64,000 nt of DNA from Adineta vaga (lineage: Eukaryota; Animalia; Rotifera): the NCBI GenBank assembly GCA_021613535.1, contig CP075496.1:3286001-3350000 (forward strand). The letters run 5' to 3'. Shown here piece after piece: positions 1 through 64,000 of this stretch; the stretch's first letter is position 1, and every line of letters starts with the position of its first letter. Below the pieces are notes generated by a model. It worked only from the letters and a program-made list of their open reading frames with translations, ran no database searches and had not been told where the DNA came from. The translations under genes and the position numbers were made by a program.

Positions 1-56
1 ATTTTAACGGCATAATCAATTGCTCGTTTGACACCAACTAAAATTCGTATTGCCAT
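1..56 (-). CDS. ETFB: Electron transfer flavoprotein beta subunit, N-terminus (runs off window)
   Basis: Minus strand from ATG at 56 reads MAIRILVGVKRAIDYAVKI, matching the conserved ETF-beta N-terminus (LVxVKRVIDYAVKIRV). The ATG is directly preceded by TTTTCAG. Confidence 0.8.
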   Translation of the reverse strand, partial: MAIRILVGVKRAIDYAVK

Positions 57-85
57 CTGAAAACAGAGAAAGAAAGACAAACAAT
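57..85 (-). promoter_or_regulatory. Polypyrimidine tract plus CAG acceptor abutting the ETFB ATG (candidate trans-splice acceptor)
   Basis: Minus strand: tttgtctttctttctctgttttcag|ATG. AATAAA hexamers at 104-109 and 134-139 (minus) lie between it and the BRX1 stop. Confidence 0.55.
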
Positions 86-174
86 TTCAATCATTGTTTT
101 GTTTTTATTCTTCTAACAAACAATCAATATGATTTTATTCAGATTGAATAATAACAATAACAAAAACAACATCC

Positions 175-1289
175 TTATTCCGAATCGTCATCGTCGTCAT
201 CGTCATCGTCGTCGTCATCATCATCGTCATGATTGGGTGGTGGTGGTGCTGGTGTTTGAAAAATTTCATCAGTTTTATCATATGGAAAACTTTCTTCGGG
301 TTTCTTTTGTTCATAAGCGAGTTTTTGATGAATACGTTGTTGATATTTACTTGATGCTTCAGCTTTCGCTAAATGACGTTTCAAATTCGGTGCAACATAT
401 AATGGATTTTCATAGATCAACATTCCGGAAAAACTTTTCTCGAAAATACAATGTAAATTAAGAACAAATCTAAGTAAAAAACAAAATTTCAAGAAGATTG
501 TTTAAAAAAAAACAAACAATCGATTTACCTTGGACCAATTTCAGCTAATGATCCATTTTCTTCAACAATTTGATAGTTTCTTAACCAAACTTTATTATCA
601 ATGATAGAAAATGTTAGAACATGATCAATGAATGGTTGAGATTTGGGATGTGATTTTGGTGTACCGAAAATTTGTGTAAATAATTCTTTAATTAATTTCC
701 AATGTGGTTCATCATCAAATTTCTTATCAAATGACAATAATGGTCGTGAACCACGTAAACAATTTCCAGTTAATTTCAATCCTTCCATTGTATGTAAATT
801 TTCAACAAGAAATTTTACTGTTGGACCATCAGGTACTGAAGCCATCCATAAATAAAGATCACGTTTTTTTTTCATATCGAAAAACAGGATCTTATTACAA
901 TTACGTAATTCAGCTATTTCATTAAGAACAGAGAAATTTTTACGTAATTCAGCTTTCGGTTCACTTTTAGAATGTGCCATTAATCCACGAAGATTTTTCA
1001 TCACATGACGTGCTAAATAAGATATTCCACGCGATGAAAATATCAACACACGTTGTTTATTAATCCAGGTTGATTTCATCGATTGAACCGTATCGGATGA
1101 ACGTGTTGATGGTAAACGTTGCACTATGGATGAAGTCGAAGTCGGTGCTGGACCTAAACGACGAATATTCAACGATTCATCATTGTTATCTTTATCGAGT
1201 TGTTCTTGTCGACGAAATTTTCTTGATCTTTTTTCAGGTCGATTTTGTGCAACTGTGGGAGCTGATTTACGTTTATTGGTTTTAGGCAT
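175..1289 (-). CDS. BRIX1: Ribosome biogenesis protein BRX1 (Brix domain), 2 exons (1289-529, 469-175)
   Basis: Motifs WINKQRVLIFSSRGI, GPTVKFLVENLHTM, GNCLRGSRPLLSFD, HPKSQPFIDHV, EIGPR|FVLN. 59-bp GT-AG intron at 470-528. Poly-Asp C-terminal tail. Confidence 0.95.
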
Positions 1290-1454
1290 GATATGAAAAA
1301 TCTAAAGAATTAATTTTGATAAAAATTCTTATTTGTACAAATAAAAAAGAATAGAAATCTATCGAAAGAAGAAGTAAAGTAAGTAAGTACGATTAGTAGA
1401 TATTCAAAATTTCCAATCAAATTCTATGGAATAGACTTCATTTATCATTCATTT

Positions 1455-1559
1455 ATATTGAGGTCGGATAGAGGTCAGTTGTAGACTGATCTACGACTTG
1501 CTATAGAATATTCTCGTCTTACAGATGTCATCACTAGACATGCGATAAGAAATACATTT
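1455..1559 (+). ncRNA. Candidate H/ACA-box snoRNA-like structure
   Basis: Hairpin (AGGTCG/CGACTT, AGGTCAGT/ACTGATCT), then hinge AGAATA (ANANNA, 1505-1510), then hairpin (TCTTA/TAAGA, ATGTC/GACAT), then ACA at 1554-1556 followed by TTT. No target identified. Confidence 0.35.
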
Positions 1560-1907
1560 GAAAGAAGTGTTCAAATAAGTTTTTTTTCATAAATATCTTT
1601 CTTTAATTAACATAATTAATACTAACTTTTTAGAATGAATTAATATTCTCATTATCATTCAGAATCGGGTTCAACCAATCCTATTTCGACAGTTTGAAGA
1701 ACTGCGTACATACCTATCGACCGTCCGTCGTCAGTTGTCGATTGCATACCTCTTTCTTTCTGTGATCATTCATATCACAAGACCTACAATGATTAATTGT
1801 TCGTATTATTCTTCTATATGATTGAAAAACATCATTTTTATTGTTAGTTTACAATAGAAAACAAGTACAGTATACAACACACTGGAATAAATGGTAGTTT
1901 TTTAAGT

Positions 1908-2905
1908 TTATTTTCGTTTCCATTGAGAAATAACATAATTAGCACTACGATTGCGCCGAAATTGTGGATTTAAATTAATATTATGCCAACGTGATCGACC
2001 AGGAGAAGATATATCTTTGTTTTCCTTGACATCGCTTGCTATTGAATTTTTCTGTTGATTTACTGTTGGTAGATCATTAGATAATTCGAGATTAGTTTGT
2101 TGTAGCCGAGATTTGAGATTTTCGAATACATTAGATTCAGAATTCGTTTGTTGATTCGTAATTTTGGTTTCATTTAGTGGTTTGAGAGTCGTATTTGATT
2201 TTGAATATGTATTTGGAGTTGATAGAAAACGTACTCTAGTTGGTGATCGTTCATTGTTTTTTATAGAAGAATGTTGAGGAAATTTTTTTAGACTAATTGG
2301 ACTGGCGTAAGTTGTTTTTAAAATGAAGGGTTGAGATAATGAACGAGATTTAGAAAGTTTTTCCGGTTTTCGAATCTCCGGAGTAGATGTTTTCGATTTA
2401 AGACGCGAAAGAAATTCTAATTCTAATTTTCGTAATGTCCAAGATGGATTTTGAGATAAAATATTCGGAGTGACGACTGGTCGACCAGTACTTTTTGGTG
2501 AGGGTCGATCAGAATCTCGATTGTTATAAACAGTTTTTCCTCGCTCAGCTGCTGCTTGTTGAAAGTCTGACCCATTGCAATCCCCTCGTTGTTTTTTACG
2601 ATAACAATCTAATAAAACAAATTAAAAAAGTTATGAATAACTAATTTTCCATTAGAAAACGAACTTCCACAATAGATATCATCGCCTTCTTCATTAAGTG
2701 ATGATGCATTTAAACTTCGTTTACATATCCGACAGCAAAAACATCGATTATGATAGATCTAAATGAAAACATTTCGAAAATTTTTTCGCTGAAAAATTGT
2801 TCATTCACTTACATGATTAGCAGTTTTCTTCTTTTCTAAATCGTAGACAAGTGCTCCACATTTAAAGCATTTATTAGTTGTACAGATAGATCGTTCAATA
2901 ATCAT
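1908..2905 (-). CDS. Single LIM-domain protein (CSRP/MLP-type LIM plus a long Ser/Lys/Arg-rich tail), 3 exons
   Basis: Spliced translation MIIERSICTTNKCFKCGALVYDLEKKKTANH|IYHNRCFCCRICKRSLNASSLNEEGDDIYCG|NCYRKK..., then an open frame to TAA at 1908-1910. Absent from the ORF track. Confidence 0.85.
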
Positions 2906-3667
2906 CTCCGTTCTGTTTTCTAAATGATTAGAAGAATAACGTAAGAAACTGATTTTATATCGAATGAAAAGAATTTCAGAGCTTTATTTAATGAAGGTCA
3001 TTAGAATTTATATATATATATAAGAAAGAAAGTATATTGACCCTTTCAATATTTATTCACATTTCGTGACACATAGATTTCCTTCTCTCTATAGTCTTAT
3101 ACTCAACTCTTTGGCCATGGATTGTTCATGAACTTGACAGTTCTATTCATTATTCTTGAATTAGCCATCATTGTATGCTATATATTAATGCAGATAGAAA
3201 TGTAATACTAAAAAAAACGTAAACTTATTTGTAAAAGACTTGACGACGTTAAATTTTTATAATATATATATATATATATCTGTCCATCCACCCACCTCTT
3301 ACCTTTTGCCTGATAGTAATCAGTATCGAGGAAAGAAAATAATATATTGTATAGAAATTGTAGAGAAGAATAACCTAGGTAAATGTATTTATCAAAAGAT
3401 AATATGCATAACACTTATCATTTTTTCTTAATATTCAAATATTGTTTTCGTATCATTGCGTTGTTATCAGCCACGTTGATCAAATTTCGATTAAATTAGA
3501 AAATATTTTTAATGATGTTTTCTTTGATATAAACAAAAATAATCATTGTCATACGCAATATATCGACGTCATTTTCTCTTATACGTGATGATCATTGAGT
3601 ATTTGATCAGCAAAAGAAAAAAAAACTAAGAATGACCTTCGATTTTTCGTTTCAGATTTGTTTATAA

Positions 3668-5035
3668 ATGATGTTTCTTCGTTTAAGTCTTTGTATTTAT
3701 TTAACTTTATTTGTTGTCGATGGTCGTATGCTCAAAGAAAATCGACCATTACTTTCCGAAAATCTTGTTAGTGAAATCAATCGATTACAAACAACATGGA
3801 AAGCAGCACCATCAAAATTCATGTCATGGTCACAAGAATCTATTCGACGTTTAATGGGTGTTCATCCAGATTATTATGAACAACATCAACAATTACAAGT
3901 ACTTGAACATGAAGTACCTAAAGATATACCGGAAAATTTTGATGCACGTGAACAATGGCCTAATTGTCCAACATTGAAAGAAGTACGCGATCAAGGAAGG
4001 TTAGTTGTTATTGTCAAAAAATAATATTATTTTTTGAAAATAAAATTTTAATAAATTCTAGTTGCGGCAGTTGTTGGGCATTTGGTGCTGTTGAAGCTAT
4101 GTCAGATCGTATTTGTATTGCTTCAAATGGTGCTCAAAATGCACATATTTCAGCTGAAGATCTTGTTTGTATGTTATTTTCGAATCGTTTTTTATTGGTA
4201 AATCTTCCATTGAATTTCTTTAAGCATGCTGTCGAACATGTGGTTTCGGTTGTAATGGTGGTTTTCCACAAGCAGCTTGGTCATTTTTTAAAGGAAGTGG
4301 TTTAGTTACTGGTGGTAATTATAATTCAAATGAAGGTTGTCGACCATATACAATTGAATCTTGTGATCATCAGTATGTATACTTTACCTTTTAATGATAT
4401 ATTTACACTCTATTTGTTATTATTTTAGTGTTAACAAGACATTACCACCTGTAAGTTAGAAATCATTTATTTTTCTGTTTTCTATTGTTGTTTTCCTTTT
4501 CAATTACATAGTGCCAAGGTGAAGGTAAAACACCAAAATGTACAAAGAGCTGTATTGATACTTATTCAGTACAATATACTGATGATAAACATCATGGTGA
4601 TAGTGTTTATTCAATTAAATCAAATGAACAACAAATTCAAACTGAAATTATGAAAAATGGACCAGTTGAAGGTGCCTTTACTGTCTATGCTGATTTTCTT
4701 TTATACAGTTCAGGTGTCTATAAACATACATCAGGATCTACACTTGGTGGTCATGGTTTGTATCAGTCTTTCCTTGCCATTGATGTATGTTAATTTGAAT
4801 TTATTTTCTAGCTATTAAAATTCTTGGATGGGGTGTCGAAAATTCCACACCATACTGGCTTATTGCTAATTGTAAGTTTAGTTTTATTCAGATTTTAGTT
4901 TAAGATTTATTCTAATGTTTGTATTTAGCATGGAATCAAGATTGGGGTGATAATGGTTTCTTTAAAATTCTTCGTGGTAAAAATGAATGTGGTATTGAAG
5001 GTGGCATTGTTGCTGGTGCACCTAAAATCAGTTAA
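3668..5035 (+). CDS. CTSB: Cathepsin B (multi-exon)
   Basis: Signal peptide and propeptide, [15 protein letters not shown]|[24 protein letters not shown], occluding loop CDHH-VNKTLPP-CQG, GGH|[14 protein letters not shown]|SWN; ends GAPKIS*. Confidence 0.97.
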
Positions 5036-5572
5036 ATCAAATTAAAGATCTGAACTTTATCGTTTTATTTTCATTCTTTCATTTTTTTTTCTTCTTCTCT
5101 TTTATTCCTTGATAAACTTGCGAGACGATCTGATCCACTAGAAAAAACCAACTTATTGCATGTATATTTCTTGAAAAACTTATTCAATCTTTTAAAGATG
5201 TTTAATGTTATTTTCTTTTTTCGCACTTTATATTCATTCGTTTGCCTTGTAAAAGTTCTGCTTGTGAAACAAAATAAACGTTATATATATACGTAACAAA
5301 GCAATGTATTCTGATGAGCACTATCCGTTTTTTTGGTATTCATGAAATAACGATGCTTTCACGATAGTCTGGACTTGTATTATCCATGATGTGACATTTT
5401 GATTACTGTTAAAATCTTCTTTTGATGAGTTATTATATCTCTAAAGACAATCTTTCATTGGAATTGAAGTCTGACAAATCTCTAGTTCATCAAAAGATTT
5501 TATCGAAATGTCGACTATATATAGAGAAAGAGAAAAGTTCGAATAAACAAAATTGAATTGTCAACTTCAGAG

Positions 5573-6486
5573 ATGGCATCAATCTTCGGTCCTGTTGGTC
5601 ATTGTTTAACAATTCTCTCGATTATTATACTTTTATTGAATATTATATCGATCTGTATCTATTGCATTCCAATTCTATGTGTTCGACATCTTCGTACATC
5701 GAATAATTTAATCACAGTAAACGTATGTTTTGCATCGATTTTATGTGCAAGTTTTTGGATAATTTATTTCTCGTTAAAAATGTTTTTAACAAATTCTTTT
5801 GAGAATCAATTAGATAATTTTCTTCTTTATATACAAACAACGGTTAATTGTCAATCTGCTTTTTCATTATGTGTTCTATCAATCTATCGTTTTTGTTCTA
5901 TTATTTATGGAAATAAACGATGGTTTAATAGACGACGATCAATGATATTAACTGTTATTTCTCAATGGATTATGGCTTTTCTATTACCATTACCTATTTG
6001 GTATACAGACTCTAAAGTTTGAATATTTGATTTGATTTATAAAACAAAAATGTACTTGCTATTTCTTATTTGAATTTTTAGACATCTTCACAATCAACAT
6101 ATCCCATTTGGATATGGATTTATAATTTATGCTTGATTGTTATTCTCCCGACAACATTCGTAGCTATTCTTGATGGACTAATTTTTTCGCATGCACATCG
6201 CTCATTAAGACGGGTACAATCGAATGTCATAACACACCGTTCTCGACTTAAAAAACGAAATAAACATTTATTAAAACGTATGTTTTTTATGCTAATTGTT
6301 TCAATCAGTGGATGGACACCACTTTATATTGTCACTTGTTTAGAATCTCTTGATATTTCCATTTCACCAGTCATCTATCGAATTCTTTATTTACTTCCTC
6401 TAGTAGCTATTTCAATTGTTCTGGCAAATCTTTTTCTTTACAATCATTTTTTACGTCGTTATTTAAAGCAGAGATTCTTCACTTGA
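5573..6486 (+). CDS. Orphan rhodopsin-like (class A) 7TM GPCR, 2 exons (intron 6017-6081)
   Basis: Seven hydrophobic segments, SIYRF (DRY equivalent) after TM3, W in TM4, GWTP in TM6. Confidence 0.8.
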
Positions 6487-6755
6487 ATAAAATTCAATCA
6501 ATAGATCATAGTCGCGAATAATATTTATATTTGTCTGTGCAAAAAAAACAAAAAAAAGAAAACGAATCAATGATTTTGTTAAGACACGCATTGGAAGAAC
6601 GATTTTTTTTCTTTTCATTTTTTCGAATAGAGTAGAAAAAAACCAAACATAAACGACAAAAAAAACCAAGAAACAAGAGAGATTACAGGAAGAAGTGAGA
6701 CAAAAATATAGAAAAGAAAGACATAGAAAAATAGAATTATGGCTGTAAGGATAAA

Positions 6756-9700
6756 TTAAGTCGATGATATTGATACTGGCTCAATAATTTTTGTTAAGGC
6801 TGAATGTTCGTTCGATGATGAGTGAATTTTATTTTCTGACATGAAATTTGTTGAATCAGAATTGGTTGTAACACATAAAGGTGTTAAATATTTCCAATGA
6901 TTATAAGGAGATTCAATCGATGAACCAAGACCACTTGAGGAATGAGATGATGAACCTGTACTTGGTGGAGCTGAATGATCATTTGTTTGTTGATGATCTA
7001 TTGAATGTATTAATGGACGTGTCGAATCATTTGATGAATGCGTACAATAATGTCCACTACTACCACCACCGCCAGCCGATGACGATGAAAAACTTCGATC
7101 ACATAGATCATGCTGTTGATCATCTAATCAAATAGAGATTTGATTAAGAAAAGAAAACGTTTTGAAATGATAAAATGACGTACTTTCATTGATTGATGGT
7201 GTTGGTAAATGTTTCGGTTTTTGATGTCGTTGACATGTACCATGAAGATGAGGATAGGGATGAAAATGATGATAAGGTGTTCCATTTATTGGTGATGATA
7301 AAACAATTCCATTCACTTTTCTATTACTTGAATTATCTGATTTATTCAATGTATTTTTCATTGGAAATGTATCTGATGGATAGTTTATAATCCGATGATG
7401 AATGGGACATGTCGAGAGATTCGAACGTTCACTTGTATAACCAAATACGGCTAAACAAGAGAGGAAACTTTTACATATTCTTTATTATCTATTCTACACT
7501 TACTTGGTTGATTAAATGAACATGAATGATCTTCATATGGACTATGTGTACTATATGGTGTCAAGGTATGATAAAAATTATCTTGTGTATCATTATTAGT
7601 ATTCGGTTCATTATCCAAACGATTCATTGGATTAGAATTTAATCTGATTGTTCCATTATCGGTTGTGGTTGTTGAACTATGTGGTAAAGACGGTTGACCG
7701 TTCCAAATAATTGCTGGTTTAGAATTTGTTGGATATGCAAATGGAATCAATTTACCATCAACAGCAACAACACCATGTTGTAAACAAGGTGTCGTCGCAT
7801 AATCAGGATTGAGAGTTTTATGTAAACCATCACAATAAAATTCTGACGCATTAACAGATTTCATATGAGCTGAAATAAAAGAAGATGCCAATTCCAATAT
7901 CTTCGTGTAAACAGAAAATGAAATCCTACCGAGAAATTTTTTTCGTTGAAATATTCGTAATAAACACATGACAATGAGTATAATAATTAGAATGAGTAGG
8001 ATGCCAGCAATAATACCAATTGTTAAATAGAGCATATCAGAATTTTTATGTCCTGGTGTTGCGATAGGAGCTTCAGGTGTAGCTAAATCATGTATAATTT
8101 GTGTTGGATTTCGTATTTTAGTAATATTTTCCAGAATTTCATCTAGATTTTTTATTGAATCTTGCGAATTTGACTGTGAACGACGTTCTGTTATAGCTAA
8201 AAACAAATCAAGAAAAATACACTTTTCTACAACTAAATCTAATCATTTATTTACATGATGGAGTAGATATTTCAATTGAATTACTCATTGTACTTAATCC
8301 ACGATTTGAATAAGTTGCCATACGTAATTCATATTTTTCATTTGGTTCAATAGGTGATGAAATTGTATATGTATCAATTAATGGAAAACGTAAATTTGGA
8401 ATTGTTATTGTTGTGTAATTGTCATTTTTTCCATTGATTAAACGATAATAGATAATAAATCCATCGATTGTGTCAGTATCTGAATCGTTAACTTGCCATT
8501 TTAGATTAATTTGCCCATCAGATGTTATTCCTGCATCCATTATTTGTGGAATTGGAAGATTCATTTGATTGAAAGGTCGAACAATAAATCGTTTTGTTGC
8601 ACTTAACATTATTTGTTTTCCATTGGTATCAAATGTAATTAAACGAAATTTATAAACTTGATCATTTTCAAGATTCGATATTAGACCATGACTCGTAGAT
8701 TGATTATATATTTGAGTATCAGTAATCCATGCTGTTTTGGGATAAATTAAACGATATTGAATTTGAATATTAGTATCGATTTTGTCATTTCCTTTCCAAA
8801 ATAATTCAACAGCGTTATTATTGATTTGATTAATTTCTATAATATCAACTTTTCCTCCTAAAAAAAGGAACATACAAAACACTGTCGAATGAAAGATCTT
8901 TATCTTACCAGTACGAGTAGATGAAAATAGAACATTTTGTTTTTCTATAAAATACAAAAATAAAAATACATTTAGTTTTTCTTTTTCAATAAACTATAAA
9001 TTTTTGTACAAGAACACACAAAACTAACCAGGAACATTCATGTCCAAACCTTGTATATGAACATAGCATTTTGATGTACTAGTTCCAAAACCAATTTTCG
9101 ATGCAACACATTCATAAATTCCACTATCCGATTTTTGTGCTGATACAATACGTAGACCACCGGATGGAAGCATTTCATATCGACGCATTAAATTCAATTG
9201 TATCATTTCATTATTATGTAACCATTGAACTAGTGAACCTGTTTGAGTTAGACAATGTAATTGAACCGTTTCACCTTCATACACAGTTATATTATTCGGT
9301 CCAATAACGATAAGAGATTTCTTCGATGGAATTGCTTCATCGAGTTTTTCTATAACAAAAAATGTATTTTCGTAATGAATTGAAAATGAATATAGAAAAA
9401 CTTACTTTCAGATTTTGTACTATTTGAAAGAATAAGTACAGTACTTGCTTGAGCAATACCATATGCATTTCGACCTATACATTGATAAATACCCTCTTTT
9501 GGTTGATTCAATGATAAAATTCCTCCTAAAAGAAAAATATAGAAAATCAAATACTTTTTTCCTTTATATAATAGTACGGAAGTCATCGACTTTCAGATTC
9601 AATCAAGTTGAATACCTTTTCTTTGACTTTTTATCTTATATAATAATAAACGTCCGGTTATCTATCCTTCCGTTAAATGAAACATCTCTATTTACCTGTT

Positions 9701-12700
9701 ACAGGTGATCCGTTAATGATAATTTCTTCTCCATTATATAACCAAGTAATATGAGGTTCAGGTCGACCACGAAATCCACATTTAATTGACACACTCTCTC
9801 CTTGATTAATCCGTATGACTGAATCCGGACGTTGAATAATTTTCGGAGGTTCTAAAACAGCACAATAACAATAACAATTTTTCTCTCATTTTTCCAAAAA
9901 TTCATCTAGTTTTTACTTACCTAAAACTTCTAATAAAGCCGTATAGGCAATGTCTGATTGTCCATTGGAACTTGATGCTCGACATATATAAGTTCCTCGA
10001 TCATCCAAACGTATATCATATAAATATAAGGTTCCATGTAAAACTTCATTTCGTTTGTCAGGTAATATATCACCATATTTTTCCCATTCAACTGTCGGTT
10101 TAGGCCATCCACCAATGACACATTCAATCGAAAAATTATTTCCAACAAGTACTCTATTTAACGAACATAATTTATTTATAAGAAAAACGAGATCAATGTA
10201 CTCTACCTTGATGCAACAGGTGGTTTATAGACAGTTGTTAATGGTAAACGATCTTTCTGATTTGAAGGTTTATTTGCAATATTTAAAATAGTTATTTGAC
10301 TATTATTAACAATTTGTCCAGTAACAGAATTCTTTGCTGAACATTGATATTTTCCTGCATCGGTAGATTTTACATCAATAATATGTAAATTTCCACTAGG
10401 CAGAAGTTTATATCGATCTAAGAGAGATAGAGAGAAGAAACATTTGTTTTTTAGTTTTCTCAAAAGAAATCCTTTTTCATTGCTTCATTAACATACTTGA
10501 ATTCGGATCAAGTTCGATTTGATTATTATCTAAACTAAATATGGGAATTGGTCGAGGATTGCCATTGGGTAATTCACATGGGATAACAGCAATATTTCCT
10601 TCTGTTAGATTTAATATATTATTTTCATTAGATACTGTTTTAAATGGATCCAATGCTAAAAAAAAAGCAACAATAATGATAGATTATAATTGAATCAATG
10701 AATTCTTTCAACTGACAAACATCACTTTAGTCAATGAACAGATGGATTATTCAAAAATGCAAGATATATCTTTATGCATGCATACTCCACATGTCAACAT
10801 TTAAGTAAATTCAATTGAGGAATATTTCAACTGATCTTCCTCCTTCTCATTTTCTTTTCGTGTCTATCAAGCTGAGAGTAAAGAGAAAATGGACACTTGA
10901 CCCTTTTGTCTTTCGAAAAAAACATCTGTATATTCACAATTAACCAGTTCAATTTTTGACTGAGTACATTAGTACTGATGTTCATCATTGATTAGCTATT
11001 GAACAAATAGAAGAAGAAGGCGTACGCATCATTTTAGTTTTCAATTGTCTCCTGTAGGGAAGATGTGACGCCCATAACTAACTCGGATGTTTGCGAGCGA
11101 GAGGCGCCGGTCATCATCATCAATGTATGAACTCCAATTTCCGAAAAGAAGATATATATGTAAAGGATGAACATTAAAAGGAAGAGAAACCTTTCCTTCT
11201 TGTGCTAAGTGAATTACAGATAAAATAATATCCGGCTTAATATGTACGTGCATGACTGATGATTGTATGTCCATCCATCGAAGAAAGAAACATGAACAAG
11301 AGTTGCTCATTAGTCATTCGGATTTTAAGCAATGTTCATTAAATAATAAACGAAAGGATATTTATCATCTTTATGTCGTAACAATTCTGTCTGTGAGAAT
11401 GATTATATGTCGAGATATTCAATCAACACATACAATCGAATAACTTATGTTGCCGACATGGGAGAAAATTAGCTTGATGATATTAGTATATGAACAGACG
11501 CCGACAGATTCATATTAAAGCATAAATCTTGTTTTTTTTCGATAATTATAGAGACTGATCGACTATTTAGTTGTCTACATAGTCTTTTCTTTTCTTTTTC
11601 CTCCGCCTCTTTCTTTTAATCATAAGAAGAATGAATATACGGTGAGAAGACCTATATACATACATATATCTCTATGTATGTATATACATAAAATTAATGA
11701 TCATTATTGAAGATAGAATCCAACCTCCCGACTGGTCACTTATCTTCTTCTCTCTTTCGCTTTTATTCTTGATGTCGTTCCATCATTTTGATCGAAATTG
11801 CTCACGGCTGATCTTGACCTTTTTCTTCTTCATCTTTCTTCTTTCTTTTTGTGTGCAATGATTTCATCAAAACAAAACAATGATGACAGAATATCTACTC
11901 ATGGGAAATCCTATTTCTTCTTCTTCTTCTTCTGGTCATAGTCATCCCTCAAGCAAGATATATGTAAAAGGAAAGGGTGACATTTTGCTAGATTGTTGAT
12001 ACATAACCTATCTGTTTAACATATATTATTTCTAAGCCAAAGCTCGAGATGATCTATTGTGTATGCGATACAAGTCAAGAATGAACTTCCGTTGTCCGAA
12101 CAATAAATTGCCTAAGATTGTGCAATACAATGCATCGAACTAGGGATGTTCTCTAATTGCAAGGGAAAAGATAGAGAAAGAGAAAGAAGACATGTGCATA
12201 TATTCTCAACATTGAGCTGTTTACACATTCATACATCATATGAAGATTTCTTATTCAATTTATTCATTTTTATTCAAACAGAATAAGAGTCTATTTAGAC
12301 AACTGCTCATGTTCTTCATTATCTCGACAAGTTACTCGAAAATAAAAGCTCCATCGTCTCAAGGCAATTCCTTCTATATATATAAATATGATTTAATAAG
12401 TTTCTATGCCTTGTATATGTATGTTTAAGGCTCGAAAAAGTAAATAAAGAACTCTTCGCTCGGATCGAATCGCCTCCGATTATACACTTGACAGCATCAA
12501 AGCATACAGCATACATTCGGGCTATTTGATATTAATAATCAAACTAGAAGTTTACCATTCCTACTGGACAGGTCATCGACCCTCGTCTCTTTTGTTTCAT
12601 CGTTTGTATGGAGCGCAGACAATCGGACAACATTATACAAAGACGGAGGCAATGGAATCAAATTAACTATAGTAGCCGATACTCTACTTCTATTTTAACT

Positions 12701-13485
12701 GAATAAAAAAAACGATAGACCTTTGTCTTTTCTTCTGTTTCATTGAACATAGATTATGAACAGCAATGCTAGTGCCTACTAGTAATGTTATCAATGATCA
12801 TTATTTTCGTATAGAAATTGTAATGAAATAAGAATTAGAGAAAAGTCTTACACCTTCTTTTTTCGAACACTAAATGAAGCGTTTAAAATTATATCAAAAG
12901 ACGATAAGAAGAAAAAGAGAGAACACCGATAGACTATTCAGTGGGGTACCATTTGTCTGGATACTACGAAGATTATTCTTCGATTGGGACAATTAAGAAT
13001 AGGCGGCAAACGAAAGAAAAAGGAGACATCACCTTCATATCTTTTAATGAGCTATTGTGACAAGTCTTATTTAGACATATGCATGTGTGTGTGTGTGTGT
13101 GTGTGTGTGTCTATACGTATATGTGTGCATTTTGACAGTGATGCGACAAGTTGTCGGCTAGTTAGATTAAGACCTGGACGAAACATAAAAGACTTACTTG
13201 GTAAACTTAACATTGCTGGTTCACTTTCAAGTAAACCATATTCAGTTGAAACAACGCATGCATAAGCACCTGGTTGAGTATATGCAGTATCGCCAAATTG
13301 AAATATACGTAATTCATTATCATGCATTTCAATTATCGATGGATTCAATTCAATACGTTGTCCAACATGAGTCCAATAGGCAACCGAAAGAAATGGTGTA
13401 TCATTACTTTCACATATTAAATGTGCCTCAGATGACGATGGTATTACAGCTGTTTGAGGTCGTACACGTACTTGTGGTAAACCAT
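6756..13485 (-). CDS. CDON/BOC/Ihog-family Hedgehog co-receptor (5 Ig + 2 FN3 + TM + Ser-rich tail); signal-peptide exon not securely located
   Basis: Ig2 EGNIAVIPCELP...YKLLPSGNLHI...YQCSAKNSVT, membrane-proximal FN3 SDGQINLKW...IDGFIIYYR and TM start SDMLYLTIG all resemble CDON/BOC. Many short introns plus one 2.5-kb intron (10656-13197). Stop TAA at 6756-6758. Confidence 0.85.
13084..13110. repeat. (TG)n microsatellite in the long intron
   Basis: Run of about 13 TG units. Confidence 0.9.
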
Positions 13486-13499
13486 CTAAATAAAGATGA

Positions 13500-16400
13500 A
13501 AGAAAAGCCAATATAGAATTTGATTGAATAAAGCATCATTGAAAATAAGTTTACATACCAATAGAATATAAGTAAAAGAATAAGATGAGAATATCGATCA
13601 ATTTCATTGTGCATATTACATTATAAAGAAATCAAACAAAAACAAAGACATCTACAATTAATGAAACCATATGATGTAATGTATGAAAAAGGAGAAGAAA
13701 TAAAAAAAACGAGAATTGTTCATTAATACACTTGGACGCATCAATTGTTCAGCCAAATGAGCATCCAAACAGTAAGAATAATAACAATACAAATTCTATT
13801 CGTAGCTTTAATAAGATCAGGTTGAACGAATATTGACCGCCTACCGTCAGCTGTTCATTCATTCATTCAATCTTAGTGTGTATTTAAAGGAAAGAAAACG
13901 ACACAGACAGCGTGTAAAAGGAGATCATCGGTGTTATTGTTGATAGTCGGGGCATCTTTTCGGGTGTAATTACAAGAAGAAGGATAGTAGACGATGATGA
14001 TCAGGATCAGGATGGAAGCGTCTTTAAGTAAAAAGAGAATATAAGACAAGCCGAACGAAGGAAGGTGGCTATTGTGAACATTGTTCAAATATAAAACATA
14101 AGAGAAAGAAAAGCGAGAGCGAGCGAAAGAGAGAGAGACAGACAGAGAAAGAATTCAACAAGTCATCATCATTTTTCTTTGCTATACATTTATTCTCTCA
14201 TTTTTTTCCTCTTCTCCTTCTCCTTCTCTTTCGTTCTCTTCAAAGACTGTTCATCTGTCAGCTAGCTTCTCTTTCTCTTTCTCTCGTACAATTTGTTTTA
14301 GCATTTCCGCTTCTACTCTCTGCTTTACTCGTCTCATTTTATTCGAGAACATGCAAAGGTGAACAAAAATAGTAACTCCACCTTTATCATCACAACAGAA
14401 GCACATCATCAGCAGCAGCAGCATCATTTGGATCATTTCAACGTCATATGCGACACATATACGAGAAGAAGAAAAAACGACAAAGACGACACAAGGAAAA
14501 CGTCAAGGGGGAATTACGTGTCAATGTCTCAGTTGAATATGCTTTATAAATAAATAAGGAAAGAACCGAAGAAGAAGAAGGAGAAGAAGAAAAGGGGAAA
14601 AACGGAATGTTTCAACGATCAATAAAATTAGACAACTCAAAAGAAATGTTTCACACATCTTTTCTTCGTTTTTATTATTTTTCTTCCCTTCATCTCTAAA
14701 TACGATGGACAAATAAACTCTTCTTGAGTAGATACATAAAAGTCGCCATAGTAAACACCTCAGATAGATGAACTTTCAAGGCAAATAAATCATCGTTGCC
14801 GCCAACGATCTTCATCTCTTTGTACACAACATATCCCATAGAAATACAGAAACAAAAAAAAAGAAGAATGAATGATGATTGAAGAAAAGATGCGATCGTT
14901 GCTTGCGCTTCAAATAGAATATATATTTATATATGAGAATGGATATATGCTAAGATCACTATCAATCGACATGCAATTGAACAGTTCATCTATATTCAAG
15001 AAATAAAAAAAAGAAAGAAATCAAATGTGCGATATAGTCAATCAATAAAAGAAACTATATTTGCGTTCTCAATGTAGGATAAAAAGAGGACCGACCAACA
15101 TTCTCTTGTCGATTAATCGAACATTAAAATCTGTTAAAATGATTTCAATTAAAAGGAAAAAAACACTTATTCTTCTTTTCTACTAGATCATTTCAATAAG
15201 GATAAGAATAGATCTGTTATATCCAATTTGATAAACTTTTTCTAAGCTTAAACACACGCACATCCGCTCGTTAAAGATAATGGCTAGTGACCTTCATGTT
15301 ATCAATAATATCATCGCTTACTTTTCCTATATTTCTTCAATATCCTTGCTTGGTATACGCATGTATATGTATTATACATGTATATGAGTGTGAACATTAT
15401 ATACATCAAGCAAACTTCGATAGATAGATGGAAGAGTCTAATCAACAACATCGATGAGTAGTAGTAGGACGTTGTTTATTGCTAAAAGATAGATAGAATG
15501 ATAGATACTCACTCTCTTCGCTTGATGAAATTGTAGTTTAGATTGAGAAGATTTTTATCTTTAGAAATAGAACATATGTTTTTTTTCCAATACGATGATG
15601 ATAATAATAATGATAATAATGATCACGATGATGCATAATCATGAACAAATTACGCGATCGATTGATCGCTAGACGTATATTCGATGCACTACTACTACTA
15701 CTTTTCTCTTCTTCTTTTACTAGTACGACGACGACGATGACGACTATTTGTGTGTCGCAATCATAACCACTTCGTTGTTGTTGACCACCGCCTTCAATCA
15801 ATGTGAACAGAAGGTAGCCATTAGACGAGAGTAAAGTAAACGAGGGAGAGTTGCATACTAGTCAATTGAGTGGACACGTTGATGGTTTTATTGAAATCGA
15901 CAAGCAGCCAACGGTACAGATGGCAAAAGACGATGAACAAGACGATGAAGAAAAAGAGAGAAGAAGATGATGATCAAGTCCTTCACGTCTCTTGATGTAT
16001 GTGCATTGACCTGTTTTGACGATGCACTGACAGAAATGACGAGGGAGAGAAGAAGAGAAGAGAAGAGGAGAGAGAAAAAGAAAAAAATCGCTCACTCGCT
16101 CTACAATCATTGTTGCTTCCGTACGTATGGTTGAACACAGACAGCTATAAAAAAAAGAACTGAAGAGAAAAAAACGGAACATAGTACTATAAGATCGATC
16201 ACTCGATTGACAGTGGCTTATCTCATCATAGCTTTTTTCTTCATTCTCGATCTAAGTAATGCATATCATAAAAGCGCACTAAACAAAATCGAACAAGCGA
16301 GCAAGTCATAATCAATTCATGAAACAGTTGAATTGTCAGAAAGAAGAAATTCTATTTCAATAATCGAAATTACCAATCTCATCTACGTACAATAGATCTC

Positions 16401-19400
16401 CTTGAAACTGTTCAAACAAATTTCTTTTTCTTTACCTTACTTTAGGTACCACTTTCTATTGTGATATTCAAGGTTGAAGAATATATGTGTACATATCCAC
16501 TTACGACACTTGCACGCAATCGGTGTGAAAAACGATTTATTCGTCGAAAAAAGAAAAATTTGAATCAATCTAGATTCTTTCTAACAAATTTGTTTTTTCT
16601 CTTCTTTCTAATCTAAAAGAAAAACAAAATTGACATATACATAAATCTAAATTGACAGATATCATTGCATAATCGAGACAAATGCTTACTAGCTAACTGG
16701 TATGTTCCTATTCCCAACCAGTCGTTTGCCCCCTACAAAAAAAAAAGGAATTTCCTCTTTGAGAGCAAATGTCACCATTCTTTTCTTGACTCGTTTTATT
16801 CAAATACACAAAAAAAGGGGAAATAGAAGATTGTGTCATGTCAAAAAAAAAGTAACGAATGATTATTAGAAATTGTATTTAGTTGTAAATGAATGATGTA
16901 AGTTGTCAATTGAAACATAGTTCTATATCAGAAGTGATAAGCAAGAAATAGAAATGTCTACTGTTTTGCACATACATACAGATGGATAAGCGGATGAGCG
17001 CGATTTATCTCAATATGTATGACGTAAGAAGACGAGAATGATATGAGTAGAGTTTAATCCAAAGAGAAGGAAAGATTTACCAAACAAACAAATAAACGAT
17101 GCAATTATTCATAAATAAATACGTATGGAGTTTATAACATCAAGAAGATGCATATTCAAGGTTGTTGTTTTTAGTTGTCTTAAGATAATAATAGACATTT
17201 CTACCCCCTACAGCTTATCATACCTCGATTTTGAACAACAATCAAGTAGAAATCATAATAACTCTCAAGTCCCATTAACTTTGTTCATCTGACGACAAGA
17301 AAAGTTCATCTGTCATCTTCTCATACCTCTATATGTACATCTGATATTGATCTATACAAAAAGACAAAAGACGAGGAAAGAAAGGAAGAAAAGAAATTAG
17401 TGGCCTAGTTCAAGGTTATTTCAAGTGGACAGACGCACGTTTCTCAGTCACCAGATTGTATTGTCACTCTTAAAACAACAGATTTTTTTCAAGTGACTAT
17501 AAACGAGAAAATTTTTACCGTCATTTTATTTGAACATCAAACAAAACTGGCATAGATCTTACAGGTGTTTGTTCTATTTTTTCTTTTATAGAAAAATGTT
17601 CATAGAAAAAAAGAAACGAAAATGAATATTCATTTATTTCTCTATTAGAAGTTCAATTGGTCGTTTAATAAAAAGAAAAGAAAATGTTCTTACTTTTCGC
17701 AATAATCGAAGATTGATCCGATCAATTTTCCATTCACATTTGAATAATCAACAGACTTTTAGATTACTTGCCTTGCTCTTTCTCTCTTTCTCTCTTTCCT
17801 ATTCAATCCTTACGGTTATTTACTTTATGAACTAGATAGAGGGCAAGGCACGGCTCAAATACTGAATAAGGAAGACTATAACAATAACAATAAAACAGAA
17901 CGTGAATGAATGTGTATGTATATGTATATATATATATATGGATGTGTGTGTGTGTGCGTTCGTTAGTAGGCGGGCAAGCAGGCAGAAAATGATAATCGGG
18001 AAAGGGTGGGTGAACTTTTCTTCATATTCACTATAGATTATAGCAGCATCCAAACACAACAGACCATTATGAAATGTACACGCATGTGCATGTTAGTACA
18101 AGTGACTGAAATCTCACGAAAAGATGAGAAGAGAGATTGTCTATGTTTAATAGCAAGTTTATTATGCTCCTTGATCATCTTAACAACGAGTGAAATTACA
18201 AGTTAAATGATACTTTTACTTTCTCTCGTTCCTTTTTTTTCTCTCATCTAGCAATGTACCTTATACTTGTATTAGAATAAAAGTCATTGTACACACCTTG
18301 TGAAGGACTTACTCGTTTAAAATTGATAATAAAACATAGCTAAAAAAGAAGAAGAAAGTATTGTCCTAGATAGTATACTTCCGTACTTGATTTCAATCAT
18401 TTTCTTTTCACTCTTTTCGTGTATTTCATCCTCAATGACCAACAATATCTGACAGGATAGAGAGGAAGTATCCCTTTCCCTGGTCAATGTAAAGAAGTAT
18501 GTTTGAAAATGATGCCTATAGGCTATTATAATTATGTCATCGGTGGTAGATTGAATACAAGAGTAAGAGAAAAGGAGCGACAAAAAAATCTCTCTATGGA
18601 TTGTTCCGATAGAGACAATACATGCTGAGATGATGAAAAGACATCTAGGCAATCATTATTATGAATTCGAATATAACAAGCTGATACCGCCATCCTGTCG
18701 TTTGTTGTTTAAGCTTGAATGCGTCTTTTTTTCAATCAGATCGGTCACATCTATCTGTCTATCTATGGAGTGAAATCAATATTCTAATTGTTTACCCTGA
18801 GTTAAGTACGAAACAAAGAGAGAATAAGAAACAAAACAGGTGTACGAACAAAACTGAATGATGTTCATCAGAGAATCCTTGATCGATTGCATAAGAGATC
18901 ATTCATCGTTCAATTCAACTTTACGTGTGAAGTATAGAGCAAAGTTAAGAAATTAAAACTACCATACATATATGTATATACGTATACATATATACCTACC
19001 GAATGAAAATGATTCCGATAAAAAGTACACATATATAGTGGCAAAAAATGAAAAGAAAATGAAACAAAAGACATGAGCACTTCTCCGATGACGCAATACA
19101 TTTCTCTCTCTCTCTCTAGAGGAAATTATATTTTGAACCTGGTTAGCTTGATTAGAGCTCGTTTCAAGTTTAGAAAAAGAAAAACGAGAACACAACTCTA
19201 TAGTCAATTAACTAAAAAAATAGATTACATATACATAACTTCTTTTACTACGCGAATAGTCTTTTCTGAGACATTTGTACATAGAGAATGAAAAGTTTGT
19301 GAAGATAATTTTAACTATACGAATTGATGAAATAGTAGAATGTATTAAAAAAAAAAGAGATCGAATTACTTACTGATAAAGTCTTTGAAAAGTATATGAA

Positions 19401-22400
19401 GTTGAACATAACATTCATGCCTTATTCACTCAACAAATGATGTGATGAAACTTCTGTTCTCATCTATCGGTACTTTTCAACCTGTAAATGGCATGTTGTA
19501 TGATTTCGTAAGCAACGATACTATAACCACAGTAACAGCAAAGAAAAGAGAGAAAGAAAATGTTTCGCTTGACCGATGTTTTAAAAGAATCTATAATATG
19601 TAGGTCTACGTACAATAGAGTTAGTGATGAAATAATTAACCATTTTTCGATCAGAAAAATACTATGGATAAGAAGCGAAGAATTGATTCACTTGACGATC
19701 GATCGACCGGCGACTACATATCAACGTTCGGAGTGGTAAAATGTAACAATTTGCATTCTATTCAGAAGAAAGAGAAGGGAGAAGCCACAAAAAAAGAAAA
19801 GAAACATTCAAAGTCGGGGACAGAATGTCAAGTGATCGTCAGAACTCATACATAATCGATACGGTAGACTCTCTTGAGACAGATAATCGAAAGTACAAAT
19901 AAAAACTAATCATTATACAACTTTTCAAAATCAAACAAACAAACTATAGAAGACAATTATTTCATTTCAAATCTGTCCAAGACATAAATCATCTATAGAT
20001 ATATTCAGAAAATGTCAAAGCTCAAATTACGTTTTCATTATGAATATCAATCGGTTACTGTCTGTCTCATTTTGAAAAAAGAAATTAGTTTGTCTTCTCC
20101 TGAAATAAATTCCACCCTAAAGACGATAAGAAAAACAACTCTGATTACATGTATATACAATATAGACGTTTTAAATAATTAACCGGAATAAGTTGTGCGA
20201 CTTCCTTATTTTACCTGTTTTGTTGCATGCAATCATTGGAAGTTAAATTGGAGCAAATGAACGAATGATGAAGGAAACAAGAAAAGAAGAATGTATTCGT
20301 TTTCTTGAGTTAGACATGCGATGTGAATAAAAGAGAAAAATAATAGGATAGAAAAATACCATCCTGATCAATTTGATTGTGAAAAGAATTTAACCTTGTC
20401 ATACTTAAATATATACTCATACATCTGGATTGTTAATCGGCTTTAGTAACAATGCCAACTTCCATCATGACAATTTACAGATGTTAGACGACTGAAACTA
20501 ATATTAATAGTGTATATATTGAAGAAAATAAAAAAAGGTCATTGTCATGTTTTGTTTGCTCAAGAGAATATAACAATGAATTGTCTGATCCCATCTACTG
20601 GTCAATATATATATATATATATATGTACTAAAATAAAGTCGACAATGGAGTGGAATAAATAGACAATTTATTTTTCGTGAATTCTCGCACGCGCGATCGA
20701 CTAACGAGTAATTAAAGATGATTAGTAGATTTGATAGAGAGAAAGAAAGAAAGGGAGACTATGTGTGAACGACTCAGTTGACGAATAGAGACAGACACGC
20801 ACATAGATGAGAACATGTTCAAGAATGGGTGACAACAACGAAGAGATTTTTCTTTTTGTCTTTGCCTCTCTTCACGCCATCCATTCATTGTACATAGATT
20901 AACACGAACTTGTACCATTGACACTCTTCACACATCTACACACATATATGCATATATCACCCTCACACACACACACACAAGCTGTGTAAATCCTTATGGA
21001 AATCATCTCTATTCTCTTTGTTTGACCAACTGTTCTAATGGATATTTCTCGTTCGATCATGCCTATCGAATTATTCAAGCTTTCTATCACACTTCTATAT
21101 ATTTATATGGTTACGAAATATTCATGCAATCTTATGTTTCATGAGAGACCTTCATATGTGTTAAGAAGAACAAAATTGAACCTTCTATCATTACCCATCC
21201 ATGTCTTTTGACTAGATAGAATATTACACTTCGTGATTGATTAAAATGAACACAGAAGCGTGAATTGTTTGTTCACACACCGAAACGAATAGAGAACTGT
21301 TCAGATGATGGCGTCGTCATCAGTGACCATTCGTCATCGTTATTCGAACGTATCTAATTGCAAGTGATGGTGTATTGATGTTCAACTATCCTCATCTTGG
21401 AATAATTACATCATAGAATGCAAAAAAAGGAAACAACAGTGAAAAAAAGAATGCATTATAATGACGAAAGGCTTCTGATGAAGGATTTTCTCACCGAGCC
21501 TTTGATTTTATATAGAAATGCAAGCATTCTTTTTCCGTTTCTTCTTCTTTTCTCTTCAATAAGCTTATTGTTCAAAAACAACAACTCACAGATTAGCGTC
21601 TCATCCTTTTCCGCATATTTAGATAAAAATAGTGAAATATATAAAATAAAATCGATGCTCATGTATGCCTAAGGCAAGCCGACAATCATTTCCTCTTCTC
21701 TCGCTTGTCCTAAAACAATTAAATGAGAGAAAAAAAACGAATGTATCGCTTGATGATTGTCACGCTAGTTTGACTAAGCCTCAAGCTATTTCAATATTCT
21801 CGTACAAATTGATACATTCAATATCTCACATCTAGGTAATTCAATATAAATAGCAAATTTATCTTCCCTTGGTCTGTCATCAATTCTTTGTGATCTTCTC
21901 TTGATCCGATCGCATATATGATATACGAATGTGTTAGTGATCAGTTATCCCGGAGGCGATATACAACAACAAAATGACCTTTTACTCGAACAAATTTTCT
22001 TCTTCTTTATTGATACATTGTTCTTTAAACAAATAGCTTGATAGAAAAACGAGAAGGTAGGATGGACAACTGATATCAGTTGTTTTCTTTGCATAATCAA
22101 TCGATTTCTGTTCAGGTCAGATTCATTAATAAACATCTCATGATCTTTTCTCTATTTGCATGATAATACAACGAAAGGATCAAGATTTCAATTATCAACC
22201 TTGAGATAATGAATAAGACTATAATATAGTGTCAACAAGATTTCAATCAAATATGCTTGAATGAAACAGAAAATTGATTATTTGTTTACTATCCAAACAA
22301 CAGGGATAAAATTAACAAAAAGATATTCGAAGTTAATATCTATATCATCGTCGAATGTTTTCATTTCATAAATAAAACAAATTCCACAGATCGATGGAAA

Positions 22401-23700
22401 CAATCATCTCTTAGATAGATTACATTATGAAATCAAAACACATGTGTGGAACGAACACTTCTGTCTATCAATGTGTGAATTGGTTTGTTGAAGAAAAACA
22501 ATTGTTTAATTTATTTTTAAATTTAGAAAACATGATCGTATACATAAACATACACTTATGTTTCGTGTCAAATTTTCATCGTTTTCTCAGCCGACAAATT
22601 CAAATTAGATCATAGAATGAGGATATTGATTCAATGTATAAATCACGTTTTATATACAAGAGTCGTGTTGTTACGTGACTCTATTGATGATATTCGAAGG
22701 ATTCATTCATTTCGATGATGAAGCAAATTTAAAAACTAATAATTAATAGCTTCGCGATAGACAGTAGTCAATTTAAAATTTTGTCTTTTTTTGAAAGGCT
22801 ACATTTCTATTTTTGTATTTAAATAGCATAAAGAATACTTATAAGATGAAACAACGAAGAAGAAGAAAAAAATTGAAGTATCATTAACATTTTCGTTACT
22901 TGTTCAATCTAATGAATAGAGCGTTGTAATGTGTATAAGCTATTGTGCTGTTGTCATCAAGATTTTGAATTCTATATTCAGATGTATGTAAGAATCACTT
23001 GACAAGATTCGTTCAGAAAGTGAATGATAGAACTCTAGTTTCTAAGTGATCATCAAGTTTCATTATGAAATGAACAAGTGTTACGAAGATTTGATTACAA
23101 AACATCTCAATTATTTTAAGATAAGTTTGAAATTTCTATTGAAGTATCTCTGCTCGGGCTAAGAGAGAGAATCAATTAGATGTTATCGAATCGTTTTACA
23201 TCTTTTGAAATTATTTGTATTGATGATAAGTTAGTAATTGTGTCAGATGTTTTCTTTCACTTCATATCATGAAGAGTTTGTTTTCTTTTATTATAATCTT
23301 CCATTTATAAAATATATACTTAAAATGAACATAAGAATGTAATCGATGATACTTATGATCGAGATTCTCCTGCTGTTTTGATTCATGTAAAGATTTTAGA
23401 ACATGATCCTGAATAAACTGTTCTAATCACATTCAATTAAAACAGAATACAAAGAAAAAAAACGAAAAGAATTTTTTTTAATGTTTAGACTGTTCGCACA
23501 TCAAATATTAGCGACATCTTTCGTGTTTGAAAACGAAAGTCTTTTTTTTTCTTCTCTTTATCGAACAAATCAATTAATGATATGTTTTAAAAGATAAAAA
23601 TAATTGATTCAAGTTAAATGAAATGAAAAAAGGAGGTAGATTATAATTTCTTTCTTCGTACCTATCAATAAACAGTTCTAAATAAAAACTAACAAATGAT
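13500..23700. other. ~10 kb non-coding block (5' region of the CDON-like gene), rich in AG/AT/AC microsatellites
   Basis: Only short low-complexity ORFs. No domain or transposase recognised. Confidence 0.6.
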
Positions 23701-23801
23701 AAATTCTGGAAATGGATTCATCTAACAGTCTGTTTATTTTCGAAGTTTAATATTCTATCCTTTTGATATTTAATTGTTGTTACCATAGACAAGATTAAAT
23801 C

Positions 23802-25411
23802 ATGACTACGTTTAGTGGTTCAGATCATTTTTGGAAAGGAAATCAAACGCTCAAAGTACCGATGGAATTATTTAAATTAAATCGTCAACGTCTTTGTGAA
23901 GCATTACGAGCCCATCGAACATTACCACCTGATTCATTCGTATTTTTACAAGGTGGCACCGGCGAAATGCGCTATTGCAGTGATCATGAACCATTGTTTC
24001 GTCAAGAATCATACTTTCATTGGACATTCGGTGTGATCGAACCTGATTTTTATGGTGCTATTAATGTTCAAAATGGTGAATCAATCTTATTTATTCCACG
24101 TTTACCACCATCATATGTTGCATGGATGGGTAAAATAAAAGAAACGGATGAATTCAAGAAAATTTATCATGTTGATCGTGTTTATTTTGTTGATGAATTG
24201 GAAAAAGTATTTACTGAACTTGTCGGTACATCGAAATTGATTCTCGTATTAAATGGTTTAAATACAGATAGTGGTAAAGAATCGAAAGCTGCTCATTTTT
24301 CAGGAATGGAACAATTTCATGTTGATAAAATAACATTACATCCAATTATTAGTGAATGTCGAGTTTATAAAACGGACATGGAATTAGATGTGATGCGATA
24401 TACTAATAAAATTAGTTCCGAAGCACATAAATTTGTTATGTTAAATATTAAAGATGGTAAGTTCAAGATCTTGAAAGAAGAACTTGAAGCACTATGAATA
24501 TTCTAGGAATGTATGAATATGAAATAGAATCCTTATTTCAATATTATTGTTATCGTTATGGTGCAATGCGTCATCTGTCGTATACTTGTATTTGTGCAAC
24601 GGGTGTTAATCCAGCTATACTTCATTATGGTCATGCTGGTGCACCGAATGATCGTCAATTTACATCGAAAGATATGTGTTTATTTGATATGGGTGGAGAA
24701 TATTGTTGTTATGCATCAGATATTACTTGTTCATTTCCTGTTTCTGGTCGTTTTACCAAAGAACAACGAGTTATTTATGAAGCTGTTCTCGATGCTAATC
24801 GTCAAGTAATGAAAAGTGTTCGACCAGGTGTATCATGGGTTGATATGCATCTATTAGCTGAACGTACACAATTGGAACATTTGAAAGAAGCTGGTCTTGT
24901 TCAAGGTGATATTGATGAAATGATGAATGTTCGATTATGTTCTGTATTTATGCCTCATGGTCTTGGACATCTAATCGGTATCGATACACATGATGTTGGT
25001 GGTTATCTTGATCCTCAAAGTCGTTCAACATTACCAGCCTTGAAATCTTTACGAACAAATCGTATATTAAAAGAACGTATGTGCATTACTATTGAACCAG
25101 GAATCTATTTCAATCCAAGTTTATTAAATAATGCTTATGAAAATGAAGAACAAAATAAATTTTTAAATAAGAATGAAATTGATAAGTATTTACATGTCGG
25201 TGGTGTAAGAATTGAAGATGATATTGCTGTGACAAGTGATGGTTGTGAATTATTAACAGTTGTACCACGTACATGTGAAGAAATTGAAGAATGGATGTCA
25301 CATAATGACAAACAAGTGATCGATAAACTTGATTATGAATGTTTCGATCAATTGAATAAAAAATATCCATATCATAATCAATCGATATCAGTTAAAAAGC
25401 AAAATAATTAA
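23802..25411 (+). CDS. PEPD: Xaa-Pro dipeptidase (prolidase), 2 exons (intron 24457-24506)
   Basis: FRQESYFHWTFGV, LHYGHAGAPND, CLFDMGGEYCCYASDITCSFP, MPHGLGH..GIDTHDVGGY, TIEPGIYF, GGVRIEDD. Confidence 0.97.
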
Positions 25412-25634
25412 AATTATATATCGTGATCTTTTATCGATTATTTCAATCAATTCTTATTTATGCATTTGTGATTATAAATTTAATTTCCATGTATTTTGTG
25501 TTTTTCTTTCCAAACAGTATATATAAATATAGTGATTTTGATTCTCTTTTTTTGTTTTGTTTCGTTTCGAGATATAATCTATTGGATATCTTTACATTTT
25601 AGATTGAATAGTTGAATTTATTTCAATCATTATC

Positions 25635-26642
25635 ATGTCTCCAGTAACAGGTAGTGCAACGACAACCAAGAAGACTACCACAACAACAAAAACGTCTTCT
25701 GGAAAAACATCAAGTGGTGCATTGAAAAAAGGCAAAAAGAAAATAGCCGCTGCACCATTAAAATCGAAAGTCGAAAGCAAAAAACTTTCTAATCCTTTAT
25801 ATGAAAAACGCACAAAGAATTTTGGTATTGGTCAAGGTAATATTATCATTGGAATCCTTCTTTTTTTTGTAAGATTTATTTATTCAAATTTTTCTATCAA
25901 TTAGATATTCAACATAAACGTGATTTAACACGTTTTGTTAAATGGCCACAATACATTCGTGTTCAACGTCAACGTAGTATTTTACTTAAACGTTTGAAAG
26001 TTCCACCACCAATCAATCAATTTACCCAAACACTTGATAAACAAACATCAACACAATTATTTAAATTACTTGAAAAATATCGTCCAGAAAGTCGAGCAGA
26101 AAAAAAACTCCGTTTGAAACAACGTGCTGAAGCACAAGCTAAAAATGATAAACCAGATCGACCAACAAAACGACCAAGTGGTATTCGCAGTGGAATGAAT
26201 ACAGTCACTGCTTTGATCGAAAAGAAAAAAGCTCAATTAGTATGTTGCAAAAGATAAAATGAAATTTCGAAATCAGATGATATGATGCCATTTGTTTTAG
26301 GTTCTTATTGCTCATGATGTTGAACCAATTGAACTCGTTCTTCATTTACCAACATTATGTCGTAAAATGGGTGTTCCATATTGTATCGTAAAAGGCAAAG
26401 CTCGACTTGGTCGTCTTGTTCATTTAAAAACATGTACAACAGTTGCTTTAACTGATGTCAATGCTGAAGATAAATCTGGTTTAGGTAAAATCATTGAAGC
26501 CGTTAAAACAAACTTCAATGATCGTTATGATGAATTACGTCGTCATTGGGGTGGTGGTGTTTTGGGTAATAAATCTCAAGCACGTATCAATCGACTTGAA
26601 CGTATTAAAGCCCGAGAAGCAGCACATCAAAGAAATGCTTAA
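25635..26642 (+). CDS. RPL7A: 60S ribosomal protein L7a (eL8), 3 exons
   Basis: [15 protein letters not shown]|[64 protein letters not shown]. Confidence 0.97.
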
Positions 26643-27160
26643 AATCATTCATTCAATGCGCTGAACAAACAAGAAGAAAATGAAAACGAAAGAATATAAA
26701 AATTTCTCTAGAAGAACTTTTCTTGTTTTATTTTGTGTGTTTTGTTTTGATTGTCAAAGATCAGAAGTTGAAAATAAATCTACACACAAATATGAACCGA
26801 GAAGACATAAAAACTAAAACACATTTGTTTTCTTCATTTTATTTAGATCATTTGAACTATTATTCTTAATAAGAGAACGAATATTCATTTTTAAAATTAG
26901 TTTTATTTCGAAGCAAAACTTCGATCGAAGTATGTAAGTTAATATATTAGATCATTATTATCGTACCTATATTGAAATTAGATCACGACGTATTTGCTCA
27001 AGATAGAACATCTTTCTCAGTCTGATAGGATCGATAGAAGTTTTCTGAAGAGTATTAAACCATGATCGTACAAGTTACTTTTGTAAATAGTAAATAACAT
27101 ATTCTTTTCTTTTAGTTCCAGATAAAAGAATAAATAATGATTTTTTAAAAACATTTTTCG

Positions 27161-30100
27161 ATGCAGAAAAAACGCGTTCAAGTAATTTTGATCAATCTAT
27201 TATCGACATCAACGAAATATGTTTCGAATCTCTATTTAGCTCTCATTTCTCATACGAAATGAAAATGAACGTCTGCATCGTGGTGGTATCAATGCACTTC
27301 GTTATGATCCTAAAAATGATCGACTTTATACTGCTGGACGTGATTCTATCATTCGTGCATGGGACTGCAAACGATATGGTGTATGTTTTTCTTCTTTCTA
27401 TTAAAATCTATCGTATTTCAAATAAATTTCTTCTAGTCAGATATGTATGAATATTCCATGGAACATCATACCGATTGGGTAAATGATATTGTATTAGTTA
27501 ATTCAGGAAAGCATAGTAAGAAACGTGAATGAATTGAAATTCTTGAATTATATCTTTATAATTTTTCTCAAGTTCTTTCAGCATCGAGTGATGCAACAAT
27601 TAAATTATGGAATGCACCAAAAGGAACTTGTATGTCAACCTTACGAACACATAAAGTAAAAACAAATGAGAATTAATTAAAGAAATATTTTTCTTTGTTT
27701 TCAAAGGATTTCGTTAAATGTTTAGCATATGCAAAAGATAAAGAACAAGTAGCTAGTGGTGGTTTTGATAATAACATTTTCCTATGGGATATTAATGTAT
27801 TAACAGCTTTAACAGCGGTAAATAATACAGTAACAAGTATGATTGTCTTCTTTGGTCTACTATCTATATAATATCGATTATTCATTTTTTAGCTTCAACA
27901 TTTACTGGTAATGAACATTCGGTGTACAGTTTAGCGATGAATCCATCTGGTACAGTTCTTGTTAGTGGTTCACCTGAAAATGTGGTAAGTTTAACTTTCG
28001 AAAAGAAAAACAATTGTTTGCTATGTTATCGATTGTTTAGATACGTGTTTATGATCCAAGAACATGTGCATTATTAATGAAATTAAAAGGACATACAGAT
28101 AATATTCGTGCATTAGTTTTAAATCGAGATGGAACTCAAGTAAGACGAAAGTTTCTGATAGATAAAACATATTTGATAAAATTAACTTTTTCTCTTTCTA
28201 TTTCTAGTGTATTTCAGCTAGTTCGGATCATTCAATTCGTATATGGTCTCTTGGACAGCAACGATGTATCAGTAAAATTCAAATCCATTCAGATGCTGTT
28301 TGGACATTATGTGTATGTTTTGAAATAGATGAGTTTCTTTACTGAGTAATATTATTGATCTCGTCTAGGTTAACGAAGCATTTACTAGACTGTATTCCAG
28401 TGGACGTGATAGAAAAGTGTATCTTACAGATTTAACTGAAACAACGAGAAGTGTTTGTGTTTGTCAAGAAGCAGAACCTGTTCTACGAGTAAATATTCAT
28501 CTGATTTTTTTCTCATTATTTGAAAAATAAGAGAAACTAAAATCGAATATCTCTAGGTTGAGCTTGGCAAAGAACAACAACAATTATGGGTATCTACCAC
28601 CGAATCAAATATACGTTGTTGGGTATAATATCATTCCTAATTGAAATATTTATAATGTGATGTTTTGTTTGTATTTAGAATTTGAAAGATAGTCTAGCAG
28701 CATTAACACGTACGAATTATTATGATGGCGAAGTCATATGTAAACAACCGGATATGATAATTCAAGGTGGTCCAGCACTGAAACATTATCATATATTATC
28801 GGATAAACGTTATATTGTAACAAAAGATTCGAATAATAATGTGGCGGTCTACGATGTTCTACAAGTATGTTTTCTTTTTATGAATGAAGTACATTATATG
28901 ACATTTTTTCATGTTTTCAGGCTCGAATGACCGAAAATCTTGGAAAATGTGATTATGAAGAAGAGATACGAAAGAGAACAAAAACAGTTTTTGTACCAAA
29001 TTGGTTTAGTGTTGATCTTAAAGTTGGTGTAAGTAAATTATTAATGTCTCTCTGACAGATAATGATCTTTATATTCGAATTAGGTTTTAACTGTAACACT
29101 TGAAGAAAGTGATGTATTTGCATCTTGGATCGCTGTAAAAGAATCAGTTGATAATAATTCAGCTAGTAGTAATAGTGAAATTGTTGATTTGAAAGGTAAA
29201 GCAAAGAGATTTTCTAGCACTTTTATAAAGTTCAATTCTTTCTATTGTAGAAAACTATGGTGTTTTAATGTTGCATTCATTATTCGAACATTGGCCTGTG
29301 ACAAAACAAACATTAGGTATTTTGCTATCTTTAGAAAATATAATCAATCGATTACATTTCATTTGAATTTTAGAAACCAATGATGGTTATGCAGAACGAA
29401 TTCATCTAGATAATCTTTGTCATCTACCTGGACATACACCAATTTTTGTTGGGTATATCTAAACAATATACGATATTAATGAATTTATAGTTTATTTTTT
29501 ATTAAAATAGAGAAATTGGTGGTCGAACACTGTATCGTTTTCGATGTAGTGAAGCAGGTGGCGAACCAGAACAAAGTTTTCTCTATGAAGTTCTACCACA
29601 ATTTATTACAAATGTTATTATTAAAGTTAGTTCATCGTTAATATTTCAAGTTTTTCTATATTTGATCTTCATTTAGCATCAAATTCCTCCTTTAACTAAA
29701 ATTCCATTTATTCTTCATCATCAAATCAGTAGTACAAAACTCAACAAAAAGTTCGTTATCATTCTTTGGTAGTTTTCATTTATCATATAATCTTTTCCTT
29801 GTTTCAGAGATCGTCTATCTGCAAGTGACATGATGATCGTACGGAAAGTAATTGAATATATTTATGAACGATATGTTCTCAATGAACAACAACAGCAGCA
29901 GCAGCTACAACAACAGCAACAACAACAACAACAACAAAATTCTGCAATGGCAACTGCTGGAAATGGATCAGGTATGAAGTTTTTTTTGTGATATTAAGTA
30001 AATTGACTTTTTTCTTGTAGGTCAACATGATGGAAATGGTGAACAACAACGTGAATCCGATATTAGTAAAAGTATTGATCATATTGAATTATTATGTCAA

Positions 30101-30249
30101 GAACAAGTGAGTGGACTAGTTGTCTTTTCTTTCGATAATTTTGATTTTATTCAAAGGTTTTGGATCTATCAATGGATTTACGAACTGTGAAACACTTTAT
30201 GTGGAAAGGAGGCGGTGATCTCGTTTTATGTTTTCGTTCTAAATCGTAG
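27161..30249 (+). CDS. WDR48: WD repeat protein 48 / UAF1 (USP1 cofactor), many short exons
   Basis: KKRVQ|[39 protein letters not shown]|[54 protein letters not shown]. Poly-Gln at ~29884-29937. The exact start could be in an upstream exon. Confidence 0.93.
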
Positions 30250-30483
30250 TTCTTGTCTTATTTGTTTCTATTCTATCTTAATTTTAACATATGTGTCCTT
30301 TTTTTCTGTATATTTCATCTTATTATCTTAAATTACGTTTACTTGAATTTAACTAGTCATATATATATATATATGTATATGTATAATTTGTATGAATAAG
30401 AAGAAAATATTGAACAACAAACGATGACAGTGTCTAAATAAATCTTTTCCAGATGACGATTTGATTGAACTATTGAATTAATA

Positions 30484-33400
30484 ATGGCGAACAATATGAA
30501 AACAGAATCAATGCTTATGTCAGGTAATTTAATCGGAATAAAATTCTCTCATTCACATTCGGTGGAGAACTGAATTTACCATGTTGAAAACTTCATGTAT
30601 TGTCTACTATTCAGAAGGCACAATCAGTTTGAATGAAAATGTACCTATCAAATGTGTGTCTTATCAGTTGGTTCTTAACGATATGAGATAGATCAGAAGA
30701 TTATAGATGTTTTATCCATTGTAGGTGTGACGGTGGATTTTCCTTACAAACCTTATCCATGTCAAATAGCCATGCTTGCGCGAATTATCAAAGCATTGCA
30801 ACAATCAAAAAATTGTCTTCTCGAATCACCAACTGGTACTGGAAAAACTCTTACATTACTTTGTGCTGCTTTAGCTTGGCAACAAAAAGAAATTGAACAA
30901 ATTCAAATGTCTTGTTTAAATGAAACTAAAGATTCTACAACTGAAACAACAACAACAACAGCAACTCCGATTAAACCACAATCAATATCTCGGATATTTT
31001 ATTGTACACGTACACATAAACAACTTGAACAAGTCGCGAAACAACTTAGTGATACTGTCTATAAAGATAAGATTCGTATGACATTATTATCATCACGTGA
31101 TAATTATTGTGTACATCCAGTTGTTTCGAAAGGACCAAATAAAAGTCATGAATGTCTAAAAGTAACTCGACCGGATCAACATAAATTTGGTCAACAAGGT
31201 TTTAAAAGTGATTGTGGTTTTTATGAACGATTAAAAGGAAAAATCGGTAATGATTTCATTCGATTAGGAGGTTCAAAACAATTACCACGTGTTTTCGATA
31301 TCGAACAATTTACTGAATATTGTCAAACTGCACATGCTGTTTGTCCATATTATACTAGCCGTTTAATAATCAATGATGTACAAATTATACTATGTCCATA
31401 TAATTATCTTATCGATCCACGTGTTCGAAATTCCATGCAAATGTCAGTTAATAATGCTGTTATAATTATTGATGAAGGTAAAATGAAATAATTTCGAAAG
31501 ATCGTTTTTTTTTCTCAAAATGTCTTTTTTTCGTAGCACATAATATTGAAGATTGTGCTCGTGAATCAATGAAATTTGAAATAAGAAAATATGATTTTGA
31601 AACAGCATTAGATGAAATTCATATGAATCAAAAAGCATTGGAAATGGCACAAGTCGAAGCTGCTCAATTAATTGTTAATGAATTAGGTTTCTCCTCGACT
31701 CAAGAACCAATCTCTCTAACACAATCAACTACCAATCAACAACAATCAGCACGTCGTATACCTGGTTTTTCCGAATATGATCAAATGAATGAAGAAACTG
31801 ATTTACTTGAACATTTAAATATTGATCAATTGGGAAATAAACAGGAAGAAGGTATTCCTGATTCAATTCAACAAATAAGTTCTGATGATCAAGAAGTGGC
31901 AAATGCATTGAAATTTCTTGCTGAAAGATTTTCTCGTATTCTTCTTTGGTTTGATACGAAAAATCCACGAGAGAATTATACATATACTCCAAAAGAACTT
32001 GTTGAACAATTTCATCAAGCAAAATTTATTGATCGATCAATTATTAATGTTCATAAACCAGCAACGTATGACAAATATTAAAAGATAACAACATTAAATT
32101 TGATGTTTTAGGAAAACCCATCCAGCAACTAAACGTTCCGTTATTCAAGATGCTGGTCGTATACGAAAAGCAATAGTAAAAGGTTTTCTCAATGCACCGG
32201 AATATATCAAGTTTTCAGATGAAACTAAGAAGTTTCTTGAAGATTTTGATCTGTAAGCATGAATATTATTAGACAACATCTTACTATAAAACATCGAGCA
32301 TTCTCATAAAGAAGAATTGAATTATAGAAAACATGTATACGATCGTTTTTATCTTATCTTCTAGCTGTCTGTCAACTTTATATGCTGATGATTATCAGTT
32401 TACTGATGATTATAAAATCGCATTAAAAACGATTCCATTCGAGCCAAGTGCAAATGTTATCGCTCAAATGCAATCATCTTCAAAAGATTTAGTGGATTCA
32501 TCTACTAATGAATGGATTGATATGAGTCAAAAATCTAGTCAATTAAAACGACATCAACGTGTAATTGCTCGAACAACGTATCCACTTCATACACAACAAT
32601 TAGTTTTCTATTGTTTATCACCCAGTGTTGCATTTGCAAAAGATCTGAAATTAGCTCGATCGTAAGATTCGTTTTCTTTTGTACTTTGAAAAAATGTCAT
32701 ATATTCTATTTTATTTCAAGTTTAATCTTTGCTTCTGGTACATTGGCACCCTTAGCAACATATGCAGGTGAATTAAAAATACCCTTCGATATTCAACTAG
32801 GTAAATATATTACATTTGGTTTTTTTTATCTGGTTATTTTATTTGAAATCTTTTCTAGAATGTAATCATGTCATTGATATTCAACGTACATTCATAACTG
32901 CATTAAGTCATGGACGAAATGCAAATATTAAACTTCGTGCAACGTATCAAAACACGGACAAATTTGAATTTCAAGTATATGAATTTGTTGCCGTTTTATT
33001 TTTAATCATTTCTATTCAATAGGATGAATGTGGATTAGTTTTGTTAGATATATGTCAACGTGTTCCATATGGTATTCTTTGTTTTGTACCATCCTATCGA
33101 TTTCTTAATGTAATTATGAATCGTTGGATGTCAAGTGGACTTTGGCAAAAACTTAATGAACATAAATCAGTATTTTTCGAAGAAAAAAACAGTGCAAATT
33201 TTCAAAATACAATCAGTAAGAACTTGATTCTGTTCAGAAGTATTGTTATTACAAATTCTAAATTGATTTACCATTTCAAGACCGATTTCGTGAAGCAAAT
33301 GGAACATTGAAAATTGTAAAGCCATTATCAGCAGCTGCTAAACGAGTCAATTCAATGTTTAAACGAAAAAAATCATCGAATGAAACGGCGACAACCAACT

Positions 33401-34581
33401 CACCTTATTTTACAACGAAAGGTGGTCTTCTACTAGCTGTTTGTCGTGGTCGTGCATCTGAAGGTATTGATTTTTCGGATAATAATGCTCGTTGTGTAAT
33501 TACACTTGGTATACCATATCCGAATGTTCAAGACGAAGAAGTAATATTTAAACGTAATTATAATAATGAACAAAATAAACGTTTACCACAAATTATGAAT
33601 GGAAGTGATTGGGTTAGTTTGATTCATTAGCGAGAAAAAGCATGATTTCAATTTGTTTTTAGTATGATTCTCAAGCATATCGTGCATTGAATCAAGCACT
33701 TGGACGATGTATTCGTCATAAAAATGATTGGGGAGCATTGATTGTACGATTGTTCATTTTTTATGTTTGTCTTTTGCAAAATTTCGTTTGATTTCTTTCA
33801 GATTGTCGATGAACGAATTGTTAATAATATGAATGATAAACATTTTAATAATAAAATTTCACTTTGGATTAAACAACGTCTTTTTATTACACGAAATTAT
33901 GATGAAACAATGAGTGCTTTGGAAAAATTTGCTAGTCAAATGAAATTATCAGATGAATTAACAGCAATGGAAAATGAACAACAAACAGCGAAGAATATTG
34001 ATGATAATGAGCAACAAACAGCAAAGAATATTGATGATGATGATGAACAACGACGAGTTAGTTCCATTATTCCGCCATTGACAGGTTTATTTAAGGATTT
34101 TTCCTACTTTTCGAAAATGAAATTGATTTTCGCGTTTATTTTAGATGTACCAAAGAAAACAGAAGTATCAAATTCTACGTATCGACAATGGAAAGTACTT
34201 GATTTAACTGATGATGAAGATGAATCCATCGGAAAAGATCGTCCAAAACCAAAAATGACTAAAATTTTCGAGAAATTCAAGGCTCAACGTTCAATAACAA
34301 TGCCACCACCACCGTCAACACAAATTCCAGTACAAGAAGTAATAGATGTTAGTGATGATGAAAATGAAAACAAAAAGCAACAAGCAAAACACAAATTTTC
34401 GAAAAAATCTTCTACACAAAAACCAAGATCTGCTCATCCAGTACCAATTTTATCTAAAACATTTCAACAATTACCAACACAGCCAATCATTGAATTAAGT
34501 GATGAAGATGAAGATAACGATTTTGTTCGATTGACATCTACATTTTCTGGTCAATCGAATAAAAGATTCAAATTAACCTGA
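30484..34581 (+). CDS. BRIP1: FANCJ/BRIP1 Fe-S DEAH helicase
   Basis: First exon [14 protein letters not shown], then [59 protein letters not shown]|[46 protein letters not shown]. Confidence 0.92.
33973..34038 (+). repeat. 33-bp tandem duplication in the FANCJ tail ([11 protein letters not shown] x2)
   Basis: Two near-identical in-frame units starting at 33973 and 34006. Confidence 0.9.
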
Positions 34582-35539
34582 TATTTGTTTAGTTCGATAG
34601 AATTATTTATACATATATATTTTTTCTTTCTTTCCTCATATATTTTATTACTGTAATATTAAAGCGTCGATTTGTGTATATTATTTCTTAATGTCCGGTG
34701 ACTATATCATTCTTTTTGGGAATAATTTTCTTGTCTTTATGTGTGTGTGTGTGTATGTTATATTTATCATGACAAACAGATCAATAAAATGAATAAATTA
34801 GATTTCAATACCATAGAACATATATCTTATGAATAAAAATGAAAAAAAATTATCTGTTTTATTATTCATTATCAAAGTAAACGATTTCATTCAGTTTAAT
34901 TCTTATCCAAGGAAAGTTTTCACTTGTATCGAATCAATCAATCATTATTCAAAATATCTTTCAATTAGATATCTCTCAAAGCATAATTCTCTATTCAACT
35001 CAATTCAATGAGAAGATTTTAGAAATAAAACAAATAAAATACTAATTCTATCCATGTATAGAATATTCTATTACCAAAACACTTGGTGAAAACTAAACTA
35101 TAAACGTCACAGAATATGTTTTATTTGAATCTTTTTTTTCTCTGACAAATCACAATCTACGTATTTCGTTTGTCTCTGAAAATTATTTGACAAGAATAAG
35201 TGACTTTATACTATCCATTCTGTAAAGAAATTCTACTGTTTTCGTTCATTGTTTATGAACGTATGTGGAACAATAATCACTTTAGACTCTATAACACACA
35301 CACACATGCAAAGTGCGTTGTTATTTCTAAAAATACGTCCACATTGAAAATGCTTTCTTCACTACGAAAGCAAAAGTAAGAAATTCATTTTTTTGTCTCT
35401 ACAGAAACAAAAATTTTCAATTGCTTAAACGTGGTGAATGTTTTAAATACATTAAAACATCAACTCTTTAGATTCTTTGATGAATTGAATATACCAAGAA
35501 CATCAATGATCATTCTACTCGTGTGATGTGCTCCACATT

Positions 35540-36574
35540 ATGATGAATACGTCATCGCTAACTAAACTTGGTACCTTATTTCGATGGATGATTATCTTGT
35601 GTTTTCTATTCTTTATTTGTTATTTATATAAAAATATTCGTATAAATGCAAAAGCTAAATTCGACACCGATATAAGTGGTTATATCACGTTGCCTCATCG
35701 TTTAATAATCAATGAGACAAACGAAAATATCAAGGCTTTATACTATTATAATGTAAACAAAGAACGCAATTCATCCTATCCGTTTATTAGTGGTGATACT
35801 TTTCGTGCTATGGCTGATCATGTGTTAGATGAAATACGAAATGATACTCTTACATCGATCAATTATGGTGATATTATTTTTGTCAAAGGTGATTCGTTTT
35901 ACAAATTTTTCTTTGGACCCTTTCGTTATATCAAAAAGCCATTTGTTCTTGTTTCACATAATAGTGATCGTTCAGCACCGGCCGAGCATCGATCTCGTTT
36001 AAAAGATCATCGAATACTCGCGTGGTACGCTTCAAATCCTGGTTTAAGTAATGTAGAGAAACTATTTCCTATACCAATTGGCTTAGCCAATGCACGTTGG
36101 CCATCAGGAAATGTTAATGAATTTATGTATGCATTTAAAAATTATCGAAAACCTTGGATAAATCGATCCACTTTATTATATGTGAATTTTTCTCCTGATT
36201 CACATCGAGTTGAACGTTCCCATGCTCTAGGAATGGCAAAATCATTTAAAAATGTTCAAATAGTTTCAGGAAGAGTATCTGTTCAGACATATTTACAGCA
36301 ACTTGGAAATGCTAAATTTGTTTTGTCACCACCTGGAAATGGACTTGATTGTCATCGAACATGGGAAGCAATGTTAATGGGCGCTGCGCCAGTCATAATT
36401 ACATCAGGACTAGATCCTTTATTTCAACAAATTCCAGCTGTCGTTTTAGATAATTGGACAAATTTAACAGAAATATATCTATCATCATTTAATTTCCAAT
36501 CGTATGATAATGTTATACCAACTGTTTTATATGCTCGTTATTGGCGTGAAAAACTTCGAAAACATCGCAATTAA
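35540..36574 (+). CDS. Intronless type-II membrane glycosyltransferase, GT47/exostosin-like
   Basis: N-terminal TM anchor. Motifs YPFISGDTFR, LVSHNSD, PIPIGLAN, LLYVNFS, KFVLSPPGNGLDCHRTWEA. No introns in the CDS. Confidence 0.8.
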   Translation: MMNTSSLTKLGTLFRWMIILCFLFFICYLYKNIRINAKAKFDTDISGYITLPHRLIINETNENIKALYYYNVNKERNSSYPFISGDTFRAMADHVLDEIRNDTLTSINYGDIIFVKGDSFYKFFFGPFRYIKKPFVLVSHNSDRSAPAEHRSRLKDHRILAWYASNPGLSNVEKLFPIPIGLANARWPSGNVNEFMYAFKNYRKPWINRSTLLYVNFSPDSHRVERSHALGMAKSFKNVQIVSGRVSVQTYLQQLGNAKFVLSPPGNGLDCHRTWEAMLMGAAPVIITSGLDPLFQQIPAVVLDNWTNLTEIYLSSFNFQSYDNVIPTVLYARYWREKLRKHRN

Positions 36575-37832
36575 TAATACATATGCTTACTTTTATTTTG
36601 TTATAAATATTCTCGAAAATAAAATCCTTTTGATACTATTCAAGGACATTGGTATGCGTTCATGTCAAAAACATCTCTACTTGAGTATTGTTTTAAAAAG
36701 AAACGAAAAGAAAAATCAGTGTGTAAACATCATCTACCATTAGAAAAGTACCTCGATTTTATGATTTAAAATTGTACATATGAATTATCTATTATTCGAG
36801 ATAAATTCAATCATTTTATTCATTTTCTCGAATGTAAATAAAGAAAATACTAGTCTTTCATCGAATACATCGAAAAGAAGAAGTAGGTTTGATTGATTTT
36901 TCTTTCTCTCATAATATGTTTTCAATCGTGAAAATCATTTATTTTTAGCTTCAATGTTGCACTTATAAATTTTCAATGAATCATCTCATATTTAATTCAT
37001 CAAACAAAAAGCATTTATCAAATGTGATTATATTTTGTTTAAATAAATTTCATTATGACTGATTTCATGATATACAAATGAAATTTTGAATAACTTTTAT
37101 TGTTAAAGAGAAAAACAAGTGAAGATTTCCTATGTGTTTCAGTGCACTCTCGATTAATCTTTTCTTTTTTGTATTCAATCTGGTAAAATCTTGTCTATTA
37201 ATTCTATAGAGAATCGATTGATATATATATCCTTGATTGGATATTAAAACTAGAACTTTTGATTATAATAACAAGCAAATAATCAATCGATCGATTTTTC
37301 TTTCCATCTCTCTCTCTCTATATATACACTACCGAATAGTTTTTACCTTCTTCTTTTTTCCTTATATTTTCGCTCAACATTCTTTCCGTATTACTTTTTT
37401 TCTCTTATTTCGTCTGTATTCTTTCTCCAGAGATGACGACGACGACGACGACGACAATAACATTTGACTCCATCCGTACTTAACTCTAGTTTGTTAAGTG
37501 ATTACTTGTTCGTATCGTGTTCTTTTTGTCAGAAATCATTGACAGCAAGTTAAACAACAAGAGCATATCCAGTCATAGATTTTCCTCTGGAAAAAATATT
37601 TCTTTTGCGTACTTATTAACGACAGAGTGATTTTTGTACTAGATATCCCCGTGGAAGCGAAAGAGAGAAAGAGAGAGAGAGAGAAGGAGAAGAAAGAAGA
37701 TGAAAAAGAACGTTTGGATATTAATCGGTGAAGAAATAGGTGTAGACACGTGATATTATTACAGTCGATCAGTAGTTTCGATTGCTGATCTTAGAAATGT
37801 ATGTCAATGGTATTGGCAGGTTCCAATACAGC

Positions 37833-40800
37833 ATGGTGGCCAGCTTGTGTTGGATATTTTTCTTTGTTCCATTTATTCTTCTTGTTGGTAAGAATGATTT
37901 TTAAACTTTCAGAAACAAATATTGTATTATTTGAATATGAACTTAAATTTTTAGATAGTGTTCAATTGGGTAATCCAGCAGCTATTCCTCAGATCTGTTC
38001 CAAGGTAAGTTGTTTTATATTGAAAACAACAATCTAAATTTAATAGTCAAATAAGAATTTGTTATTTTGTACTTTGATCTTATAACGAAATGAATTTGAT
38101 ATATGATTTCAAAACATTCATTCGATACTAACGTGCAAATCCTTAGAGTCTGTTTTAATATCACACATACCAAGGTACGATATTACAATTAATCAATCAT
38201 TACTTGTTCTTCGATACATTGCTTAGTTGAAAACTCCCTATAGTCTTTTCGTATTAATCACATTTCTTATATTAAAAAAAGAACGAAGTTCGAATATTTC
38301 TATGAATACTAATAATCATTATCTAAGATAAAACATCTTTGCTTTTTTAATATGAAAAGAATTTCATATAGATTTGTTCACTGATTATGACAGATGAATA
38401 ATCGTTGTTTTGATCGAAATACATTTGCAGATTTGAAGCACAAAGTTTTAAAACAAATACACCGATATTAAGATTTAAATATTGTAATGAATTGAACAGT
38501 TTTGATTAATAGATGACAAGATATTGAAAGGTAGACTTTCACTAGTACATAATAAAGGAGAAAATGAAGTATGCTTTAGTAAATCTATATCTCTATTTCT
38601 TAAGCTTCAGTCAATGCTTTCTTTTGGCAAATATGAAACATCTCAAATCTCTTCAAATATAACATATGTTCCTCGTATTTATACTCAAAATTTTCTTGCT
38701 TATTCTTCCATTGATGATTTATTATTATTCATTGAACCCAAACATCAAATTCATATATATGATGCTCAAACTGTTCAATTAATTGTGAATATAAGTACAA
38801 CAGATGTTATTATTGCAACATCATGTACTTCACTCATTTCCGAATCTCCACATGAATTATATTTTATTTATGCAAATCATTCTCTAACAAATATAATCAC
38901 TTTACGTGTTTGTCAAGTACGATTTAATATCTATCGATTAGATTTTGATCAAAATTATTGTATTGAACCAATTATTCTTCAATACGATCAACCAAATTTA
39001 CGTATTTATGGTTTTACAATCAAACGTGATCATGCAGGAACAACAAAATCTCTTCTATTTGTATCAACACAAATTGGTTTGATCTATACAATATTTGATA
39101 CAAAAACAGGTGTATTACAAGATACACCATTAGTTTTAAATGAAACATCAAATGAAGGTAGTGTGGTTTTATCTTCATCTGGTTCTATATATTTTGCGAG
39201 TAAACAAGAACATTTAATCTATGAATTACGTGTAACAAATGATTTTCATTTAACTTATGGAAATGTTACTAAAGGAAAAGCCATTAAATCTCCATATGGT
39301 TTAATTACAGATGAATGTCATCATTTGTAAGTACAATTTTATATATAAATATCTAAAATATGTTTATTTCATAGATATATTGCAACACGTTCAACAATAT
39401 TGATTATGTATACGCAAGAATCTGTAACAATACGAAGTGTATTTTCCAAAGCATCAGATTTACCGATTACACTTGAACGACTAAATGCAACAACCTATGT
39501 CTACGCAACAATTAATCAAAAATCAAAGAAATCACAACCGTATTGGATGTTTAATTTCTTATATTTTACTGGTATGTTGAAAGAACGAATATATTTTTGT
39601 TGGTCAAAAATCAATTAAATTTGATTTATACTTAGAACCTGAGAAACATCTTCCACCCACTCGTCATCCTGGTAGGAAATAAAACTGTCTTTTTTGTTGT
39701 TGTTGCTTTTGTTTTTTGTAATGCACATTATGACCTGCTTTAACCATCACCATCCTTCCCTTTGTTGTTATCTATAGTTATTAATCTGGAAGAAATTCCC
39801 GAGATCAATATTACAGAAATCGATAGTATTCATCTTCCAAGACTTTGGCCATTATCATATTCGGTATTATCGATAACGAATATGACGAAAATGTATACAC
39901 AATTTTTTTCAACACCAAGAAAACCGTTTGCATTATTTAAAAAACGAAAAATGAATATCATTCAAACTAATAGCACGTTTGATCAAGAAAATTCATCGTC
40001 TATCGATAGTCATTTCTCGATGTCAACATCATCCGATGAACATTTTGATGAAAATAGTGAAAGCGATGAAGATTTACAACCTGATTATAGCAAAGAATTT
40101 GATTCAATATTAGACCATGAAAATGGCAATGGAACAAAAACTGATTCAATTCAACATATACTTTCCGATTCGAATTCATCTACTCAATCGTTACTATCAG
40201 ATTCTCGTGAAATATACGAAGATCGTGGCACGATAATCGATTCTCATCAATCTTTAATAACGTATGCTAACTATTCCGCAGTTTATGATACCAATGAAAA
40301 CTTATCTTTTCGTGATGATGAATCTTTATTTGATTATTTAATGGAACATCCCGTAGTCGATTTAGAATTTCTTCGTGATACAAATAACATTCATGGATCT
40401 ATACCGTCGAATGATGATTTACGATTATATTTTAAAGATCGAACGAATCTTACCGATGATCAAATCGTACACATAGAAACTTATCTCATTCAACGAATTT
40501 CATCTGATCCAAATCTTGCTTCCAAATATATTACAAGTACTAAAAGGCCAACAATACCGTTACTACATGACAACTCATCATTACCCGAAAACAAACAAAC
40601 AGACAAATATTCTGAAGAACTATCACCATTTGATTTTGATCATTTCAATCATACAATAGCGTCGGAGGATGGTTTATTCTCTTTCGATGAATTGCAATCC
40701 TATTTGCAAGGAAATAGAGATTTATCACCCACCAAACAAGAACATATTGAAGCATATCTAGCTAAAGAGAAACTAACTGATCAAGATAAATTATCTCAAG

Positions 40801-43800
40801 ATTCGGCAAGTACTCCAGTATGGACTGCAGTACGTTTAGTTGATGAAGAGCATATCGAAGCTATACAATTAGAAGAATTATTAAAAAATATACCAGAAAC
40901 TAATTCCGACTATTACAATCTGTCCACTGATTCTGAAGAAATATTAATTTCCAAAGACGATCTACGTTCCTATATACAAGGCGAAGGAATGCTATCGAAA
41001 ACACAAGAAGCACAATTTCGAGCTTATGTCGCTAAACAACAACCGTCTGATCAACATCTGTTTACTAAATACTTAACAACAACAACTACTACTACTACGT
41101 CATCATCATCCGAAACACATATTCAATCACAATTGCCGATAATACATGAGCAAATTCTCGATGAAAATAACAGAGAAAATGACGATGAACATGGTTCAAA
41201 CGAAAAACTACTATTCGAATTTGAAAAATTTAATCGTACCAATGACATAAAGGATGGTTGGTTCACTGCAAATGATTTACAAGCATACCTTCATGGAGAA
41301 GCGAATCTAACAACATCACAACAAGTACAGATTGAACGTTTTCTTGCTAAACAACCAGCTTTCAATCGAAGTTTATTTACCAAACATTCAACAACAACTA
41401 CTACGACAGTAATTCCAATACTAACTACAACATTGCCATCCGATGACAACATAGATGAGAACAATCCAAATGCACATATCGATGTAAATGAAATACTTGG
41501 TAGAATACCTTCGACAGATTCGGAACATTTCAATATTACTATTGGATCAGAAGAGGTATTGATCTCCAAAGACGATCTTCGATCATATTTAGAAGGTAGA
41601 GGAAATTTATCTGAAATTCAACGAAAACAAATCGAAGATTATTTTGCTCAGCAATCCTCTTTCAATCAGGAAACGTCTTCGAATTCTTCGTTAACAATGA
41701 TAATTTCAAATGAATCGTCAACATCCACTGTGCTAACTTATTCATATCGGAAAAAGAAATGATACACAGTCGCAGATTACTCATCCGACTTATTACCATT
41801 ATTACTCGAACATTTCAATCGTTCAACCGAAGCTCAAAAAAACGCCATTACTGCTGATGATTTACGATTATATCTACAAGGAGAAAGAAATCTATCAGAT
41901 TCGAAACAAGAACAAATTAAAGAATATCTGAACAAAGAATTATCTGTTATTCAAAATATGCCTTCGAAATATTCAACTAGCACAGTGGATTCATACGATT
42001 CTATCGATGATAACGGAAAAAATGAAGACAAAGCATTTGATGATTTATTTGAAGAAATATCAGCAACTGACTCACTCTCTTACAACTCCTCCATTACTTC
42101 AGAAGAAATCTCCATTTCAAAAGATAATTTACGATTATATCTACAAGGTCGAGGTAATCTGTCTAAGATTCAGCAAGATCAAATTGAAACTTACTTGGCT
42201 ACACAGTCACCTTCTTACAAAGCACTCTTTTCAAACTATATGGCTAGTACAACACAGCCAACGAAATCATCGACCATTCATATCACACAATCACAACTTC
42301 TACCGCTAATTATTGAACATTTCAATCGAACCACAAACACTCAAAACATCTCGTTTACATTCAATGATCTGCAATCGTATTTAGAAGGAAAAGCAAATCT
42401 ATCCGAATTACAAAAAGAAAACATCAAAGAATATCTCAATCAACAATCATCTCCATTGCAAAATATCATATCTCAATATGCACAAAGTACAAAACAACCA
42501 TCAAGTACTGTAACTTCAATGAAGATTAACGACAAAGAATTGGATGATCTAATTGAGAAGATTCCATTAAGTGATTCTGAAGAAATATTGATAAGCAAAG
42601 ATGATATTCGATCATATTTGGAAGGTGATCGAAGTAACTTATCAAAGAGTCAAGAAGAGAAGATTCAAGTTTATCTAGAAAAACAAATGTCATCTGATAA
42701 GAATATATTTTCTAAATATTTCACCACTACAACAGACGCAACTCACTCATACTATATCTGATACAGAATCAAAGTTTCCAATTGAAAGTGAAGATATCCA
42801 ATCCATTATTGATAGTCCACAAATTCAAGAACATTTACCGGAACTTTTACCTTTGATCTTTGAGCATTTGAATCGTTCAAATGATCCCGAAAATCAGCTT
42901 CCATTTACTGGCGATGATTTGCAATCGTTTCTTCAAGGGCATGGAAATTTATCTATATCCAAAACAGAACAGATCAAAGAATATCTCAATGATAAATCTT
43001 CTCCTCTTCAAAATATTATATCTCAGTATTCAAAAAATAGAACACGTTCATCGACTATTATTCCTACAACTAAAAGCATAGACGCAGGAGACACTGATAA
43101 TGAAGATACAGAATTAGAAAACTTATTACAAAGCATACCGGCGATCAATTCAAATTACTTAAATATTTCTTCAAATACAGAACAAGTACTCATTTTAAAA
43201 GACGATATACGATCGTATCTACAAGGCCACAGAAATCTCTCAAAAATTCAAGAAACACAGATTCAAAATTATTTTGAAAAACAATCACCGTCAGATCAAA
43301 CTATATTTTTCAAATATCTGACAACAACATCTATACCTGCCAATGATAAATTACATGAGACATATCAACAAAAGAATCATTCACTCACTGACAAAACTTA
43401 CGAAGACGATCAACAAGAAAAACTACAACCTTTCAATTTCGGTAGTTCTAATAGCACAGTGACGTCAGAAGAAATGTTATTTTCCTTCGATGAATTGCAG
43501 TCATATCTGCAGGGAAATCGAACCTTTTCACCTGTTAAACAAGCAAACATTCAAACGTATTTAGCTAAACAATCCTCAACTAATCGAAACATCTTATCTC
43601 ATCCATCCATTACAACTCAATCACCTAGTAAAACGAATTCATCTCTTGAGGATATATCTACAGATGATCGAAACAAAGAACTAGAAGAAAAATTTAAAGA
43701 TTTGTTGAGAAAGATACTACAAATTGATCCAGAAGAAAAACTGATCGCCAAAGTTGATCTACTCTCGTTTATCGAAGGACGAAGAAACTTAACGAAAGAT

Positions 43801-46800
43801 CAACAAGCACAACTTCAAGCTTATATAGCGAAAGAATCACCAACCAATCAAGAAACATTTTCTAAATACTTGACAGGTACAACTAAAACACCAAGAATTA
43901 CAACAGTTGGAATAGATAATGATACAGAACATTCTGCAGCGAATGAAGATAGTGAAGATATAGAAGAAGATGAGAAATCAAAAGACATGCCATCGTTAGA
44001 TCTTGAACTACTTAACCGTACAATTGCTGCAGAAAATGGGTCATTCACTCCAAATGATTTGCAAGCATATCTTCAAGGACAAAGTAATCTAACAACAATT
44101 CAACAAATACAAATTAAAGATTTTCTTGTTAAACAACCATCATTCAATCGAAGCGTATTCGTCACACGTTCAACAACTACTCGACTATCAACTACAACAA
44201 AACCATCCGATGCCCACATAGATGATGACAATAAAGATGAAAATATTAGTATCGATGATTTGCTTGACAAAATATCTTCAACTAATTCTGAACATTTCAA
44301 TATTACTACTGGATCAGAAGAGATATTGATATCCAAAGATGATCTTCGATCATATTTAGAAGGTGAAAGAAACTTATCAGAAGTTCAACAAGCGCAAATC
44401 AAAACATATTTAGCAAAACAAGCATCATCTGATCAGCAAATTTTTTCAAAATATTTAACAAGTACTTCAACAAGAAAAGTGCCTTCAAAGCTTGAAGTGA
44501 ATAAAAATTCTGAATCTCATTGGGCATACAACGATTCACTTCAAGATGATACACAAAAGATAGATCATTCTGAAGAAACATTCAACACAGATGGGAAACT
44601 CTTCAATTATACCATCGAATCAGACAAGATGCCGTTCACAGCCAATGAATTAAATTCTTATCTACAGGATCAAGGAAATATATCACTATCTCAACAACAA
44701 AAAATCGAAGATTATCTAGCCAAAAAGAAAACAACGAGTTCTATGGCGGTACCAACAGAAATAACTCCATCAGATAATAATATAGATAATAAACAACCTG
44801 ATGAAGAAATAAATTTAGAAGAAATAATAAATGGATTGTCACAAGTTGATTCATATTCTTTGAACTATTCAAATGATTCAGAACCAATTCTCATTTCAAA
44901 AGATGACCTACGTTCCTATCTACGAGGAAAAGGAAACTTATCAAAGGTACAAGAAACACATATACAAGCATATTTGGCTACGCAATCGCCTTCGAAAGTA
45001 ACTACATCTGTAACACCTCATATAAACATAGAATCGCTGTTTCGAAAAGGTAGAAACAATTCTTCCACTAATAATACTCAAGAAGAAGAAGAATATTCAC
45101 AAAAACTATTACTATCAATTCTCGGAAATTACAATCGTACAACGGATGACGAAATAAAATCGTTCAACATCGATGATTTACGCTCGTATATGCAAGGACA
45201 AGCAAATATATCTTTAGACAAACAAGCACAAATCCGAAGTTATCTAGCTGAACAATTAGCATCCAATGAAAACATACTGTCAGAAACCACAACTGCACCT
45301 ATCCAAATTGCTACATTACTTACAACTGAACAAGATGTTAACAAAGTCGATGATACAAAGTTTCAAGAACTTTTAAATAAGATACCATTAGTTGGATCGC
45401 AATACTTCAACTTCACGACTGATCTAGATGAACCAATATTGATTTCTAAAGACGACGTTCTATCTTATGTTCAGGGACGAAGTAACCTATCAACTAGTCA
45501 AGAACAGCAACTTCAACATTTTCTCTCAAAACTATCCATCGTTGATCAAACATTATTTTCAAACTATATGGCTAGTACAACACAGCCAACGAAATCATCG
45601 ACCATTCATATCACACAATCACAACTTCTACCGTTAATTATTGAACATTTCAATCGGACCACAAACACTCAAAACATCTCGTTTACATTCAATGATCTGC
45701 AATCGTATTTGGAAGGAAAAGCAAATCTATCCGAATTACAAAAAGAAAACATCAAAGAATATCTCAATCAACAATCATCTCCATTGCAAAATATCATATC
45801 TCACTATGCACAAAGTACAAAACAACCATCAAGTACTGTAACTTCAATGAAGATTAACGACAAAGAATTGGATGATCTAATGGAGAAGATTCCATTAAGT
45901 GATTCTGAAGAAATATTGATAAGCAAAGATGATATTCGATCATATTTGGAAGGTGATCGAAGTAATTTATCAAAGAGTCAAGAAGAGAAGATTCAAGTTT
46001 ATCTAGAAAAACAAATGTCATCTGATAAGAATATATTTTCTAAATATTTCACCACTACAACAGACGCAACTCACTCGTCTATATCTGATACAAACATTGA
46101 TTTATCAAATCAAAGAGTAAGAAATCACACGCTTACTAATGATACATCAACACAGACATATTTACCGGAACTTTTACCCATGATTCTCGAACATTTCATT
46201 CTTTCAAATGATACAGATAAGAAACATCTGTTTACGGGCGATGATCTGAAATCATTTCTTCACGGACACGGTAATTTAACACTATCGAAAATTAAACAAA
46301 TCAAAGATTATCTAGCTGATCAGTCAGTTGCAATCCAAAATATTTCTTCTCATTATCTCAAAGGTACAGCAGAATCATTTAACTCTAGTACACCAAATGA
46401 TAAATTACCTGAACACAAACAGACTGAAGAGAAAGCTCTGAGTGACCTTCTGGAGAAGCTTCCTTCCATCGATTTTGAAGACTTAACAATCACAAAAGAT
46501 GATTTACAATCCTATTTACAAGGTCAACGAAATCTATCGAAAGTTCAAGAATACCAAATCGAAGCATATCTTGCCAAACAGTCCTCATCTGATCAAAACT
46601 TATTATCTAAATATATATCATCAGCTACAACTCTGTCAACGACTTCAACATCATCGGTGATAGATAAATCAACACATTCATATAAAGGAAAATCTACTTC
46701 AGGTAGTAAAGATACGCACTCGAATCGTTCTTCGAAAAAAGGACAAATAACTACCGCTGGTTATGCAAAGCCCACAACAGCATTCGAGGAAAGTTTATTC

Positions 46801-49800
46801 TTTTTTGATGACTTGCGAGCCTATCTGCAAGGTCGTCGAAATTTATCTCCGGCTAAAATCGCAGGAATTCAAGCATATCTAGCGAAACAAGCAGCATCTA
46901 ATCAAACTTTGTCATCATCATATTTTACAACTACTCCTGCACCAACTAATATCAGTTCACTGAGTACCAAAATGTCTGACAATGATCTCAGCAAAGATCT
47001 TGAACTTGATGATTTACTAAGAAAAATTCCATTAATTGATTCGAAATATTATAATTTGTCTACTACGTCAGTAGAAGTATTAATTCTTAAAGATGATCTA
47101 CAATCTTATTTAAAAGGTGAAAGAAATCTATCGATAATCCAGGAAACTCAATTTCAAGTGTATTTATCTAAACAACCATTATCAGATCAAAGATTATTTT
47201 CGAATTATTTAACAAAAATCAAAGAATCAGGCGGACGTTCAACAGTTGATATGGATAGAAAATTCGAACTCAACAAAGAAACAAATGGTATAATTACTGA
47301 AGATAAACTAGTTGAGGATGATTCAAAAGAACTTCTACCATTAGATCTTGAATATTTCAATCAAACAGTCGGTTCAGAAGGTATTCTATTTACACTTGAT
47401 GATTTGCAATTATTCTTGCAAGGACGTGGAAATTTAACTCCAGCTCAAATAGAACAAATTCGAGCTTATCTCGCGCAACAGAAAGCATCAAATCGAAGTA
47501 TCTTTTCAAAATATTCGAAGTCACCACATGGTGATTTTGTTACGTCCGATGATGATGCACAGAATGATGAAATGAATCTGGAAGAATTTTTGAAAAAAAT
47601 TTTAATCTATTTAAAAGATCTCAATATTTCCAGTGATGCAGAAAAGGCATTATTTTCTATCAATAATATACGAGCTTATTTACAAGGTCGCTTAAATCTG
47701 TCGAAGAGTGATGAAACCAAGATGCAATCAACATTAAATAAATATTCATCGTTAGGTAACAGCACGCTCAACACATCGAACACAACCCTTTCTTTTGCAC
47801 AGCATTCGCGTTTATGGTCACCTTTTTCTCGTTCAAAAGAGAATTCGAGTACTAGTACTAGATCATCAAAATCTCTTTCTGAAATAGATAAAACAAAAAC
47901 ATCAACGACGACGACAACGACAACAACATCATCCTGGGAGAAAAGTTCGATTGATCCGAAACTAACAATAACATCTTCAGATATTACTGAATCATCATCA
48001 TCTAAGTTGTCGACAGCAAAAAAAACAAATACATTCATAACATCAGAAATGCCTCGAGTATCATCGACAACTGCACAATTTGATATATCTTCATTAAGAT
48101 CTGATTATCCACAATCGAAATCAACAATTACTTCGATACTTTTTGACTTCACCAAAAAACAAACATTCCAACAAGAACTCGATCAATCTACTCCTAAATC
48201 GTCAGATGCTCATCTTACATCATCACACTTTAGATCAAGTGAGATATCTACTAGTACTACTACGCTTTCTCCTACAATTACTCCATATTCAACAACACTA
48301 GTAGTACCAGCAGATCATCATTACATCCAATTGTCACTAGTTCTTACAGAGATAATCTGAAACCTTACAGTTATTATCCATTGCCTTCAACTCCTTCGCC
48401 ATGGTTGACTGACAGATATCAATACGGTTTTACACCTGAACGACCTTCCTTTGATTCTACTTCAACACTTTTTCCTTATTTTGATGCATGGAGAACATCA
48501 TCAACATACGCTCCACCTTCATTTGATCAACATGAAGCATTTACTACAACAACTCGTCGATTTCGAAGTCGAAAACAGAAGATTATTCGTTGGCAAACTC
48601 AATCATCATTGAGTACCAGTACTATTACATCATCTACGACGATGACATCCTCATTCGAAACAACTACAAATTCAAGTATACCATACGAAACTTTCTTAAA
48701 TGTCGTGTTACTTTCCTTCTTTTTTACTTTTTAGATTATATTTCAACATCAACGATATCAGTCGCACCATGGTATTCTTCTGATCAACAACAGACAATAG
48801 TTATCAAACCACCATCAAATCAAAAGGATTCCAATACCTCCTTCTCAAATGATCTTCTCAATCAGATATTACAAAATATTTCGAGTTCATCCAATTCATC
48901 TGTAGATAAATCAATATTTGTTGATCTAATCGATTGTCCATCATCATCCTGGAATCTTTCATTCAAATCAAATGAAAGTTTTACACTTGATGTTGCTCTA
49001 CCATCACCCATTGATCCTTTAAACTCTACCACAATAACCAATTTAACATTTACAACAATCGAAGCCGAACGTTTTTCTACGAATATCATGGGTAAATCAG
49101 TACATTTCCGCGTTGATCGTGTCCATGCAAAAGAATTCTATTTAAAAATGAATGATACAGATAAGAGAAATAGATCAGCCCATGGAACTCCACATCTATC
49201 CGATGTCGTTATTGGTCATGTAACAAGTGAACAATTTCATTTGAATTTAAGTCAATCCGATAAAGTACATGTACATGTTCAACAAGTTGATACTGCAACA
49301 GCAGAACTGTATCTTGATAGTAATTTTTGTACGAATGATAGTAGTCTAGAAATCAATTTAAATCTTTCTAAGAACGGTAAGCAAATTTCTATGTTGCTAT
49401 CATCTGTATATCTATTTTGTTTTATTCTCGATTTTATCAAGGAACAATTCATTATGGTAATCAAACACCTATTCATATAGGACCAGTTTTTACTCGAGTA
49501 TATATGCCGAAACAATCCTGTGATCGTGATCAACCATTAACATTATTTTTTGATATATGCGAACGACAAAATCCTTGTTCGAATGATGGTACATGCATAC
49601 CTCTTATGCCTGATTATAATGATACATCTTATTCTCCAACGGAAACAGGACATATTGGTTATAAATGTAATTGTCCATTACATACAACTGGTGAACATTG
49701 TCAAATTCTCGAATATCCATTAGGTTATTGTTTGAATGGTGGTACTTTCTTTCAAATCTATGATAGATTTAATCAATCGATTGAAAAATGTCTCTGTGCA

Positions 49801-50355
49801 GCTGATTTTTATGGAGCATTCTGTGAAGAATATATTGATAATTGTATTGGAGTATCGTGTTCCAATCATGGCATATGTTTAGATGATATAGAAACATACA
49901 AATGTGCATGTTTTGATGGATTTTATGGCGCTGCATGTGAACGAAAACGAATGCAAACAGTTATTTTACAAGCCGCATCTCGATCATTTGGTATCATTGC
50001 CATACTATTAATTGGTATAATTGCTTGTTTAGTTGTAGCAAGTGATATACATACATATGCAATACGTAGGCAACAACGAAGAAATTTATTGAGTAAATTT
50101 CCTCGTGTTACATCGGAAATCTTAGAAAATTCTGTACTTTTACTCGGATTTGGTGATGCTCCAATTGAAATGAATGAACTATCAAAAATGCGTATTATAC
50201 GACGAGGTAAAAGACCGAAATATCGATCAGCAAAAAGAACAGTACGAATACGAAAAACAACAGGTAATCTTCCAATTGCAAAGAGAAAACTACCATCAAA
50301 ATTTTCGGAAGAACCTCAACTTCTATCAATTCGATCGACTGAAAATAATATTTAA
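37833..50355 (+). CDS. Giant type-I membrane protein: signal peptide, propeller-like domain, 27 novel helical repeats with S/T linkers, beta-rich domain, 3 EGF, TM, basic tail; frame disrupted at three sites in this sequence
   Basis: Signal exon MVASLCWIFFFVPFILLV from ATG 37833. Further exons at ~37955-38004, ~38605-39326, 39375-39571, 39636-39671, giant exon 39778-48675, 48735-49376 and 49442-50355. EGF cysteine patterns, TM FGIIAILLIGIIACLVVA. Confidence 0.75.
42228..42748 (+). repeat. 521-bp near-identical duplicate, copy 1
   Basis: Matches 45556-46076 with about 6 substitutions seen by eye. Confidence 0.92.
45556..46076 (+). repeat. 521-bp near-identical duplicate, copy 2
   Basis: Matches 42228-42748 at an offset of 3328 bp. 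Confidence 0.92.
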
Positions 50356-51630
50356 TACAATTTATTTTTCTGTGTGCTTAATTTCTTTTGTTTGTGTTTG
50401 ATATTTGTATTTGATAACAGGAATTCAAGTTACTATTTGCTTTCTATCTTCTTCACTCAAAGCTTTTTGTAAGACAAAAAAAAGAGAATAACAATCAGTT
50501 AATGAATTGCTTTCCATCATAGAAAAACAGTTGTTTCTCGACATGAAAAATTGTTCTTACATAAAAAAGAGAGAATATAAATAACAGACTGAAACCATTT
50601 GATTAGTTTTATGACATGTATCTTACTGCTTAATTGAACAACAGTTGTTCAGTAATAATAATTATTCTTCCAAATATATAGATTTGTTATATGTAACATA
50701 CAATAATTGTTGTACATAGTTCTCATTGTCATTTATTATTCGTATGAGAACTATCGTGTATTGAGCAACATATGATTCACCTTCGAATATTTGAAAAGAA
50801 GAGAGAATAGAATACTAAATAAAAGTCACAGTATGTGATTGAACGCGGTTCATTTCCACCGATGTGCGAAGTGTATCATTAATAAAAATTTATGCATGTC
50901 TTCTCTTCTGTTACATCATCTTTTGAATTACCGATAGATTGTAAAAGCATGATCAGATATCGAATAAGATCATTTCTATTCTGAAGTGAGGAAAATAAAC
51001 AAACTATTTTGCACAGATTTATAAAACGTGTGATGAAATTGATTAAATCAATCGATCGATGTGACGTTATCCACAAAAAAAAGAAACAAAAGTAGTGTGC
51101 AGTGATTTGCATACGATTTAATCCAAACATTTCTCTCCTCTTTAGAAAATATCATTAATCATTTGAAGAAATCCATTACTAAGGATGACGTAAGATACTC
51201 TAGGATGATTTATTAAGAAAAATTGCGTTTTTTTATTCTTTGTTCATACCATCTATTTCAAAAAATTAGCTTTTCTATTCAGTACAACAGAAAATTATCG
51301 GTTGAGATAAATTGATCATAAATATATGTTCAAGAAAAGAAAAGAAAAGAAAAAGAAAACGTATGTTAAAATGCTTCTAGTTCACTCATTTATCATCTCA
51401 ATTGAACATGTAATGGCTTTGTTCGCGTGCGTACATAGTTTGTTTTCTCTCATCATTCATTGTTCAGACAGTCAATCAGCTACACTCGATTTCGTCCGTT
51501 TTTCTTTGCTCTACTAATGATCAATAGAATAGTTCGATGCATTTCGGATATATGACTGTAAATAAAAGAAATACAGAAAACAAATGTAAGAAAAAGAAAA
51601 CAAAGAAAAGAAAGTTCAAGATGAAATTAT

Positions 51631-53265
51631 TTACAAACAACGACTTATTTCTTCGGTAGTAACACAATTTTGACATTGAACATAACAACACCATTGAAAT
51701 CGACAATTGCATTGATCTCGTACGGTGACAATTTGAGATTGATAACCACGATTGCAACAAAGTAAATCACAACCATCAATAGCACGTGAATTTCGATTAC
51801 AAACACGTCCAATTGTTCCAAACGAACCTAATTCTATATTTCTTTCACAATAATTTGGACTTGAATTATAGAAAATCAGATCATTTTTGTACGTTGTAGT
51901 TATTGATACAGGTTGTTTTGTCATTTGATAAGGAAGATTTCGTGGAACAAAACGTAATTTTTTATCAAAAAGATTTCGTTGTAGACGTACTTCAATGGAT
52001 TGATCATAGTATTCTTTTAGTTGTTTAGCTATTTGAGTAAATGATCGAAGTGAACGCCAACATGTCTTAAATTCACATGAACCTGAAACGCCATGACATT
52101 TACATTGTCGATCAACTGATTCGAGAATCATCTAAACAACAACAACAAAACAAATGAGTCTTCTAACAAAACAAATTCAAAGTCTTTACTCGAATGCCAA
52201 CTTGATTATTATGAACATTTAATAAACTAGTTCGATTTTTTGTAACTCGTTCTCTAAGATTAACAAATTTTCTTGCTAATTCTGATCCAAATAAAACATT
52301 ATCAGAACATCCAGCCCAACGAATCGAATTATTCGTTGCTTTCTCTTTCATTGACATATCACATCCGCATGAACTCAATCGTCCTGTACTACATGCTTTT
52401 GTTATCGTATAAGCAATACCAGCCGATGTTAATGCATGGATATATGCTGATTCTTTTGTTCCTAGAAGAAGTTTTCTTATTAGAAAACGCGAGAGAAAGA
52501 GAGAGCAATGAAGTAAACATACCTGAATCAAGAACATTTCCAATTAATTTTTGATCTTGAAATAATGTACAATTCCAATGTCGATTTTTGAATTGATTTT
52601 TACATTCTTCTAAGGCTAAATTCGCGCCAAAACGAATAAATGGCATAATCGCTTCATTTCTTTGACAGAATCGTATTTGTCGATAACTCAGTCCATATTT
52701 CATATGACAAAGACCTTGTGTTGCAAATGAAATATCCGAAACTTGAATAATTGGACTAAAACAAAGAAAAAAAAGCGTTCACATCTGTTCACTTGACCTT
52801 GAAGATTTTTATGACATATTTGTCCAAGTTCGAAATTTTATGATCAATAAACATTTCGATTATTTTCGAATGTAAATAAAAGATATATTTGAAATGATAA
52901 CCACATGCTGTTTAAATGTTTGTTTTACCCACATACAGAGAGAGAGAGATCATTGATCTTTTCTTTTGATAGATGTCTTGTGAACGTGCTTGAATGTTTC
53001 CTATTCTTCTTTTTCTATGTATCATGCATGTCGAAATGCATACAGATGAGTTTCGTATTTATTTTTGTGACGTTCATTACGTCATTTCGATTCTCGCAGA
53101 ACAAATTATATGTGAGGAATTAATGATGCGTATCTGATCGAATTTAGACATTTGAAAAAAAGAAAACAAACGAAGATAGATCAATGATAATACTTACAGC
53201 CATTGTTCAGTTGAATTGATTAATACAATGAAAAATAACAGTGAAAGATTCTTCTTCGTCATCAT
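51631..53265 (-). CDS. WNT4: Wnt ligand, most similar to Wnt4; 4 exons
   Basis: Signal exon MMTKKNLSLLFFIVLINSTEQWL, ECKNQFKNRHWNC, GTKESAYIHALTSAG, WAGCSDN, HNN, CKCHGVSGSC (lipidated Ser), RFVPRN, AIDGCDLLCC, CNCRFQWCCYVQC. Subfamily assigned from remembered motifs. Confidence 0.85.
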
Positions 53266-54231
53266 AAAGATTAAATGAGATATGTCAATGAAAAAACATC
53301 GTTGTGAATGATTTATGTCTAATATATTGTTGTCAATATTCCCATTGACTTGATAAGATCTAATATGAGGATAAGATTGACGAAAAGAAAATGAACTGAT
53401 ACAAGTAGAATGATTCTTATATTGAGTGTTGCGTGTATCGAAATGAAGGTGTTGATGATGACGATGAGAATATCAATATTTATAAAAATTCAAAATAAGA
53501 GAAAGAGAGAGATTAACAACGATTGGTTGTTGATCAAATATGAACAGAATGAGAGGAAAGAAACTGTATAATTCTTCTTTTTCTTTCTCTTTTTCTCTTC
53601 TCTCTTTGTTCATGGGAGTTTGTACGAGTATTTCTAACACTTGATTGAGAAGTCTCCTTTCGCTTTCTATATCACACAATCAACTGATTTATGTGCACAG
53701 TTGAGTCAATTAGTGTCACATTCGAGCGACTGACCAACTGCGAGATTACTAATGTGTCTGCTACTATTCAACAAATGCGATTTATTGTAATATATTAGTT
53801 TTTTTCTTCTCTCTATCATGTTGTTTGATCTCATCATCGTTTTAATAAACACACACAAAAAAAAAGAATTAAGAAAAATTGTTTCAACATTGATTAAGAA
53901 GTTTCATATCATACAGAGAAGCATCATAACTCTACTTTTTTTTAACAGAAAACGAACGAATGAATGTCCATTATTGCCATCTGTTTATCATTAGTACACA
54001 TTTGTCAAAGAATAGATGTAGGCGAGAAGTTGTTTTTCCTTTGTCAAGGTGAAAACCACAAAATAAAGGTATTGCAATATTGTTGGGCAATGACATTTTT
54101 TTGCGTGTGGTTATGCTTATATAAATGTGTTTTTTATCATATATTTCTGTATTACAATACTCGAGACAAGTCACTGAATTTCTCAAAATACAAGCAAAAG
54201 TTTCAGTTTTCAATTACATTATATAATCCAC

Positions 54232-57200
54232 ATGATGGCTTATAGTTCATCGGAATCTGATGATGATGTAAATGTTTTGTTAAACAAAAAAGTATCACTC
54301 AATAGTGTGGTGAAAGTTAGTTGATTCCCTGCTATTTTGAAATATTTATTTTTATTATTTTGTTTTTATTCAGAAATCGAAGAAAAATATCAAATCAAAG
54401 GTTGAAAAACAAATAAAAAATTCAACTACAAAACGTTTTTTGAAAAAGAAAACATCAAAAAATAATCTACAAGTAATGCTAATAATCCAAAGAGTTCACA
54501 TAAATAAAAGCTTTGTTTCCATAGAAATCGTCTACACAAAATGAAGGAAAAACAAAAAATGGTCTTGATGGAAACTATTGGACGGTAAGTTCATAAATTC
54601 GACTTAGCGAAACTAAATATCGAAAAAAAGAATATGTTTTATCTATACAATCAAAAATGGTTTGAATAATATCGACTCGAATAATGTTTTTTTTTAGGAT
54701 ATATCATCCACTCGTCATGTTAATGGTACTGTAACTAATTATCGCAAGTTAACCGGTGAAGAATCTTCATCAACATCGTCGTCAACAACTGTAGCTTCTT
54801 CATCAGATGATGATTCTAAAAGTACTGAATCGAAATCTTCATCATCATCATCATCATCATCATCAGATGATAGTATTCTCTATGAATATGAATCATTTGT
54901 TACATGTCGAAGTCCATCTGATACATTTTATCTGTGTAAACTTTTGAAGAATGTATACAGTTATACGAAAAAAATTCCAATCCGTTGGTGTTCAATCGTC
55001 GGTGAAGATGGTGATGATACAAAAGTTAGTATTAAAACACAATTTAAATTAACTTATACAGATACTCTTGATCCCGCAACGATCCTAACTAGCATACCAT
55101 CTGTTATTCAACATGAAAATGGTACAATTTCATTGAAAAAACAAGATATTGTTGACAGTAATCGTTTATTACTAAAATCTATTCGTGGCGAATCACTTTC
55201 ATCCGATGATATGATGGATTTATCAACAGAGACTCCAAAGAAAATGAACAAAAATGGAAGACATATTCATTTTTCATCAAGTAATGAAGAAAGTAGTTCA
55301 TCATCTTCGGATGCATCAGCAGCAGAACTTCCAAAAACTAGAAAACGAAAAATTGTTTCAAAAAATAGAATACCTCGTAAACAGCCACCAAAGAAACGAG
55401 TACGAAAAGCATCAGATACATCCGATGGAACAACATGTAAGTATATTCATTCTTGAATATTTACAATCATAGAAATTCTTATGGTTCAATAGCAAAACGA
55501 AAACCACGACGAAAGAAAGCTGTGTCCGATGATGATGAAAATGATACAGATATACCAAAAAAGAAGAAAAGTATAAATTTTATTAGAAAGATAATTGATT
55601 GAGTTACGAATTTTTATTCATTTAGCAACAAAACCAGTACGAGTAGCAAAAACACAATTATACAAAGTTTACAGTAATCGTTCGCTTAAAGAAAATCTTG
55701 CTGTTACAGTTTATCACAAAGAACCATTTTTCGAAGACAAGTAAGTTCCAATAAATTTCTATTTTCATCAATCCAATTAATATGAATTACTTTTATTTTT
55801 AGTTTACCTGTTCCATTTATATCATCATATGTTCAAAGTAAATTAGCAATTCGTGCTGTTTATTTAAATGATTCAAAATTATTGAAAAGTCTTATCAATG
55901 ATGTCGATCATGTTTGTTCCGTAAGAAAGAAAGAAATCGAATTCATAATTTTGAAATATATATTTTTTTTAGTTATCTGTTTCTCGAAGTATTTTTACTG
56001 ATCTAACAGCAATTCATTATGCAATTCAAAATAATTATATTGAATTAGTCAAAATCTTATATGACGATAGCAAATCACCAAAGAAAAATCGATGCCCATT
56101 TCCAACTATTTCAATGACAACACCAAACACAGGAAGGTAATTGTAACTGCTTTCAAAGATATGATCTTTTTTTCAATAATAAAATTCATGATATTTGTTC
56201 AGAACGAATATTCGTACGTTTGGTTTTCGTACAGCTCAATTAATGGCAAGTCGCGGAGCTAAAGAAGGCAATACTGCATTCAATCGAGTAACTATTTCGA
56301 ATTGAATTGATCTTTTATCTTCTTTTTCTTCCGTAGGATTCAATGTCACCAGGAATATCGATTTCTGATGCTAATAAAATCGTTTCTTTCGCTATTGAGA
56401 AAAATTGTTCTCGCGAAATGTATGATTATCTTGTTAAAATATTCAAAGATTCCGTAAGATTTCGAATTCATTTTCATTTCATATCTTTGCTTCTTTTTTT
56501 TAGTTAAATACAAATCGTATTCATGAAAATATTTATAAAATCGTTGCTGCTGGTCATCGTCAATTAGCTGCAAGTATTATCGGTGATGTCAAAGATAATG
56601 CATTTCTGGGTTTTAATGCTCTTCATCATCAAGTTTGTTTTCCGCATGATAAAAAGTTCAAGAAATCGAACTTGAATTGCTTTGTTTTCAAAGGTTTTGC
56701 TTTATGACAATGAAGATATCACTATCAATCGTACAGCAAGTGTTGTTAAGAAAACTCGAGATAATGCACTTGTGAGTTGTTTTTTAAAAATTCGATTGTT
56801 TATGAAGGTAACTATTGGATTTTGATAGATTACACCGATACATTGTGCAGCAATTAATCCAAATAGTAAATATTTAAAACAATTATTGAATACAATGCCA
56901 GAGTATAATATTCTTGATAAATATGATCGAAGACCAATACATTATGCTGCAGCATGTGAAGGTCCCGAACCACTGGAATATCTTTTATCTAAGTAAATAA
57001 AAATGAAAATTTCCATTTTTATACTTGTGTTCTTTTTCATAGACATATTAATTTTAATGATGTTGATCGTGCTGGAAATTCACCATTACATATCGCTGCT
57101 ATGCATGGTCGTGATAAAAATGTTGAAGTTTTACTCCGTTTTGCAAAAGATAAAGCTGCATCGAATGAAGAGGAAGATCAAGTCATTCAAGAAAAATTTG

Positions 57201-60200
57201 GTTTAGCATGTGTCAATCGTATGAATAAATCCCGATTCTATCCATTACATTTAGCAGTTCTTAATAATCACGCAGTACGTAAATCTCTCTTTCATACATT
57301 AAATAAACGTAAAAAATTTTCTTTCTTTTAGAATTGTGTCAAAATTCTTATGGACTATGACGCTCCTATTGATGTTGTTAGTACTGCCGCACAAAAAATT
57401 ACACCATTAATGATTGCTTGTCAAAAGGGTTATTTAGAAATTGTTCAGTATTTGATTAGTAAAGGTGCAAAAGTCGAAGGACGTGATCGTTTTCAACGCA
57501 CACCACTTATTCATGCATGTATGTGTGGTAATGCACATATTGTTTCTTATTTACTTCGTATGGGTGCAAATGCCAATGTTTTCGATTCATCAATGAATAC
57601 AGCTTTACATTATGCTATTGCATATGGATGGTACTTTTGTGTGAAAGTTTTAATTGAAGCCGGAGCAAATATAAATTGTGTCAATTCATGGCAAACAACG
57701 TGTTTAGCAGCTGGATTTTTAAAAGGACATTTTGGTCTTTGTGATTATCTACTAACGGATCATCATGCTGATATTAATTTTAAAACTGATGATGGATTAA
57801 CTTTAGTTATGTTAACCGTTAGTCAAGAGATATCATCATCTCTTGTTGAACAATTGGAATATGTCGTAGTCAAACATAAAGCTGATTGTACAACTATTGA
57901 CGCAAATGGTAGTAATGCAGTTAGTAGATTCTATTGATTGTTTTTCTCTTGAACAAACGTTTGCAATTTTCTTGTTTTAGTTTCATTATTTAGCTTCCAA
58001 TTTATCCGATCAAGATAGCAAATATATAGTAAGTAAAAGGAAATATATATGATTTCTGTATGTGATTATTTTTCCTAGGATGAAAATGCCAAAAAACTTC
58101 TTCGTGAGAATTTTTTCAAAATGGCTCAAATTCTTCTTGATCATAACTGTGAACCGGATCGATTAAATGGAAAATTACAATCTCCTTTAATGATTGCACT
58201 TGAAACAGGCAATTTTCTTCTCGTAAATTATCTAATTGATAAAGCAAAAGCAGCCATTACTTCGGATATCAGCTATAATGGTAAAACTCTTTTACATTAT
58301 TTCGCAGAAAAATGTGAAAAATTCGATCTTATGCAATTACTATTAAAATTGGTTAGTTGACTATTTTTGTAAAGATTTTTTTCATTTAATTATTTCATTG
58401 TAGCCGGTTACTGATGAAATGAAAAAAATGGGTCAAGTTTATGATAATAATGGTCGAACACCATTACATTATTGTGTTTCCATATTCGATAAATTTTGTC
58501 AGAAATTTAAAGTAAGTTAAATAAGAAAAGAATTCAATGAAGCAAATTATAATACTATTCTAGTCTGCAAAGAGCAATGAAAAATTAGAGAAACGATATC
58601 AATCAATTGTTCGAATGATTGAATATTGTTTACAATCAGCTGAATGTGATCCTGATGCTGAAATTAAATCTGTAGATCAAATTCAAACAGCAGATTTAGA
58701 GTTTATTATCGATGATGATGATGATGATAGTAATAATGTTCAGATGACTGAAGAAGAAGAAGAAGAAGAAGAAGAGGAGGAAGAAGAAGAAAATAGTGAT
58801 GAAAATGATAATGCCGAAGTAGAAAAAGAAGAAGAAGAAAAGAAGAAATGTGCAGATAATGATTCATCAAATCTACAATTAAAAGAAACAAGTATTTTTT
58901 CATTACTTCGTACTGTTTCATTTATCGATCCCATCATAACACATCCTTTGGAAATATTTTTGAAGAGAACCAGAAATGTCAATATTCTTCATCATAAAAC
59001 TCATCGTACACCATTGCTCGAAGCAATTCATCTTCGTCAGAATCAAACTGCACAAATGTTAATTAAAAATTCATCCTGTGATATTAATCTCTCTACATCG
59101 AATCTTCCTCATGAACGTCAACAAACACCATTAATCGTCGCATGTCATTTACATATACCATTGATTATTCGATGTTTATTAGAACACAAAAAATGTCAAA
59201 TTTTATCTGTTGATTATAATAATAATCAAGCATTTCATTATTATCTACGAACATCAAATCGTGTCAATGATTATATTGATATATTGAATTTATTTATCAA
59301 ACGATTAACAGAAACAACAAAAAATCCACTAAATATATTAGGAAAACATCAACGTACACCAATGCATATTGCTGTTTATCATAATTTAGGTACAATTGAT
59401 TCAATAATCAATATTGAGAAGATATTAATGGAAAATGGAAGTGATTTAATGATGCAAGATGATCTCGGAAATATTCCATTACATAATGTTTTCTTAAATA
59501 AAAACGTCGGTGATGATCCTGTTGAATTATGTGTTTTAATTCTCAAAGCTATGAAATCAAAAGGGATCGATACGAAAAATAATGAAGGAAATACACCATT
59601 ACATTTAGCTGTTGTAAGTTATAAAATACAAACAATTTATATTCTTATAGATTTCTTTTCTTACATAGATGAAATGTTCAACAGTATGTGTGATGCTTTT
59701 ACAACAACATCATGCTAGTTTATTAGTTAAAAACAATTTGACAAATTCAATTATTGGTACTTGTATTGCATCTGGACATCTCAATTTATTTATTACATTT
59801 CTTCAACAATCGATTGATCTCGATTTAGGTACAGTTCATTATCTTCCTGTAGAAAAAGCGAAAGAAGGAGATAATGACGAAGAAAATATGCCGTCGTCAG
59901 TCTTTGCTACACGAGTAACAACTCGACAACAAACAGGAACAAAGAAAACGAAAAAAAATTCGTCGAAAAAATCTCTTTGGAAATGGAAATATAGTGAAGC
60001 TGAAAATCAACAAGAATATCAATCAAATTCCTTAATGTATTTAATTATTCAACGTGATTGGCAAGGTGCATTATCATTAATCTTAAATGATGTAGCACGT
60101 TTTCATTTAACCTATATACAAATTCTTGAAACAGCCATATTAAATCAAAAACTTAATCTCGTTCTTCATCTTTTATTACGTTTAAAAGATGAAATACATT

Positions 60201-63200
60201 TATCTGAATTAAATTCTTTCAAACAAAATCTTTTTCATTTAATTGCAAATACAAATGAATCCAATGAATATCTTTTGAAACAAATTCTTGCTGTTTTAAT
60301 TGAATTGAAATTTAATTGGAATACACCTGATATTTATGGTTCATATCCATTACATTATGCATGTGTTAAACAAAATTTTGTCTTTCTCAATTGTTTACGT
60401 GAACATTATTCACATGCTTTGAATCTTGAACAAACAGATGGATTTGGAAATACAGCAAGTGGATTATTGTTTTGGTCATTAGGACAAACAACAAAATTTT
60501 CAAAAGATCAACTTCGAACACTGATTAAATCGGGAAAACAAGTAGATTGTTTATGTAATTATGATAATGAAATAGCAAGAAATCCCTTATCATTTGGATA
60601 TAATTATTCGAAAACGGATAGTTTAGTTTATCCATCAAAGAAAACGATTCAAATACGAACATCGCCATTAATTCATGCGATTGTATATAATAATCATGAA
60701 TTAGTTAAATTTTTATTGGACTTAAATGCTAATGTTAATCTTACAGATGAGAATAAACAAACACCATTGATGTATGCTATACAACAGGTTAGTGAAATCG
60801 AAATTTTTTGAAAGTTAGAAAAAGTTTTATTTGAATTTTTGTTTAGAATAATATTGATTTAGTTAAACTTCTTTTAAATAAAGATTATGCTCTTGAAGAC
60901 AAGGAAACATCTGAACCACAACAACATTATCCTCGAAAACGTGCTGTTCCCCGAAAACGTGCTGTTCCTCGAGCTCGAGCACCAAAATTCTTTCTTGGTG
61001 CAACAAGACACAATGCTACAACAAATGAATCACCAAATAAAAAGAAATCGAGTGAATTTCAACTAACATCAGCAATTGATTTAAATACTCTCGATAATCA
61101 AGGTCGCACGTGTATTCACCATCTAATTCAACCATTTAATCATGCGACATATCGAAATAATCTAGAAATTCTTCGTCTACTTCATTCATGTGGTGCATCA
61201 TTAACAATAAAAGATTATTCAGGTTTAACACCATTGCAATACAGTACAGAAAACCATTATCAACATTTATACGAAGAATTATCGGAATTAATTCATAACA
61301 AACCAATTTCAATCAAATCATCAATTGAATCATTCATTGTTCATGATCCAAATAAGAATCTCTTAATTAAACCAGATTTCTATCACGATGCACAAAAACT
61401 AATCGATGATTATATATCCAAACATCCAGCTAGTAAATACAATCCTGCTTATAAAGTCGACAAAGCATCTGGTATGAGTTTAATTGGTGAAGTTGTCATT
61501 GATTCGGATAAGAATGAACCATACGATGTTCGTTTAACAAAAACTGAAATTAATTATGGTCGATTTGGTTTATATAATTTCTATCATATGCAAATAATAA
61601 AACATAAAAGTAAATCTAATTTATATTTCTTATTTACACATTGGGGACGAATTGGTGATCAAGAAGGTCAACATCAATTAACACCATATCCAACATTAGA
61701 TGAATGTCGAAAAGAATTTCTCAAAGTTTTTCGTGAAAAAACTGCCAATGCATGGAAAGATACAGATCAATTTGTAGTTAAATCAAAGAAATATACATTA
61801 ATTCAATTGCATGATCGAGAAATTCAGAAACATTCCAATGTACAAATTGATTTTGATCGTTTACAAGCTGACAATGAACATCCACCAACGAAACTTCATT
61901 CATCTGTTTATCAAATTTTAATGCGATCTTTAATTAATCGTCAAGCAATTCGAAATAATATTCATAAAAGTCAATTGGATGTTGAATGGATGCCTGTGTC
62001 ACAATTAAAACATGAAACATTAGAAAAAGCAAGGAATTTATTAATCAAAATTGAAGAAGCTCTTGATCAACAAGAAAAACTTAATGAAAATAATTCACGA
62101 ACGAAAACCGCTGAAGAAAAACAAGAATTACAAACCATTCTTGAATCTCTTTATCAATATACAAATGAATATTATACATTAATACCATTGAATGGTTATT
62201 CCGATGAAAAATTACCAATCTTAACTAATAAAGATGAATTAAAAAGGCAGAACAAAATTCTCGATGATTTATCTGATCTTGAATTATCCTATAAAATCTT
62301 ATTGGGTGCACAAGCGAATTTAAAATATAGTTCACCATTGGATTATCTCTATAAATCGATAAATTGTCAATTCGAAGCGATGAATCAAAATGATATGGAA
62401 TCACAAATGATTTTACGATATATTTGGGCGAGTGCAGCACAAATTGACGTTGAACAAGTTTTTAAAATTGCACGACCTAAAGAAGATGAACGATTGAGAA
62501 AACGTAATTTACATAATCATTATTTATTATGGCATGGAACAAATATTTGCAATTTAATCAGTATACTTTCGCGAGGTAATTTATCTTGATTTGCATTTGA
62601 TATGATGAATACTGTGTGTTTATGTAGGTCTTCTTGTTGGACCATTAGTTGCATCAGCAACTGGAAGTTTATTTGGAACGGTATGACAACATCTTCTATA
62701 GATTTCATTTCTTAAATATATATCTTTTAGGGAATTTATACTGCTGATGTATTTGCAAAAAGTCTTGGTTATTGTTCTGGCGTTAAAGATAATGATCAAG
62801 AGCGTTGTTTTATGCTATTATGTGAAGTTGCTCTTGGTAATATGAAAGAAGTTGGTATACAAAAAATTCAAAATGATGATGATGAAGATGAAGAGGAAGA
62901 GGAAGAGGAAGAAGAAGATAGTGATGATGCAACACTAGATTTAGAGAAATTCCAAAGTCGAAAAGGTGTCGGTCGAAATATGCCCAATCCAAAACATACA
63001 ATTGTTCGCGATGATGGTTTGTTTCTGATTCTTTTCTTGATGAATAATATTCTTTTTTTTCTAATCTTAGGTGTACAAATTCCACTTGGTCAATTAATTG
63101 AAAATAAACAATCGAAAGCAGGCTATTATGGTCTTAATTACAATGAATATATTGTTTATGATGAAGCTCAAGTTGCTCTTCGTTATCTTGTTCAATTTCG

Positions 63201-63207
63201 TCGTTAG
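54232..63207 (+). CDS. Large ankyrin-repeat PARP with WGR, PARP regulatory and catalytic domains (PME-5-like architecture)
   Basis: Many ankyrin repeats (TPLMIAC, TALHYA, TPLHLAV), WGR domain (NFYHMQI...LFTHWGRIG), regulatory domain (NEYYTLIP...SPLDYLYKSINC), catalytic LLWHGT, FG|GIYTAD..KSLGYC, LCEVALG, YNEYIVY. Confidence 0.92.
60931..60972 (+). repeat. 18-bp tandem repeat encoding PRKRAV-PRKRAV-PR
   Basis: cctcgaaaacgtgctgtt ccccgaaaacgtgctgtt cctcga. Confidence 0.85.
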
Positions 63208-63288
63208 ATTCTCATCAAATTTTAATCAAGAACTATCTTTAATTGTCGTTTTAGTCATAATACAAATAAATTCTATAGAAACTTAAAT

Positions 63289-63826
63289 TTAATCTTTGAG
63301 ATCATCAAATAATGAATCAAAAGTACTATCATCAAAATCGAATTTAGGCATTATTTCACACGTTGTTGTTTTCGTATTGGTTTGTTGAAGTTGACCTGCA
63401 GATGTAATTAAACTTTGCCAATTATAAGTTTGTTTCGTAGAAGATAAATCAGGGAGATTATTTTCATTTTGATTAATTGAAAGTGGAGTTGTCTCTTCAT
63501 CATCAGATTGTTTTTCATCCCAAGTCGACCAAGAGATAGATGGTGATTGTTTTATAGGTGAAGATTTACTAAAAAATGAATGATTTCCTTTTCGAACTTG
63601 AAGACTCAATGAAAGACTTACATTTCTGGTGGAGGTCGAGAATTATTCAATAAACGAGATATGAGAGTATCATTTAATAATCCTGGTTGAGACTGTGGCG
63701 TTGGAATAGGTATTGATTGTGGTTGTAACTGCTCGCATGGTATAGGCTCACGTTTTTGAAATGTTGGTGGAATAAAATGTGAAGATTTTGATATTTTCAT
63801 AATAGGATTTGAATCATTTTCATTCG

Positions 63827-63859
<33 letters not shown>

Positions 63860-64000
63860 GAGTACATCGTTTCATTGCTGTTGTCATTCCTGCATAACCC
63901 CACTGATTTGGATTATGTCGTTCCATTGAAGGCATTGGTGGTGGCGGTGGTTCAGCTTTAGGTACTAAACGTGGTGGAACAAATGCCTTAATCAATTAAT
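63289..64000 (-). CDS. 3' end of an unidentified gene (disordered Pro/Asp-rich C-terminus; intron 63569-63621)
   Basis: ORFs 63618-63995 and 63289-63609 join in frame via GTAAGT...TTTTTAG. Ends FDSLFDDLKD*. Confidence 0.7.

Follow-up and report, generated by a model that had tools for sequence, protein, structure and literature searches.

In the genome of the bdelloid rotifer Adineta vaga, we have identified what is probably a single expressed gene of eight exons, which extends from an ATG at 37797 to a stop codon at 50355 in the 64,000-nucleotide stretch analyzed here (the window, to which all positions refer) and would encode a bdelloid-specific single-pass type I membrane glycoprotein. The protein carries an array of 27 modules, which, as judged from sequence and profile searches, is a new bdelloid domain family, confined to one gene lineage and without described relatives. 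Established for this locus are its anatomy, its 5' splicing, the transcription of the array and its conservation. The encoded protein has ~3,850 residues, in agreement with an earlier note on this DNA that expected well over 3,500 residues if the gene were intact, and is arranged as a signal peptide, a propeller-like head, the 27 modules on linkers, a mucin-like stretch, a beta-rich domain, three EGF units, a membrane helix and a tail.

Gene structure and transcripts

The coordinates of the gene and of its features are collected in Table 1. RNA contigs from three runs of three studies give the splice joints and cover the array, and the five 5' exons are linked by these contigs to the array exon; the intron at 38005-38604 is uncovered in the three RNA runs but covered in the DNA run X7. 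The start at 37797 is conserved, and the second in-frame Met is the one at 37833, where the range given in the earlier note (37833-50355) begins. An ORF is also listed at 37801, in a frame different from that of the start at 37797. The N-terminus encoded by exon 1 is annotated in Adineta ricciae (P0038) and Rotaria socialis (P0042) as well, and the predicted signal peptide, with a hydrophobic core of ~16 residues, is conserved in three species and RNA-joined. At its 3' end, exon 6 has a putative donor at 48676 (GTATAC), which we place by the gene structure of A. ricciae and by the frame that runs on into exon 7.

Table 1. Features of the gene, by position in the window
Feature	Position	Strand	Support or remark
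Exon 1: start codon, signal peptide	37797-37887	+	RNA joint 37887>37955 (X1, X9); frame continuous with exon 3
Exon 2	37955-38004	+	GT..AG joints 37887>37955 and 38004>38605 in RNA contigs of X1 and X9
Exon 3: bulk of propeller-like head	38605-39326	+	81.5% identity to A. ricciae residues 1-303
Exon 4: last part of head	39375-39571	+	Joints 39326>39375 (X2, X9) and 39571>39636 (X9)
Exon 5: one donor, two alternative acceptors	39636-39671	+	39671>39778 (X2); array-skipping joint (X9)
Exon 6, 8,898 bases: acidic spacer, module array, Ser/Thr-rich stretch, basic motif	39778-48675	+	Acceptor RNA-supported
Array of 27 modules (14 A, 13 B; ~70-73 residues each), strictly alternating	40320-47787	+	Motif scan, translation, HMMs
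Core starts (D-D-L-R-S-Y-L-Q-G type), modules 1-9	40413, 40686, 40956, 41271, 41571, 41856, 42123, 42363, 42600	+	
Core starts, modules 10-18	42913, 43201, 43489, 43753, 44053, 44338, 44644, 44902, 45172	+	
Core starts, modules 19-27	45451, 45691, 45928, 46240, 46498, 46807, 47092, 47398, 47662	+	
Frame-disturbed stretch, linker before module 6	41733-41773	+	In-frame TGA at 41760-41762
Duplicated segment, modules 8-9	42218-42760	+	DNA 98% identical to 45547-46090 (modules 20-21)
Extra frame-shifting base, linker between modules 9 and 10	42751	+	Compared with twin copy at ~46075
Mucin-like stretch, 45% Ser+Thr	47788-48315	+	
Internal alternative acceptor: AG 47886-47887, exon from 47888	47886-47888	+	One X9 RNA contig
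Third frame change	48316-48321	+	A. ricciae homology changes frame; no space for intron
Conserved polybasic motif (R-R-F-R-S-R-K-Q-K...), candidate processing site	48555-48602	+	
Exon 7: beta-rich juxtamembrane domain, ~215 residues	48735-49376	+	65% identity to A. ricciae
Exon 8: Cys-rich EGF region, membrane helix, basic cytoplasmic tail, stop	49442-50355	+	78% identity to A. ricciae

The single exon of ~8.9 kb described in the earlier note is borne out in its extent but is not a single open frame as assembled, being interrupted by three small frame breaks. These breaks would be expected if A. vaga as sequenced had a recently broken pseudogene or null allele, with a genuine stop and two genuine frameshifts, so that function would be left to the orthologues of other species; also in favor of such an allele, the public ORF-level product of this chromosome (P0001) spans only 1,628 residues, and no full-length A. 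vaga protein was found at 2,000-6,500 residues. Two of the three breaks, however, are not seen in independent data. In the DNA contigs of X7, the TGA-bearing stretch has AACT added after 41732, A after 41750 and A after 41773 (net +6) and is open with no stop, while the base at 42751 is missing from the copy-1-specific contigs of one DNA run (X7) and one RNA run (X9). Furthermore, the locus is transcribed and correctly spliced, and besides the three breaks the 8.9 kb, with a G+C content of only 30%, contain no other stop. A null allele is hence unlikely, and the breaks do not seem to reflect the true state of the gene but, most likely, errors of assembly or defects private to one haplotype. 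Since the assembly divides the region into several ORFs, and since the 3' joins 48675>48735 and 49376>49442 were placed by frame and phase, one might instead suspect neighboring genes that encode the head, the array and the EGF-membrane part separately. This possibility, to which we attach next to no weight, is largely refuted by the RNA joints that tie exons 1-5 to the array exon, by annotated orthologues in six species that run from head to tail as one protein, by the agreement of exon frames and phases across the gene, and by a paralogue (P0048) with head and tail in a single protein of 1,176 residues. For annotation, therefore, the locus is to be treated not as several genes but as one, as the earlier note had assumed, which three small frame defects have broken up in the assembly.

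One RNA contig of X9 joins 39671 in frame to 47888 and thereby omits the whole array; past 39671, its 29 letters are identical to 47888-47916. The joint, which comes from a single low-depth contig of a single run, is bounded by GT..AG and leaves the phase unchanged relative to the usual acceptor at 39778, and the sequence around the 47888 acceptor is conserved in A. ricciae. One donor could thus be spliced to the acceptor at either 39778 or 47888, so that the array is either retained in a long form or left out in a form of ~1,146 residues. This predicted short form resembles the array-less paralogue, in size as well, and may have a biological meaning of its own.

A module family of bdelloid rotifers

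Separate HMMs for the two module types call the order A,B,...,A with zero exceptions and with margins of 11-59 bits, and a module profile run against the whole 100.8-Mb genome matched exactly 27 times, only at this locus (E 1e-15 to 1e-30); the number and order of modules read by eye in the earlier note are thereby reproduced, and a 27-copy array is far beyond chance. When A and B were compared by hhalign (probability 99.7%, E 2.7e-26), the two proved, at the level of sequence, to be subtypes of a single domain. Most modules carry sequons, namely N-x-S/T in the hairpin (21 of 27) and N-L-S/T in the loop preceding helix 3 (25 of 27). There is no cysteine in the array, and the linkers are as Ser/Thr-rich and acidic as the note described (Ser+Thr 31%, Asp+Glu 17%), proline amounting to merely ~5% in the linkers and the mucin-like stretch.

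An AlphaFold model of the module has an alpha/beta topology (a helix, a beta-hairpin and three helices) with moderate confidence (pLDDT 78). Modules were modeled at pLDDT 70-88 and linkers below 50, and an A-B-A model (pTM 0.28) predicted no A-B contacts. The beads on a mucin-like stalk proposed in the earlier note are accordingly retained as a flexible Ser/Thr-rich string, but the models do not support beads that are helical or paired.

The module had no match in Pfam, PDB or ESM Atlas. Among 1.84 billion proteins, 15 representatives were found at E<=1e-10, and all the named ones belong to Adineta or Rotaria; weaker matches in the same scan were unrelated repeat proteins such as multi-haem cytochromes. 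The suggestion that the module lies outside described domains is hence upheld, and the family can be defined by a profile of ~70 residues with the core [DN]-[DE]-L-x-[SA]-[YF]-L-x-G-x-x-N-L-[ST]-x-x-Q, in tandem copies in a head-EGF-membrane protein. We consider it very unlikely that the module has diverged from an already described family, the candidates being an EF-hand-like helix-loop-helix, the helical bundle domain HBD (PF18534) and the SEA domain of membrane mucins. HBD recurred below threshold (27.4 bits against a gathering cut-off of 32.9; 13 of 116 single modules, best E 0.003), but no single stretch passed, and the matches cover only positions 33-63 of the 84 in the profile. The second hairpin strand and its continuation into helix 3 look, by eye, like the exiting helix of an EF-hand, and EF-hand_7 matched weakly (E 0.021); the score of 15.6 bits is, however, far from the cut-off of 30, the model has a beta-hairpin with no paired loops, and no EF-hand protein was among the structural neighbors of the module. 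For SEA, Pfam gave no match in any piece of the protein or among the 116 single modules. Missing from Pfam, lacking a structural neighbor and confined to one gene lineage, the family would clearly exemplify a folded domain that was born within a lineage and then expanded to 13-28 copies. The finding opens no long-standing question.

Orthologues, paralogue and the ends of the protein

Full-length orthologues of 2,803-3,738 residues, labeled only as "unnamed protein product" or "EGF-like domain-containing protein," were found in A. ricciae (P0022, 3,705 residues, UniRef100_A0A815DD69; and P0038), A. steineri, Rotaria sordida, R. socialis and R. magnacalcarata. They are collinear with the A. vaga protein from the signal peptide to the cytoplasmic tail and carry the same module in 13-28 copies, the range obtained in the cross-species comparison that the earlier note had proposed. 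A. ricciae shares the intron positions, its homologous giant exon being one exon of 8.6 kb, and the neighbors of the orthologues match those in A. vaga, a GT47/RXYLT1-like gene lying upstream and wnt, on the opposite strand, downstream. In terms of module order, A. steineri has runs of A and the Rotaria modules show no clean A/B split; only A. vaga and A. ricciae (which has lost one B) adhere to the strict A/B order, which therefore seems to have arisen incidentally, through duplication of blocks with an even number of modules, and not because function demands it.

A. vaga also has an array-less paralogue on another chromosome (I4U23_002888, i.e., P0048; G000:C1:9019378-9024608, minus strand), and array-less short forms of 1,355-1,373 residues occur in Rotaria too. 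The paralogue is 50% identical to the window gene in the head and 49% identical in the beta-rich domain, three EGF units, membrane helix and tail motif, and it likewise has a Ser/Thr-rich middle; unlike the window gene, it contains zero modules. Two paralogues that differ in the presence of the array, together with a possible isoform that removes it, offer a natural comparison for the contribution of the stalk to a surface receptor.

The N-terminal head expected from the earlier note is supported and comprises ~300 residues, the nearest language-model neighbors of which are NHL-repeat clusters (score 0.93, 171 shared features). There was no Pfam NHL match but a weak PD40 match, and the propeller-like assignment, which draws on these two results, is to be taken as a lead only. 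The polybasic motif is found in the long orthologues but not in the short paralogue, and the protein may be cleaved there. No Pfam or PDB sequence match, and hence no known family, was obtained for the beta-rich domain of exon 7. In the following region (49519-49941), Pfam EGF (PF00008) matched two stretches (32.1 bits against a cut-off of 21.5), and the 17 Cys residues fit about three EGF-like units. The protein is single-pass as previously proposed, with one conserved, predicted membrane helix at 49984-50040 (Kyte-Doolittle mean 2.94 across 19 residues) followed by a basic tail. The earlier note named adhesion, glue or the cuticle surface as possible roles; the conservation of this helix and of the cytoplasmic tail (78%) would favor a receptor or glycocalyx protein anchored to the cell over a secreted glue.

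Role of the array and likeness to known surface proteins

As the most likely function, we suppose that small rigid beads on extended glycosylated linkers form a long spacer, heavily N- and O-glycosylated, that would hold the head some hundreds of nanometers off the cell surface; the array may also add to the surface sugar coat. The conservation of individual modules between species could mean, nonetheless, that they bind something and do not only fill space. The array would then be multivalent, with glycans, matrix, microbes or a partner protein as ligands, and the protein an adhesion or capture receptor, in line with the adhesion role suggested in the earlier note; the bead arrays of other giant surface proteins do often bind ligands. 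Indeed, every module retains its identity across species: positional orthologues of A. vaga and A. ricciae are 55-77% identical, whereas a module and its best paralogue within the array share 35-58%, and modules are conserved above linkers (59% and 38%). The conserved columns, however, are hydrophobic core positions, helix caps and the two sequons; none of them is a Cys, a His or part of a charged cluster such as would suggest a pocket, and no fold match links the module to a binding family. Considering also that the copy number varies among species and that one RNA form omits the entire array, we regard a binding array as a doubtful, minority alternative to the glycosylated spacer. It is similarly a speculative idea, and a rather improbable one, that the module is a new fold, born in bdelloids inside one of two duplicated receptor genes, and that the giant exon is a regulated "telescopic" element; the choice of acceptor would then switch a propeller-headed receptor between a membrane-near form of ~1,150 residues and a long form with the reach described above, which could serve, for example, desiccation, feeding or defense.

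Giant glycosylated bead-on-string surface proteins are an already known kind. Among bacterial giant rod adhesins, Ebh (FIVAR-GA) and SasG (G5-E) of Staphylococcus aureus alternate two module types, and the two modules pack as a rigid rod. The A. vaga protein resembles them in its long stalk, the strict alternation of two module types and a terminal head far from the cell, but it has no sequence or fold relation to them; its models show disordered linkers and no inter-module contacts, and it is encoded by an animal gene with introns. Also similar are the membrane-tethered mucins, MUC16 foremost, a giant single-pass surface glycoprotein in which many small folded alpha/beta domains alternate with Ser/Thr-rich glycosylated linkers; several others (MUC13, MUC17) have membrane-adjacent EGF-like domains, and the tail is short. 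The likeness, for which sequence was compared through Pfam, lies in the bead-and-linker layout, EGF units near the membrane and the single pass; of the features by which such mucins are recognized, the signal peptide and the single C-terminal helix with a tail are predicted from sequence, and there was no SEA match. Compared with the SEA bead, the A. vaga bead has another predicted topology, half the size and no cysteine, and the protein further differs from the membrane-tethered mucins in having an N-terminal propeller-like head and in belonging to a family restricted to bdelloid rotifers.

Gene structure, transcripts and reading frame

Contigs from three sequencing runs of three studies (X1, X2, and X9) contained GT..AG joints and left a 600-base intron uncovered, while those of a fourth run (X7) covered that intron; X1, X2, and X9 were therefore read as RNA and X7 as DNA. 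The gene model is given in the table below.

Exons of the gene in the window, with the basis of each boundary
Feature	Position	Strand	Basis
Exon 1	37797-37887	+	joints in contigs
Exon 2	37955-38004	+	joints in contigs
Exon 3	38605-39326	+	joints in contigs
Exon 4	39375-39571	+	joints in contigs
Exon 5	39636-39671	+	joints in contigs
Exon 6 (giant, 8,898 bases)	39778-48675	+	start from joint; end from homology and phase
Exon 7	48735-49376	+	homology and phase
Exon 8	49442-50355	+	homology and phase

Read from its ATG at 37797, exon 1 encodes a hydrophobic, signal-type N-terminus continuous in frame with exon 3, and a matching N-terminus is annotated in Adineta ricciae and Rotaria socialis. The ATG at 37801, which lies four bases downstream of this conserved start and opens a mechanical ORF (37801-38037), was rejected as a start because its frame does not match that of exon 3. 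The array is transcribed, with RNA contigs at 40382-40549, 41152-41306, 42228-42765, 42735-43408, and 43348-43799. The A. ricciae gene has identical intron positions and carries its array within one 8.6-kb exon; the exon of ~8.9 kb proposed in an earlier note made from the sequence alone is thus real, as the RNA-defined acceptor, homology, and phase also indicate.

As assembled, nonetheless, the giant exon is not open but has three breaks. The first (41733-41773), in the linker ahead of module 6, is read in a shifted frame with a TGA at 41760-41762, and the DNA run X7 reads through with +AACT, +A, and +A (net +6). At the second, the frame is shifted by one additional base (42751), which is lacking in the twin copy of the block and also in X7 (DNA) and X9 (RNA) contigs that start at 42735 and extend into copy-1-specific sequence. 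At the third (~48316-48321), similarity to A. ricciae moves between frames with no gap and no room for an intron, by which an intron is ruled out there, and our protein search found no public protein bridging this break. Short introns do not account for the stop and frameshifts either, since no GT..AG pair of fitting length and phase lies near 41760 or 42751. An alternative genetic code was rejected because TGA ends this gene and other ORFs normally. Other than at the three breaks, the 8.9 kb of AT-rich sequence (G+C of the window, ~30%) has no stops. The breaks are most likely haplotype-private defects or errors of the assembly, the first two being absent from other data; with the breaks resolved as in those data, the long form has ~3,851 residues.

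One X9 contig with the joints 39326>39375 and 39571>39636 continues past 39671 with 29 letters identical to 47888-47916. The 8.2 kb thereby skipped starts with GT and ends with AG, and the acceptor at 47888, the context of which is conserved in A. ricciae, has the same phase as that at 39778. The predicted product without the array has ~1,146 residues. Resting on one low-depth contig, this transcript counts as a lead, not as an established isoform.

The module and its array

Six-frame ORFs and a motif scan of the window revealed a protein-level repeat at 40.3-47.8 kb on the + strand, in which Tandem Repeats Finder detected no array at the DNA level, because the copies are too diverged for the repeat to be visible except as protein. 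The motif scan counted 27 modules, and HMMs built from the odd and the even copies assigned them to types A and B in the order A, B, ..., A without exception (margins of 11-59 bits), just as the earlier note had described. Types A and B are alignable across their entire length (profile-profile probability 99.7%, E 2.7e-26, 70 columns) and are two subtypes of one ~70-residue domain, as opposed to unrelated modules. On average, pairs of A modules are 41% identical, pairs of B modules 35%, and A-B pairs 29%. When a profile of 116 modules was run against the whole 100.8-Mb genome (six contigs), exactly 27 matches were obtained, all at this locus, and no second locus was found in the genome with the 1,835-residue ORF as the query.

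Most modules carry N-glycosylation sequons, as had been claimed: one in the hairpin in 21 of the 27 and N-L-S/T ahead of helix 3 in 25, with 60 sequons in total within the modules. Cysteine is absent from the array, and the linkers are composed of 31% Ser+Thr and 17% Asp+Glu.

In Pfam, nothing exceeded the cut-off for the modules of the ORFs or for the 116 single modules; a sub-threshold match to PF18534 recurred, and this family gave nothing relevant against the whole genome. The best hit in the PDB sequence-profile search had an E of 0.055, and the domain is therefore undescribed, in line with the earlier note. Also, a feature search of the ESM Atlas, for which an A-B-A piece served as the query, returned no usable match, and readings of the module as EF-hand, HBD, or SEA were rejected after the Pfam, PDB-profile, model, and fold searches. 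Folded with the 116-sequence alignment, a single module reached pLDDT 77.9 and pTM 0.66, with a predicted topology of a helix (3-10), a hairpin (17-22/25-30), and three further helices (31-39, 46-62, and 64-71); on this small, moderately confident model, the fold is possibly new. The AlphaFold prediction for the A-B-A piece (modules pLDDT 70-81, linkers <50, pTM 0.28) left the modules unpacked against each other, which speaks against the paired beads that had been envisaged.

Relatives and history of the array

When 1.84 billion representative proteins were scanned exhaustively with the module profile in HMMER, 21 reached E<=0.001 and 15 of these E<=1e-10; the ones that have names belong to Adineta steineri, A. 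ricciae, and Rotaria. Weak non-rotifer matches (P0015 and P0017-P0021), namely multi-haem cytochromes, lectin-fold, and helix-repeat proteins matching ~20 profile positions, were rejected as relatives. Full-length orthologues of 2,803-3,738 residues occur in A. ricciae, A. steineri, R. sordida, R. socialis, and R. magnacalcarata; a literature search turned up no publication describing the protein. In the window, the gene is flanked upstream by an RXYLT1/GT47-like glycosyltransferase (35528-36571, +; 27.3 bits against a cut-off of 27) and downstream by a wnt gene (51631-52128, -). Both neighbours recur beside orthologues in other bdelloid assemblies, where the array ORF is followed by an EGF ORF and then by wnt on the opposite strand. 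An ENA assembly (ERZ26165376) has two array loci with the same neighbours on two contigs (L009 and L010), with 17 and 15 modules, one of the loci having a homogeneous array with an 80-residue period; both may be duplicates that a different bdelloid has retained.

Between A. vaga and A. ricciae, identity falls from the head (81.5%) and the EGF-membrane-tail exon (78%) to the juxtamembrane domain (65%), modules (59%), and linkers (38%). The best A. ricciae match of most modules is at the collinear position; the array is therefore old, and its beads have been individually kept. Related blocks in the window are offset by an even number of modules (2/12, 4/14, and 5/15), and modules 8-9 (42218-42760) are 98-99% identical to modules 20-21 (45547-46090). 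Duplication in even-numbered blocks would explain the alternation, which is strict in A. vaga but not general: one B has been lost in A. ricciae, runs of seven A occur in A. steineri, and the modules of Rotaria cannot be divided cleanly into the two types.

Twin blocks were also noticed in the A. ricciae orthologue P0022 (residues ~1134-1394 and ~2150-2410), 93% identical to each other; between species, the identity is only ~58%. Judged from these identities, the pattern would fit gene conversion that is still going on, in both lineages, between two blocks lying far apart in the same exon. At 41859-42127, an X9 RNA contig omits 89 in-frame codons (267 bases) between the core of module 6 and that of module 7; the skip has 22 shared letters and no splice-site ends, and could reflect either a deletion allele produced by unequal exchange or template switching by the reverse transcriptase. 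Another X9 contig has a 21-base in-frame insertion at 42268 or at the twin position near 45597. Because the loose upstream end of this contig matches the final part of module 19, it can be assigned to the second of the two duplicated copies, and the insertion resembles an indel polymorphism within a linker.

The same genome encodes an array-less paralogue, I4U23_002888 "hypothetical protein [Adineta vaga]" (P0048; 1,176 residues, 100% identity to contig 1), which is 50% identical to the window gene in the head and 49% in the juxtamembrane domain, EGF, membrane helix, and tail, and has no module. Rotaria species have equivalent short proteins. In the short paralogues, the sole module match (13 bits, in P0047) was biased and rejected. 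The array is hence considered to have been added to one member of a duplicated gene pair before Adineta and Rotaria split.

A proposed spacer stalk

The head gave a weak PD40 match and NHL-cluster neighbours by language model, the EGF exceeded the Pfam cut-off, and the juxtamembrane domain matched no family. Queries from the window were individual exons, and the deposited A. ricciae orthologue P0022 represented the full-length protein. A polybasic motif, R-R-F-R-S-R-K-Q-K-I-I-R-W (48555-48602), which is present in long orthologues (A. ricciae and the distant P0030) and absent from P0048, may be a candidate convertase-type processing or shedding site. The cytoplasmic tail motif L-L-L-G-F-G-D-A-P-I-E-M-N (50100-50180) is nearly identical in P0048, and its conservation suggests an intracellular partner or sorting signal.

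The array might serve as a multivalent binding surface, which is the main rival reading and in our estimation an unlikely one. Conservation within the module falls on core hydrophobics, helix caps, and the two sequons, and no cluster resembling a pocket is present; the linkers are predicted to be disordered and are rich in O-glycosylation acceptors; copy number differs among species; and the whole array is apparently omissible. For these reasons we favour a spacer stalk, in which the glycosylated array would set the reach of the head from the surface and would thicken the surface coat. While the anatomy of the protein is very probably correct by itself, the full proposal, namely this anatomy together with a glycosylated stalk that sets head reach and thickens the coat, is considered somewhat probable.
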